A DNA stretch of 63,499 nucleotides, the filler included, from Platydemus manokwari (taxonomy: Eukaryota): the NCBI GenBank assembly GCA_037951405.1. It is 5 parts of 5 records of this genome, joined end to end, with 100 filler letters (N's around TTAATTAATTAA, not from the genome) between each part and the next. Parts side by side here need not be neighbours in the genome. Positions count along the whole stretch, not along the records: positions 29,639 to 52,338 come from JBBMOY011200320.1; 4 more parts are not named here. One strand, 5' to 3'. The translations under genes and the position numbers were made by a program. The notes beneath the pieces are model-generated. The model saw only the letters and a program-made list of their open reading frames with translations, was not told where the DNA came from and ran no database searches. Below, piece by piece: positions 1 to 63,499 of the stretch; position 1 is the first letter of the stretch, and every line of letters starts with the position of its first letter.

Positions 1-889
1 ACTAAAATTTGATGAATTGAAAAAGGTATCAAAGTAGGTCGAATTGCCATTTATTTAAAACTAGTTAGGACCACTTTAAACATTAGGAGCAAATTGAGAG
101 ATAATCTCAATTTTTACAATTTTAGATTAGGAACATGGTTTTAAAACCATGTTTTGTCGCTATTAGACATCCTAATGAATGAGATATTAACTAAATTATT
201 AAGATAAATCAAACATCTCAATTATATATCAAATTATTTCATTCGCGAAAATTCATTATTATGAAAGTAATTCAAAGAACTTCTTTTCTTAACTTAAGCC
301 AGAAAATCATCTGTTTAATAGAATTATAAAAGGTTTTTATTTTCAAAGCTTCTTATTTTCAAATTGTTATCGAGATGATATTATGTAGTCAATTTTCATT
401 AGATAATAGCATTATGTTTATATTATTAGAGCAGTATTGGTCGATTAGTTCAGATGATGATTATTTAAATCATAATAATTCTATTATACATATAATTTTG
501 AAATAAAATATCAACACAGACAAACAAATAAGAGATTACTATTGTGAAGAAAATCGATAATGGTAAACCAACTAATCACTGACAATCTATAGTTCTAAAG
601 TTTATTTTCATTTCAAGGTGAGTTTACTTTTTCGGTTGACTTGGAATGATTTTATTTACTTGTGGCCTTCAAAAAGATTATTTTTTAATAAACGTTTATC
701 AATGTACTTGGATTGGTCAATTAAACAGCCTTAGAAACACAGAAACATTATTTTAACATACTATCAGTTAGTGACATTTTTAAATATATTAAAACCAAAA
801 CCCTTGAATACTTCAATATTAAAATTAAATGGAAATGGAAGACACTTTTAAAATACAAGGCTCATTTTCGAAATCCAATGAAAAATTTT

Positions 890-1590
890 AAAGAAAAAGA
901 TGAATTTCAAAATAAATGATCCTTATCGATAAGTTATAAAAATATCGGAAGAAAATAATTGAAAGAAAAATATATGAGTAACCATCAAAGTTAATAGAAC
1001 ATCGAATATTTTTCGATGAAGAAAGTTGGTTAGACGTTTGAAATAACAAAATTAATCTCGTTAAAAACTGAAATAGCGTTTAATAATAGGAATTGGAACA
1101 AGATTATTGGAGAAGAGTAATAACGCAAAAACAAGAACGGGATTGGTTGTAGGAAAAATAATCTTATAAGGTGGCAATTAATAATTTTTCCAAAAAAAAT
1201 CTCCAGTTCAGCTGTCGGGGAAAATATTAATCAAATGATGACCGCAAAGAAGAAAAAATAACGATTTTCATAGAAAGATCTGATCAATTGTGACAGGAAA
1301 ACAAAGCGGAAGCCACTATTTCAGTTGATCGAACACCAATTGTAATAAAAAAATAATAATAATTCATTCCATACAGTACGATTCAGAGGTCTGGATAATA
1401 ATTTGCATCTGGCGACATCAATGAACGATATCGATTAGACAAGTTTTCAAGAGCTACTAAATTCGTTTAGGAAATTATCATGTTATTTTACGAATAATAA
1501 GTACATATTTGAAAATAATTATAACTCAAATTGTGGATAATAATAACACCGTGTAATGTGCGCCGTTTATAATTATGGTTTTTCTCATAT
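890..1590 (+). mobile_element. Possible highly decayed pogo/Tigger-type transposon remnant
   Basis: Frameshifted translation near 1090-1160 (ELEQDYWRRVITQKQ / GLVVG) resembles the CENP-B-type HTH 'ELE..L..WV...R..GL.V', also seen in the pogo fossil near 52.1 kb. Boundaries are uncertain. Confidence 0.3.
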
Positions 1591-1990
1591 AAGCACATAA
1601 TTCAAAAACATTATCAAGCGATTAAACGAAACAGTGTTTATTAATATTAATAATTCTATATCAGAATTCAAACAATATTTTTGAGATGATAATCCGAACA
1701 GAGAAAATGAATTTCATATAGACAGCTGATTAATTTGTATGTTTTTATTAAGAATTTGGCACCGACGATGGAAATATTGCTTGCATTTTTATCATATAGA
1801 CCATGAAACCACGGGATGTCTTTGAAATTAAAAATTATTGACTGCATTGTTTTATATTTCGTAATGGCTCATTTTCTAATTAAGATTGTTTTTATTATAG
1901 TTAATTAGAATATGCCAACATAGCTTTCTATAATAATCGCCTTCTTCTTATCGATTTTTGTAAGCCTGTTATTCATTTTTAATATAATAG

Positions 1991-4900
1991 GTGAATATGG
2001 TCTTGAAATTTATGCCAATGAACCTTCCGAGGGAGACACTTATACTCATATCTGTCAGTATTTACTCGATTTTGAACCTCCACCTGGTTATAAACCACAA
2101 ACGTCAGTTTTTGGACCTATTAAAGGTGATAGCAAAGTGTCACTTTCTCACAAACCATCTAAAATTCGAGATATGTACAACTACGAGAAAGATGCAACAC
2201 CACTTGGTAATTTACCGAAACCATATATGCCTACTCAATATGCCGTTGAAGATCTAACAGTAAGTGTAATAACTAGTGTCCATTAATCTTGTTTGTTTCT
2301 CATAATAATATTTGTCAGATAATATTTGTTTACAGACTTTACACATTAATCTATTTTTCAGTTAGATAATCTAGTGAATAAAACAGAAAATAGAGAAATA
2401 AATGTTAAAAGAGACTCCCAACAAGTGAGTTTGGGTGACAATGTTTAATATAATGAATGTGTCGCTTGTTATCATTTGAGCGAAGCATGATATTCGATTA
2501 GGTGATGTATTTTTAGAATAAATTAGTATTTCAGTGATCAAATATTAGATCATAAAATCCCTAAGATTCGAAAATCCCATATATTAATCATTTAGATTCA
2601 AACAAAAACAACATTGATTACAAACCAAAAGAATCCCGATAAATTTTAATTTGTTTTAGATGATTCCAGGACAGACTAAAACCAAACCCAAGCCTTTTGC
2701 ATATCAACAAAATTCATCGTCACATGCCAAAGCTGAAGATTCTGATTTAGAAATGCCAAACTTTTTACCACCGCCACCGCCTTTAAGTAGTCAAAATATC
2801 AATCCGCAATATGCATCTAATGTCAAAAATGGAGCAGTTTCACGAAATGATCCTACTGCCAATAAGCCATTTTCCGACAATCAAATTAATCAAATGAATC
2901 CCAACAACCAATATTCGATTCAAGGAGGCACCAAATCTAATCAACCAAATCATCAGAAAATGAACGCTGGCGATAATGTCAATGTTGGACCAAAAAATCT
3001 TAATTATTCTCTTCAAACCGCTGTACCATTCACAAAATCGGTATTAATTAATTACAGTTTAAATCAATTGAAAATTGAATTTTAATTATGTAAACTAGAC
3101 TGCAGCATCTGGTAGTGCTTTTAATCCTCTCGGTTCGTCACAAATTTCTCAAAAACCAGGCTCTAATGAGAAATTATATGGTCATAAAAATGATCCATTG
3201 GATAACGATTCTTCAAAACTGCAACCGTATTTGGCTAATGTTGAGAAAGGTCAATCACCTCAATTATCGAGAAAAGTATACGGTGCTAACGTGCCAGTCA
3301 GTAGTTCTAAAGATGTTAATCTCACTTCAAGTGCTAAATATCCTCCACCGGGATTGCATGATTCTGTTAGTTATTTTATTCCAATTAGATATATTTAAAC
3401 GGAATTTAATTTTTTCAATCCAACATAATTAAACATAGATTTTATATCGAATTTCCCCATTTATTTAATGCTTATTAATTTAATTTTATTATTTTATCTC
3501 TGCGCACTGATGCTATTCCGCAATAAACATCATTGTATATAATAATTTGTTGTTCGCTGAAAACTGTGATTCAGAATTTTTCATCAGCACTGAAAAATTC
3601 TTTCGATTGAAATATTATGATGATATAAACCGAAAAGAATGTGATCATTCTTGGATTGAGTTTGGCGATCTGTTATATTTTATTGGTATCAACAATGAAT
3701 ATTGAATTTTCAAACTAATTAAAAATGCCAATGCATGATTTTGAAATAGAATATTGGAATCAAACTGACTATAATAATATCCGAATATATTTTCTAAGTT
3801 TTCACTGAAATATGAAATTTAAAAGAAAATATGTGGCGAATGCATTAGTATTAAAAACTATCTAATTGAATCAAATAATCTAATAAAATCAAACAGTTGC
3901 CAATCTTAATTATTGAAAGAATTTTAAGAATTGTTTGATTGAAACATTAAGGATTTCAAAACTTGATCTATTGATCTACCGGCTTCATAGCTCTTTGTAC
4001 TCATCAGTATCACATAAGATAATAATTCGTTCGTTACTGCATTGTTTTTACTTATATCCTTCACTCAATTTCACAGTTGGTCATGCGAAGTTGTCATAGT
4101 TACATTTTGATTTCATATCAATATATTCTTCACAATTATAAAGTTACTTTTTAACTTTTCATTTAATTTAATGAGATTAAAATCTTTAATTTTAATCGAG
4201 AATTTAATAATAATTTTCATTTAAAAAATTATGAAAAGATATCTTGTTAGATAATTTATCCGATTAATTTATAAGATAGATGTCAGAAAATCGATAACAT
4301 TTCCATTATCGATCTCAAACTATCATATCAGTGCAGAGAAATTTGTGAACCAATATATTGTTTTTTTTTCTAATAAATATATTGCTTTAAACTTTTATAA
4401 ATACAAATATAATTATTAAATTCTCCAACGGGTTGATAAAATGATATCATCATCTGTATTTCGAACCCATAAGAACAGAAACCTGGTAGTGTTTAAATAA
4501 GTGTTCTTCAAACGGGAGGCGCGACCCACCAGTAGGTCGCGAGAAATTTCATTTTCGACACTGACTTATATTAAGACAAAATATCGATCAAATTAGAGAT
4601 ATTAACGAAATAGAGCCAAGATTTGATATTTTACGCGAGAATACGCAAAATCATTGTTGCCATTAAATATATTTTAATTTTTAGGTATTAAAAAAAATTA
4701 CTTTTTTATTTTAGTCCCTAGGGGTTGCGAAAAAATTTGGACTTGTAAAGTGGGTCGTAGCACAAAAAGGGTGAAGATCACTGATTTAAATTATGAAATA
4801 GTACTCTTTTATAATTAAAGCTGTAAAATATATTTCTGAAAATATAGCTTGAGTGTATAGCAGTGAATATTTTTAAGATTAATAATTATTTAAATGCTGT

Positions 4901-7146
4901 ATTTTTGCTAAATATCTCATTGATTTGTTAGATAACTGTACTTAATGGATACCTGATATATTTTATCATAAAAGTTAACCAGTCAATTCCCATTGAATAT
5001 GATATATTCAGATGATTCAATTCCCGTCTCTTCATTAAGAAATAAGTTATTTAATCTCCTCTAATATTTCATTATATTATTTGGTAATAAATCCTAGCAA
5101 ATTTCTGACATATTTTTTGATATCTATTCAATTTTGTTATACAAGTATTTAGTAAAAATTTATGTGCTGAATTGGTAATGGTGAATTTAAATTTTGTCGA
5201 GTTATTTCATCTTTATTTTCAACAAAATATCTTTTGATGTTATAAATTAATGTTATAAATTATATTTGATATGTTGAAATCGACACAGGGATTAAACGAA
5301 AGTCAAAACCCAAATAATTAATCAAATTGAAAGATATTAATTGAAATACTAATCATATGAATTGTACTTGTGTACTGCTTGTTAAAGCTTTTGAGGTATC
5401 GTGACACGGTGTGAAATGAATTTCACTATTTATGTTACTAACATTGAAACGAATGTTGCTGTAGAAAACCCCTGTGCATGCACGATACTCAGACAAAAAT
5501 GAACCCATTAATTTGTCAGAACTCAACATGGTCTCATCAGCTTTTGGAAAACCTGATAGCATTACTGTCCAGCAGCCATATTTACAAAATATATTGACTG
5601 GTGGTTCACCTGGTCTGTCTCGCAGATCAATGCAGAAGCCGGATGATTTGGTTTGACATACTTTATGTCCTCACATCTTTAGCTTATATCTTTAAAACAG
5701 TTTTGAATATTGAAATTGCTCGTTAGCTTTTGATTCGGTGTTGGTTCTTTGTTGCTAGCTAGACTATTGATACATTTTTTTTTAAAAATTATAGTTGAGT
5801 GTTAATCATTATAGAACCAAAATAAAGGAAACAATCCATCATTCACATCCGATTTTTCATTTGATCCATCGACAAATAAAGATCAGGACTCTTTGCAAGC
5901 AGGTTCAGCTAAAGCTATTTCAATAATAGATTTTAATCATAACATTTAGATGGTAAAAAGGCACCAATATTTCGTGGATATGGGCGACCAAATTTCAAAA
6001 CGGGTGGTGCATCGGAAATATCACCAGGTTACGTTGTTGGTCAGTCTCAACAGCAACCGATAAATCCTGGAAATGATTCTCCAAATATTCATTCGCAATC
6101 TCCACATAATCTTTCCAGCAATGCAACAAAACCTGGTACTATTGGTAATCAATATCAAATGCCTTCCAATGCATCCGCGAATTCTTCAAATCAGTATCCA
6201 CCTCTACAAAATTATCCTAACTCTGGTCAATCTGCAACTGGTCCAAATCAATATCAATCTTCTGTCAATGCGTCACAAGATCCAAAAATGATTAGTAAAC
6301 ACCCAGGTTATCTGCCAAGCACTTATGGAGGTGATTTGACATATCTTTTATTTTATATAATTTATTACATATTCTTCTAGTCAATCCAAAGGAAAATCGA
6401 AATGATTCTAAAAAGATTTCCAATCTTGCTGTCACTCTGTCTCCATCTGGATATAAAAATCTGAATAAAAGTTTATCCATTATAAAATCATTTATTAATT
6501 ATTAGTGGTACATGATTCCATTTCAGATGATCCACTGTATGATCAGTATAACAAGCAATATGAAGATTCATTAAAGATTGTACCTTCTCCTTTGCAAAAA
6601 TATCGACCAGATGAAAGTACAGCCAATTGGACTTCAGGTGTGTTGAGAAAAAATTGCATTCAAACGGCGATGTTGTTATTCTTTCTTTAGGTCCTATGCA
6701 AAAAGAACCTCCAAAGAACTTTGAGCCGAAACCTATAGCTGTTGAAGAAGAGATCTATAAACCGGAAATTCAAGCACTGCCGTCGGAAGCACCGGTTACC
6801 GGCACAATTAGTCCCGAAGAAACATCAAAAGTAACAAAAAACCATCAACTGGTAAATAATTGATTTATTTTATCTGATTACAGATATTTCAAAAAGTTGA
6901 TGAACATGCTATGCAAGTTTCATCACAACAACAAGATAATTTCAATCAATTGATTTGGCAATTGATATATGCACGTAATATCACCGATGAACTGGAAAAG
7001 GTGCGAGTTATCTTTTTATGGCTCTGCACAAAGGATTTGCATAAAATGAATTTCGACAACATCAAGCAAGATTCCCCGGAAGAAATCCTCATGGGAATTC
7101 GAACTGGAAAAAGCACTTATGCTCAAATATTCTTGACGCTTTGCAG
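1991..7146 (+). CDS. Hillarin/kyphoscoliosis peptidase (KY)-like transglutaminase-fold protein, partial (11 internal exons)
   Basis: In-frame GT-AG exons: 1991-2259, 2362-2424, 2660-3040, 3099-3365, 5465-5650, 5815-5902, 5950-6330, 6381-6470, 6527-6637 (alternative acceptor 6506), 6691-6830 (alternative donor after 6851), 6884-7146; about 745 codons. The first exon encodes GEYGLEIYANEPSEGDTYTHICQYL (KY/hillarin C-terminal-type motif). The last encodes IFQKVDEHAMQV...DELEKVRVIFLWLCTKDLHKMNF...IRTGKSTYAQIFLTLCR, typical of the start of the hillarin/KY transglutaminase-like domain. No start or stop exon was found in the contig. Confidence 0.8.
4499..4783. mobile_element. Non-autonomous hAT (Charlie-like) MITE in an intron
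   Basis: Termini (a)AGTGTTCTTCAAAC ... GGGTGAAGATCACTG form imperfect TIRs. Subterminal GCGACCCAC/GGTCGCG/GTGGGTCG motifs are present. 8-bp TSD gtttaaat (4491-4498) / atttaaat (4784-4791) with central TA. Confidence 0.8.
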
Positions 7147-10100
7147 GTTATTTGATATTTTATTGATTTTCTACTTCTTGAGCTCTTAGGCATTGTGAGG
7201 GTGTTAAAATCAATTAATATTGGAATGATCATTTTAAATAGAAATTAGCTTTTATATTATATTACATAAATGGCCTATTTAATTTATTTGAATACATTGA
7301 TTGAATATACTTTTGATGAGTTGAAGTTCTTATATTCCTATTTTATGAAATAGTAACTAATATCAATATTTAACAAAAAATATTACAATTAATATCAATT
7401 AATAAAATATCAATATTTTTTATTCTAAAATATTGTGATTTTTCTTTGATAAAAATTATCACTACAATTTTCTATTTCTCTTTTCAATGTCAAAAATTCT
7501 AAACCAAACGCCCATTATTAAGATTAATGAGCAGTCATTGTTTTAATTGATTAATCTTTGTTTTAATTATTTAAAGATTTTTTTCTCGTGGAAATATTAT
7601 TGTAATTCAAATAGATAAATAAAATGCTTGATCACAATGTTTCTTGGTGTTATGAGGTGATTAATTCCGAATTGTAACAGTATTAGTTATAGCAGCAATA
7701 TTGTCGTTAAGAGCTCTCTCTCTCTCATCTGTATTTGGATGTGATAATTTGTCTCGATGGGATGTGATATCTAAAATCAAATATTATTAATAATCTGTTA
7801 AATGATTTAAATATTGATTTTTATCTGTGCCTTATCAAATAATATTATTGTGAAACTAACATGATACATGTGAAGTTTATTTAATATTGTATATAATATC
7901 AAAATTATTAAAAATGGAATCAAAATATATTTTAACAAATAAATAGATCATATTAATATTTATAAAAGGATCTCGAATGAAAATACTGTTAATCTCTCAG
8001 TAATTAAAATTGTTAAAATAAAATTGAAATTTTATTAAAAAAGAAAGGTTATATCATAAATATATGGGAATTTTTATATTTTGATAAAAACAAATGAAGA
8101 CAAATCAAATGGAATAAAATTTAAATTTGTTAAAAATGACTTCTTTATTTGAAAGCCGAGAATGAAGAAATTTTGGCAACTAGCAATATAAATTTGAATT
8201 TTTTAATAAATTAGCCTTTTAGTTTTTATATTCCTGTATCAGCTTGATTTGTCGATAATTCCTTCTTAATAGAATATTATTAAACATTATATCATTGCCA
8301 TATTTATATACACAAATGAATTGAGAATAATTTAAAATATCTTTAACGATATAAAATCACTTTCATCATCCGATTAGAATTTATTGAAATAAATCCCATT
8401 ATTCACCTCATTTAGTTGTTGTAATTTTTATAATTTTCGATCTGTAAAATTGATATCTTTTCTAATAATTTGTCATCTAATAGCTCCTTTAATTATAGCG
8501 GCATATTTTCTCGAATTGAAAATGTGAATTCGTTGATAGTTATTTTCATCGATAAATTTGATTGTGAGAATTATGTTACACAGGTAAAATATAAACGATT
8601 TTCCCATTAAAATATTAATTATTATTTCGTTATTATTGGAGTTGTCAAAAATTAAATTTACCATGATACAAACGAAATTGAAATGTGTATTAGCTTGTTT
8701 TATTGAATCAAATAAGGAATTTCGATTTTTGGAAATATTCGATCATTTCCTTAAAATGTATCGATAAATGATGAGATTTTATCATAACCATATATCATTT
8801 ATGCTCGCGTTACTTGGTGTTTGTCGATTAACCAATTTGGTAATTTATATTTGCAAATGAATATTATTATATCAATATGGCATTTTTAAAAGCATTTTTA
8901 TGACATACACTACTTGACGATAATTGGAATGAACTAATTGAGTCTGGCAAATCGGAAAAAACTACCTTATTGCCATGTGACATTATTATTGAAACAATTA
9001 AATTTTCTGTGAATTCGTGTCTGCCATTGAGATAATAATAAGATTAGTTGTCGCGAATATATGAAGGCAGATTTTTAAGATGGATCATAAATAATCAGTG
9101 TTGATATGTGACATACTGATTTTTGGAATGTAACTGTTTCTCTGATTAATAATGATTGATGTTATCTGATCTTTGTGATAAAATTTTCTCCCACTGCAAT
9201 TTTCATTTTTATTTTTTAATAATTACAAAACTGATGAATAGTAAAGGCACATTTAATTGTTTGCTATGATTATAATCGTCGTAATTGTCAACATATTACT
9301 CGTACGAGTGAAATGTACTTGTCAAAGTGATAAAATTATCACGTTTGTACCATCTAATGGCCAAATGTATTATGGCCAATACGTAAGAAGTGAAAAGTAT
9401 TTTCAAACCAAATTTACCGTTATTAAGCTACAATTGTTACCAAAATGTTTACATTTTTATTTATCTACAATGAATAAATTATTATCTTTAATGGTCTTTT
9501 ATTTCTTAAATCACATATTTCTAAAATTGACTTGTAGACATTCCTCTATTTTGATATCTGTTGCTACTTTTCGCCATTAGATTTCAAATGAAACAAAGTT
9601 TACAACCCTCTAAATAGGTGTTTTTCAATCTTTTGTGGGTTTGAAATCTATCACGAATAATTAGTTCTTGACACGAGATTCATCATATTCTTAAAATAAC
9701 ATCTGAATAATACTCGTGAATATTTTCACAACATTTTGAAATTCTTAATTTTATTTCTTTTGACGTAACACGGTACTTCTAGCAGCGCGTATTAAGACCG
9801 ATGTTTGATAATAGTGTGAATGACAATGTCCTTTCTAGATTTAGTTTAGTTATCCTTTTATATGGACTTAGGCCACGCAATTGAAAATGCTTCTTTCAAG
9901 GGTCGTTATAGAGTAGAAAAACCGATTTATTCTATTGTCTATCTGAAATCCGATTGAGCACAAGTGAGTGATGGTTCCATTAATCCAACTGTACGCACTC
10001 CACTTAAATAGCAATTATTTTAAATCCTACAATAGTTTTGCAACATTACTTGGAAAAGCAATTGATTCAAACATCTTTTATTCACGTTATATTATACAGA

Positions 10101-10435
10101 TCTGTTAAGATAAATTCTATATTATTGATAATTGTTTATTATTTTATTTTGATTTATTAATTTATTATTCTTATTGATTATATAATTTATGAATTGTCAT
10201 TAAGATATATTATCAAATATGATATCGTTCTAGATTATTAAATAGAAGACAAACGTTTCGTTAATACTGTGTTTTAGTAAGATTAATCGCAGATAACACT
10301 CTGATAGCTTAAATGAGGTGAATGAGAGGTCATGACATATTTTTATCAATATGTTTTTGTATTTTCACAAATATCGTTCAATATCTGATATGTTATAGAA
10401 TATTGATCATTTGCGTCTATATATATATATATATA

Positions 10436-10509
10436 CGAGGGTCGATTGATAAATAAGGTCTCCAAGGCCGTAGTTTTGTTTGTAGTGTATGAAAAAAGAA
10501 GTTGTAACA
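10436..10509 (+). mobile_element. Mariner-like transposon end inserted in a (TA)n tract, truncated by the contig end
   Basis: (TA)n run followed by CGAGGGTCGATTGATAAATAAGGT, resembling mariner TIRs beginning TA|CGAGGG. The contig ends 74 bp later. Confidence 0.5.
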
Positions 10510-10609
10510 NNNNNNNNNNNNNNNNNNNNNNNNNNNNNNNNNNNNNNNNNNNNTTAATTAATTAANNNNNNNNNNNNNNNNNNNNNNNNNNNNNNNNNNN
10601 NNNNNNNNN
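10510..10609. other. Artificial contig spacer
   Basis: 44 N + TTAATTAATTAA (stops in all six frames) + 44 N; identical to the other three spacers. Confidence 0.97.
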
Positions 10610-10617
10610 AGACCCAA

Positions 10618-10686
<69 letters not shown>
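10618..10686. repeat. (TAT)23 microsatellite
   Basis: Perfect trinucleotide run at the contig start. Confidence 0.97.
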
Positions 10687-12339
10687 GTTTTGGTCTGGTT
10701 TAAATGAAAGATCTCTAAATATTACTATGGTGACCAATAATTAGACGTATATATAAAGTAGAAGAAATTATAAGAAATCAGTCATATAGTAGCAGTGGTA
10801 ATAATAGTTTGTTATTAAGGAAAATAAAAAGTAAAAGGCAACCAACTAATAGTGATGTCAAACCTATGTTCAGCAGCAAAGCCTATTCGATTGATATTGA
10901 CCACCTCACAAAGAAGCACAAGCGGAGCTCAAAACTTAACAAGTAATTACAAAATAACGACTTTCATTAAACCATCATTTATTATCGATGAAAGTTTATA
11001 ACTGATGATTCCACTAAGGGTCTTACAACTACCATGTTAATAGGTTGCTTGTAATTCGAGTTCATGAATATAACAAAAGAACAAGATAATAGATATATTC
11101 GATATAATATAAATTTTAAAAGCAGTGGCTGTAATGACTTGAAGAATGGACATCAACGGAGAGAACTTCGATATGAGAACTAAAGTTTATATTATCTTTT
11201 TATATTTATCTTTTATGCATCCCATATTCAAGAATATCTTGCATCCTACACTAAACTTTATTTTTGTAAATTCTTTTAATTTTTTTATATTCATTTCTTT
11301 CTTCGTCAACAGCTTCTCTCACTTTATTAAATCATGAATATTAAAATATTTTTACTTAGTGACTTGGTTTTACTTATTATCACAATCACAATTTTATCAT
11401 CAATCGTCTATCAGAATGAATAATTATCAGTAATCATCGACCAATTAAGTGAAACGGTATAACGTGAGTAGATAACAAAAAATCATATCAAAATGTTGGG
11501 GTTTTAGTATTCGTAACAATTTTAAAAGACAATGCATGATTCTGATGTATATTGATGTATTAAAGCGTTTTGCATGAAATAATACTGAGTATTTTAATGC
11601 AAAATTCTCGAAGTTCCGCAGGTTATATAAATAAAATGCAATATAGATTAGATCCGAAATAATATTTATCAGAAATAATACAACACTTAAAATTTCCCAT
11701 ATGATATCAATATCAACAAAATAACGATAACATGCTATATATTATCTCGCAATAACCAAGGAAAATAAAATAGCCACGCATTAAATTTAATCGAAGAGAA
11801 TTTATCTATGCTATAATAGAATTAATTGCAGGGAATTTCATTCAACTACAGTACAGCATTAAATGCTAATCGTAGAGAATTTCTACGAATGACTCATCGC
11901 AGCCTATATGAGGGAGATACTGCAAATGTTGTATGGGGAATTATTACATATGAAGTCATACTAAGGATTACAGTTTAGAAGCGCGATAATACTTAACATC
12001 AATATTATGAAGAGAGGAATATCGATTGCATAAGGGATCCGGAATCTGTATATGCCCAGTACACGTGCTGGAAGGCAAAACTCTATCGGAAAATTAGGTA
12101 AGCTTTAATGATCGTATAAACATCACTTCCTACATCGACAATCGCAAACTCTTCCTATTTATCGGATTTGATCCAAATGAACTTAAATACGTGGTTTTAC
12201 TCATCTCGTTTGTTTATTAACCATAGACTCTCCTGAAATTGTGTGCAACATAGTTGTCGTTTATGTGTATAAAAGTATTTTTAAAATATAATTTTTATTC
12301 AGTCTATATTTGTAATTGCTATTATAATATTAAAAGTGT

Positions 12340-12421
12340 ACTTAAAAATAATGTTGTAAGAAAACTAAAATTTAGTTTGTACAAACATCAAAATGTTCAC
12401 GACGCGGTAGCACAAGTCCTC
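12340..12421 (-). repeat. Dispersed repeat, copy 1 (shared with 58907-58985)
   Basis: Reverse complement reads GAGGACTTGTGCTACCGCGTCGTGAACATTTTGATGTTTGTAC..., aligning with GAGGACTTGTGCCACCGCATCGTGAAGATATTTATGTTTATAT... at 58907. Confidence 0.8.
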
Positions 12422-12899
12422 TCTTCGTTCTATGGCTTTTATACAGTTGGTTTCTTTATATATACAACATACATTTGGAGCTTCCTCTATTAGGATTCAT
12501 TTCGTTTTATGTTAACATTGTTTGTTAGGTTTGATATCTAGTGTTGGTAATTAAATTGAAAGCCCGTGTCGACGAGTGGTTTTTCACTTTCCTCTGATCA
12601 GAGTGAGCCTTGTATATGAGGAATATCTAATCAAGGCGGATATTAGGAAGCCGGAGATGAAAGTCACTGTCCCACCGAAGCACTAAAAACGGCTATGTCA
12701 ACCTGCTATTTAAATTTGCTGTCCAATGTTACTCTTGCTTCATCGGAGCAATAACACCGTTTAATTTGCATCTTGATTATCACAAAACCGAAAACCTACA
12801 AACAAACCAATCTCAGTCAATTATCAACATTCTTTTAACCAACGAAGATCCTCAATCTCAATGACTATCAAGTCCTACAATCGAAGCATTTATTCGTAC

Positions 12900-14300
12900 A
12901 AAACTGCCCAATATTAGTGATCCCATTTTCATCAACTAAGACTTCGGAACATTTTACGACTATTTTCCACTACAAAAGTTGTCATCATGGAAGTCGATTC
13001 TGGTTTATTCACTGAAATTATTGGAACCTTTATATAGCAGATAGGACGCTCCCTTAGTCATATTACATTTATCAGACCACCTTCTCCTATCCCATGAACA
13101 AAGTACTTTGTGTGAAATATTGAACAACAGTCATCAAACTGCTCGAGATTAATTCTCCAGACCTCACACAAATATTATCTATTCCCAGAGATTGCAAACT
13201 CATACAAGCTCATATGACATAACGTACAGAGATTGAAAGACTATAAATCCAGAACATGCTTTTCTGCTGATCAAGTACAGAATAAACGAAACCACTGATT
13301 TATCAGGTGCACTCCTCTGGACATCAGACAAAATTGCATTTGACAAAAAATCAACTTCCACAACCTGGTGGAGCAAGACAAGATTTGCTACCAGAAAACT
13401 CATAAAGCTTCAAATTGGCTGCGAATTCAATCATCGTAATGATCAAATCCAAATAAAAGTCATTGTCTTATAGTACAAGAAATACTTTACAATAAATACA
13501 AGACAGCTCTGATAAAGTCTCAGATATTCTACACGATTCCGGTGTCCATGTCCTTCTTCAGCTAGTGGTCCAAAATGAAAAATTAAGAACAACTGGACCA
13601 CTGTTTTACCGCTTTTCATCTATACCATAAATCATTAAATAACTTCTATCTGTTACCAGAAGATTGGATATTCACCCACCACGCGTGTTATAACCTCTTA
13701 TTGCCTATATATACACCGTTCTATGTCAAGGTAAGCAAATCAACATTCTGCTGACACTGTAACATAGAGCAAGAAAATAATTCTCATATTTTTATCCACT
13801 GTCCGACTGTTCCAGAATTAGCTTCAAAATGTCACGCGATAATCCTGGATCATTTAGGAAATTATTTTGCAGTCACTCGACTTTAACAAGAATATCGATA
13901 CAAAATCATCGGAATCTGCGAGCAAGCTATACGGACGGAATTAGTGATCCGAATCAAAAATAAACATCAAGCTTACATCATTGAACCCAAAATTTCTTTT
14001 TATAAGAGCGAACACTTCCAGTGTCATCGATTCCTCAATCAAGAAAAATACAGAACCATTGCTAAAGAAATCCAGATTCGAAACTCACTTCGATGTCATC
14101 TGTATCGGTGTACTTGGGTCTTGGAACCCTCACGACGATAAGGTCCTCTAAAAAATTGGACTGGGCAAAAAGCAAATCAAGTTTATCTCGGGGTTCCTAA
14201 TGACGGAATTGTTCAGAGATGCCTACGCGACTTACTTAGGCTTATTCGGAAAAAGGAAATAAAAGAATGCCTGTTGAGATCGAGTACTAACTAATTCTCC
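12900..14300 (+). mobile_element. Decayed non-LTR retrotransposon with restriction-like endonuclease (R2/R4/NeSL-type)
   Basis: With stops and frameshifts: CCHC finger FC*HCNIEQENNSHIFIHC (~13746-13802), RLE motifs IRTELVIRIKNKHQAYIIEPK...NQEKYRTIAKEI (~13930-14070) and FDVICIGVLGSWNPHDDKVL*KIG (~14089-14160). The RT core is not recognisable and the 5' boundary is approximate. Confidence 0.75.
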
Positions 14301-16434
14301 AGCACTGATCAGCCAAGACAATAAGTTTACAACAGAGCTATTCGGTAATGTTATAAAGCGAATGAATCAAAATAACGGAAACATCAATCTGAAGAATTCA
14401 ATTTAAAAGTCGACCTGTTATACTTATGTAATCTTAATTTTTTAAGTCTTGACAGTATATTCGATAAGCCGATATAATTTAATACTACTATTGATTCTTT
14501 GTCGATTGTGTGATTGTTAACCCCTTTATTATAAGTTATATTTTATCTTTTAGGTCAGGTCAATTGGCTCGCTTCTCTCGGGTTCCTAACATACCACGAA
14601 ATCTCAGTACCTAGACTAAAACTCAAATCATCGTCCATTACTCCCATTTCAGTAAATGCGCTAAATAAATTAAGAAGTTCAATCCAAAAGTACATTTGAT
14701 CACAATTTTAAACAAATTGTAAAGTTTTTAACATATCGATCAAAACTTTTAAATCCTCGCAATCCAGCATGGCGTCAAAAATGCTCACTAAAGAGTTCAA
14801 TTGTCTTGTTTTGTTAACTTTGTAATTTAGACTTTATTCTCGGGTTGACTTTTATGTTGCTATTAACGTTATTGATTATGCATTCTATAACAACCAATAA
14901 AAAATATTTGTTTAAATTAACATTATGATTAGCGCGACTTTTGAAAATGTAACTGATAATCATATTGAATTCAATAACACGAAACCGGGAAATAAATCTA
15001 TTTAAAGCTTTACCAAAAAAGGCAAAAGAAATTTTAAATTCCAATATTCAGAAAGTACTAAGTTCAGAATTTGACAAAATAAAATCAGCAGATCACGTAT
15101 ATTCAGGACTCGTTGGTTTTAAATAATTTAAGACTTATTAGTCTCTTTGATCTATTGTTGTCCGAGAGATCAGAAATTATGTGAAAGGGCTAACGGAAAA
15201 GAATGTAAAATATGGTTCATGGACACTTTTATTATCAAAGGATCATTATCCGAAATAATAATGAAACCACCAAATATGAATCAATCGAAAAAATAACGCT
15301 TTGCAAGTGTCGAGATTCATGTGCATAGGCTTGTTGAATTGTTGTTGGAATCTGGAGTTGAAAAACAATCGAGAATCAGTGACATTGTTTCCAAAATCAG
15401 TTCAAAATATCGGATTAAACGATTCAATTACTATGAAACCAATTATAGAAAGAAATGAAAATATATCTCTGCGGAAAATCTATGAAGACCGAGAACAATC
15501 TTAAAAGTTGTTTCTAAAATGCCCAAATTAAACCTCCGAAAGAATAGAAAGTATGAAGGAGATTTCACTAACAAACCAAATGTAGAAGATAGAGATGGAT
15601 AATCAGAAATTTACGGGAAGCTAGACAAATGAATTATTGGTTAAGGCACTACAATCTGATACTAGTTGTAGAAGAGAAAGTTACAATATAATGACGCGAA
15701 AAACATTACTAGGAAGCTATATTATTAGAAATGTAAGCTAGCACAACATACTGATGAAATATTACAAATCTAATGATGTAGTAGTGGAAATGCTTTAAGA
15801 GTTTGTCACTTCAATAACAGTTATGATTACCGGCGGAAAGTATCGCGTTTAAAAGATGAGTCCACGTTAAGCGAAATTTTTTAAGCTGCACAATCAGATG
15901 TTGGTGAAATGGAAGAATAAGAAGAGAAAAATCAAAATAATCCCCTCTCATTTCATAGGTGGAACTAACATAGTGAAGCTCTTCGAAATTGATTATAATA
16001 TGAAGAACCCTGATGCTTCATATCAATATTAATAACAATATCTATACTAATAATAAAATAACAATCGATATAAGTTTGCCACTGATATAAACTTTAGAAT
16101 TGTGCGTGGTCGACCGCATTAAAGCGTGGTTAAAAATTATTTCAATAAAACCTCGGATATTAATGTGGGTTTTAACACATGATCTTCATTTAAAAGTTCT
16201 CATTAGTTTTAAAAATATATTTGATAAATTTATGGCATAACAAAACCGAAATCGATCTAGATGAGCTGCAAACACACACAGAACATCACCAACCCAAAAA
16301 CCATCATGACTGTAGAGTTGCGAATATTTTATGAAAATGAAATATTTGTTTTATTAAACTCAAAAATAAATATTGAATTATAATACATATCTTATCTTTT
16401 TTAAATTTAAGTAACAATTTTAAATCAATATCTC

Positions 16435-17300
16435 TCATTCAAGAGGAATCAATAATAAATATATGCTAACGAACATAAATCCCAATATTAGTGCAATCAA
16501 TTTCGGTCCACGATCATCTTGGGTTCCATGACCCAATTCGTGGGGAAGTATTTCAATGAACACAACATACAGAAACGTTCCACAGGCAATACCTTCTAAA
16601 ATACCAGCAACCATGTAGAGCCCATTATGACCACTTTCTTGAGACATGATTATTATTCCCAACACTATTCCAATGGGGCTGGCGATAGAAAAGATTAAAC
16701 TAACGACTACTTTGATCCATATTTTCAATTGGGCTGTGCCCAAATTCAGTCCCAAACTTGCGGCAATAACCAACTTGTGCATGGAAAGAGCAATAAAGAG
16801 CTGTGTTATCCCAGCTACAGTAGTGCCCAAACCAATGGCCAGACCTTCGAATATAGCATGAATAGACACCGCAGATATTAACGTAAATATTCGTGATGGT
16901 TTATGGTGAAAAAGATCTCCATGTTCATCATAACTGTAATCTTGATCTGAAGGCAGATGATGGTGGGAATGTTCTTCGTGTAATATTTCGGAATCCATAC
17001 TACGACTCATTATTGTTCTCTTGTTAGGTTGATCATCCCATAAAACCGTATCGTTGCTACCAGAAACGCTCGGTAGAAATGGTTCTTGTGAACCTTCATT
17101 GATTACTCCTGAAACCTTTCTCCTTATTATGACGTTGCTCGTTAGACTTTTATAGATCAGAATCAATTGCTCGATTGATAAAATGAGAAAAAAGCCAATC
17201 AACGTAAAAAAGGACGCTAATGGAAAGATGATTTTGATGTTCAACTTTGTTCCAGCCTCATCAATTGATCGGATCACGTCAGGGAAAATGTCCATAAATC
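16435..17300 (-). CDS. ZIP (SLC39) family zinc transporter, ZIP1/ZIP3-like, terminal exon
   Basis: Acceptor AG at 17302-17301, then an open frame to the stop at 16435. His-rich loop HEEHSHHH, ZIP signature AVSIHAIFEGLAIG, HKLVIAASLG, SPIGIVLG and GIACGTFLYVVFIEILPHE. The N-terminal TM exon(s) were not located. Confidence 0.93.
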
Positions 17301-19095
17301 CTTAAATGATACTTATAAAGATTTTATGGATAAAGGCATTAAATTCTTTTGGATTAATCGTGCTGAAATGAATCTGGAATTGTTACATTTTGTCATAATC
17401 CATAACGATAGTAACGTAATTAAATCATAAGGGATTCGAACCCCCTATATGACATTAAATTCGTTATTTTCTTTGCTTTAATCCTTAAATAAGCTATAGA
17501 CAAATTCAAGAAATATTTAAACTATTTAAAAGAAAAAAATACGAAAATAAGAAAATTAAAAAATAAGGATTAAAAAAATTAAAAATTAAAAAAATTAAAA
17601 AATAAGAATTAAAATTTTTTAAAAAAACTAGGAAATTAATGAAATTTAAATAATTAAATAAAGCTCAATTTTTATTATTTTGAAAACATTTTTTAAAACA
17701 AGAGAAGATTTGATAGGAATTATTATTTATTAAGACCCTAAAATTTGATAGTTAAGTAAAATCAACATTTTTGTCAAATAGAAAGTTTATTACAACACAG
17801 ATTGGTAATTCTCTCTACTTGGCTTAATTTCAACAAACTTGTTAGTTTGATTAAAACCAACATTGAGTAATTTTTCAAATTGCTGATACAAATAGCGATA
17901 AGCGAAACACGGATTCCATTCCATTAATTCTGTATTATTCGATTAAGTAAAAACTTTCCTAATTGCGTTTTCAACGCCATATTTGTTGGAACAGTGAATT
18001 AATCTTATTACAAGTCTGATAAGTTAAACAATTATAAATTGCATGGTGTTATAGAGGTATTTGAAATCAATCCACAAGAAGCTTTGATAATTACAGCACT
18101 AACGAATCAGTGAAGACCAATCAAAAATAAGCGGGTTAATATAGGAATTGGAAGAGTTTTTGAACTTTCTCTTTGATAAGATTGGTTATTTAAAATATAT
18201 GAAGATCAGGAATATCAATATTGCTAACTTGCGTAAGATTTGCCACATTTTCTTATAAGAAAAGTGAATGATGTTCTGATTCTCTTAACTAAATTAAAAA
18301 TGACAATAGTAACAAAAGCAGCATCTTTCAATTTATTTGTTCTGAATCTAGGTTGTCGAGAATTTGATATATTTTGAAAGGAGTTCATTAAACGATATTA
18401 CGTGAATACTTTTTAAATTCTCCAAATGATTTATACGTAATTAAGATGATATCGTTTGTGAAATTTAAAACTAGAAATAGGAACATGGGTCATTATAGGA
18501 ACAATTAAATTTGTTAACTTTTAAAAATGTATACCATTAAGATTACGATAAATATCAAGCAATTGTCAAAGAATTTTTGTTTTTTTAAAAATTAGATAAT
18601 CCCAATTAGAACAATTTATTGATATTATACCAATAATTAAACTGGCATCGTGAATGAACAGATTATTTCTTGATTGCCAGCGAATTCAATTTTACGCCAC
18701 CCTACCCTCACAAACACACACAGAATGCTGATGAGAAGTTCTAATTTAGAATCAATAAATGTTTAATTATTTTTGTACTAATGATAGTTTATAAATTCCT
18801 GTAATTTTTGTCCCTTAATTATTTTCGCTACAAACATAATGAATTAATAAATATAGATAATACGTTTTTTTTACTTAGGCAACTCAATGCTTTTTTTTTA
18901 ATTTAGATAAGAAGATTAATGAAAAATATGGATTTCGAATTTCTCTATTTTATAAAATTCCCTATATTTATCAAGCTTTTTTTGTATTGGATAAAAATAC
19001 CAAAATAAAATATGACACCATAGTGCGAAAATCTTTGAACTGAAATCATTTAATATTGTCTTCAACTGTTATGAATATAAATCTTTCTCATTTAG

Positions 19096-20179
19096 AGAAG
19101 CAAAAAATAATGATTTCCTGATTAAAGATGATGATGGGACTGTGTTTGTTGGTGATTGTTGGCCTAAAGAAAGTTCTTGGGTTGATTTTATTAATGACGA
19201 TGCATGTTTGTGGTGGTCTGAAAAGATTGCGAACTATCTCACAAATCTCAAATGCACATCCAATCACAATAATTTATGGATCTGGAATGATATGAATGAA
19301 CCTAGCGTCTTTCAATGTCCCAATAATCAATTGAAACCGGTGAGAAATTGTTGAAGTTTTCGAATGATATGCCCCACTAGACTGCAAAACATGCACGGAA
19401 TATTAATCATCGTGATATTCACAACATTTATGGACAGAAGATGGCCAAATCTACTTGGGAAGGTATATTGAGGGCAACTGATATGCATTTGCGTCCATTC
19501 TTGCTTTCTCGATCTTTTTATACTGGATCCCAACAATATGGGGCAATTTGGACAGGAGACACGGCTGCCAGTTGGGAATATCTCCAAGTAATTTATCTTT
19601 TATCTTTCATTTACTTTTCTGCATATAAAATTTGTAATTATCGATTGAAAAATTTAAAAGAAATTAATGATATATATCACTGATTCCTATTGGTCTATTT
19701 TTATCACCAATCAAATTTCCTGAATATTTTTAGATATTAAAAATCCTAAATCTTTACATAATTAATATTTTTTAATTTTAATTGGTTTTAGAATTCTTAA
19801 ATGATAGATTTAGACTTGAATAACAAGGTATTCATTGATCAATAAGAAACTTTTCAATAAACTTAAATAAGTTTTGCAATATCACAATTCACGTCTTCGT
19901 TAAATAGAAATTTTTAAATGAGAATGCGATTTATTTTTTGTAACTCTATAATTTGATTGTTTTCCAGATATCAGTACCCATGATGATTTCATTGTCGATA
20001 TGTGGAATTGATTTTTGTGGATCAGATGTTGGAGGATTCTTTGGTAATCCGGATTTTGAATTGTTGACCCGTTGGTACCAGTTAGGTACTCTACAGCCAT
20101 TTTTCAGAGCTCATTCTCACAATGAATCAAAAAGGAGAGAACCTTATCTGATAGAAGAACCGTATGGATCCATTATAAA
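19096..20179 (+). CDS. Glycoside hydrolase family 31 neutral alpha-glucosidase (GANAB/GANC-like), three internal exons
   Basis: In-frame exons 19096-19339, 19381-19587, 19968-20179. Motifs VGDCWP, nucleophile WIWNDMNEPSVF, HRDIHNIYG, RPFLLSRSFYTGSQQYGAIWTGD (acid/base Asp), GSDVGGFFGNP, RWYQLGTLQPFFRAHS, RREPY. Confidence 0.93.
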
Positions 20180-20299
20180 GTGAGAAATATTAAACTTTTA
20201 AAAACCATATATCAAAATCTTATTTATGCATGGAATCCAGAAATATCAGAACCAAATGTTGGTAGGAATATAAATTAATAAACTTTGAATACATGATAC

Positions 20300-20399
20300 N
20301 NNNNNNNNNNNNNNNNNNNNNNNNNNNNNNNNNNNNNNNNNNNTTAATTAATTAANNNNNNNNNNNNNNNNNNNNNNNNNNNNNNNNNNNNNNNNNNNN
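20300..20399. other. Artificial contig spacer
   Basis: N-run + TTAATTAATTAA + N-run, 100 bp. Confidence 0.97.
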
Positions 20400-21144
20400 C
20401 TGACATGTATCTTTATTTTTTGATTATCTTATTCCAATTTAATCTATTTTTTAACGAAAAGATTCTTCATGATAATTGAATTAATTCCCCATATTTTATT
20501 ATCAATTTTTATTTATAATTTATCTTTTTGTAAGCATTATTTTCCATATCGCCTATCTTTGACTGTCCATAGAGATTTCTTGTCGCATTTTGAATTATCA
20601 TATGAAAATTTGATTTTCTTAGCTTATTCTTAAATTTAATTGTTAATTATAACCAAAACCGTATAATAAATTAATATCGCTTTTATTTTGATTTCATTTT
20701 GTTTTCAATAATTAAAGCGTCCGTTTTATATATATTTGATTCGATTCATGCTGAATTGCAATATTTTGAAATGAAATTTTTGTTCGATTTTAAATAAGCT
20801 CTTTATATATATAATTTGTTCAAAGATATGATCATATATTTGAATTTATAATAATAATAATTATTATAATAATAATAAACTTTTAGCCACTGTTATGATT
20901 GAAAATTAATTTAATTTAGTAACACTCGCAAAGTAGTGTATTTTATTTTTAATTTAAAAGCAAATAATGACGTTGCAAGAAAACTTGTCAAGGATTACAA
21001 AGATTTAACAGTTAAAGAATTATTATTGAAATAACAGTGTTACATAGGCTATACTTATAATGAGAAGAATTAAAAATATATTAAAGTCAAGAAATAAGAA
21101 AACTACGTTTAAAAATCCTTGAAATGAAGCTCGCAAGTGTATAC

Positions 21145-21268
21145 ACAGTCTAGCAACGCATAATGCCCAGCACACTGTCAACTAATCACACACACACACA
21201 TATATGTATATATACATGTGTGTGTGATTAGTTGGCAATGTGCTGGGTATTATGTCCTGCTAGACTGT
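21145..21268. repeat. Long inverted repeat (foldback/MITE-like hairpin) in the presumed ARNT intron
   Basis: Left arm acagtctagcaacgcataatgcccagcacactgtcaactaatcacacacaca is nearly the reverse complement of right arm tgtgtgtgtgattagttggcaatgtgctgggtattatgtcctgctagactgt. Short AT-rich loop; (TA)n on the right flank. Confidence 0.85.
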
Positions 21269-21761
21269 ATATATATATATATATTAGAAATTATTTTGTT
21301 CCTTTTGCAAATATAATCATTAACTGCACTACATTCATCTAGCTTCTCATATTTCCATAAGAAAATTTTTATTTGGTAAAGACTTGATGACATTTTAAAA
21401 TTATTTTTCATGGTTCACTAATAATTCCTCTGCATTTTCAATTTTTATGATACGGGAAACCTCTTCAATTGGAATGGGATGTTGGGAAGTCAATAAATTG
21501 ATAATTATCTAACCATTCGATTTGTTTGAGTTAATTTAACATCGGTTTTTGTAACTTTCATTTTTTAATGTTTCAAAAATATTTCAGAAATATTATAAAT
21601 TCCATGATTGTAACCGTTTATTTCGATATTCAGCATCAATGATTATTAAATAAATTAAATTTTGATGGATTTAACAGGAACCTTTATTAATTATCAGTTT
21701 TATCAATTATTTATTTGACAATATATAAAATAAATTTAATTGTAAATACTTCTTCTAACAG

Positions 21762-24700
21762 TCAGATTGGTATCAGCATTCTCTTTATGATCTTTGTCAT
21801 CCTGATGACATTGAAAAGATTCGAGAACAATTATGTCCAAACTCAGTGTCACCCATTAACGGTATGGTTTCTAATAATCAAATGGAAAATTCAGGGTCTA
21901 CAGCACGAATTCTTGATTTGAAAACGGGAACTGTCAAAAAAGAAGGTCATCAATGTAAGTATATATATATATATTTCTTTATCATTCATTTCTTTTAACT
22001 CAATATTTTTATGTACTTTTCTGTTGACTAGATTTTATCAATATTATATTTATTGAAAAATATATTTCGCTTGTCTCTCGATTTTCGCTTTTAAATCACA
22101 TAGTTGAGAATATAATGAAAATTAAATCAACATTTTATTAGTGGTTTCTTTCCTTACAGAGCAAACTCAATCAAGATTTACTGATATCCAGCTATTTATA
22201 ATACCAACTAATCACAATTATTTATCCCTAGGCATTGGTCTGTATACCGTGCAGCGCATCATTTATCCTTCTTGTCAATCAATTTGTCTACATTGAACAA
22301 GAATGATATCTATTTTGCATTTATCAACAAATTCTAACCAACTCTCTGGACATGGACAATATTTCTGATGTGGCTTCTTGTTTCTATCAAATGAAAAAAA
22401 AACAGTCATCAAATATGGAAACTGAGTACTGTTCTCCAACTCATAATTTTGTATCGTTTTGTCGTGCAGTCTCTTTTCTCCCCGCTTGTCGTCTGTGACT
22501 TAATTACGTTTTCATGCACTGGCTCTCTTGACTTCTTGCATACTCACATCCGCTTTAGTTATACTACTGTAAAGTCTCAGCCATATGCCAAGCATGCATA
22601 CTAACAATACAAGTAGAAAAATATTGTAGCCTGTAGTGTTAAGAATTGTCACTATGTGATTATATGTGTTATAAGATTAGTTGAGATTCTCACTTCACTC
22701 ACAATAATATGATTGTAGTAAAACAATAATTCTAATTATTGGTTTTATTTTCAACTTGAAAATCAATCTTCGCTTGGAAAGGTTGATTTGTTTGATTTGC
22801 TGATTTGAATATTTGTGATGCAGAAAATATAGTAATTGCTGCTTTTGTTGTTTCTCTTTTTTTGTAGCTCCATCGCTGTGCTTTGTTTGGCGTTCGTGGG
22901 GTTTTTTGGCTCCTGATTAGTGTGCGTGTTGTCGAGATATTTTTCATTGACCGTGTTTCTGTTGGTTTATTAACTCTATTAATTAACAGACATTGTTGAT
23001 TAGATGTTCGTGTGTATTTATAATAACTGTGTTTTTAAGTTTTGATAAAAGTATACAATATCATTATTTTAGTCGTCAAGAAATGATATTTATTATATAT
23101 GAAAAATATTAATTTGAAATTGAAATCAAATAATTTTCAGCACAAATGCGTGCTTGTGTTGGATCAAGACGAGGATTCATTTGTCGGATGAGACTTGGTC
23201 ATGTGACTGCTGATCCGATGACAACGAGTCGCACAGTTCGAATACGTCAGCGTAATACGATCAATCACACGACAAACGGTTTGCAGTATGCACTTGTACA
23301 TGTCACAGGTTATGTCAAAACGTGGATATCTCAGTCTCAAACCATGAATCAGTGTAATTATTCTACTTTTATTTTATTAGACACTGATGGGCATTGAACG
23401 TTTTTTTTATTAAATACCATTATGATAATAATTTATTCATTGGCCAGTACCTTAATTTTGATTGATGTCAAATTTTAAGTTAGAGAAATTGAAAAAGCTA
23501 CAATTTATCATTGTTTAAAGGTAGCTTGATATGATAGAGATGATTTGTAGTAATTAAACTAGTAATAATATTTCCTTATCCATTGACTACCGAGTGGTAA
23601 CAACGGAAATGGATAAAAGTTTTCTAGTATTGTCTTCTCTAATAGTCAATGCTAAGGATTCAATTTTATCTTTATATTTTTGAGCTATTAACAAGTTAAA
23701 CAAATAGGATATATATATATATATATGATGAATATTATATAAGCATTTCGGCATATAAATTTTATATATTATTTTCTCCATATCCTAATAACCTTCAAAT
23801 ATTTGATGTTTGTAAACATCGATTTTTATCAAAATTAGAAAACCTCATAAAATTTTTACAAAACTAATCAACCTGGTTATTAAATCCATAAACATGATTT
23901 ACACGTCTGCTTCTTGTAAGGACATAAAAGATTACAGTAATGAATATATTTTATATGATTTCTATATTGAATGTAATTCATGAGACGTTATTAGTGTAGC
24001 AAAATGTCACGGTTTTTGGTTTGGGTTTGATGAATTTTATTAATATCTAATAACATTAGAGCTACTAACCATATCGAAATGGTGGATTACACAGTTTCTT
24101 ATTTAATATTTCTTGTTATGATATAACCATTGTTTTAATTTTTATTGATTTATTATGTTACTAATTAATTATAAATTAACTTTTATTAAAGTAACAACAG
24201 TAGTTATTTATCAAAAAACTTAAAGTAAACGTTTAAAAGATTTTCAAGTATTTTGTTTTGATGGGTTTTGTGTTTATTTAAAAATGAGAATAGGAAGAGA
24301 TGATTTGTAGTAAAATGATAAATCATTTTAAAGATAAACATAATAAGCTTTGTTTACCAACATCAGATTATAATTATTTCATAAGCCAGATTGGGTATTA
24401 CTAATATATTTGTCTCATTTTTAAATAAACAAAGATATATAATAATTAAATATTTGATTTTGAGATTATCATGGTCTCTGTCGATATGATGCCCGGAATC
24501 ATCGTACAATTCTATTCGGAATGATATATTACTTGTGTATTGTTATGTATTACTATTTTTTATCATTATAATTCATGAACAATATAAGCAAATTTTGTCA
24601 ATTACAAATGAAATTAATTCAATAAATAATAAAATGAGTAAAAGTTATTTATATTTCTTATTTATATTTGTGGAATTTTGAGGGAAAAGGCCTATTTTCA

Positions 24701-27700
24701 CAGGATTCTCTAAATACAATAACTTCTATAAATCATTGATCACGATATCAAGTTCCTTAACAAGTACACTTCAAAGGAATCTATAATTAGTTACTGTTGA
24801 GTGATTAGCTCTGGTTATTTCAATCTTGCTATGTGTAGACATTGATCTTTTCATAGTTATAGGAAATAATTAATATTTTTAATTAAATTTATTTCTGGGT
24901 TTCTTTTATGACATCTTATTTTAAAAATAAATGTTGCTTCATAAATACCAAACAATATGTTCTACATAAGGTTTGCAAACTTTGTTTAAATGGATACCGA
25001 TGTGAGATTAACAATTAATTTAAAAGATTACATTTATTATCATTATCATAACTCTCAATATTTTGAAATTCAAAAATTCTTTTTCTATAAAAGTTGTGTT
25101 ATTGTTTCAAATTTTTTTTAATCATTTGATATTTATAAATATAAATTTCTATACCAGCAAACATGCCTCTTGATGCTAACCAAGACACAAGTGGCTCAGT
25201 GTCTAATCAGTGTCTTGTGGCTCTCGGTCGTCTTCAGGTGACCAGTGTGCTCAATACAAGTGATTTGTCTCCTCACAGACAAAATGAATTTGTCACTCGA
25301 CATTCCGAGGATACGAAGATTACATTTTGTGATCAGCGCGTATCGACAGTGTTAGGATTCAGTGCAACAGATTTACTCGATAAATCACTACTTGATCTGG
25401 TTCATATTGAAGAGCATTTGTCATGCCAGGATGCTTTTGAACAAGGTAAAATTGAAATGAAACTTCATGGCACCCTGACGAATTTCTTTATTAGCATGGA
25501 AACTGAAAGGTCAGGTTGTTACAATCATGATTCGCATGAGAAATGTGAATGGTGAATATATATCTCTGGGATGTAGCATGTTTGCTTTTGTTAATCCGTA
25601 CAGTGATGAGGTCGAATATTTAGTCATCACTAACACATCGACCAAGTAGGTGCCTTTCATCATTAAAATAATATTTAGATATTTATTTTTTAATATAATA
25701 ATTTTTGAATTTATACAATAACTATTACTATCAATAAGTTGGACTCAACCTTATATTATTATATTAACAAAAGTTTTCATTGAAAAACCTATATATTTTT
25801 TATACTTAAAACTTACTTTGAAATTTAATAACAATTTTTTTTTCTTCTTTTCTTCAAGTTCGTGTTTCATGTTATTGGGAATGGGATATTTTTTAAATGA
25901 TGTTCACGAGTTGCAGTATTTTTTTGATATTATACAAAAGTAATATTTTCTTTATCTTTATTGATAATGTTCGCTCATTTATTTGTGGAAAATTTGAATT
26001 TCTTGAAAAATAGGGATATTCTAGAGGTAAAATATTCTTAAAATCGTTTAAAATTCTGGTTTTCACAAATAATCAATAATGCCATGGTAGAGTTTTATTT
26101 CATTTTTATGATAATTCTGATATTCATCAGGTATTAATGTTTTTGAAACAAATCCACAGATGATATTTCCATTAAATGAATATCATATCAACAATTGAAT
26201 TTTGTCGGTGTGAAATTATATTTCATATTGAATAATGAGATTGTCACGGTGTTGTTATTAGCTTTTTTCTGGTTTTAGAAATATTCAAATATGCAGTAGA
26301 GATAATAACTCGATTAATTATGTATTAAATTCATCATTTCTTTCTCTGTAATTTGTTCAAAAGGCTTTGTGCACTCTGTTGATTCCATATTTTATAGCTT
26401 GATTCTTGGATTTGGATTTTATAAGAATCAAATTAATGTTTATAAATTGACGAGCAGTTTTATTTGTAATGGTAAACATTAAAATTTTAAAACGTATACT
26501 GAAATGTTTTGATAACAAAAACAAATGTAATAGACATTCATTAATGGCATTTGAAGCATTTAAATGGTTATTGAAATTAAAATTTTAAACACTCTTATAT
26601 ATGTGAGTTCAATGGCAATAGATTTAATGAGCATAGAAATTATGAAGTGATAAATGAAATTATTGTCACATCATTGTTAATGTTTATTAATCATGAACAA
26701 CAACATTATATATATCCAGTACCAATCATAATTATATTTTCCTTTCAAATGATTATTTACTCATTTACTAAATCTGTGCAATAAAAATTAATTTATTTGA
26801 TCAATTGTAGCTATTCAATTAGTTCAAAAGCTTTTAGAACCAATGATTCGAGCATATTGAAGTATAAATGTGATTGAAAATAATATCTTATTATATTTAT
26901 ATAGAGATTTTTGAAATTATTTTTTATTTAATTTAATTTTTTTCATTTTTAATTTTCAAAACTCATTGAAGTTAGAAATATTTGAAACATATTTATCTAA
27001 TAAATTATATTTGATGTCAACAAATCTGTCCGTGTTATCTCACTATCCGATCTTAATAATCAAGCAATTTTCAAAACTGGCCAGTGACAATATTGAGAGG
27101 ATTTCCTGTTTGGCACATTTCAGAATCAATTAGTTAAAATTACCACTTATATATAAATATAATTTCATTCATGGATAAAACATAATCAAATAATATTATA
27201 ACAGTGTCTATGTAATGCTAATTTTTGCATTATATATATCTTTCAATGAAAATTTTATTGATTCATTGGATTCATAATAATCTACAATAAAATTTATTCA
27301 TATAAAATTGTTTATTATTATCCATAATAGGGATCTGTTTCGTTATTTTTTTGGAGTTTATTCCACTTTAATTTTATTAAAAAATACACAACAAATCAAT
27401 AACAAATACATGCTATTTTAATATTCAAATTCTGACAATTTTCGGATTTCCTGTTTTAAAATATATTTGATTATATATATTGGAGAATCAAATTGACAGA
27501 TTAACTTCATTTTTTATAATTTCAAATCATGATAATTGTTGGTGAAAAGGTGTCGAATAATTTGATTGTGCCAGGGTATATATACAGGGTGTATGTAAAT
27601 ATTCAATGAATTTTATTGTATGATGAATGAAAACTATGAACACAATGATAACTATGAATGAACCAATAATGCAACAATAATCAATACGAAATAAACAAGA

Positions 27701-29027
27701 ATTGTGATCGTAGCTCTCATTGATCATACAATAAAATTTATTCAAAATATTCGTTTATCGTATAAAATCGAGCGAAACTTTTTTGACATTGTATTGTTAA
27801 AAATTTAGTCTTTTAATTATTACTTACAAATGACCAATGAATGATAAAATTTGTCAAAAATATAATCATAGCATATAATTATCTTAATTGATCGTAGAAG
27901 AGTACTATCAGGACTTTGAATTTATTGATTTTCGATCAGATTTATGGAAACCATGTATATATTTTTTTCTAAATTTGTTTATTTACAGATCATAAAATTG
28001 TTCGATTATCACATTCCGTTATTTTGAGTGATTCGCACAAAATATCAATTATTTGTTTTAATTAAAATGAAAGCAATTTTAAAACGATTCTTATAAACAT
28101 GAGAGAATTCAGTTTCTCTTATAAAAGCGATTAAAGATTATTGTTCAACATTTTTAACAAACATAATTTATTATTAGATTAATATTAATAATAATTTTAT
28201 TTTTCAAATCATAAATCATAATTTATTTTCCTATCTATAATTGTCTTAAATGTAAATATGTATTCAGAGGTCTTCAGCCACGCACTAGCACAATTTATTC
28301 GTCCAATGATCTATCAACATCTAATGGAAATTACTCAACTTATCAGCAACCACTATCTCAACACCCTTTTAATCAAAATATGGTACCCACTCCAGGATTT
28401 TGTGCAACTCAATCGCTATATAACAATGATAGCAATCATTTGAACAATACCGCCAAACATGATCCTATCGCAGTATCTGAAATGGTAACTAGCCGACCGT
28501 CAGCTATCTGCTATCTTCCAGCCAACGATCTTTATGAAACTCCTTACGCATCACATTATTATGAACCCACAACTGTTGCCGGATTCCCACAAACTGGATT
28601 TCACCCTGATCACAGCTCTTTGCCGCCATGGCATAAACCTCAAACACATCAATCTGCCTATCCTTCTTCTCGTACTCACATTCATCATCGCACAGATTCA
28701 TCGTCTGCCCCTTCCCAGTCTAGCATTGATACATCATCTTCAAGCGCCGTTACTACAACCGATCTTTTCTCGCATCCACTACACATGCCTATCTCTCGCC
28801 CTCCTGACTCAGATGGTAGTTTGAATAATGTTTCCTTGGCAGCTTCTCGCTTATTTTGCACTGCTGCTCCTTCACAAATCGATTATAACCAGCTTTTACC
28901 TCCTCTTGTTCAACCCATTTCCGAATTCCATATGGATACTTCAGCTGTCTATAGTTCTCTTTATCACAGTCACAAATACGATGAAAACACCCCTGTTGCT
29001 GCTAGTAACGGTTTTGGTCACATATAA
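21762..29027 (+). CDS. ARNT: Aryl hydrocarbon receptor nuclear translocator (ARNT/Tango) bHLH-PAS factor, 3' part (PAS-A, PAS-B, C-terminal tail)
   Basis: Phase-consistent exons 21762-21954, 23141-23353, 25158-25445, 25495-25645, 28268-29027 (stop). ARNT hallmarks [96 protein letters not shown]. The bHLH exons were not found in this contig. Confidence 0.95.
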
Positions 29028-29342
29028 TTTTAGTGACTATCTTTCATTCATATCGATTCTCAATCTTTACCTATCAAGCATTTAGAACCCACCAGGGAAC
29101 GGTCTGACTAAGATCTAACTGTTATTTATTGTTATTTTTACCTGTACAGATCGGCGGTTGTTCTACTTCATTTTGTATATTATAAATCAATATATGTAAA
29201 ATAGTCCTCAATTAGTGAAGGCCGCTTTTATTTGATCAAGATCCCCACTTCTTAACTCATTGTCAGAGATTGTATTGCTTCACTCGTTGTATGTATATTG
29301 ATAATACTGGTTTATTTTAATATTATTTAGTCATTTTGTTGG

Positions 29343-29348
29343 AATAAA
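29343..29348 (+). promoter_or_regulatory. Candidate polyadenylation signal of ARNT
   Basis: AATAAA about 315 nt downstream of the stop codon; weak evidence in AT-rich DNA. Confidence 0.4.
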
Positions 29349-29538
29349 TATTTTTGACTATTTCTATATTCTATTATTTTATAATTTCCTACTACTTATT
29401 AATTTGATAATCAACATATATGAGTGTAATATTGTTAGTTATCATTTCCATTAGATAGGCATTATTATTTAAGAATGTAATAAGAATGCATAAGAATGTA
29501 AAGTTTGTGTAAATATTGGTAATTTTCAAAATTTTTAT

Positions 29539-29638
29539 NNNNNNNNNNNNNNNNNNNNNNNNNNNNNNNNNNNNNNNNNNNNTTAATTAATTAANNNNNN
29601 NNNNNNNNNNNNNNNNNNNNNNNNNNNNNNNNNNNNNN
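29539..29638. other. Artificial contig spacer
   Basis: N-run + TTAATTAATTAA + N-run, 100 bp. Confidence 0.97.
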
Positions 29639-30147
29639 TATATATATATATTCTTTAATTAGATGATTATTAATAAAGTGTTCTAGTGTTTCCATATTAC
29701 TGATTTTGAGTCTACTGTGCTTTCACCGCAAGACTTCTAACTATTTATGAATATTCTGAGATTTGGGCCTATACGTGGTAGGAACCCATCTCGATTGATT
29801 TATTTACATAGATAGTTTAATTTAATTAATTTAATTGTTGGACTGGATCCAATCAATTTAAGGCAAGGATGGCATCATATAAATTTATTGTTACAATTAT
29901 TATTATGAATTTCATTTTTACAATAAGAGAATTACTTGAAATTGCAAAATTTAATAATATAGGTGATGAAATCTTTCTTTTCCTTCAAGCTAAAATGCTT
30001 TGTATTTATAGATTCATTTCTCCTCAATTAATTGATAGATAAGATTTGCTTTATTTAATGGCAAGATAAAAGATAGCGTTAAAGATCTGCAAACATAAAA
30101 AAATAGAAAAACCCATTAAAATACCAACAGAATGTTATCACATGTTA

Positions 30148-30237
30148 TACAGGGTTAATATTTTTGTTGGATACCAGCCCCATCCCATATTGTACAGGGT
30201 TAATATTTTTGTTGGATACCAGCCCCATCCCATATTG
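30148..30237 (+). repeat. Perfect 45-bp tandem duplication spanning the LTR 5' junction
   Basis: tacagggttaatatttttgttggataccagccccatcccatattg at 30148-30192 and 30193-30237. Confidence 0.95.
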
Positions 30238-31334
30238 TATATTACTCTATATATAAGTCACAAAGGCACATAACATACAAACTATTACCACTACACACCT
30301 AATGCATATATAGCCCCGCCGTATAATAAAATTCCAATACATTATACACATTGATTATGGATGGCCAGAGCAAAGACAGAACATCAGCAGCAGCCAAAGC
30401 CATGCCCAACAATATCAACAATATCCAAACTGCTCCCATTTGATGAACTCTTAATAAGCAATTATCGTGTTTTAACAATCAATATTGTGTGTGTCTTTTT
30501 ATGAATTCTTAATAAACAATTATTGTGTTTTAGCAATTCATATTGTGTGTAATAATCCATATACTCATATAATAAACAATTAGTGTGTTTTAAAACAATT
30601 GTTGTGTTTAACAATCCATATTATTATTATGATTTTTTATGTTTAATCTGGCACGGTGAATATTTATGCGTAATCTAGTTGTACAAAGGCAGGGTAAAAG
30701 GTGAATGTGGGAGATGAGTACCGACACGGAAAAGTAAAAGGAAATGATAAATTAATAAAAACATATAAAAGGGTATTAAGTCAAAAGCAAATTGTGAATA
30801 TGAAATAGATAGTCAAATAATAAATGTTAGAAATAAAATAAATAAGTAAATAATAAATATTAGAAATTTATAAAATAAGACAATGCAAATATTAGAACAT
30901 AAATTAAGCAAATATTTAAGATAGAATAATTAGGTTAAGATCAAATAGAATTAGCATAATTAATTAGACGAGTAAAGCAAGATAGACGTTGGCGGAAACG
31001 CGAGGATGACTATAAATACCACGGACAATTTCAGTTGACTACCCAATTTGCCATTCAAAGCAGGAGATAGCCATCTCACGAATTAAGAAAACGAACACAC
31101 GGAATTCGATCATTCTCATTTCAAATGAGAATAGCGTGGATTAACAATACAATCAGCCATCGATTATTGACCAGCTACACAAATAATAGTAAGCATCTTT
31201 TGCTGATTTGTTTCGTAATCACTTTTCATTTACAAGAATTAAACGCTTATTTTAGTAATTAGATAATCATATTTCATTTACGAGATTTCATATTTATAAT
31301 ATCATTTTAACATCATTTGGCGTGAGTGTCGGCA
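30210..31334 (+). mobile_element. LTR (~1.1 kb) with primer-binding-site-like motif, LTR retrotransposon
   Basis: Starts TGTTGGATACCAGCCCCATCCC and is homologous along its length to 56826-57640. TATAAATA at 31011-31018. Ends ...CA (31315), then TT, then TGGCGTGAGTGTCGGCA (31318-31334), resembling a tRNA-Ser PBS (TGGCGTAGTCGGCAGG). Confidence 0.7.
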
Positions 31335-31554
31335 ATTAATATCTCCCACTTTCATTAATAAACTGCTCCGTCCGTCTTACGGATTTGCTGGTTAATCGCT
31401 CAAGCGAGGTACTGGTTATTTTGCTAAACATTTTTTTGTTATTTTCTATATAATAATCGTTCCGTTTCGGTTTCGTTATTAATAAATATTTTTGTCTCAA
31501 ATATTGTGTTCAATTACAAGTAGTTTAGTATATACCAATTATTGGGAAGACAAT

Positions 31555-31791
31555 ATGGAACGTCTAGTGCTCTACTCAGATAGTGAGGAGAGCGAAGACG
31601 AAAAGATTCCTTACACCATCAAATCTTACAATGAATGGAGACAGCAACAGCAGCCACCCCAAAAACCACAACTGCCACAACCATCACCCATGGAAAACCT
31701 AGAAACCTTGTGTTCAAAAAACCAAGAACATCCCCAGACAAAGATCAGGTATACCAGGAGTCGAGAAACCCAGTACGACAATAGTTATTAA
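31555..31791 (+). pseudogene. First ORF of the LTR element internal region (gag position), disrupted, unrecognised
   Basis: MERLVLYSDSEESEDEKIPY...QQQQPPQKPQLPQPSP..., about 220 nt after the PBS-like motif. Coding-like sequence continues with stops to ~32050. No gag motif recognised. Confidence 0.35.
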
Positions 31792-34503
31792 GCCCATAAA
31801 ACCAAACCCAAAATGGGAAACGTGAGCCACCCAAAGCTGGAGAGTCGATTTAAACGCCTGATATCGGCAGGGATTCATTCCAAAAAATCTGCAAACTGCG
31901 AATTCGAATCTAGACAAACCAATTCCCAATAATGACTTTTGTGAAAAACTTGATTTTGATGATATTTTGATCATCTTGAAAAACTTCATTATTGTGATGA
32001 TATATTGACTCTTGAAAACCTTGATTATTTCAACTGTAATGATAACTTGATCATTTGACACTTGTTGATTTGACTTTCATGACATTTAATTATTATTGCA
32101 TAATCATTTGTAATATGTAATTATATTCAATTTTTATGATATGTAAAAAAACGAATTTTAAAATACGAAATATAAATTAGTATGATCAGACATAGACAGA
32201 TATATATTATTATTATTTATAAATCACGCCAGAGAGTGAAGAAGAAATATAATATTTAATTTTTAATGTCAAAGAAATACAATATTTAATTTTTAATGTC
32301 AATAAATTAATAATATAATTTCTAAGGTCAAATAAAGTAATAAAAATTTTAAGGTTTAGAACTTTTAAAATCATAAACATTAAGGGTCCAAGGTTAAAAT
32401 ATAGCTTAAAATTTACAAGAAGGATGGAAATTCCTAGGTACAAAGTACCGAATCTCAGCATCTATATAAGCTGATGGATTTCCATCACAGTTCACTCTCT
32501 TAAAATTCGATAAAAATCTGGTTATCTGAACTTTGGAAGAATTTTGAACTAAAGCGAAAACTAATATTTTTAAAGTAATAAATCACGAATTTTGTGCTAA
32601 ATGACGATTTTTGTTCATTAAACTCATATAATTTAACTCTAAAAGATCCACATTTGGAGAACATATAACTTATAAAATCAATAGTAAAATAATAAGGATT
32701 GGCTTTAGTTCCCACGGTCTCTGAGGGATAACCGTACTCAATTTGTTTTATATATATTTGTGTGAATTAAATTGCTTTGAGTTAAATTATCGTGTATAAA
32801 TTGGTTTTTAATTTCAATAAAAGTTTATGATAATTTTGATTGTTGTTGATTTGTAGACCTATATAAAAAATATAAAGGGACTCACGCTGTTAAGTTTTAT
32901 TGAACAGCAAACAAACATCTACCACAACCCAACAGTATTATTTTATGGATAAATTTATTATAAATAGAATTTAAATGAGATTTTCTGTAATGAGTTTTTT
33001 AGTTGTATTAAATTATATTATTTTGATTATTAAATATCTATACTCGATGATGGATGAAGATTCTAACAAGCATTATAAATATCCAATATTGTATTTTATA
33101 GATATTATTTTAATAAACTGACTTTATAAAATTTGTGTTTTTAGTTCCACGATCATTTGAGAATTGATATTAATGATATTGGAATTATAATAATAAATAT
33201 TGGCTAAGTACACGATAAGAGAGATATAATAAATAATCACTACATACACGCTTTAAATTGTTTTCTCAAAACCCCAACAATTTTATTAAAAAATTTTACC
33301 ATTTCATAAGAACTGATTTACTCCTGGAATTTATTTGAGCAAATAGAAGCGTAAAAGTTTAAGATTTCGTGTAGGGAAAAAACCGAATTGTTAACTCAAG
33401 TCTAATCTTATAACAGCACTTTTCTCATTTTTGTAGCATAGCCATCTAAATGATTCATTTGCATTTGTTGGAAATCATTTGAGGATTTCCGAAAGTACTT
33501 GTTTCCAACCTGGATATCTAATTCAAATGATCATTTTTTTGGAAATTTTAAACACCTCGTTTGCTTAATCTTTTTCATATTTACTAAAATTATTTTCAGT
33601 TTTTTAGATCGATATATTTTTGCAATATTCTCAACAAATTTTATTTTAGGACCACTTCTTAAGAAATGGGTATTTTCTGAAACTATAAAATTAAAGACGG
33701 ATCCTGTATTTGCTTCAAATAACCTACATAAAGAGTTTTAATTTTAAAAGTTAAAAAAAGATAAAAATTTATTGCAAGAATTAATTCTTTAAACTATCTA
33801 GGCTTTTGGTTTACTATATTTGATCTTGTTTCACTCTGTGAGAGCATTAATAAATTAAGATTTATCCTATTAATGTTAATATCCATTAACGTAATTATAT
33901 TATATTATTTCTGATTCAATATCTGTGTCATCGAGATTATAAATCAGATTATAAATCCCAGAATCAGTTTAATATTCTTTGATTTTTAACATTTTCATTT
34001 CATTTAGTCGGTCAGATTAATTACTATTTTTATAATCATTATCTAGAGGACATCTTCAATTTCTACAGTGCTGGCTGGCTAATCGTCGAAATCCCACTAA
34101 AAATTAGTCCATAATTATCATTTATGAAAATTTTTGAAAAATATATATCCTTATAACCCTGTTATATAAGCTGGCATTTAATATAGAAATATAGAATTTT
34201 AAAAAATGAAACAATAATATTTATAATAAATTTTAAATTTGAACAGAAATTTTTATTTTTGTGTAGATTTGTATAATATTTTTCAACTATTTATACTAGT
34301 TGCTAACTTTATATAATAATTATAATTAATTGTAGCTGACAGGCAATAAATTTCGACGCATTATTGCTTATCAGCGTTTTAAAATCTCGTCGGGTTCTGC
34401 GTGAATTTTTTGCCATAATATAGTAATCTTGGATTTTGGGTTACTTGATGAATTGATCTCAAAATTATTATTTAAACAGATGGTTATTTTCTAGATTTCT
34501 TTT

Positions 34504-34563
34504 AGTCATATCTGTCTCCAGTCCGAGACACCGATGAAGCCCATTGAAGGCCGAAAATGGACT
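34504..34563 (+). ncRNA. Degenerate type III hammerhead ribozyme motif 1
   Basis: AUC triplet (34510-34512); stem I tgtctc/gagaca with a 6-nt loop; core cCgatga (one change from CUGAUGA); stem II agcc/ggcc; GAAA (34553-34556); stem III agtcat/atggact. Confidence 0.6.
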
Positions 34564-34632
34564 TTATTCTCATCACAAAATTACCATCATCATCATTGTA
34601 GCTATCGTTCCTGAAGGTTTCGAGAGATCATC

Positions 34633-34686
34633 CTTTATATCCCTGAACTGGGATACTGATGAGGCCTACGGAGGGTCGAAATAGAG
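34633..34686 (+). ncRNA. Type III hammerhead ribozyme motif 2 (cleavage triplet apparently damaged)
   Basis: Stem I tatccc/gggata with a 6-nt loop; perfect CUGAUGA (34656-34662); stem II ggcct/gggtc; GAAA (34678-34681); stem III cttta/tagag. Confidence 0.7.
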
Positions 34687-37600
34687 CTAATTTTTCAATT
34701 TATTCATTGTATCTTGACCACTTAATAATTCTTTGATGCACTTTTGTAGTATTAATAAATTTTCAGTAAAATCTCAAATAAAGTCCAAAAAATAATGGAT
34801 TGACAACATTTGTCGCACTTACATTTTAATAATATCAATATTTAGCAATCAGGAATCTGTTAGTATTTGGAAAAATTTAATCTACTATTTTTTATTTATA
34901 TCTGTTATAAAGAGTTCTAAAATTTGGTTTGGAACTTGTGTGTACATGTGTGTGTGTGGGTGTTTGCGTGCAGGTTTACAAATTCTCTGCCCATTCATTG
35001 TACGATTATCCTAGAAAACATGCCATCACCAATATCAAACCTAGAAAACATTCAAATTTGATGAATATTTCTGATCGATGAGCTGACATAACCAATGAAA
35101 GTTAATTGTTATTTGTTATCAAATCGTGGAACTCTTACTAGATAATCATTTAGTTATAAACTTTCAAAATAAGACGATTTGTTTAATGAGTTTTGAAACT
35201 ACAAACAATGTTTCAAGGAAAAAAAAAGACTGAAATGAATAAGCTGATTTCTGCGAATACGCACTTCAGAAGATGAAAATTTCTTCATTTAATCCTCGCA
35301 TTTTTTCTATTAGCTTATCTCAGCGAATAATCTTTTTTTCTATAAAAATGAAACTAACGAAGAATGTACATAGACATAATATTATTTCCACTGATAGAAT
35401 ATGCGTACTAGTATGTGATGGTTAAAAAATACATGATCCATATAAACTTGTTAGAGCTTCATATAACCACTAGACGTCTTATTAATTAAAAATAAATAAT
35501 TGTTCCGATTTTTTGAGTTTTTCTTTTTATATGATTTACATCTAACATATTGATGCTTGTAAAAAATGTGAATTTTTTCTACGAGATGAAAATGTAATAT
35601 CAAATGGTTTAGCGAATGAAGTACGTTTTGCAAAATATTATCTTATTGTTAAATATGCCGGCAGATAATCACCGCATGGATTTGTGTCTATCGGTCGCTG
35701 GAGTGAAACAAATTATGACGAATAATTTCTCATAAGTAAAAACAATATTTGAATTATTGTGAACTCCTTTTATCTTATCACTGTTATTTCTTGGTATATT
35801 AAATCAAATATCAGTCTCAATCATATTACCAATATCACTTGGCCGTTATCTATTTGTATTTCTTCCAATAAAAATCTGACTTAAATATTAACAAATCGAA
35901 TAAAAGCTATTGTGTTTATCCGAAAAAAATACGTAATTTCAAAGGACTGTTTATAATCAAATTGGTCAACCTTCTCATTTGGGGCCAGAATGTCTTATTT
36001 TTTCTGTATAACTCAAATTATTTCATTTTTTATATTATCTATAAAAGTTAATCGACATTTATTTGCCAATGCATGACAAATTGTGATATTATTATAATTC
36101 ATGAAGCATTGGAATTTTAAATGGGCTGAAAAAATAAATCATTTTGATATCAGCAACAGTTTTTCTCGATATAAATATATTAGCAAGGACTGAATTGCTT
36201 GTTTCGTTTTGACCCGATAAAATCATGTGTTGGAAAAATTATGGTGAGAATTTGAGAATTATATAGAAATTAAATTAGAAAATTTTGATTTTTTTTTAAT
36301 ATACTATTAATGTGATATATGAAACACGATATGATTCTGTTAATTAGCATGACCCTGTAATCAGATCTGACAGTTGTGGGGATTTGAATATAAATTGGCA
36401 AATTAACCCACAGCAGAGTTGAGGTGTAGAGAGTCTTCGGATGAAAATATACTAATTTATATGCAAAAATGAATTGTTTCAGAATTATTTTCGTTTAAAT
36501 TTTAATGTTAGAAGAAAATTTATTTTCTTTTGTAATGCTTGCTTTTTTTGCTGATAGAGTTGAAATGCAAATATTAATGTCAAAAAGAATTAAAGCGAGC
36601 TTCCATACCAATTAAAATTGTTGTCTATTAGCAAGGTTGTATTGACAAAACAAAAATGATGAGTACAATTTAGATATCAAAAATTTATAATTATAATTTA
36701 TCAGAGTTAAATTATGCTAATCGATTAGTTTTCATTTTTTTATTTAGATTGTGTTTGTTTAAATATCTTATTTTCATTTTCATTTATTCAATATGGCTAA
36801 TCTTTATAAATGAATTAAATTTAATTGTATACTGTTTAAAGTTGATTTAATGGCCTGAAAATTAGTATTGTATAAAATTAGTTGGTTAATTTTTTAATTA
36901 AATTTATTCATTTCATTTTGACATTTAAATTTTTATCTAATTATAAATCAAATTTTGAAGTTAATAACAATCGTTGAATTGAATCGAGTTTCGAAAAATG
37001 GTTGATAATAAACTAATTAAATAAATTGATGTGTTTCATTTGGTGAAGCTTTGGTTATAATTTTTATGATATATAAAAGTTGATCAGTTTAAAAATCACG
37101 AAAACTACATCGCACTTTTGTTCGGAATTGAATGTAAAAGTTTTGCTTCGGTGATCCATTCATTCCGGTTTATTTGTGTCCGCCGTTTATATATAATATA
37201 TATGAGTGTTTCGAATGGGGAAATAAATATGAAAATCTATTTTTATAAAATTTGTATAGAAATAACATACCTAAAAATGCGATAGAAAAAGTCGAAATTA
37301 AAGAGATGAGAATTATTTTAAAGTCATATTCAGTACAAATACGGAATTAATACTGAATCAATGGTGACTGAATTGTTTGTATGGTCAAATTATATTAAGT
37401 CCTTACGTTTTTAAAATAATTTTCTATTAATGAGTATGTTAATATATTAAAAAAACTTCAACTTTCCAAAATAAAAATTTATTGAAATATAAAGATTTAA
37501 TCACTAATCACAGTTATTTAGTTTTAAAGAGAAATGCGATCAAATTAACTAGCTATTTCTAAGCACACGCGTTTTCCAGCATTTTTACATATAAATCACA

Positions 37601-40600
37601 TTAGTTCAAGAAACTATCCTTAGTGATAAAAATAATTATATTTCGATATCTGTTTTTAAGCACGATGTATATGAGATAGTGGTGAATAATAAAGGCCAAA
37701 TTTCGCATTGGTAAATTCGATTTGTCAACATTTCTATAATCCACATATTAAAACATTAAGCTACTTCTTAATCATTGTAAACAAGTAGTTACACAGTCGA
37801 ATTGATGCGACATTGGAAGTTATTATTTTGCCTTTGTATTTTACTAGAACTAATTGACATGTCAGTAACTCCAGGTTGTTCACTTATGAAATAGATGTTT
37901 GGGAAATTTGTTTGTGGTTATGCTATTTGATCTCTTTTCACGAACCCAAAAATATGTGAATCATTAAATGTTGTTTTGAGAAGATACTATGTTATAATGT
38001 GGCATTTTTGTAGTGATCTGAAGTCATTAATGAACAACGTAAATTAGTTGAGAATATTTTTTCAGTCTATCATATTTTTATCTTAGTGATAACTTTATGA
38101 GTGCTTTTAAGTTACATCTTGTGACGGATAAAGTTCCTAGGTTGTCTCAATTGGTATTTTATTAATGAGTTTTTATTTTTTGAATTCATGTCAGCCAATT
38201 CTTTATTTTAAATTCTAGCAGATAGTTTTTCAAATTTCTTGTTATCTTTCACAGCAATTTTCTAAAAGTTTTTGTATTTTTAGCTTGTCTGTGAAAATAT
38301 GATTAAATTTAGGCCAATATCAATTACTTACAATTTACTGCAGACTTGATAAATTTAACTCAAAGTAGTCACGGATGTTCATTTTATAATCTAAACATTT
38401 TAAGTTATTTAAAAATCTTTAAAGCTTTAATAAAAACCATTGAAGTATGTTGTTTAAAATTTGTATTTTTTAATTTCACAAAGGCTGCACATATTTTGAA
38501 AAAACTATTTTATGAGGATGTCACTCACAAGTGAAAAGAATACACAAAAATATTGATTCTTGATATTCGCTGATTCATAAAATCAAGCATGAGTTATAAA
38601 AAAATATAAATTTAGAATTCATCGTGAAAAAGATAATATTATTAATATCATTTCAAAAATAATGACAATGAAAAATGAAATGTTTTTATAAGAATAAAAA
38701 ATTCAAATTTCTTGACTTCAAGCATGATTTTAATAATTTGGTGAGACTTTAATTGCTTCAATCAGATTTCATAATGTCTTTCTCATTTCTGAAAATATAG
38801 TATTACAAAACCTCAAAAACATGGAGGCTAATTGAATGTTGTATAAAATTTTCTAGATATAATTCTTTTCAAGAATTTCAGATATTTTTATCGTTGGTTC
38901 AGAATGTTGAATAATCATTATGTTTATTTGTGTTTCGGCTTTTGATATATCATTTTTTAAATTCTATTATGTACTCTTGGCCAAATTATCAGGTATGCCT
39001 AAGAAAAAATCATTGTAACAATTACGGTGTTCCTCTCATTGAACCACTGATAATTGCACAAGGTAACCCAAGACCTATTATAACATGTTAACATTAAATA
39101 TATTGTAACCCTTGAATTTGTTTTTATTCATATTCTCGATAACTTATCAAAGGAGGTGGAGAACATGTTGTGTATGCATTTTTGTTCCATAACAGGATAT
39201 CCTTTAGAGAAATACTTGTGCTAACTATTTGACCAATTCAAACATTTCAATTGACAATATTTTCTAAAGGTGCAATCCGTGTTCTAATTTTACATTTATG
39301 GAAAAGACTATTTGCTTAAAGAGTTGCTTAAGTTTTCTCTTGATAATGAAATAAGATTAGGAAGGTGTTTCCGCTACGTAGTTTTAAGTAAATGGACTTT
39401 ATTATAATAATTATTATTGCTTACTTGGCATGTCAACTGTTGATTCAGGTGTTTTGTCTCATATTAGAATTAGAATCGATGGAATTGATGATAAAAAGAT
39501 GGAACAAAGAAAGGATAAGCAACTCCGATAAATGAGTAAGATAATTATTATCCACAATTTCAACAAAAGAAATATAGCAGGTGTCGAGAACAGAAACTTA
39601 TTGTTTGAAGCACAAATACACAATTTGTAAAAATATGATGACAAAGCAAATTCTCGATAGAAGCAGGTGTATCCGATGCCAATGATATGTCAGCAATCTT
39701 CTATACTACTTGAAATGATGATTTAATATCGTCAATAGTTAATGATTAATATAATCGATTAATATCTATCAACTCGGTGATATTTATATTAATAATAATA
39801 ATTAGGTAAATAAGAGAGAAAAACCCAACATGAGGCAAAAATATGTTGCTATTTCGGATGATCCATTTACATTCATTTTACAATATGTAAAAATATCGTT
39901 AATGGCGTTTAACTACCGAGTACCAGAAACCTTTAATAAAAGTACAAGGTGGTAGATATATGAAAATTTTAGCCATATTTATATAATACGATCAGTGCAG
40001 TAATTTTTGAAGACAATCCTGTCTGATATAACAGTGGAATAAATTACTCTATGAATTCATTTGATCTGTAAGGTTTCGACGGGCATTCGAATCTTTTTTG
40101 ATAATTGTTTATTCAATATTAATTTCGATCTGCGCATTTTACAATGGTCATTTTTTGGGGTTTATCGATTGGTGCTGAGATTAATATTTGGCTGGACTTT
40201 GTCCGGTAATCTTGCAAATATATATTCTACTTGATACGTCAACAATTATCGGGGTTCACTTTTCGCAAGTTTTCTTTACTCTGGATCAATTAGATGTAAT
40301 AATGTTGGTCGTCGAATGGCTAATTGATATGCCTCCTTTAAATTATATGCTTTGAACGAAAATACTCTAATCGGATTTCTCCTTAAATTTTCTCCAAGGA
40401 ATTTATATTGCTTTTTCTTATTCGAATCAGTTAGCTTATATGACCAAACTGTCTTTATTTTATGCTGCTTTGTTACGTGATGACAAAGTCATCGATTTTC
40501 TTTCTGAGACTGTCGTGTATTTGCCAATCAAATCCTCTAATTGACAGAGACAAAGACTTTCTGTTTTCTGAGAAGAAATGCCTTGTCTTGAGAAATTTGT

Positions 40601-43600
40601 TGCTTGCTTTTGTTTCGAGCAAAATCTAAATAAAACCGATGATTCATCAGAAGAAACAATTAAGAAAAACTTGTCCATATGCCAAGAGTTTCTAAGGAAA
40701 AAATTCGTTTTTTGTAATTTTTTTAATGGTTTACTTTATCATTTTTTATCTTTTAGCGAGGAACTCCAACGCGTTTTACATTCAATCATTCGTAATAAAA
40801 CAACAATAATGAGATTATTAATAATTCTTAGGTGGGTGATGAATGTCATTGCTGAATATCACTGAATTTAAGTGGATTGATGATTGATTTGAAACTGTAG
40901 TTGAAAAAGGGAGGTTTTATTTGGTGTCTTATTTGATACTGATTTCATGGTGTTCAAATTTTGGAAAATTTGATAAGTTTCTGGATATGTTAAGATTTAA
41001 TACGACTATAATTAAACTATAGATTCCGCTGAGGTTAAAAATGTAGATAAATTAATTCAAGAGATTATGTTGCACTACTTAAACTGTTCTTCAAAGATTG
41101 ACTACCTGATTCTTGAAGGTAATGCAGAAACCTTTTTATCAATAACTGATTATTATTTAAATATAAGCATTATTAAATATAATGTCTTTTTATATCATTG
41201 ATTATAATTTATTATTGTTATGTTCTTTTAGTTATGATTGTAATTGATCAATGTTACCTTTAGTTTTGACACTGATTTTAGGGGACTTCGGTAACGGATA
41301 TTGAGGACCACGCTATCGGTAATATTATTATTGAACGAGTTAATCTAAAGGCTCTTGAAGCTAATTTCTCTTTCACTTATTTTATAACGATTAAGTAAAT
41401 CCAATAATGAAAAGAGTGATGCTTGGTGAAATCTGAATTTATAATATATTAATAATTAAGCTCTCCTAAATTCATCTGAATCAGAAACTATTAGTCACTG
41501 ACAAGACAAACTAGGCTATAAAAATTTATTTACGAAATCAAAAATGATAAAACCAGTCGAAAATACATATAAATTCACAATATTCAGCGGTTCGCGAAGG
41601 AGAGTGGCTTATAGTCCAAAGCGAACGGAGTAGGGATTGATTCAAATGGTGTATTGCGCTAATTTTTGAATGGTGATTTACTAATTTTTGAGTATCTATT
41701 TATACTGCCTTGGTCTGCAGCCATATGATGATTTCATGCATTTCTTGATCTGGTCAACTGATGATTTTGTATGTTTTTTACAATAATCCAAATGCTAATT
41801 CGTGTATTTTTTAGCATGTTTCATTTAAATATATCTAAACTAATGATAATTTATGTTTTTGCTTATGATACATTCCACTAATGCCTTTACACATGTAAAT
41901 TTTTAATTTTATTTGTTTTATTTTATTATTATATTTTTTGTTTAATTTATTAATTATGATATATTCTTTTGCCGAAATTATCCTTCTTCTCCCCCTACAA
42001 CAAATAAAAATAAAATAATTAATTAATTCCATATACATTATTTCAACAAAATAATGATCAAATAATTCAAAAATAATATTGTCGATTATTATCAAATCAA
42101 TACCATCAATGCCTCATAAAATAATCAAATGATAATAAGTGTTGATCAAAATTGTTAATTATCATCACTGTCTTGATTTATTGTTAATCGTTTGATATTC
42201 ATCGTCAAATTCTCCAACCATGGTCAAGGAAGAAATTGTAGTGAATGTTATGCTATTGTACTCCATGGATTGGTGCCTTATTTTGGGTTGTTACACGGAT
42301 GATGGGTGATTTGATATTTACAAAGTGTTAGGTGGGTGATCCCAACAATGTAATAATTATAAACCAATGGTAATTAATTCTAATAATGATATATTGAAAT
42401 AAAACATCTGATTTTGAATACACTCCAATATAAAATTTAAATGCTAATTCAACAATGAACAGCAATTGGCAGATTGTGTTCCCTGCTGGGTGGTGCACTC
42501 CCTGGAATAAAAACTAGAGAAGATATGCGAGCTTTAGATTCTTAATTATTTTAAATGTTTAGTGAAAATGCGTGAAAACGGCTTTGTCTAATACTAAATA
42601 ATAATTAAATTGACCAGTTTGAACATTGAGTTACGAAAAAATATTAAAATAACGATTTTTGATAGTAAAATGTTTGGAAGATAGAATTTATCTGGTTTAT
42701 TGAGCAGTGATACTTGTAGACACAAAAATTATATTAATACCATAATTTGATTCTCGGATTGAATTAACAAGGGTCGAGATAATTCTATCTCATTATTAAT
42801 TTGATGAATTAATTAAAAGTTTCAGTGATTGGCTTAGATTCTATTTAAAATCATGTCACTCCAAAATTATGTAATCAAGAATATTAAAAATTTAAAATAT
42901 TAGAGCTATACGCAATTTAATTTATTGTCGCATAGTTATATTATGTTTTTTAGATTTTAACCTGGTAATTGATGATCGCGGATCGAGAAGACTAGACTAA
43001 AGAAAAGCACACGGTGAGCATATTCATGGCTGAGAAAACCGACTACGACTTACAAAATTTGGACTATAAAAACCAGAATTTCAGACTTTGATTTTCAAAA
43101 GAGAAATTTCTATGTTTTGTAATAAATCAATGAATAATTCGAAAGATACACAGTTGAAGAAATTGTTTTCAAAATTTGAAATTTATGATTATTCTTAAAT
43201 TAATTTAAAATGAACAATATTAGTATTGTCGATGGATTAATGACGATATATACATGGTACAAAATACACAATTTAATAAATTTCGATAACATTGTCTTAA
43301 GAAAAAGTTAAATGAACTAACTAATCTTTTAAAAGCTGTAGTCTATTGCATAAATCCATATTTCTTTGGAGATGAAGAACCGAACTTGAATGAAAGTTTC
43401 GATATGTTTCGAATGTTTATTACAGTAAAAGTTTCTATAAAAAAACTATAAATTACTCCATCAGAATTTTTAATAAAACTCGAACATTAACTATCAAATT
43501 ATAAAATTTAAGGACGAATCATAGATGGTTTTCTTTTTAAGTTTTCATTTTATTGAATTCATGATAAGAATCAATCTAAGGGTTAAAGTCTGGATGTACC

Positions 43601-46227
43601 GAATTTTCCAATGGATTCCACAGCCTTTATTTCAGCATTTTAATAAATTTTACAACTAACCAATTAAAATCTTATAGATATATTGATAAATCATTTGCTT
43701 AGATTCTCTATGATTTAATCATTTGACATTTTTAATCACATCCATATCTTTTAATGATCATCAAAGCATTGATCAAATGTCAAATTTTTACTGGTCTGTC
43801 TCCAATGTCATCAAATTCATGAATTGATGAAGATTTATTAACCGTGGTGTGATCACACTAAACTACTTAAAGGGTAAGTTCAAATAACTTTTAGAACGTA
43901 TTGATTAAGTCGAAGTCATTATTTTTCTTTTTATTTATAATTCGTTAGTTTAAAATAGTTATTGATTCTATTTTTGGATCTCAGTACATTTTATAAATCG
44001 AAAATTTAATTTTGAAAAAATGTTTGAAAAAAGTGCAAAAATATAATGAATACGTTAATTTAATTTTTTTTTAATTTAGCATCATTTAAATTTTAGTTAT
44101 TTAAGATTATTATTAGTTATATTATTATTAGTATTAATTTTATATTATAAATATTTATGATATTTATGTTCTTAAAGTATCGTAAAACTATATAACTGGC
44201 TGATGTTGATAATTTGCCATATTATTGTGGCATAAGATTTTCAATCCATGATAGATTTGAAACTTGGTAAACAGATAGATAAATCATATATCGCTATATA
44301 AGGATTAACTTGTAATTAAGGTACACAAAAATAACATTTAAAAAACTGAATTAATTAAAATTATATACTTCAATTTATTAGATGAATTAAAAATTTATAA
44401 TGACTACATAGATCCAACAACGATATAAAGTTTCTAACGATTTAAAGCTTATTTATAATGTTTATTTTAACTAGTTCATTTGGATAAATGAATATAGGTT
44501 TTTGGAATTGAATTAGATGGAAGATTATAGTCAGGCTTATCAAATCTTAATTTAGGTTAACATGAATGCATGTTAATTGTGGATCTGAGATTGATAAAAA
44601 CTATTTGTCCAAAAATATTCACAAATTAATTTTAAAAAATTGTGTTTTTATGACCAATACATATCGTAAATAATTCAACCATGAAATCATTTGTTAAAGA
44701 TATCAAAACAGAAAATAACAAAAACACTCCTGATTTAAAATAGGTAGCACATTACTGGTTATGCTAATTACCGCTGAATAACGAATTTATAATAAATATC
44801 AAATGAAACTAACCCTCATCACGATAACTCACAAATCCATTAAAAAATCCATAAAATAATGATATAGAGGTTGACAAATAATTTCGAATAAATAAATATC
44901 TTCTGAAAACAACTGCAATTTTCGAATGAATGAAAATAAACTGAAATGATTGATAATAGAAAATTGTTAACTGCGTTTGATCTAGATGGTGATAATTTAA
45001 GATTACCGGTAGATTCCGTTCATCTGCTTGGCTTTACAAATATTAGATTTGTATTTTTGAGATTTCTGAAGTCTTCTGTGTTCTTATTTAATCCTTTTAT
45101 GACCGAATATAATCTTCATATTTTCAGTAGATAATAGTTTAGTTTAATTTGATCACAATTGATAAATTAGTAATTATTTACTATTTATTTATTATTTTCT
45201 ATTTATTTTTATGTACTTTCCAGTATATTATTTAATATAATGTTACTTAATTATCATATATGTTTTTCTTAATGCTTTTGAAAACCTTAATCTGAGTTTT
45301 ATGATTTTCCGCTGATAGTAATAGATTTGTGATTTTGATATTAATAAGTTAATAATATGGACTGTAAATAAGTGCTTGTCATCTAAATATTCAGCAAACA
45401 ATTTATTAATTAGAACTCCCAGGATTTGTTCGATTACTGTTTTATAAATGGTTTGAAATTTTAGAAACTTTTATTATAAGGATTGCTAAATACGTCACCG
45501 TTACACAATTTCATTTTAATGAGCGAGATAACTGAAATGTAGAATGCAATTTTGCTGTTTCTAAAAATTATTCAAGTTTTAAAAAATCATTGTGCAGGGA
45601 ATAGCTTGTATTTGTGTTGTGTTCAAATTAAATGGTGAGTTTTCAGGGGAATTTTTCACGATGTTGACACAAAGAGGAATAATAATTGACTAGTCGGTGG
45701 GAACTATAAGATTAGTTGTTAGGTTTTAAATATCAGAATAAGTACATACAGTAATATTATTTCAAAAATAAACTATAATTTGATAATTAATTTAATTCAG
45801 TAAAATGAATAATTAAAAATTCTAAGTTTATAGATTGTTACACAAATAAAATTAATACTCAATACAACTAAAACTATTAAAATATATGGAAATAAATCTA
45901 TATCTTAAACAGGAAATAAATGTTACTAGAGAAATTTATTTGAACTGTTTAAAGTTTTAAATGTAAAAATAAATTTTCAATTATTATATGATATAAAATT
46001 AATTATATTTTTAAGCAATGTTCTGATTTTAGTATTTAAAATAAAATTTTTTTAAATTTGTAGTTAAATTTGACAAAAATACACTATTAAATTTACAAAA
46101 ACACAGATTTTAATATAAAAAAATAGTTGATAAAAATATTGAAAAATAAATTTAAAAATGATTTCATATTAACATAAATTTGTTTAAATAATCTGAAATC
46201 ATTAAAAAGTTAAATTTTAAATAAATA

Positions 46228-46714
46228 ATGGATCAGGTAAGATAAATTTTCATGTCATCAAGTATTATATACAAAATTTTTAAAATAGAACGAACGTGCA
46301 TTTCAAAAACAAGAAGTTAGAGGTAAGAAGGGTTCCAGAGATAGATACTTCAAAAGTGTTGGTTTGGGATACAAAACCCCAAGGGAAGCCATAAATGGCA
46401 ACTACATTGATAGAAAATGCCCATTTACTTCTGATGTCAAAATCAGAGGACGTATCCTTAGTGGCATTGTTATGAAATTGAAAATGAACAGAACTATTGT
46501 CATCAGACGGGATTATCTTCACTACGTTAGAAAATATAACAGATTCGAAAAAAGACACAAGAATTTGTCTGTCCATTGCTCACCAGCTTTCAGAGATATC
46601 GATGTTGGAGATACCGTCATCGTTGGTGAATGCAGACCATTGGCCAAAACCGTTAGCTTCAATGTTTTGAAAATTTCCAAAACATCTTCAAACAAATCAA
46701 AAAAGAAGTTTTAA
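46228..46714 (+). CDS. RPS11: 40S ribosomal protein S11 (uS17), complete, 144 aa
   Basis: Exon 1 46228-46236 (MDQ), 52-nt GT-AG intron, exon 2 46289-46714: NERAFQKQ...[23 protein letters not shown]...IRGRILSG...[25 protein letters not shown]...[22 protein letters not shown] at 46721-46726. Confidence 0.97.
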
Positions 46715-49700
46715 GTTTTGAATAAAATTAATTGGAATCAATATTTTTGAATTAGTATTTTAAGTGTTGATCTTATTTAAAACAGTTTCTCTTATATTAT
46801 AAGATAATTATTAAATAAAATAATTTTGTTAGTAAAACATTTTATTTGTTGGTGCCTGTTAATATAGTCATAAGTTATGTTGATGAAATATAAAAGCATC
46901 AAATCAAAAACTTGTTGATTAATGATGAGAAAGTTGGTATACATTTCTATTATATCGACAAAGCATTCTTTCGAGATATGGCTCTTCAGAGTCTTTTGTA
47001 TCACAAAAATTAATTACAATTTTGAATTATTTCACCAATTGGTTGTGTAACTCCAGATCTTGTAGGTAGTCGATATTATCATTTCCTCAATATTTATCAT
47101 TATTATGGACCGATGTTATGATAGTCGAGGATGGTTATCGATGCTAATAATGGCACAACCACATTACTAATAAGATTTCTAACGGTGCTTAACATTCTGA
47201 TGTCACTGAAAGGGCTCCACAGTTACATAAAATTACTCGTGAACTGGAGTAATGATAATTATTAATATCATAGAATTCAAGATCCAAAATAAATCTATAG
47301 AGAATCTCATGAAACTCGATTTTTCCAAAAACAATGTGAGTCATATTGACCTGCTTCCTTAACAGTGTGAGGGTTCAGTCAAATGGGTTGTAAGACATTT
47401 ACAAGTTAATATGTAGTGCATAAATACATTTTCTCTTTTAATTGTGCTTCTTTGGCTACAGGAAGTAGGGTGCTAAATGCACATTTGTTATCTTGATCTG
47501 CATAGACAACTGTAATTTTGTCATGGACTTTATTATTAAAATTCTAGTTTTTTGATTTTTATAAATTTAATATTTTAACGAACGATTAGGATTTAGAAGA
47601 ATTTACAGAAGTATTTCTCTATCGAATTATGCCTAAGTTATATTCATCCATTCGAATTTATTTATATACACAATATATTAAAGGAAGACAACTCCGCTAT
47701 CCATCATACTTAATTGAAATGACCTTTTGATTTTTATCAGAAATATTCATATTTTGTCTCTATATAAACTATTTTGTGTTCAGTTGAGTATCAATAACAC
47801 GAAGGGAAATGAATCAAAATTTTCCAGTGAATTCGAACTTAAAATTAGAGAATCAATATTATTAGATTCTTATTTTGTTGTATCAATTTAATAACTATAA
47901 TTTGGCTTTATTATTAAAGAATCTCAGTGTCATTAAATTGTAATAATTTTCAAAAATTTAGTAATATTTTGACATCATCAAACTACATCTACTTCATTAT
48001 CTCGAGTAGTATCATTTCAGCTTAGTTATCGTGTAGTTAGTAGATTTTTTTATAAAAACGTTATTAACTTTATGAAAGCCAATTATATTTTATCAATGCA
48101 CAAACATCGATATTAAAACAATTTAATTAGTGATCGAATCCTCCACTGTTCTCCTTGAATAAACACAAGCGACAGGACACAACGTTAAAAACAACTTAAC
48201 ATGTATAATAAGCCTATGGTTAAATTAATTAAAAAATAATTTCAATCGCAAAAATAAATAAAACAATTTTAAATTCAATTTTCTTTACATTAATTGTATG
48301 ATGAAGATAATAAATTTTATAAAATTGTCATTTGGGTAAAATATTTTCTACAATAGTTCCATGTTACCAGGTGATATATGATATAAGTGGAGTGAACTAA
48401 ATAAGTTCGAATACATTATTTAACTTAAAGTTGTATGAATAGTAACTAAGTTTACACTAAAAATATAATAAAAATAAACAAAACATGACCGAATAATAAT
48501 GATACTTTATTAAACTCAATGCCTCTAACTTTTTATTTTTTATGTATTATTGAATCACGAACTTAGATAAATTTAAAAATAACGCTTTAATAATATTTCC
48601 AAATAACAATTTCACTTTTATTTGCGAATACAATTAACACTAATATCACTTCATATAAATGTGCTTTATTTAAAATTTCGCAACTTATAACTAAATTATA
48701 ATTTCCTCAATTTTCATTTAATTATCGAGTCTTAATACCATTATTATTATATATTTTAAAATTTTTATGACAAAATCACAATCCAATCTTTAGGTTTCCA
48801 AAACCTAGCAAAGTTCCCAATTAGTTTTAATCAAATATTATTAATTATATTGTTGGGGATTTGAAAATATCGTTAATAAAGATCAATTCAATTATTATCA
48901 ATAATATCGCTCAATGCTCGAATCAATAGTAACAAATAGTAACGAATTTTAGAAAGAAATTAAAAGTATATAAGGAGATTAAAATCAACATAACTTTGCA
49001 CGACCCCATTTGAAACCACTAGCTGAGTCTATGTGAGTTGCGTAAATCATTCAATCTAGAAACCATTGCTCTTCGAGGTCAACAATGTTATATGCCAATA
49101 AGCCATATTGCAGTTAACGTAAATTCGATATCATGTAAAATACTGATCAGGACTATTGACGTATTGTTTAAAATTTTTTATCGAGCTTTGTCTCAAAAAC
49201 CCCCCTTAAAGGTAACTAACTGGATTTACTGCAAGAGCGTGCAGTTTTTCAACTGTCATCTTAGTCCAGAATTTGTTAGGATAATCGTTTGTGTAATTTT
49301 TATTCAGCGTACAGTGTAAAATCAATTTTTTATATATATTTTTATTTGGTGTCAATTGTAGTTGCAATAAAACTTAGTGTATACAATTGCGTTGTTGATC
49401 ATGAATAGTGAAAGTTTGAGAATACGAGTAAATAGTTTCGAGACTGATAAGTTTGATAAATAGTAATAGTTTGATAAATCACAGTTGCCGTATACACTGT
49501 CTTCATACAATATTAAACGCGAGGCGAAGAAAAATAACAATAAGATTTCAGAAACTGTGCATTGGGTTTGTAATAGAACCATGTGAGGTTGATAAGACGA
49601 CTGTGACCTATGCTCAAATATTGAAATAAGGTTGACCAATACTGATTGTTAATTAAAACAAAAAATCAACAAACCCGAAACACGTCAATATCTAAAGAAT

Positions 49701-50962
49701 TGTTAATTCACAAAACACCCTTTATTCAATGTGAATTATTATAACATTATTTTCAAATATTTAACAAATATATTTTACAGTAATACTTGTAAAGAAGCAA
49801 TGCGAAACAATTTTTTGTTATATTTTCATTGTTAATGTAATAAAAATATTAAGCAACATAAATTATCAATAAAACAACACAAAATAAGTTAACGAGATTC
49901 CGAAATAAAAATTGGAATCGATGGTTTTTGATATTATTTTAAAAAGGCATTCTTAAAAATATAATAAATACAATATCAAATAAAATTATTCAATAAAGGC
50001 AACCAAAATGTATACAAAATCAACAATCCCAATTTTGATTTCGAAATCTCTTATAATAATAATTTTTTGATAATAAATATCTACCTGTTGGATATTAAAA
50101 TTTTGTTTAAATCAATATTATTAACTTCATTTTTCAAAAAATTCCTTCAAATAAGTAAAATAAAATAACTTTATCATGTATTTAAAAGATTTACACATGG
50201 CTATCGATAAATAAATAAAAATACAACACATGTAATATTTTCAAATATAATAAATACGAAAATGGAAATCAAAACAGAATCAACCTTGAATCATAGATAA
50301 TCGTTGATAAAAATAAAAATATTGAATGAATCTATTTACAACAAAGAAGCATTTACAATTTAAACTGTGAAAATATATAATTCACATCATTTTCATTTAA
50401 CAAATCGCTTTCGCTTACAAGCCAACAAAGCTTCTGAAGTCTATTTTCAGCTGGAATAAAATAATATCATATTATACAAATTACCACCTGCAAATTATTT
50501 TGGCAAAAGGAAAAAGGTAGATTTTTAAAAATAATGTTTTCTCAAATGAATATCATATTTTTATTCGAATGAAAATATAAAATTAAATAGGTATAGAATA
50601 GCAAAACTAGTGTAGGAAAACTATTTGGTTTGAAATTAATCTGACGAATCAAAGCACGATACTTTATAATATTATTGTTTTTGTTATTTTACAAATAAAA
50701 ACTAAACTATGAAATCAATGGCATGTGTAAGCCGCCACTATTTTATAAAACACGCATCAAAAACGAACTGAAAAGATACGACACCAAATTATGTATTTAA
50801 ATACAATTGTATCAACAAATTAATATAATTTTATATAAGATTAAATAATTAAAAAATTAATTCAATTTAAAATTCTCTCAACATGAATAATTGATAATCA
50901 ACATTAAAATATTGAAAAATCAATATTTGGTCGGTAAAAGTTATAAAAATAACATATTAACA

Positions 50963-52338
50963 CAGTGTTTACCTATTATAAGTGGCCACTTATATTATTT
51001 TCCGACGAAAAAAGTAAGGCACGGCTTATATTTTTTACCGATTACTTAAAAAATAATATTTTTTTTATTATAATATTTCAAATGTTTAATCAAACACAGT
51101 TAAATCGTCCTCTGCGACATCTTAAAATTCAAGATTTTGAACACTGAATTAATTCCTGTAAATTAAGTTTATCTTTGATAAGTGGTTCTAATCTCTCATT
51201 TTTTTGCTATGAAGCTTTCTTCGAATAAAGCCGACTTGTCCAGATAAGCAGCCTTCAGTTATCATTAATTTTAGCCCAAGCATTACTTACCCACTTGACT
51301 ATTTCTTATAGATTCGGTTTTAAAAAGTCCCCTTTTTCATTTCTCATCATTCTCTTCTCAATATACTCATTGATTTCTAATCTAAGATTGTCTTTAAATG
51401 GCTTATTTATCACCAAATCAAAACTTTGAATATACCCTGTCATTTCAGCCGGTATCATTATTTGATCAACGCCTCACTTCAAGAAATTCTTCATGTCATT
51501 GGCACGATGAGTGCTGGCTGAATCCCAAATAAGTAAACATCTTGTATTGCTTCTCAAATCCATTGGCAACATTAGATCAATTCATTTTCTAATTGCTGCT
51601 TGGGAACTCCATGCCCTTTCTGTTTCCAGAATGTACACACCAAACAAATTTTATTTTTCGTTTCTTTAATAATAATAAGACACTGGCTTTGTTTCATCCA
51701 AACGAAATGCAAGAATACAGGTGACCCTCTGGCTTTCATAACCTGTTGAGGGAATATAGATTGATGATACCCTACGAATGGGTACTGTTGTCTGCGAATC
51801 TTGTCCCATAATACATCTGTCTCATCGATTGCAATTATACACGACAATAGATATTTCTGAAAATCAATATAATCAACAAATCTCTTATACATTATTGCTC
51901 TCGAAACATTTTCATCATCCTCTAATTTAAAAAGAGAGATTCCTTTTCGGAGTGATGATTCGTTACAAAATAAAAACCTATCAAGTCAGTGCGTTGAGAC
52001 TTTAAAATCCAATATTTCATTTTGAAAGCCAAATCTACTGCAAAGTTTTGAATGTCACATCTTCTAACGATTAATCCTCTTGCTCTCCGGTCAATGACCT
52101 AATCAGTTATGGTATTTTCTAATTCATTTATTGCTGGCATTCTTCCCGTCCCAACCTCTTTCTCCTTATTTTTCCCACCTACAACCGACTTGCATAGGTT
52201 TGTATAAGCAAATCTCCATCTTTAAACCATCTTCATGTTAAGGTTCTTTTCCTAGCAGAAAATGGTTAGATTCTTGTCTCTAGACTCTTCTATAATCGAC
52301 TTCTTATATTCTACGATGTAACATTTTCTGGATTCAGC
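50963..52338 (-). mobile_element. Decayed pogo-like (Tc1/mariner superfamily, DDE_1) DNA transposon, truncated by the contig end
   Basis: Minus-strand translation with stops and frameshifts: CENP-B HTH NELENTITD*VIDRRARGLIV...DFKVSTH*LDRF; catalytic motifs IIAIDET (~51825), CLLIWDSASTH (~51510-51540), IPAEMTGYIQSFDLVINKPFK (~51400-51460), WVSNAWAKI. TIR-like end near 50963. Confidence 0.88.
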
Positions 52339-52438
52339 NNNNNNNNNNNNNNNNNNNNNNNNNNNNNNNNNNNNNNNNNNNNTTAATTAATTAANNNNNN
52401 NNNNNNNNNNNNNNNNNNNNNNNNNNNNNNNNNNNNNN
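52339..52438. other. Artificial contig spacer
   Basis: N-run + TTAATTAATTAA + N-run, 100 bp. Confidence 0.97.
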
Positions 52439-55400
52439 ACAATTAATAAAAGAAACAATGTAAATAAATGATGAGATTGAACACATGCTTATCGAAGAAA
52501 TAATAATATTAGAAATTAGATATTAAAATATAATCATAGAAATAATTAAATATTTATGGATAAAATAAGATATTTAATGTACCTTAGATTTAAATTATTA
52601 AAACTAAATAGTAAATCAAGGAAAAGGTTAAAATAAATAAAATACAACAATTAATGTATAAAGAATAACAAATAAGTGTTGTTTGTCATTTCAAGAAAAC
52701 AGAAATGTTAGAATATGTATCTGAAAATATCTGTATATGATAATGCTTGAACTGACGGTTTGGGTGTGTTATGGTTTTTCTTTGTTGCCAGCAATCCTAC
52801 ATTCCATAAAAATATATGATCAAAAAATTTAGATATAAACTTTCGTATTTCGTTAAATACTTTCGGAAAATTCATATAATAAGGGAGGTGTTTATAATTA
52901 TGTAAAATATTTTAATTGGTTAAAATAAAAGTCTCGATTGGTGAGATATAACAATTGATATAAAAATTAACAGTATTAATAGAAGAATATTTTTAAGGTC
53001 AATTAATGAAATTATTAAATAAGCATTTATTATATTTTTTATCCAAAATAATATCCGTTAAACTATATAATTTAAAAATATTTCCATAATATGAGCTGTT
53101 ATTAAAGAAATATTTTGTTCTACTGACAACTATGATTTTTGATTTAAAATCGGAACACGAAATTAATAAAATTAATATTGTACGAATATTCATACAGCTA
53201 AAAGTAATAACGCACTTACAAAATTAAATTTATACATCAATTTTAAAGTTCAAAATAAATTTCAATTTTTAATTTGAGATTAACAATATTTAGAAACTTG
53301 TATATATCTTCAATGACTTATCTAAAATGTCTTTGTATTTAGATATCAATTATGAAATTTCATTGATTTTCTACCGCTTATCTTGCAATTGATTGAATAA
53401 AAATAATTAGAAGAAAAATGTTTCACCTTAATGACTTAGTGAATTAGAAGAGAAATCAAACAAAATCGAAAAATCGACATAAATAAGTGACCGAATCATT
53501 ATCAGACTTATTAATTTAATGTAAATAGCCAATAATCAATCAAACTTGATGAAAAGTCGATAGTCAATCAACTTCAATATTCAAATCAATTCAATATTTA
53601 ACAATGACTAATTTGAATATTTTTATCGTAGATTATAATACTACAAAGTAGGATATAAAATGATAAATCCAAGCAATAAAAACAGTATTAAGTGCAAAAA
53701 TTTAAAATATACATAAACAATAATAATACATCATTGATTTATCAAAATTAGAAAACATGTTCAAACATGAAAACAATGAAAATATCATTTTTGTGAGTCA
53801 AAACATATAAATTAAGTGAAGCCTAAATAAATAAAATAATTGGATATGAAAAACTGAAAGAGGCACAACTATGAATTGTAAAAATATCTTGAAGTACAAT
53901 GAGATTACAAAATACAACTACTTGAGATTCTAAAGATAAGAATATAATTCTGAGTTATAAATAAATACACCTATAGACGGAAGTTGTAAATGTTTGCATT
54001 TTGTGTACAAGAGAAATTAGAAAGGAGTCAGATAAAGTATACAGCCTTGTTAGGAGCTGAATAGTATCGATTCTAACATTGTCAGAGGGATTAATAAATC
54101 AAAAGATATACTTTATTAATTGCATGGAAAAGTAATCAGGCGCGAACGAATACAATCGAAAAACAATAATTTTTACATTTTCACAATTATTTAACTCAAT
54201 ATCATGATAGAATTACAATAATTCAATAATTTGCATATTAAATATTAAAATGAATTACTCCATTCAATTTCTTTTAATAGATCAAATTTTAAGATTCTAT
54301 TCGACGTATAACGTATTCTAAATAATAACATTGCCTTGGAGATGCTTCATTTAGATTAACAAATAAAAATTTATGATTTTTCTTAATTTCCTAGATAGCT
54401 ATGGGTAATAGTCTAAAATTATTCTAAATGATGATAATATTTGAAAAACTAGAAAACCTTATAAAGATAAAAAAATATCCGTCGAATTAAGTGAGTATTA
54501 TATCAGAACCAATAAGTTGAGTGACAACTGACATTTGCTAAAATAGTGCACATTTAATATATGCATCGTGATCCCTAATATTTTAATATAGTAATTATAG
54601 TGGCTAAAAAATTTCGTATATTATTTGGAAATTGCCTAAGTACTCTTTAATCTTGCAGACGCTTTATTAGAATATATTCGGAAAATAATGTTGATGAATC
54701 GACAAAAAATATTTATTTAATAATTCAACAAATAATAAAATAGATACCAAAGTTTGCAAAATATCAAAATAAATAATGTCTAATTCGAAATGACTTCTAA
54801 ATCAAACTAAAAATTAGAGAACAAGATATACAACACAGACATAAAACATTACTAAAACGCAAAGCACAACAAATAAATTTACAATTCTTAGAATGAAATC
54901 AACAAACCTGACTCAGAATAACAAGTATTTATCGAGTAGACTAAGATAGAAACAATCAGCTATTGTGAAAGTGGATCAGTAGATGTCATACATTGAAGAG
55001 GTATATAAATTTAGTGTTTCAATCGGAAAGCAACTAAAATTGCAATACAGTAAAGATAATGAAAAAAACTAATAATCACAGTTGAACAAAATTTATAGAT
55101 AAATCAATATTTACCATCTTCGAATTACCAAAATAAAATAATAAATAATTTATTTAACATTGAATCCAATAACTTAAAGCTGAACTCAAATATCAGACTG
55201 TTCTCAAAATGTAAAAATTGAAATACATAAAATTTGTATGATGTAAAAATTTCTAAATTCATTTCAATATTCTGAGGAAAAATTAATCCTAAATTTAAAT
55301 ACTAATAATTATTGAATTATACGTTGAAATCATTCTTCAAATTGCAAAAACACAAGAAATCGATATGTTAAGGTAATACAACTGAAATTATTCATTTAAT

Positions 55401-56825
55401 AATTGTCACATTAATTTTTCAACGTTTAAACTCAATGCTTATACCATATGAAAATATTTTGATAAATTAAAACATTTAATAAAACTAAGATAATAACTTT
55501 TGTTTTTCTACTTTTAATCAACAAAGAATTCAATGAAGGTCGTCAGCAATTTAGAGATGCAAAGGTTGAATAGATAAATGATATTAAATTGTTTAATAAT
55601 CGATTATTACAAAACACATTTTTATCACTATGATAAAGCTGATAATTAGTAGTAATAGTACTAAAGTAATCAAAAATTAACTAGTAAAAGCACAATTGGT
55701 AACATAAATAAAATAAAATCTAACAATAATAATCTAACAGAACAAAAAGATAATTAATACCATTTTAAATAATAAATAAATGGAAAAATAAATGATTACC
55801 ATAATAATAATTAGAAACTGTAAAATAACAATTATAAAAAAATAGGAAATAAGAAACTACAATTTTTAAAGTTAATATTGATATTTTATAATTATAGTTA
55901 TATATCATCAAAAAATCCGAATAGGAATAAAGATCGAAAACAGGAAGTTCAACTTGGTAATTGGTTAGTCCAATATGAATATAGGAATCATAGAGAAGGG
56001 ATGTACAATAGAAATGTGGAAATAAAGAGTGGAGTTAACTATTTTAAACCACCATTTGAATTAGACGAAATAATTAAGTGTTACACTTATTATTTAACCC
56101 TTTTAATACTGTGGGGATATATAAGTCCCAGAGAATAATTACTGATGCGAAAAATATTCGCATTAAACCACTGCAGGGACATATGTGTCCCAAGGCATTT
56201 TTTCAAAAAACCATATTTTCTAAAAATCTGAAATTATGTAAATATGTTCCTTTATTTATTTAGTTCAGTTATACAAAAATATTTTCACTGACCAAAAGTC
56301 GTATTGAAAGAGTTAAGTGGTCTGCTTTTTAACAAGTGCAGTTGCATAAGCTGTAAGTAGTTTAGAGTTATTATTGGTTGAATTGGAAATTAAGTAACAT
56401 GTATTTAATTGAGACCATACTTGTTACGGGAGTAATTTGTGATAGCAATCAAAAGTAGTGCCTAAGCTGGTATTGTCAGAAGTTTGGGGCTGTGTCCTCA
56501 TTTACAAAACTTTAAGACATTTATTTCTATCGTGGTGATTATCATGAATGATTAATACTTTATACAGTTGTTGCAATAAAAAAAACTTAGTAATCAGAAA
56601 TAGTTGTTGATTCAATGTGAAGTAGAATGTTAAGTTTAAGTAATTTAAACCTTTTCAATTTACACAAGAACAAGCATCACTGTTAATCTCACAAATTTTT
56701 AATAATAAAAATTTAATTTTCGTTATGAATCATTCAACATGAATAATGATCAACTTATATTCTCAAACTGTCAAGATAAATTATTACTAAGTGTAAGAAG
56801 TCTTCCGAATTAAATTGGATATAAT

Positions 56826-57640
56826 TGTTGGATATCAGCCCCATCCCAAACCTTACATAATGTATACACAATGTCGTAATCCCATTTTATATATAATTTT
56901 AATAATTATAATTTTAAAGTCACAACTATCCCATAATGAAATTAAACGCACATATAATTCCACAGTATGATAAAATATCCCTTGATTATGGATTGCCAAA
57001 CCGAGAGACAGAACATCAAGCGAAGTCGTACCCAACGGTGTCAGCGGTATTCATATTCAGACTACCTTTATTTTACAAAAGTTTAATGAACAGTAACTAT
57101 GTTATGTGAATCCTTAATAGACAACTGTTTTTTATTCTTGTGCTATGTACAATAAACAATTGATGTTTGTGCTATTTACATTAAGCACTTAATGTATTAA
57201 CAATTTATATACTATTGTGATGAATGTTTACGTACAACGACGAAGTGGATGGTGAAGGTGGGAGATGAATGCCGACGAAAAAATAAGCTAATAAAAATAT
57301 ATAAATGGTTATTAAGTTAAAATAATAATAAATAATAAATAATAGAAATAAATAACTAAGTAGATAATAGAATAAAATAGGATAAATAATAAATGTTAGA
57401 AAAAAATATAAATAAAATAAACTAAGGTAATTAGTAGAAAGTACAAAATAAGATAAATAAAAGTTGTTAAGAAATAAGAAAATGCAAATTAATCAAAATA
57501 AATAGAATAATTAGCATAAATAATTAAATCATACAACAAGATGGGCGCAGGCGGAAAACGACAACTATAAATACTGTAGACAATCTCATTCGAACCCCAC
57601 AACAATTTAAATCGAAGCAGGTGATCATCACTACATAACA
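56826..57640 (+). mobile_element. Solo or truncated LTR of the same family as 30210-31315
   Basis: Starts TGTTGGATATCAGCCCCATCCC. Shares blocks ttgattatggat.gcca, agacagaacatca, gtgggagatga, attagcataa and ggcggaaa...ctataaatac (TATA 57566-57573), aagcagg.gat. The 3' end is not defined. Confidence 0.75.
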
Positions 57641-58527
57641 AATCTCATCGCGAACTATATCATCACCTCAATTCACGGTTGTAGATCGACTTTTATCAAT
57701 TATTGCAGGTCGAAATACTGCGGAGTTATTTAGAACATTGGAGAAAGATATACTATCATAACGGATAGATTTAAAAGAAAAAATTATTTATTAATTACTT
57801 TAAGAATGCTAAGTTTTTACATATAAATGTTCCAAAAATGTTCTAAATGCATATTCAGAAAATATGTGCAGATTGATATCACCACTGTTCGAAAGTCTGA
57901 TCATAAATCTTGTAAATCCTAAAACTAAGTGATAATACGGTTTAAAATCAACAAGAAATTGAATATTTTAGAATCACTGCTCTCAACAATAAAATTTTAA
58001 AACTCTAACTATCATTCTCTATTAAAGACGATGGCTCAAAGAATTGTTTGGATGCAATGCATGTATAGTTATAGTACATAAATAATTATAATTGTTGGCA
58101 TAAATAATTAGCATGAATTCTAACTATCACGATTACTCATTATGAATAATTCCAGTTTTAATGCCAATATCATGCGAAACCATTTATTTTAAAATACAAA
58201 ATCAAATAACGGAAATGCGGTAAATGATCATAGAAAATCACAAATATTAATAATATGAATCATGGAACCCACAAAATAAATATTATATAAACAGAATGAA
58301 ACACAGAAAATTCGCGCATAATTTCACATTTAATTTGAAATAAGCGTCAGTTCTCTCGTGAATTTAATTGCATTCATGATCCTGAATCGTGAGGATACTA
58401 TTCATACATTACGATTTATCCATTAAATTATGAACATAATTCGCATTCATTTTCAAATTGAATTCTTATTCATTCAGTTTTTCAAATCAAATTATAATAA
58501 ATATTATTAAAATCTGTATTTATCAGG

Positions 58528-58827
58528 CTACTCAACTATGAAAAATACCGACATATTGCCAATGAAATTAAAACGAAGACCCGATTCGAAACCTCTCTAG
58601 ACGTTCTTTGTATAGAAGTTCTCGGTTCTTGGGATCCAATAAACAACAAAGTCCTAACCGATATCGGACTTACTAAGCCGCAAATCACCTTCATCACCGG
58701 CTATTTAATCAGCAGACTTCTAAAGAATGTCTACGTCACCTACAAAGCTCATACCAACAATCGAAACCTCAAGCAACTATCCTGGTTAAGAGCATTCAAT
58801 CAGCTAGCAATCAACAATCACAACTGA
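58528..58827 (+). mobile_element. 3' fragment of an RLE-type non-LTR retrotransposon, same family as 12900-14300
   Basis: Open frame without ATG: LLNYEKYRHIANEIKTKTRFETSLDVLCIEVLGSWDPINNKVLTDIGLTKPQITFITGYLISRLLKNVYVTY...*, which aligns residue by residue with the translation of ~14030-14240. Confidence 0.8.
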
Positions 58828-58906
58828 TAGTAACCCTATCTAAGAATCTCATACAAGCAAACTTCCTGGACGTATCAAATGATTAATCAATTTTATAAAA
58901 ATATGT

Positions 58907-58985
58907 GAGGACTTGTGCCACCGCATCGTGAAGATATTTATGTTTATATTAAATAAATTTTGTCTACCTTATAAATGGTCTTTTG
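58907..58985 (+). repeat. Dispersed repeat, copy 2 (shared with 12340-12421)
   Basis: GAGGACTTGTGCCACCGCATCGTGAAGA... matches the reverse complement of 12340-12421. Confidence 0.8.
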
Positions 58986-61965
58986 ATAATTGAATAAGTT
59001 TTGAAGAAAACATTATTGTTGGAGACCTTTTTTATTAAAAATCAAATTAAAGAAATATTAACAAAGTCAAATAATGATTTTTAAATAGTTAATTTAGTTG
59101 ATATTGAATTTAAGAATTTAAAATAAGAGTCAAATTTTAATTAGTAAATTTAATTCGATTCATATATACAATTTAACGTATCTTAAACTAGTTTAGTACG
59201 ACACTAGGTAAAAAAATATATTTCAATTTACTATAATCTCGTTAAAATTAATAAACTGATTAAAATTCATAAGTACCTGGTAATTTGATATTATCTGCCA
59301 TCAATCCATATTGACCTATTTACTACATTTTAATGAGTGAAACAAATGTTTTAATAACTTACAAAATGTACAGATGTAGTAAAATTTTAAATAAAATTTA
59401 TTCATTTATTAATTCTAAATAGTTTTTGCAGTTGTATTTTGAATAAATTTGAAATCACTAAAAAATATTATAACATAAAATTTCAGTGACTTAAAATTAA
59501 TTTAGACCATTTTTCAATTAAATGCAATGCAATAGAAAGAAATCTCTAAAACCCTTTTTATTTCTATAGAAACAAAACAAGTCTTTTTAATAATATAAAA
59601 TAGAACTGAAGATTCAATTGCCCGTGCTCTCGTTTATAAATGAATTTCGCTAAATTTTAATTAAATACTATACTCTAAATCTCTTAAATGTTTAATGGAG
59701 CATCACGTCGTTAATAAAATAAACAACTGAAAATAACATAAATTCAACTGAAATTTAATTAAAAATTAGAAAATTATATAAAAAATCTTTAAATTATCTA
59801 ATGGATCATCAAAAGTCTTTGGAATATAATTAAATTGAGAAAGTTAAAATTTTGTATGTTTTAGAAATTGAAATTGTAAAATTGTAAAAATTGTAAAACA
59901 AATTCTCATGTACTTGGATATTATATGTCTTTACTCAACGTTAATAAATGTGATGAGTTTATATTAATGGTGACGTATCAATTTCATTCTTAAAAGACGA
60001 TTCATATTTTGAATATGTAGTAAATGCAATCAAAGTATCTACTTCTAAATAACCATCCTTAAATAGAATTTGATCGACAATTGCAGCGCATCGGCAACCG
60101 GCAGTAAAATCTAGATAAGCACATGTTACGAGAGTTGGACAAAAATTTACTAACAAACTGATATATGGACTGTTTTGGAGAATAAAAAACTAAAGACACA
60201 AGACAGCAGGTATAAATGCACGATAATTCTATAAAACGAGTTGAATATCGAGATCAATCGACAGTCTTTCATCGTCGGTATTTTTCAGACTTAATTTTTT
60301 TGTGTGGCCCCTCTGGTGAACTACAGCTGTTTTTATTTCGGATGCTGATGTCACTGTGTTCCCACCTTACTTTTTGAGAGTGATTCAAAGTGCAAACGTT
60401 ATTTCTTTTTATTTTCTAGCGTAATTTCTATAATCTCTATAGAAATCATAAAGCATATAAGACCTGCGGATATAACATAAATAAAATCCACTTTAAAATA
60501 AGTCATGATTAATTTGATCAGATTGCGTCGATGAATGAAAAAATAACTTACTATTAAATAAGTATCCAGAATTTATCAGGATTAGACCAGCACTAATACA
60601 TAAACAATTTATGGATATGAAAAACTGATTACAGTTAGCAATAGTGATTAATAGCGTTCGAAAAGTTCATTGAAATGCAAATATTGCGGAGATTTTGGCA
60701 AAAAACGAGATTTTGATAATCTGACTTGGAATAAAAGAGATCCGTGTTTGAACAAAAGAAAGATATCGTTCCTTGAAGGTTTTAGATAAAGATATATTCA
60801 AAAACTTCATTTCAGAAAATACATTTTTATACATCGGCTCTTGTGTTCTCAGTAAGATAGTATTCTCTTGTTTTAAAATACTTATCCGTGCTAAATTATT
60901 TGAATATGAATTGATAATTAAATAATTTTTCAAAATATTTTATTGTCACTGAACAATGTTATTTTGAAATTATCCTTTGATGAACATTTGTTGAAACCAT
61001 CACACTGAAGTTATCATTGTACTTGAAATGGTTCTTTTGAAAACCATGATTGGCTATATTTCTATTCTACTTTATATAAAAAACTATTGCGATAGGTGAA
61101 TTTTTGCAATCAGAGTAATTCAAAATTTATCTTTCTTAACCAACAATACTAACTTATAAATAATATTTACTTTGAGAAGTATTCGTTTAATATCTTTATA
61201 TGAAATTATAAAATTCAGATTGTCGTAAGTATTTCTTGAATAAGATAATGATTGTCCAATATCACTGCTTTTTCATCATCAGTGGCTGCCCAACTGTCTA
61301 GATCACTTAGTTATTAAAATAAACCAATAATGAACAAGCTGTGATCGAAAGGCAAAAATAGGCTTTGGAAATAATATTTACTATTCTGATAAAGTCTACT
61401 ATTTGCCTCGATATAAGCTTGATTCTGTTGATTATTGTTTGTGTTTATTGAGCTATTCAGCCAATGTTCATTATAGTCACTTTTAATTTATTGATTTACA
61501 AATATTTTTTCCTAATTTTATTTTAATGTATTTATTATTTATATATGCTAATTTTACCCTCCATCTTCATAATCTTCTTTAAAATATTAAATGTTTAAAT
61601 ACAAAATTAACATATTAAATAAATATAACCATAAAATTAACGTTAAAACTTAAGACAAAATAAATTATCATCACTGCTAATAAAACAGATATAAAATGAT
61701 CACATAAATAAGACCGAAAAGTGTTTTCATTTGTATCTTATTTTAATAATGATATATAATTTATTAAGCTTGCTACCAGTAATAATCTATGAGTCGATCA
61801 ATAATTATCTACGAACTTATTGAATATTAATCACGTTATTATTCATGATAACCTATTATTTATTTGTTTCTATTGGTGCTTGCAGATAAATAACAATTGT
61901 GAATAATGGTCAGATATGTTTGATATTTAAGCACGAATCAATATCACGTCAGTTCAGTCACAGAA

Positions 61966-63312
61966 ATGGACCAAGAACTCATTGATAGATTTGCTAAATT
62001 GAAAGAAAACTCTAATCATGATTATGCGGAATTTGAGCATTTCACTAAAAATCAAATATTTAGTTTCAAATCTTTTTTCGACAAGTAAACTTCATTTTTA
62101 TTTTGTTCGATATTGGCTGATCATTTATAAAATATCTGTAAATCCTAAAATATACTAATGATGGACATTTAGAAACTTATAAAATTCATTCATCATTCTA
62201 TCATTTGTTAATAAATTATCATTTTTCATCTTCATGTTTGATTTATGTTGGATTTTTATAGTACAAACAAATCAATATTTACCTTTCCCATTTTAAAAAT
62301 TATCTTTCAGATATGATGAAGATCATGATGGATATCTTGGCATTGACGATCTGGAATCAGTAATGAAGAAGAAAGCTTTATTTTATAATCGCACTGAATT
62401 GGAACAATTAATCAGTGAATTGGATGAAGATAATGATAACAGAATTAGTTTCAAAGAGGTTTTTTATCTGGAATATATATATATAATTTAATATTTTATA
62501 TGTAATATTTATTTTAAATGTAATATTTTATATAATTTCATCCAATAAATTATTTGATAAGAAATTTTTTGATAATTAACTTTCCTTCTCGAATTTCCAA
62601 CTCATGTATTAGGTTATTTAATTTGAATATGGAAAAGAAGAAAATTGTGATATTAACCGTATTTACTAAAAACTAATGGAAATGACTCATAAATAGGTGA
62701 GATAGTGATTTTATAATTTTCATATAACGATATTAAAGCTATGTGAACAGAAAATTATATTGCTAATGGATTTTTGATTAGACTGATATTAAGCGAATAT
62801 CGAACTATATCGATTATTTGATTTGTAATCAAATACTACGACATTTGAAAATAATGCTTATTCATATATTCTAAATTATGTTACTTAACTTGAAAAATTC
62901 CATCATAGATATTCAAAAATTTTCAACAATATGCTTTATAATATTATTTTTAATTTAAACCTTTTTCTTTAAAGCATCTCATTACATTATGGGAAATTTT
63001 CATAGATTTCCTTCTTATTCATATGAATTAATTAATATTAATAATAATATTGATAAATAAATTGATGTTTAGTTCATGAAATTTGCGGAAAAAGAAAGCA
63101 AAACAGATGACACATTTTCTGAAAATGCTCAAAATAATATTTTAAATGAAACCACAGATCAAAACACGATTTCAGAGACCACATTCAGCGTAAAGCGTGC
63201 AAAATCGTTCTTCGAGTCAAAAATAGCTCAGATCGTGAAAGAGAAAGATATGACTAATGATATATTGAGAGAAAGAGAATTGAAGAAAAACATAATTAAA
63301 CAAAAGAAATAG
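61966..63312 (+). CDS. Swiprosin/EFHD-like EF-hand protein, complete, about 168 aa
   Basis: In-frame exons 61966-62084, 62311-62458, 63073-63312: YAEFEHFTKNQI, EF loops YDEDHDGYLGIDDL and LDEDNDNRISFKEF, VKRAKSFFESKI, then a short charged coiled-coil tail. Collinear with EFHD1/2 (YTEFKEFSRKQI...DEDFDSKLSFREF...VKGAKSFFEAKV). Confidence 0.88.
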
Positions 63313-63499
63313 AAAAGTTTTTGTTTATCTAATAATAAATTTTATAATCATAAAAGTCTATTTTTCATAATATTTCTAATAATAACAATATCTTTTTATT
63401 TAAACTTAAATAATTATCGTTATACATGTAGTCGTGTGTGCAGGTGTGTGTTCAATCTCAAATTTCGAGAAAACCGCCATTTATTGATAAATTTTTAAA

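What the first reader, a model, noticed from the sequence alone, without database searches (positions are those of the whole stretch)
34504..34686. Two tandem, sequence-divergent type III hammerhead ribozymes behind a GIY-YIG remnant
Seen: two motifs with cleavage positions ~125 nt apart share one architecture (stem III, triplet, 6-bp stem I with 6-nt loop, CYGAUGA, stem II, GAAA, stem III), yet their stems differ (tgtctc/gagaca vs tatccc/gggata), which looks like covariation. Motif 1 differs from a canonical core by U4C, G10.1A and apparently one lost base in stem III. Motif 2 becomes canonical if 'tc' is restored (cttta[tc]tatccc), giving the same AUC triplet. Established: Penelope-like elements and retrozymes carry hammerheads, and metazoan ones are mostly type I or minimal. 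Inference: this is a decayed copy of a Penelope-like or retrozyme family with a heterologous double type III cassette that could excise, and perhaps circularise, a ~125-nt RNA. A weaker third core-like string (ctgaagg...cgaga, ~34611-34625) lies between them.
Basis: partly seen in the sequence, partly recalled or inferred. Interest (0 to 1): 0.8.

Follow-up and report, generated by a model that had tools for sequence, protein, structure and literature searches.

The report
Decayed twin type III hammerhead repeat
Two real but mutated self-cleaving hammerhead ribozymes of the "plant/viroid" type III shape sit 125 bases apart inside one worn copy of a much-repeated non-coding element of an animal genome, which is unusual because animal genomic hammerheads are normally type I.

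Summary
The two motifs are real. A descriptor requiring a 6-bp stem I, CYGAUGA, stem II and GAAA finds exactly these two sites in the 22.7-kb piece, against 2 hits in 2000 simulated pieces. They align to each other without a gap.

A covariance model built only from 21 environmental type III hammerheads scores them 52.5 and 34.0 bits. The model is partly circular for motif 2.

Contigs of one public DNA run show that about 34210-34684 belongs to a repeat family, with 11-95 distinct contigs per listed position. Most other copies carry the canonical letter where this copy deviates: U4 in motif 1, and stem III pairs in both motifs.

This copy is therefore decayed by substitutions. Read in register, motif 2 cuts after UUA at 34637.

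I found no GIY-YIG, RT, PBS, PPT or LTR, and the third "core" is not supported. A uS17 exon in the same piece shows the host is a metazoan.

Best reading: a dead copy of a retrozyme-like non-autonomous element whose two different type III ribozymes share one stem III and would release a 125-nt RNA that could circularise. Expression and cleavage are untested.

The parts
34504..34563 (+). Hammerhead 1, type III, decayed. Stem III 5' strand 34504-34511, site C34512, stem I 34513-34518/34525-34530, loop 1 34519-34524, core CCGAUGA 34531-34537 (C at position 4), stem II and loop 2 34538-34552 (A at 10.1, U for G in loop 2), GAAA 34553-34556, stem III 3' strand 34556-34563.
   Evidence: Sequence. 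R1 scores it 34.0 bits, E 2.8e-9. Descriptor hit. Most other copies have T at 34532, C at 34508 and A at 34558. A loose-end consensus of 24 contigs reads CTGATGAGACCCATGGAA. The hammerhead fold is 8.0 kcal/mol above the MFE.
34564..34628 (+). 65-nt linker between the two ribozymes.
   Evidence: No Rfam or R1 match. The linker is shared with other copies: 32-42 contigs differ at 34576, 34581 and 34620. One contig continues from 34684 through 32 other letters back to 34608, which indicates a further unit in that copy.
34629..34689 (+). Hammerhead 2, type III, with an intact core. Stem III 5' strand 34632-34636, site A34637 (triplet UUA), stem I 34638-34643/34650-34655, loop 1 34644-34649, CUGAUGA 34656-34662, stem II and loop 2 34663-34677, GAAA 34678-34681, stem III 3' strand 34681-34687. 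Stem III keeps only 3 of 5 pairs in this copy.
   Evidence: R1 scores it 52.5 bits, E 1.7e-15 (partly by construction). RF00008 gives 14.1 bits. Descriptor hit. Most copies have A at 34635, G at 34630 and C at 34649. The hammerhead fold is 6.0 kcal/mol above the MFE, which pairs UCAUC 34628-34632 with the core GAUGA.
34513..34637 (+). The 125-nt RNA that would be released if both ribozymes cut. It would carry a 5'-OH and a 2',3'-cyclic phosphate.
   Evidence: Geometry of the two motifs. The fold is not unusually stable (MFE -22.5 kcal/mol, z 0.02). No RNA data exist.
34210..34503 (+). Non-coding left part of the same repeated element; the left boundary is approximate. It contains the palindrome 34337-34377.
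   Evidence: 37-95 distinct contigs differ from the window at 34266-34472, and 74 at 34508, so many copies share the junction into hammerhead 1. The window's own contigs with 0-2 differences (taken as single-copy) end at 34260 and begin again at 34655. No similarity to the hammerhead unit. No Pfam, tRNA or Rfam match.

Best explanation
The stretch is a dead, truncated copy of a high-copy, non-coding mobile repeat of an animal genome. Its 3' part carries two different canonical type III hammerhead ribozymes 125 nt apart.

How the family probably works (inferred). A read-through or own-promoter transcript folds both ribozymes. Each cuts after its N-U-H triplet, releasing a 125-nt RNA with 5'-OH and 2',3'-cyclic phosphate ends. 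In most copies the two ribozymes share the same stem III 5' strand (GUCCUAU) although their stems I and II differ. Joining the ends, by the ribozyme itself or by an RtcB-type ligase, would therefore rebuild one complete hammerhead on a small circle. This is the retrozyme life style; spread would need a reverse transcriptase supplied in trans.

What is shown:
- the motifs are real;
- they belong to the canonical type III class;
- they belong to a repeat family;
- other copies have canonical letters where this copy deviates.

This copy. Hammerhead 1 (C4, an A.C mismatch at 10.1-11.1, two broken stem III pairs) is very likely inactive. Hammerhead 2 has a perfect core but a weak stem III and a competing fold, so it is probably weak or inactive.
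For: 1. Motifs and geometry.
2. Chance is excluded: 2 hits observed against 0.001 expected per piece.
3. Same class as natural ribozymes. The 26-nt core/stem II/loop 2 pattern retrieves 20 metagenome contigs and 1 viral contig. All have a 6-bp stem I, a loop 1 ending in CC and a loop 2 of AYGGA. Stems I and III, which the pattern did not select, show strong covariation: 97.9% of cells paired and 10 pairs with double changes. Model R1, built without window sequences, scores the two motifs 52.5 and 34.0 bits and nothing else in the piece above 9 bits.
4. Repeat family. 2092 contigs were laid on 32000-37500. At the positions listed within 34266-34649, 11-95 distinct contigs carry a letter different from the window's. 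The window's own contigs with 0-2 differences resume outside that range.
5. Direction of the differences. Of the 7 listed majority differences inside the ribozymes, 6 move towards the canonical hammerhead: 34532 gives U4; 34508, 34558, 34630 and 34635 give stem III pairs; 34649 gives the loop 1 CC. One is neutral (34642) and none moves away.
6. The two-ribozyme arrangement recurs without indels in other contigs (records 5 and 6). Another contig shows a further unit after hammerhead 2 (joint 34684 to 34608).
7. Only one polarity carries a ribozyme, as in retrozymes and unlike viroid-like replicons.
8. The host is a metazoan: a uS17 exon in the same gap-free piece.
9. This copy folds poorly. The hammerhead fold lies 6-8 kcal/mol above the MFE, against 0-4.9 (mean 1.7) for 21 intact relatives.
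Against: - No RNA evidence at all. The only run holding the stretch is a contig set not on record as RNA.
- No full copy of the family could be fetched, so element ends, unit number and the majority letters at unlisted positions are unknown (128 variant rows were not shown).
- The independent Rfam model gives only 14.1 bits, E 6.9, for motif 2 and nothing for motif 1.
- R1 is partly circular. Its stem II and loop 2 were selected with a pattern taken from the window and from the contigs of run X1 laid on it.
- The ~290-nt left part is not explained by a simple tandem retrozyme model.
- The 125-nt product has no unusual stability (z 0.02).
- The A.A mismatch at 15.2/16.2 of hammerhead 1 is not seen to be corrected in other copies.
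- The tool warns that contig depth is not copy number.
Confidence: 0.6

Rival explanations
1. A SINE-like or other non-autonomous element, or a satellite, in which the hammerheads only trim the transcript. They would define a 3' or 5' end, as HDV-like ribozymes do for R2 and other non-LTR elements, and no circular RNA intermediate would exist.
For: A conserved ~290-nt non-ribozyme body lies directly upstream, and many contigs share its junction with hammerhead 1. The ribozymes sit at the 3' end of this copy. The 125-nt product shows no special stability.
Against: One ribozyme would be enough for end trimming, yet the family keeps two, and sometimes more units, at a fixed spacing. A type III cut at the 3' end would leave nearly the whole ribozyme on the discarded fragment. 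No tRNA, 5S or 7SL head was found.
Confidence: 0.2
2. A remnant of a Penelope-like element, with the hammerheads being its pLTR ribozymes downstream of a GIY-YIG endonuclease.
For: PLEs carry hammerheads in their terminal repeats (PMC7229834). The element is repeated.
Against: No Pfam GIY-YIG or RT match in any of 17 stop-free pieces within 32503-35011. No ORF above 116 aa exists in the whole piece. PLE hammerheads are minimal type I with a very short helix III, whereas these are full type III with closed helices I and II.
Confidence: 0.05
3. Endogenised cDNA of an exogenous viroid-like or satellite circular RNA. The nearest environmental relatives include such RNAs. The cDNA would later have been amplified as ordinary repeated DNA.
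For: The same hammerhead class occurs in metatranscriptome contigs that carry a Hairpin-meta1 ribozyme on the other strand (L001, L003, L012, L017), or a hammerhead on both strands (L016). The pattern is absent from 185,579 prokaryotic genomes.
Against: No ribozyme lies on the minus strand here. The 125-nt unit is shorter than the viroid range of 220-450 nt given in PMC8781251. A conserved non-ribozyme body is attached in many copies. The resemblance is limited to the ribozyme itself.
Confidence: 0.1
4. A chance resemblance with no ribozyme ancestry.
For: Rfam Hammerhead_3 gives only E 6.9 for motif 2 and nothing for motif 1.
Against: Expectation is 0.001 per piece for one descriptor hit, yet two are seen 125 nt apart in register. 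Other copies carry the canonical letters. Intact relatives also fall below the Rfam gathering score, at 31.7-46.5 bits.
Confidence: 0.02

Closest known systems
Plant LTR retrozymes (Cervera et al. 2016, PMC4918200)
   Same: Canonical type III hammerheads with a 6-bp helix I, a 6-8-nt loop and a short helix II (description in PMC7936874). Two ribozymes per non-coding, non-autonomous repeated element. The predicted product has ends that can be ligated into a circle.
   Different: Plant elements have ~350-bp LTRs, a PBS, a PPT and 600-1000 nt between the ribozymes, with GC above 55%. Here the ribozymes are 125 nt apart, no LTR, PBS or PPT is present, the host is an animal and the surroundings are 27% GC.
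Metazoan non-LTR retrozymes (Cervera & de la Pena 2020, PMC7229834; bioRxiv 10.64898/2026.07.22.740005)
   Same: Animal host, low GC, short ribozyme-bearing units repeated head to tail, many copies, no coding capacity.
   Different: Those carry type I hammerheads, often with a weak helix III that acts as a dimer, in near-identical units of about 150-450 bp. Here the ribozymes are type III, the two units are only about 52% identical across the ribozyme, and a ~290-nt non-repeated body is attached.
Environmental type III hammerheads of viroid-like circular RNAs and viral contigs
   Same: Same lengths of helix I, loop 1, core and helix II. Loop 1 ends in CC and loop 2 reads AYGGA. The 26-nt core/helix II string is the same up to 5 degenerate positions.
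   Different: Those sit in GC 0.43-0.73 contigs. Some are paired with a hairpin ribozyme or a second hammerhead on the other strand. They have strong GC-rich helices III starting C-G at 15.2/16.2. The window's family has an A/U-rich helix III (GUCCUAU) and a ribozyme on one strand only.
Atypical type III hammerheads of termite and dipteran genomes and of HDV-like agents (de la Pena et al. 2021, PMC7936874)
   Same: Type III hammerheads encoded in invertebrate DNA genomes.
   Different: Those have an extended helix I with an internal loop and an extra hairpin, a 6-bp helix II and a GCCR/YGGC pseudoknot, and the termite ones occur as isolated motifs. Here the architecture is the ordinary compact one and the motif belongs to a large repeat family.
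Penelope-like element pLTR hammerheads
   Same: A hammerhead inside a repeated retroelement-like sequence of an animal.
   Different: Minimal type I topology; adjacent to an RT/GIY-YIG ORF. Neither is found here.

Membership tests
Hammerhead ribozyme, type III | Conserved core C3-U4-G5-A6-N7-G8-A9 and G12-A13-A14 | tested here: met
   Motif 2 has CUGAUGA and GAAA intact. Motif 1 has C at position 4 in this copy, but 38 other contigs carry T at 34532. The feature is therefore met by motif 2 and by the family, and not by motif 1 of this copy.
Hammerhead ribozyme, type III | A15.1-U16.1 pair followed by the cleavage-site nucleotide H17 (not G) | tested here: met
   Motif 1 has U34511-A34556 with C34512. 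Motif 2 has U34636-A34681 with A34637.
Hammerhead ribozyme, type III | Helices I and II closed by loops, helix III open (this sets the topology) | tested here: met
   6-bp helix I with a 6-nt loop, and a 15-nt helix II/loop segment, in both motifs.
Hammerhead ribozyme, type III | A stable helix III and G10.1-C11.1 closing helix II | tested here: not met
   In this copy, motif 1 has an A.C mismatch at 10.1/11.1 and two broken helix III pairs. Motif 2 keeps 3 of 5 helix III pairs. The hammerhead fold lies 6-8 kcal/mol above the MFE, against 0-4.9 for intact relatives. Other copies carry pairing letters.
Hammerhead ribozyme, type III | Score at or above the Rfam RF00008 gathering threshold (48.5 bits) | tested here: not met
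   14.1 bits for motif 2 and none for motif 1. The threshold is a poor test for this class: intact environmental members score 31.7-46.5 bits.
Hammerhead ribozyme, type III | Mg-dependent self-cleavage | not testable with these tools
   Needs in vitro transcription of natural copies.
Non-LTR (metazoan) retrozyme | Head-to-tail units each carrying a hammerhead, at least two in a row | tested here: met
   Two units lie here, 125 nt apart. Other contigs keep the pair without indels, and one shows a further unit. TRF does not see the array because the units are too diverged.
Non-LTR (metazoan) retrozyme | Type I hammerhead | tested here: not met
   The topology is type III.
Non-LTR (metazoan) retrozyme | Expression as linear and circular RNA of unit length | not testable with these tools
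   No RNA run holds the stretch, and the single read-laying run had contigs only.
LTR (plant) retrozyme | LTRs carrying the ribozyme, tRNA-Met PBS, polypurine tract, 4-bp TSD | tested here: not met
   No PBS-like site with 2 or fewer mismatches, and no purine run of 10 nt or more, in 33800-35200. The ribozymes are 125 nt apart with no long direct repeat. The only candidate flanking repeat is a 9-nt ATTTTTCAA at 34278 and 34690, which is unresolved.
Penelope-like element | ORF with RT and C-terminal GIY-YIG endonuclease next to hammerhead-bearing pLTRs | tested here: not met
   No ORF above 116 aa in the piece. No Pfam RT or GIY-YIG match in 17 stop-free pieces. A heavily decayed remnant cannot be fully excluded.

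The most novel reading that the evidence does not exclude
An animal genome harbours an active or recently active retrozyme family built on canonical type III hammerheads, the class regarded as typical of plants, viroid-like RNAs and phages. Two heterologous ribozymes share one helix III, so a circle of only about 110-125 nt would carry a single reconstituted ribozyme. That would break the 'type I in animals, type III in plants' rule. It would also give a direct animal counterpart to plant retrozymes and viroid-like RNAs, possibly through horizontal transfer.
Probability: 0.3. Interest if true: 0.7.

Novelty: new variant of a known kind. Interest (0 to 1): 0.5.

Why it matters
Reviews state that metazoan genomic hammerheads are type I, and that type III motifs belong to plants, subviral RNAs and prokaryotes or phages (PMC7229834, PMC7761336). 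Type III motifs in insects are mentioned only as atypical isolated cases (PMC7936874) or as 'in preparation' (PMC7761336).

A large animal repeat family with ordinary compact type III ribozymes, most like those of environmental viroid-like RNAs, would add a missing link between animal retrozymes, plant retrozymes and free circular RNA replicons. It would also be a candidate for a very small ribozyme-bearing circular RNA.

There is a practical lesson as well. The Rfam gathering threshold misses this whole class, so such families are probably under-annotated.

The locus itself is a dead copy with no likely function for the host.

Tried and rejected
- Rfam at gathering score on the piece: nothing. 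Rfam with E-values on the whole piece: only three weak snoRNA-like matches.
- Third core at 34611-34625: no model match. Rejected.
- GIY-YIG/PLE: Pfam on 17 stop-free pieces found nothing relevant.
- tRNA or SINE head: ARAGORN found none.
- Similarity of the ribozyme unit to either flank: not significant. TRF does not detect the 125-nt period.
- Fetching other copies through a spurious ORF over the ribozymes with the search for homologous proteins: no candidate.
- Prokaryotic genomes: 0 exact pattern hits.
- Sequence strings in the literature: only engineered ribozymes.
- de la Pena & Garcia-Robles 2010 (PMC2941103) is not held.
- Host identity from uS17: 72-81% identity to arthropods, molluscs, rotifers, flatworms and vertebrates alike, with none closer. 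Only 'metazoan' can be said.
- PBS, PPT and TSD search: only a 9-nt direct repeat of uncertain meaning.

Full report
**1. What is in the sequence**

On the + strand there are two motifs with full type III hammerhead topology.

- Motif 1 (34504-34563) reads AGUCAUAU-C | UGUCUC-CAGUCC-GAGACA-CCGAUGA-AGCCC AUUGA AGGCC-GAAA-AUGGACU.
- Motif 2 (34629-34689) reads CCUUU-A | UAUCCC-UGAACU-GGGAUA-CUGAUGA-GGCCU ACGGA GGGUC-GAAA-UAGAG.

MAFFT aligns the two without a gap. Helix I (6 bp), loop 1 (6 nt), the core, the helix II/loop 2 segment (15 nt) and GAAA all have identical lengths. Helix I differs by two double changes (G-C to A-U and U-A to C-G).

In this register the cleavage sites are C34512 and A34637, exactly 125 nt apart.

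**2. More than chance**

I wrote a descriptor requiring a perfect 6-bp helix directly 5' of CYGATGA, a 4-9-nt loop, at least 3 of 4 helix II pairs and GAAA. It finds exactly these two sites in the 22.7-kb piece, both strands. It found 2 hits in 2000 Markov-1 simulated pieces.

The public Rfam models are weak here. Nothing reaches gathering score. Hammerhead_3 gives 14.1 bits, E 6.9, for motif 2 alone.

That threshold is not a fair test for this class (see section 3).

**3. Which hammerhead class**

I built a 26-nt degenerate pattern for the core, helix II, loop 2 and GAAA, taken from motif 2 and from a loose-end consensus of other copies. It hit 20 JGI metagenome contigs and one IMG/VR contig. 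It hit none of 185,579 prokaryotic species genomes.

In every hit, the 18 nt upstream form a 6-bp helix I with a 5-8-nt loop ending in CC. A helix III follows the GAAA, which the pattern did not ask for.

On the 21 distinct sequences, 97.9% of cells pair. Ten pairs show double changes, and slid controls fall to 33-43% paired.

Some of these contigs carry a Hairpin-meta1 ribozyme on the opposite strand (L001, L003, L012, L017). L016 carries a hammerhead on each strand. These are viroid-like circular RNAs. These intact ribozymes score only 31.7-46.5 bits with RF00008, below its gathering score of 48.5.

Covariance model R1, built from these 21 sequences alone, scores motif 2 at 52.5 bits and motif 1 at 34.0 bits. 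Nothing else in the piece scores above 9 bits. The helix II part of that score is by construction for motif 2. Helix I, loop 1 and the overall geometry are independent evidence.

The architecture is the ordinary compact type III described for plant retrozymes and subviral RNAs (PMC7936874, section 3.1). Pairing of loop 1 CC with loop 2 GG is my inference; both dinucleotides are invariant, so there is no covariation to test it.

**4. It belongs to a repeat family, and this copy is worn**

One public run holds the stretch. It is kept as contigs and is not on record as RNA.

Laying its contigs on 32000-37500 at 80% likeness placed 2092 contigs. The window's own contigs, with 0-2 differences, cover 33012-34260, 34490-34684 and 34655-37500. 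At the positions listed between 34266 and 34649, 11 to 95 distinct contigs carry a letter different from the window's.

The listed majority differences inside the ribozymes are:

| Position | Change | Effect |
|---|---|---|
| 34508 | A>C | restores helix III pair 16.4-15.4 of motif 1 |
| 34558 | T>A | restores helix III pair 16.3-15.3 of motif 1 |
| 34532 | C>T | gives CUGAUGA in motif 1 |
| 34630 | A>G | restores a helix III pair of motif 2 |
| 34635 | T>A | restores a helix III pair of motif 2 |
| 34649 | T>C | loop 1 of motif 2 then ends in CC |
| 34642 | C>T | C-G becomes U.G, neutral |

Six of the seven move towards the canonical structure and none moves away.

Twenty-four contigs leave the alignment after 34518. 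Their consensus reads UGAUCC-GAGGCA-CUGAUGA-GACCC-AUGGAA. That is a canonical core with G10.1, and its helix I 3' strand (GAGGCA against GAGACA here) would keep pairing with the window's UGUCUC through a U.G wobble.

This copy therefore decayed by substitutions.

Contig records 5 and 6 span both ribozymes with 0 gaps at about 82% identity, so the heterologous pair at fixed spacing is a family feature. One contig continues from 34684 through 32 other letters back to 34608. Some copies therefore carry a further unit of about 110 nt.

The tool warns that contig depth is not copy number, so I give contig counts only.

**5. Activity of this copy**

This is inference from the established hammerhead core (named positions) plus folding.

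- Motif 1 has C4, an A.C mismatch at 10.1/11.1, U for G in loop 2 and two broken helix III pairs. Its hammerhead fold is 8.0 kcal/mol above the MFE.
- Motif 2 has a perfect core but only 3 of 5 helix III pairs. Its MFE pairs UCAUC 34628-34632 with the core GAUGA, leaving the hammerhead fold 6.0 kcal/mol above it.
- The 21 intact relatives lie 0-4.9 kcal/mol (mean 1.7) from their MFE.

**6. Surroundings**

- The piece is 21-32% GC, whereas the ribozymes are 48-50% GC.
- There is no ORF above 116 aa.
- Seventeen stop-free pieces within 32503-35011 have no GIY-YIG or RT match.
- There is no tRNA, no PBS or PPT and no other Rfam family.
- The ~290 nt upstream (about 34210-34503) is also repeated, and its junction with motif 1 is shared by about 74 contigs. 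It has no similarity to the ribozyme unit.
- A uS17/RPS11 exon at 46364-46714 shows the host is a metazoan. It is 72-81% identical to orthologues from many bilaterian phyla, with none closer.

**7. Mechanism**

*Shown:* two homologous, diverged type III hammerheads lie in one orientation inside a repeat family whose other members have canonical letters.

*Inferred:* transcripts are cut at both sites and release a 125-nt RNA. In most copies both ribozymes have the same helix III 5' strand (GUCCUAU), although helices I and II differ. Ligating the ends would rebuild a complete ribozyme on a circle, as in retrozymes. Retrotransposition would need an RT supplied in trans.

*Rivals:* end-trimming ribozymes of a SINE-like element (0.2), an endogenised viroid-like RNA (0.1), a PLE remnant (0.05) and chance (0.02).

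**8. Comparison and novelty**

Animal retrozymes and PLEs carry type I hammerheads. Type III is the mark of plant LTR retrozymes, subviral RNAs and prokaryotes or phages (PMC7229834, PMC7761336, bioRxiv 10.64898/2026.07.22.740005).

Type III motifs in insect DNA are on record only as atypical extended forms. Those in termites are isolated motifs; others are reported in dipterans (PMC7936874). There is also a remark 'in preparation' (PMC7761336).

This is therefore a new variant of a known kind: retrozyme-like, in an animal, with compact type III ribozymes, a heterologous pair and a very short unit.

The locus itself is a dead copy. The interest lies in the family.

**9. Limits**

- No full second copy could be fetched.
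- 128 variant rows were not shown.
- No RNA data exist.
- The host is not identified below Metazoa.

Noticed in passing
window 32184-33103: A second repeat family with more contig variants than the ribozyme element: 78 distinct contigs differ at 32422. It includes a 30-nt tandem array at 32242-32350. One contig joins 32507 to 34213, which hints that the two repeats are neighbours elsewhere too.
   Followed up: no
window 34337-34377: Palindrome GCTGACAGGCAATAA...TTATTGCTTATCAGC inside the left part of the element. Other copies have its loop in the inverse orientation: opposite-strand joints at 34335-34407 and a loose-end consensus before 34361.
   Followed up: partly
window 34278-34286 and 34690-34698: A 9-nt direct repeat ATTTTTCAA flanks the ribozyme-bearing part and could be a target-site duplication. 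However, family contigs still differ from the window at 34266/34267, left of it, so the element's ends remain unresolved.
   Followed up: partly
window 46364-46714 (+): Exon of ribosomal protein uS17/RPS11. It is 72-81% identical to orthologues from beetles, mussels, rotifers, flatworms and vertebrates, with no closer relative in 5.8 billion proteins. The host is a metazoan lineage poorly represented in the database.
   Followed up: partly
L001, L003, L012, L017, L016 (JGI metagenome contigs, 1.2-2.0 kb): Contigs carrying this type III hammerhead class on one strand and an Rfam Hairpin-meta1 ribozyme on the other (46.2-60.6 bits). L016 carries a hammerhead on each strand. They are probably viroid-like circular RNAs.
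   Followed up: partly
L007 (AACY023259265.1, 1432 nt): A marine shotgun DNA contig with four type III hammerheads on one strand (17-77, 429-488, 619-679, 1214-1274). The first and last are nearly identical, so it looks like a repeated multi-ribozyme unit of about 1.2 kb.
   Followed up: no
Rfam RF00008 against L001-L017: Intact, covarying environmental type III hammerheads score 31.7-46.5 bits, all below the gathering score of 48.5. Standard Rfam annotation therefore misses this class.
   Followed up: yes
window 34628-34632 with 34658-34662: UCAUC just upstream of motif 2 is complementary to GAUGA of its core and sequesters it in the predicted MFE. This could be chance or a built-in off-state.
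   Followed up: no
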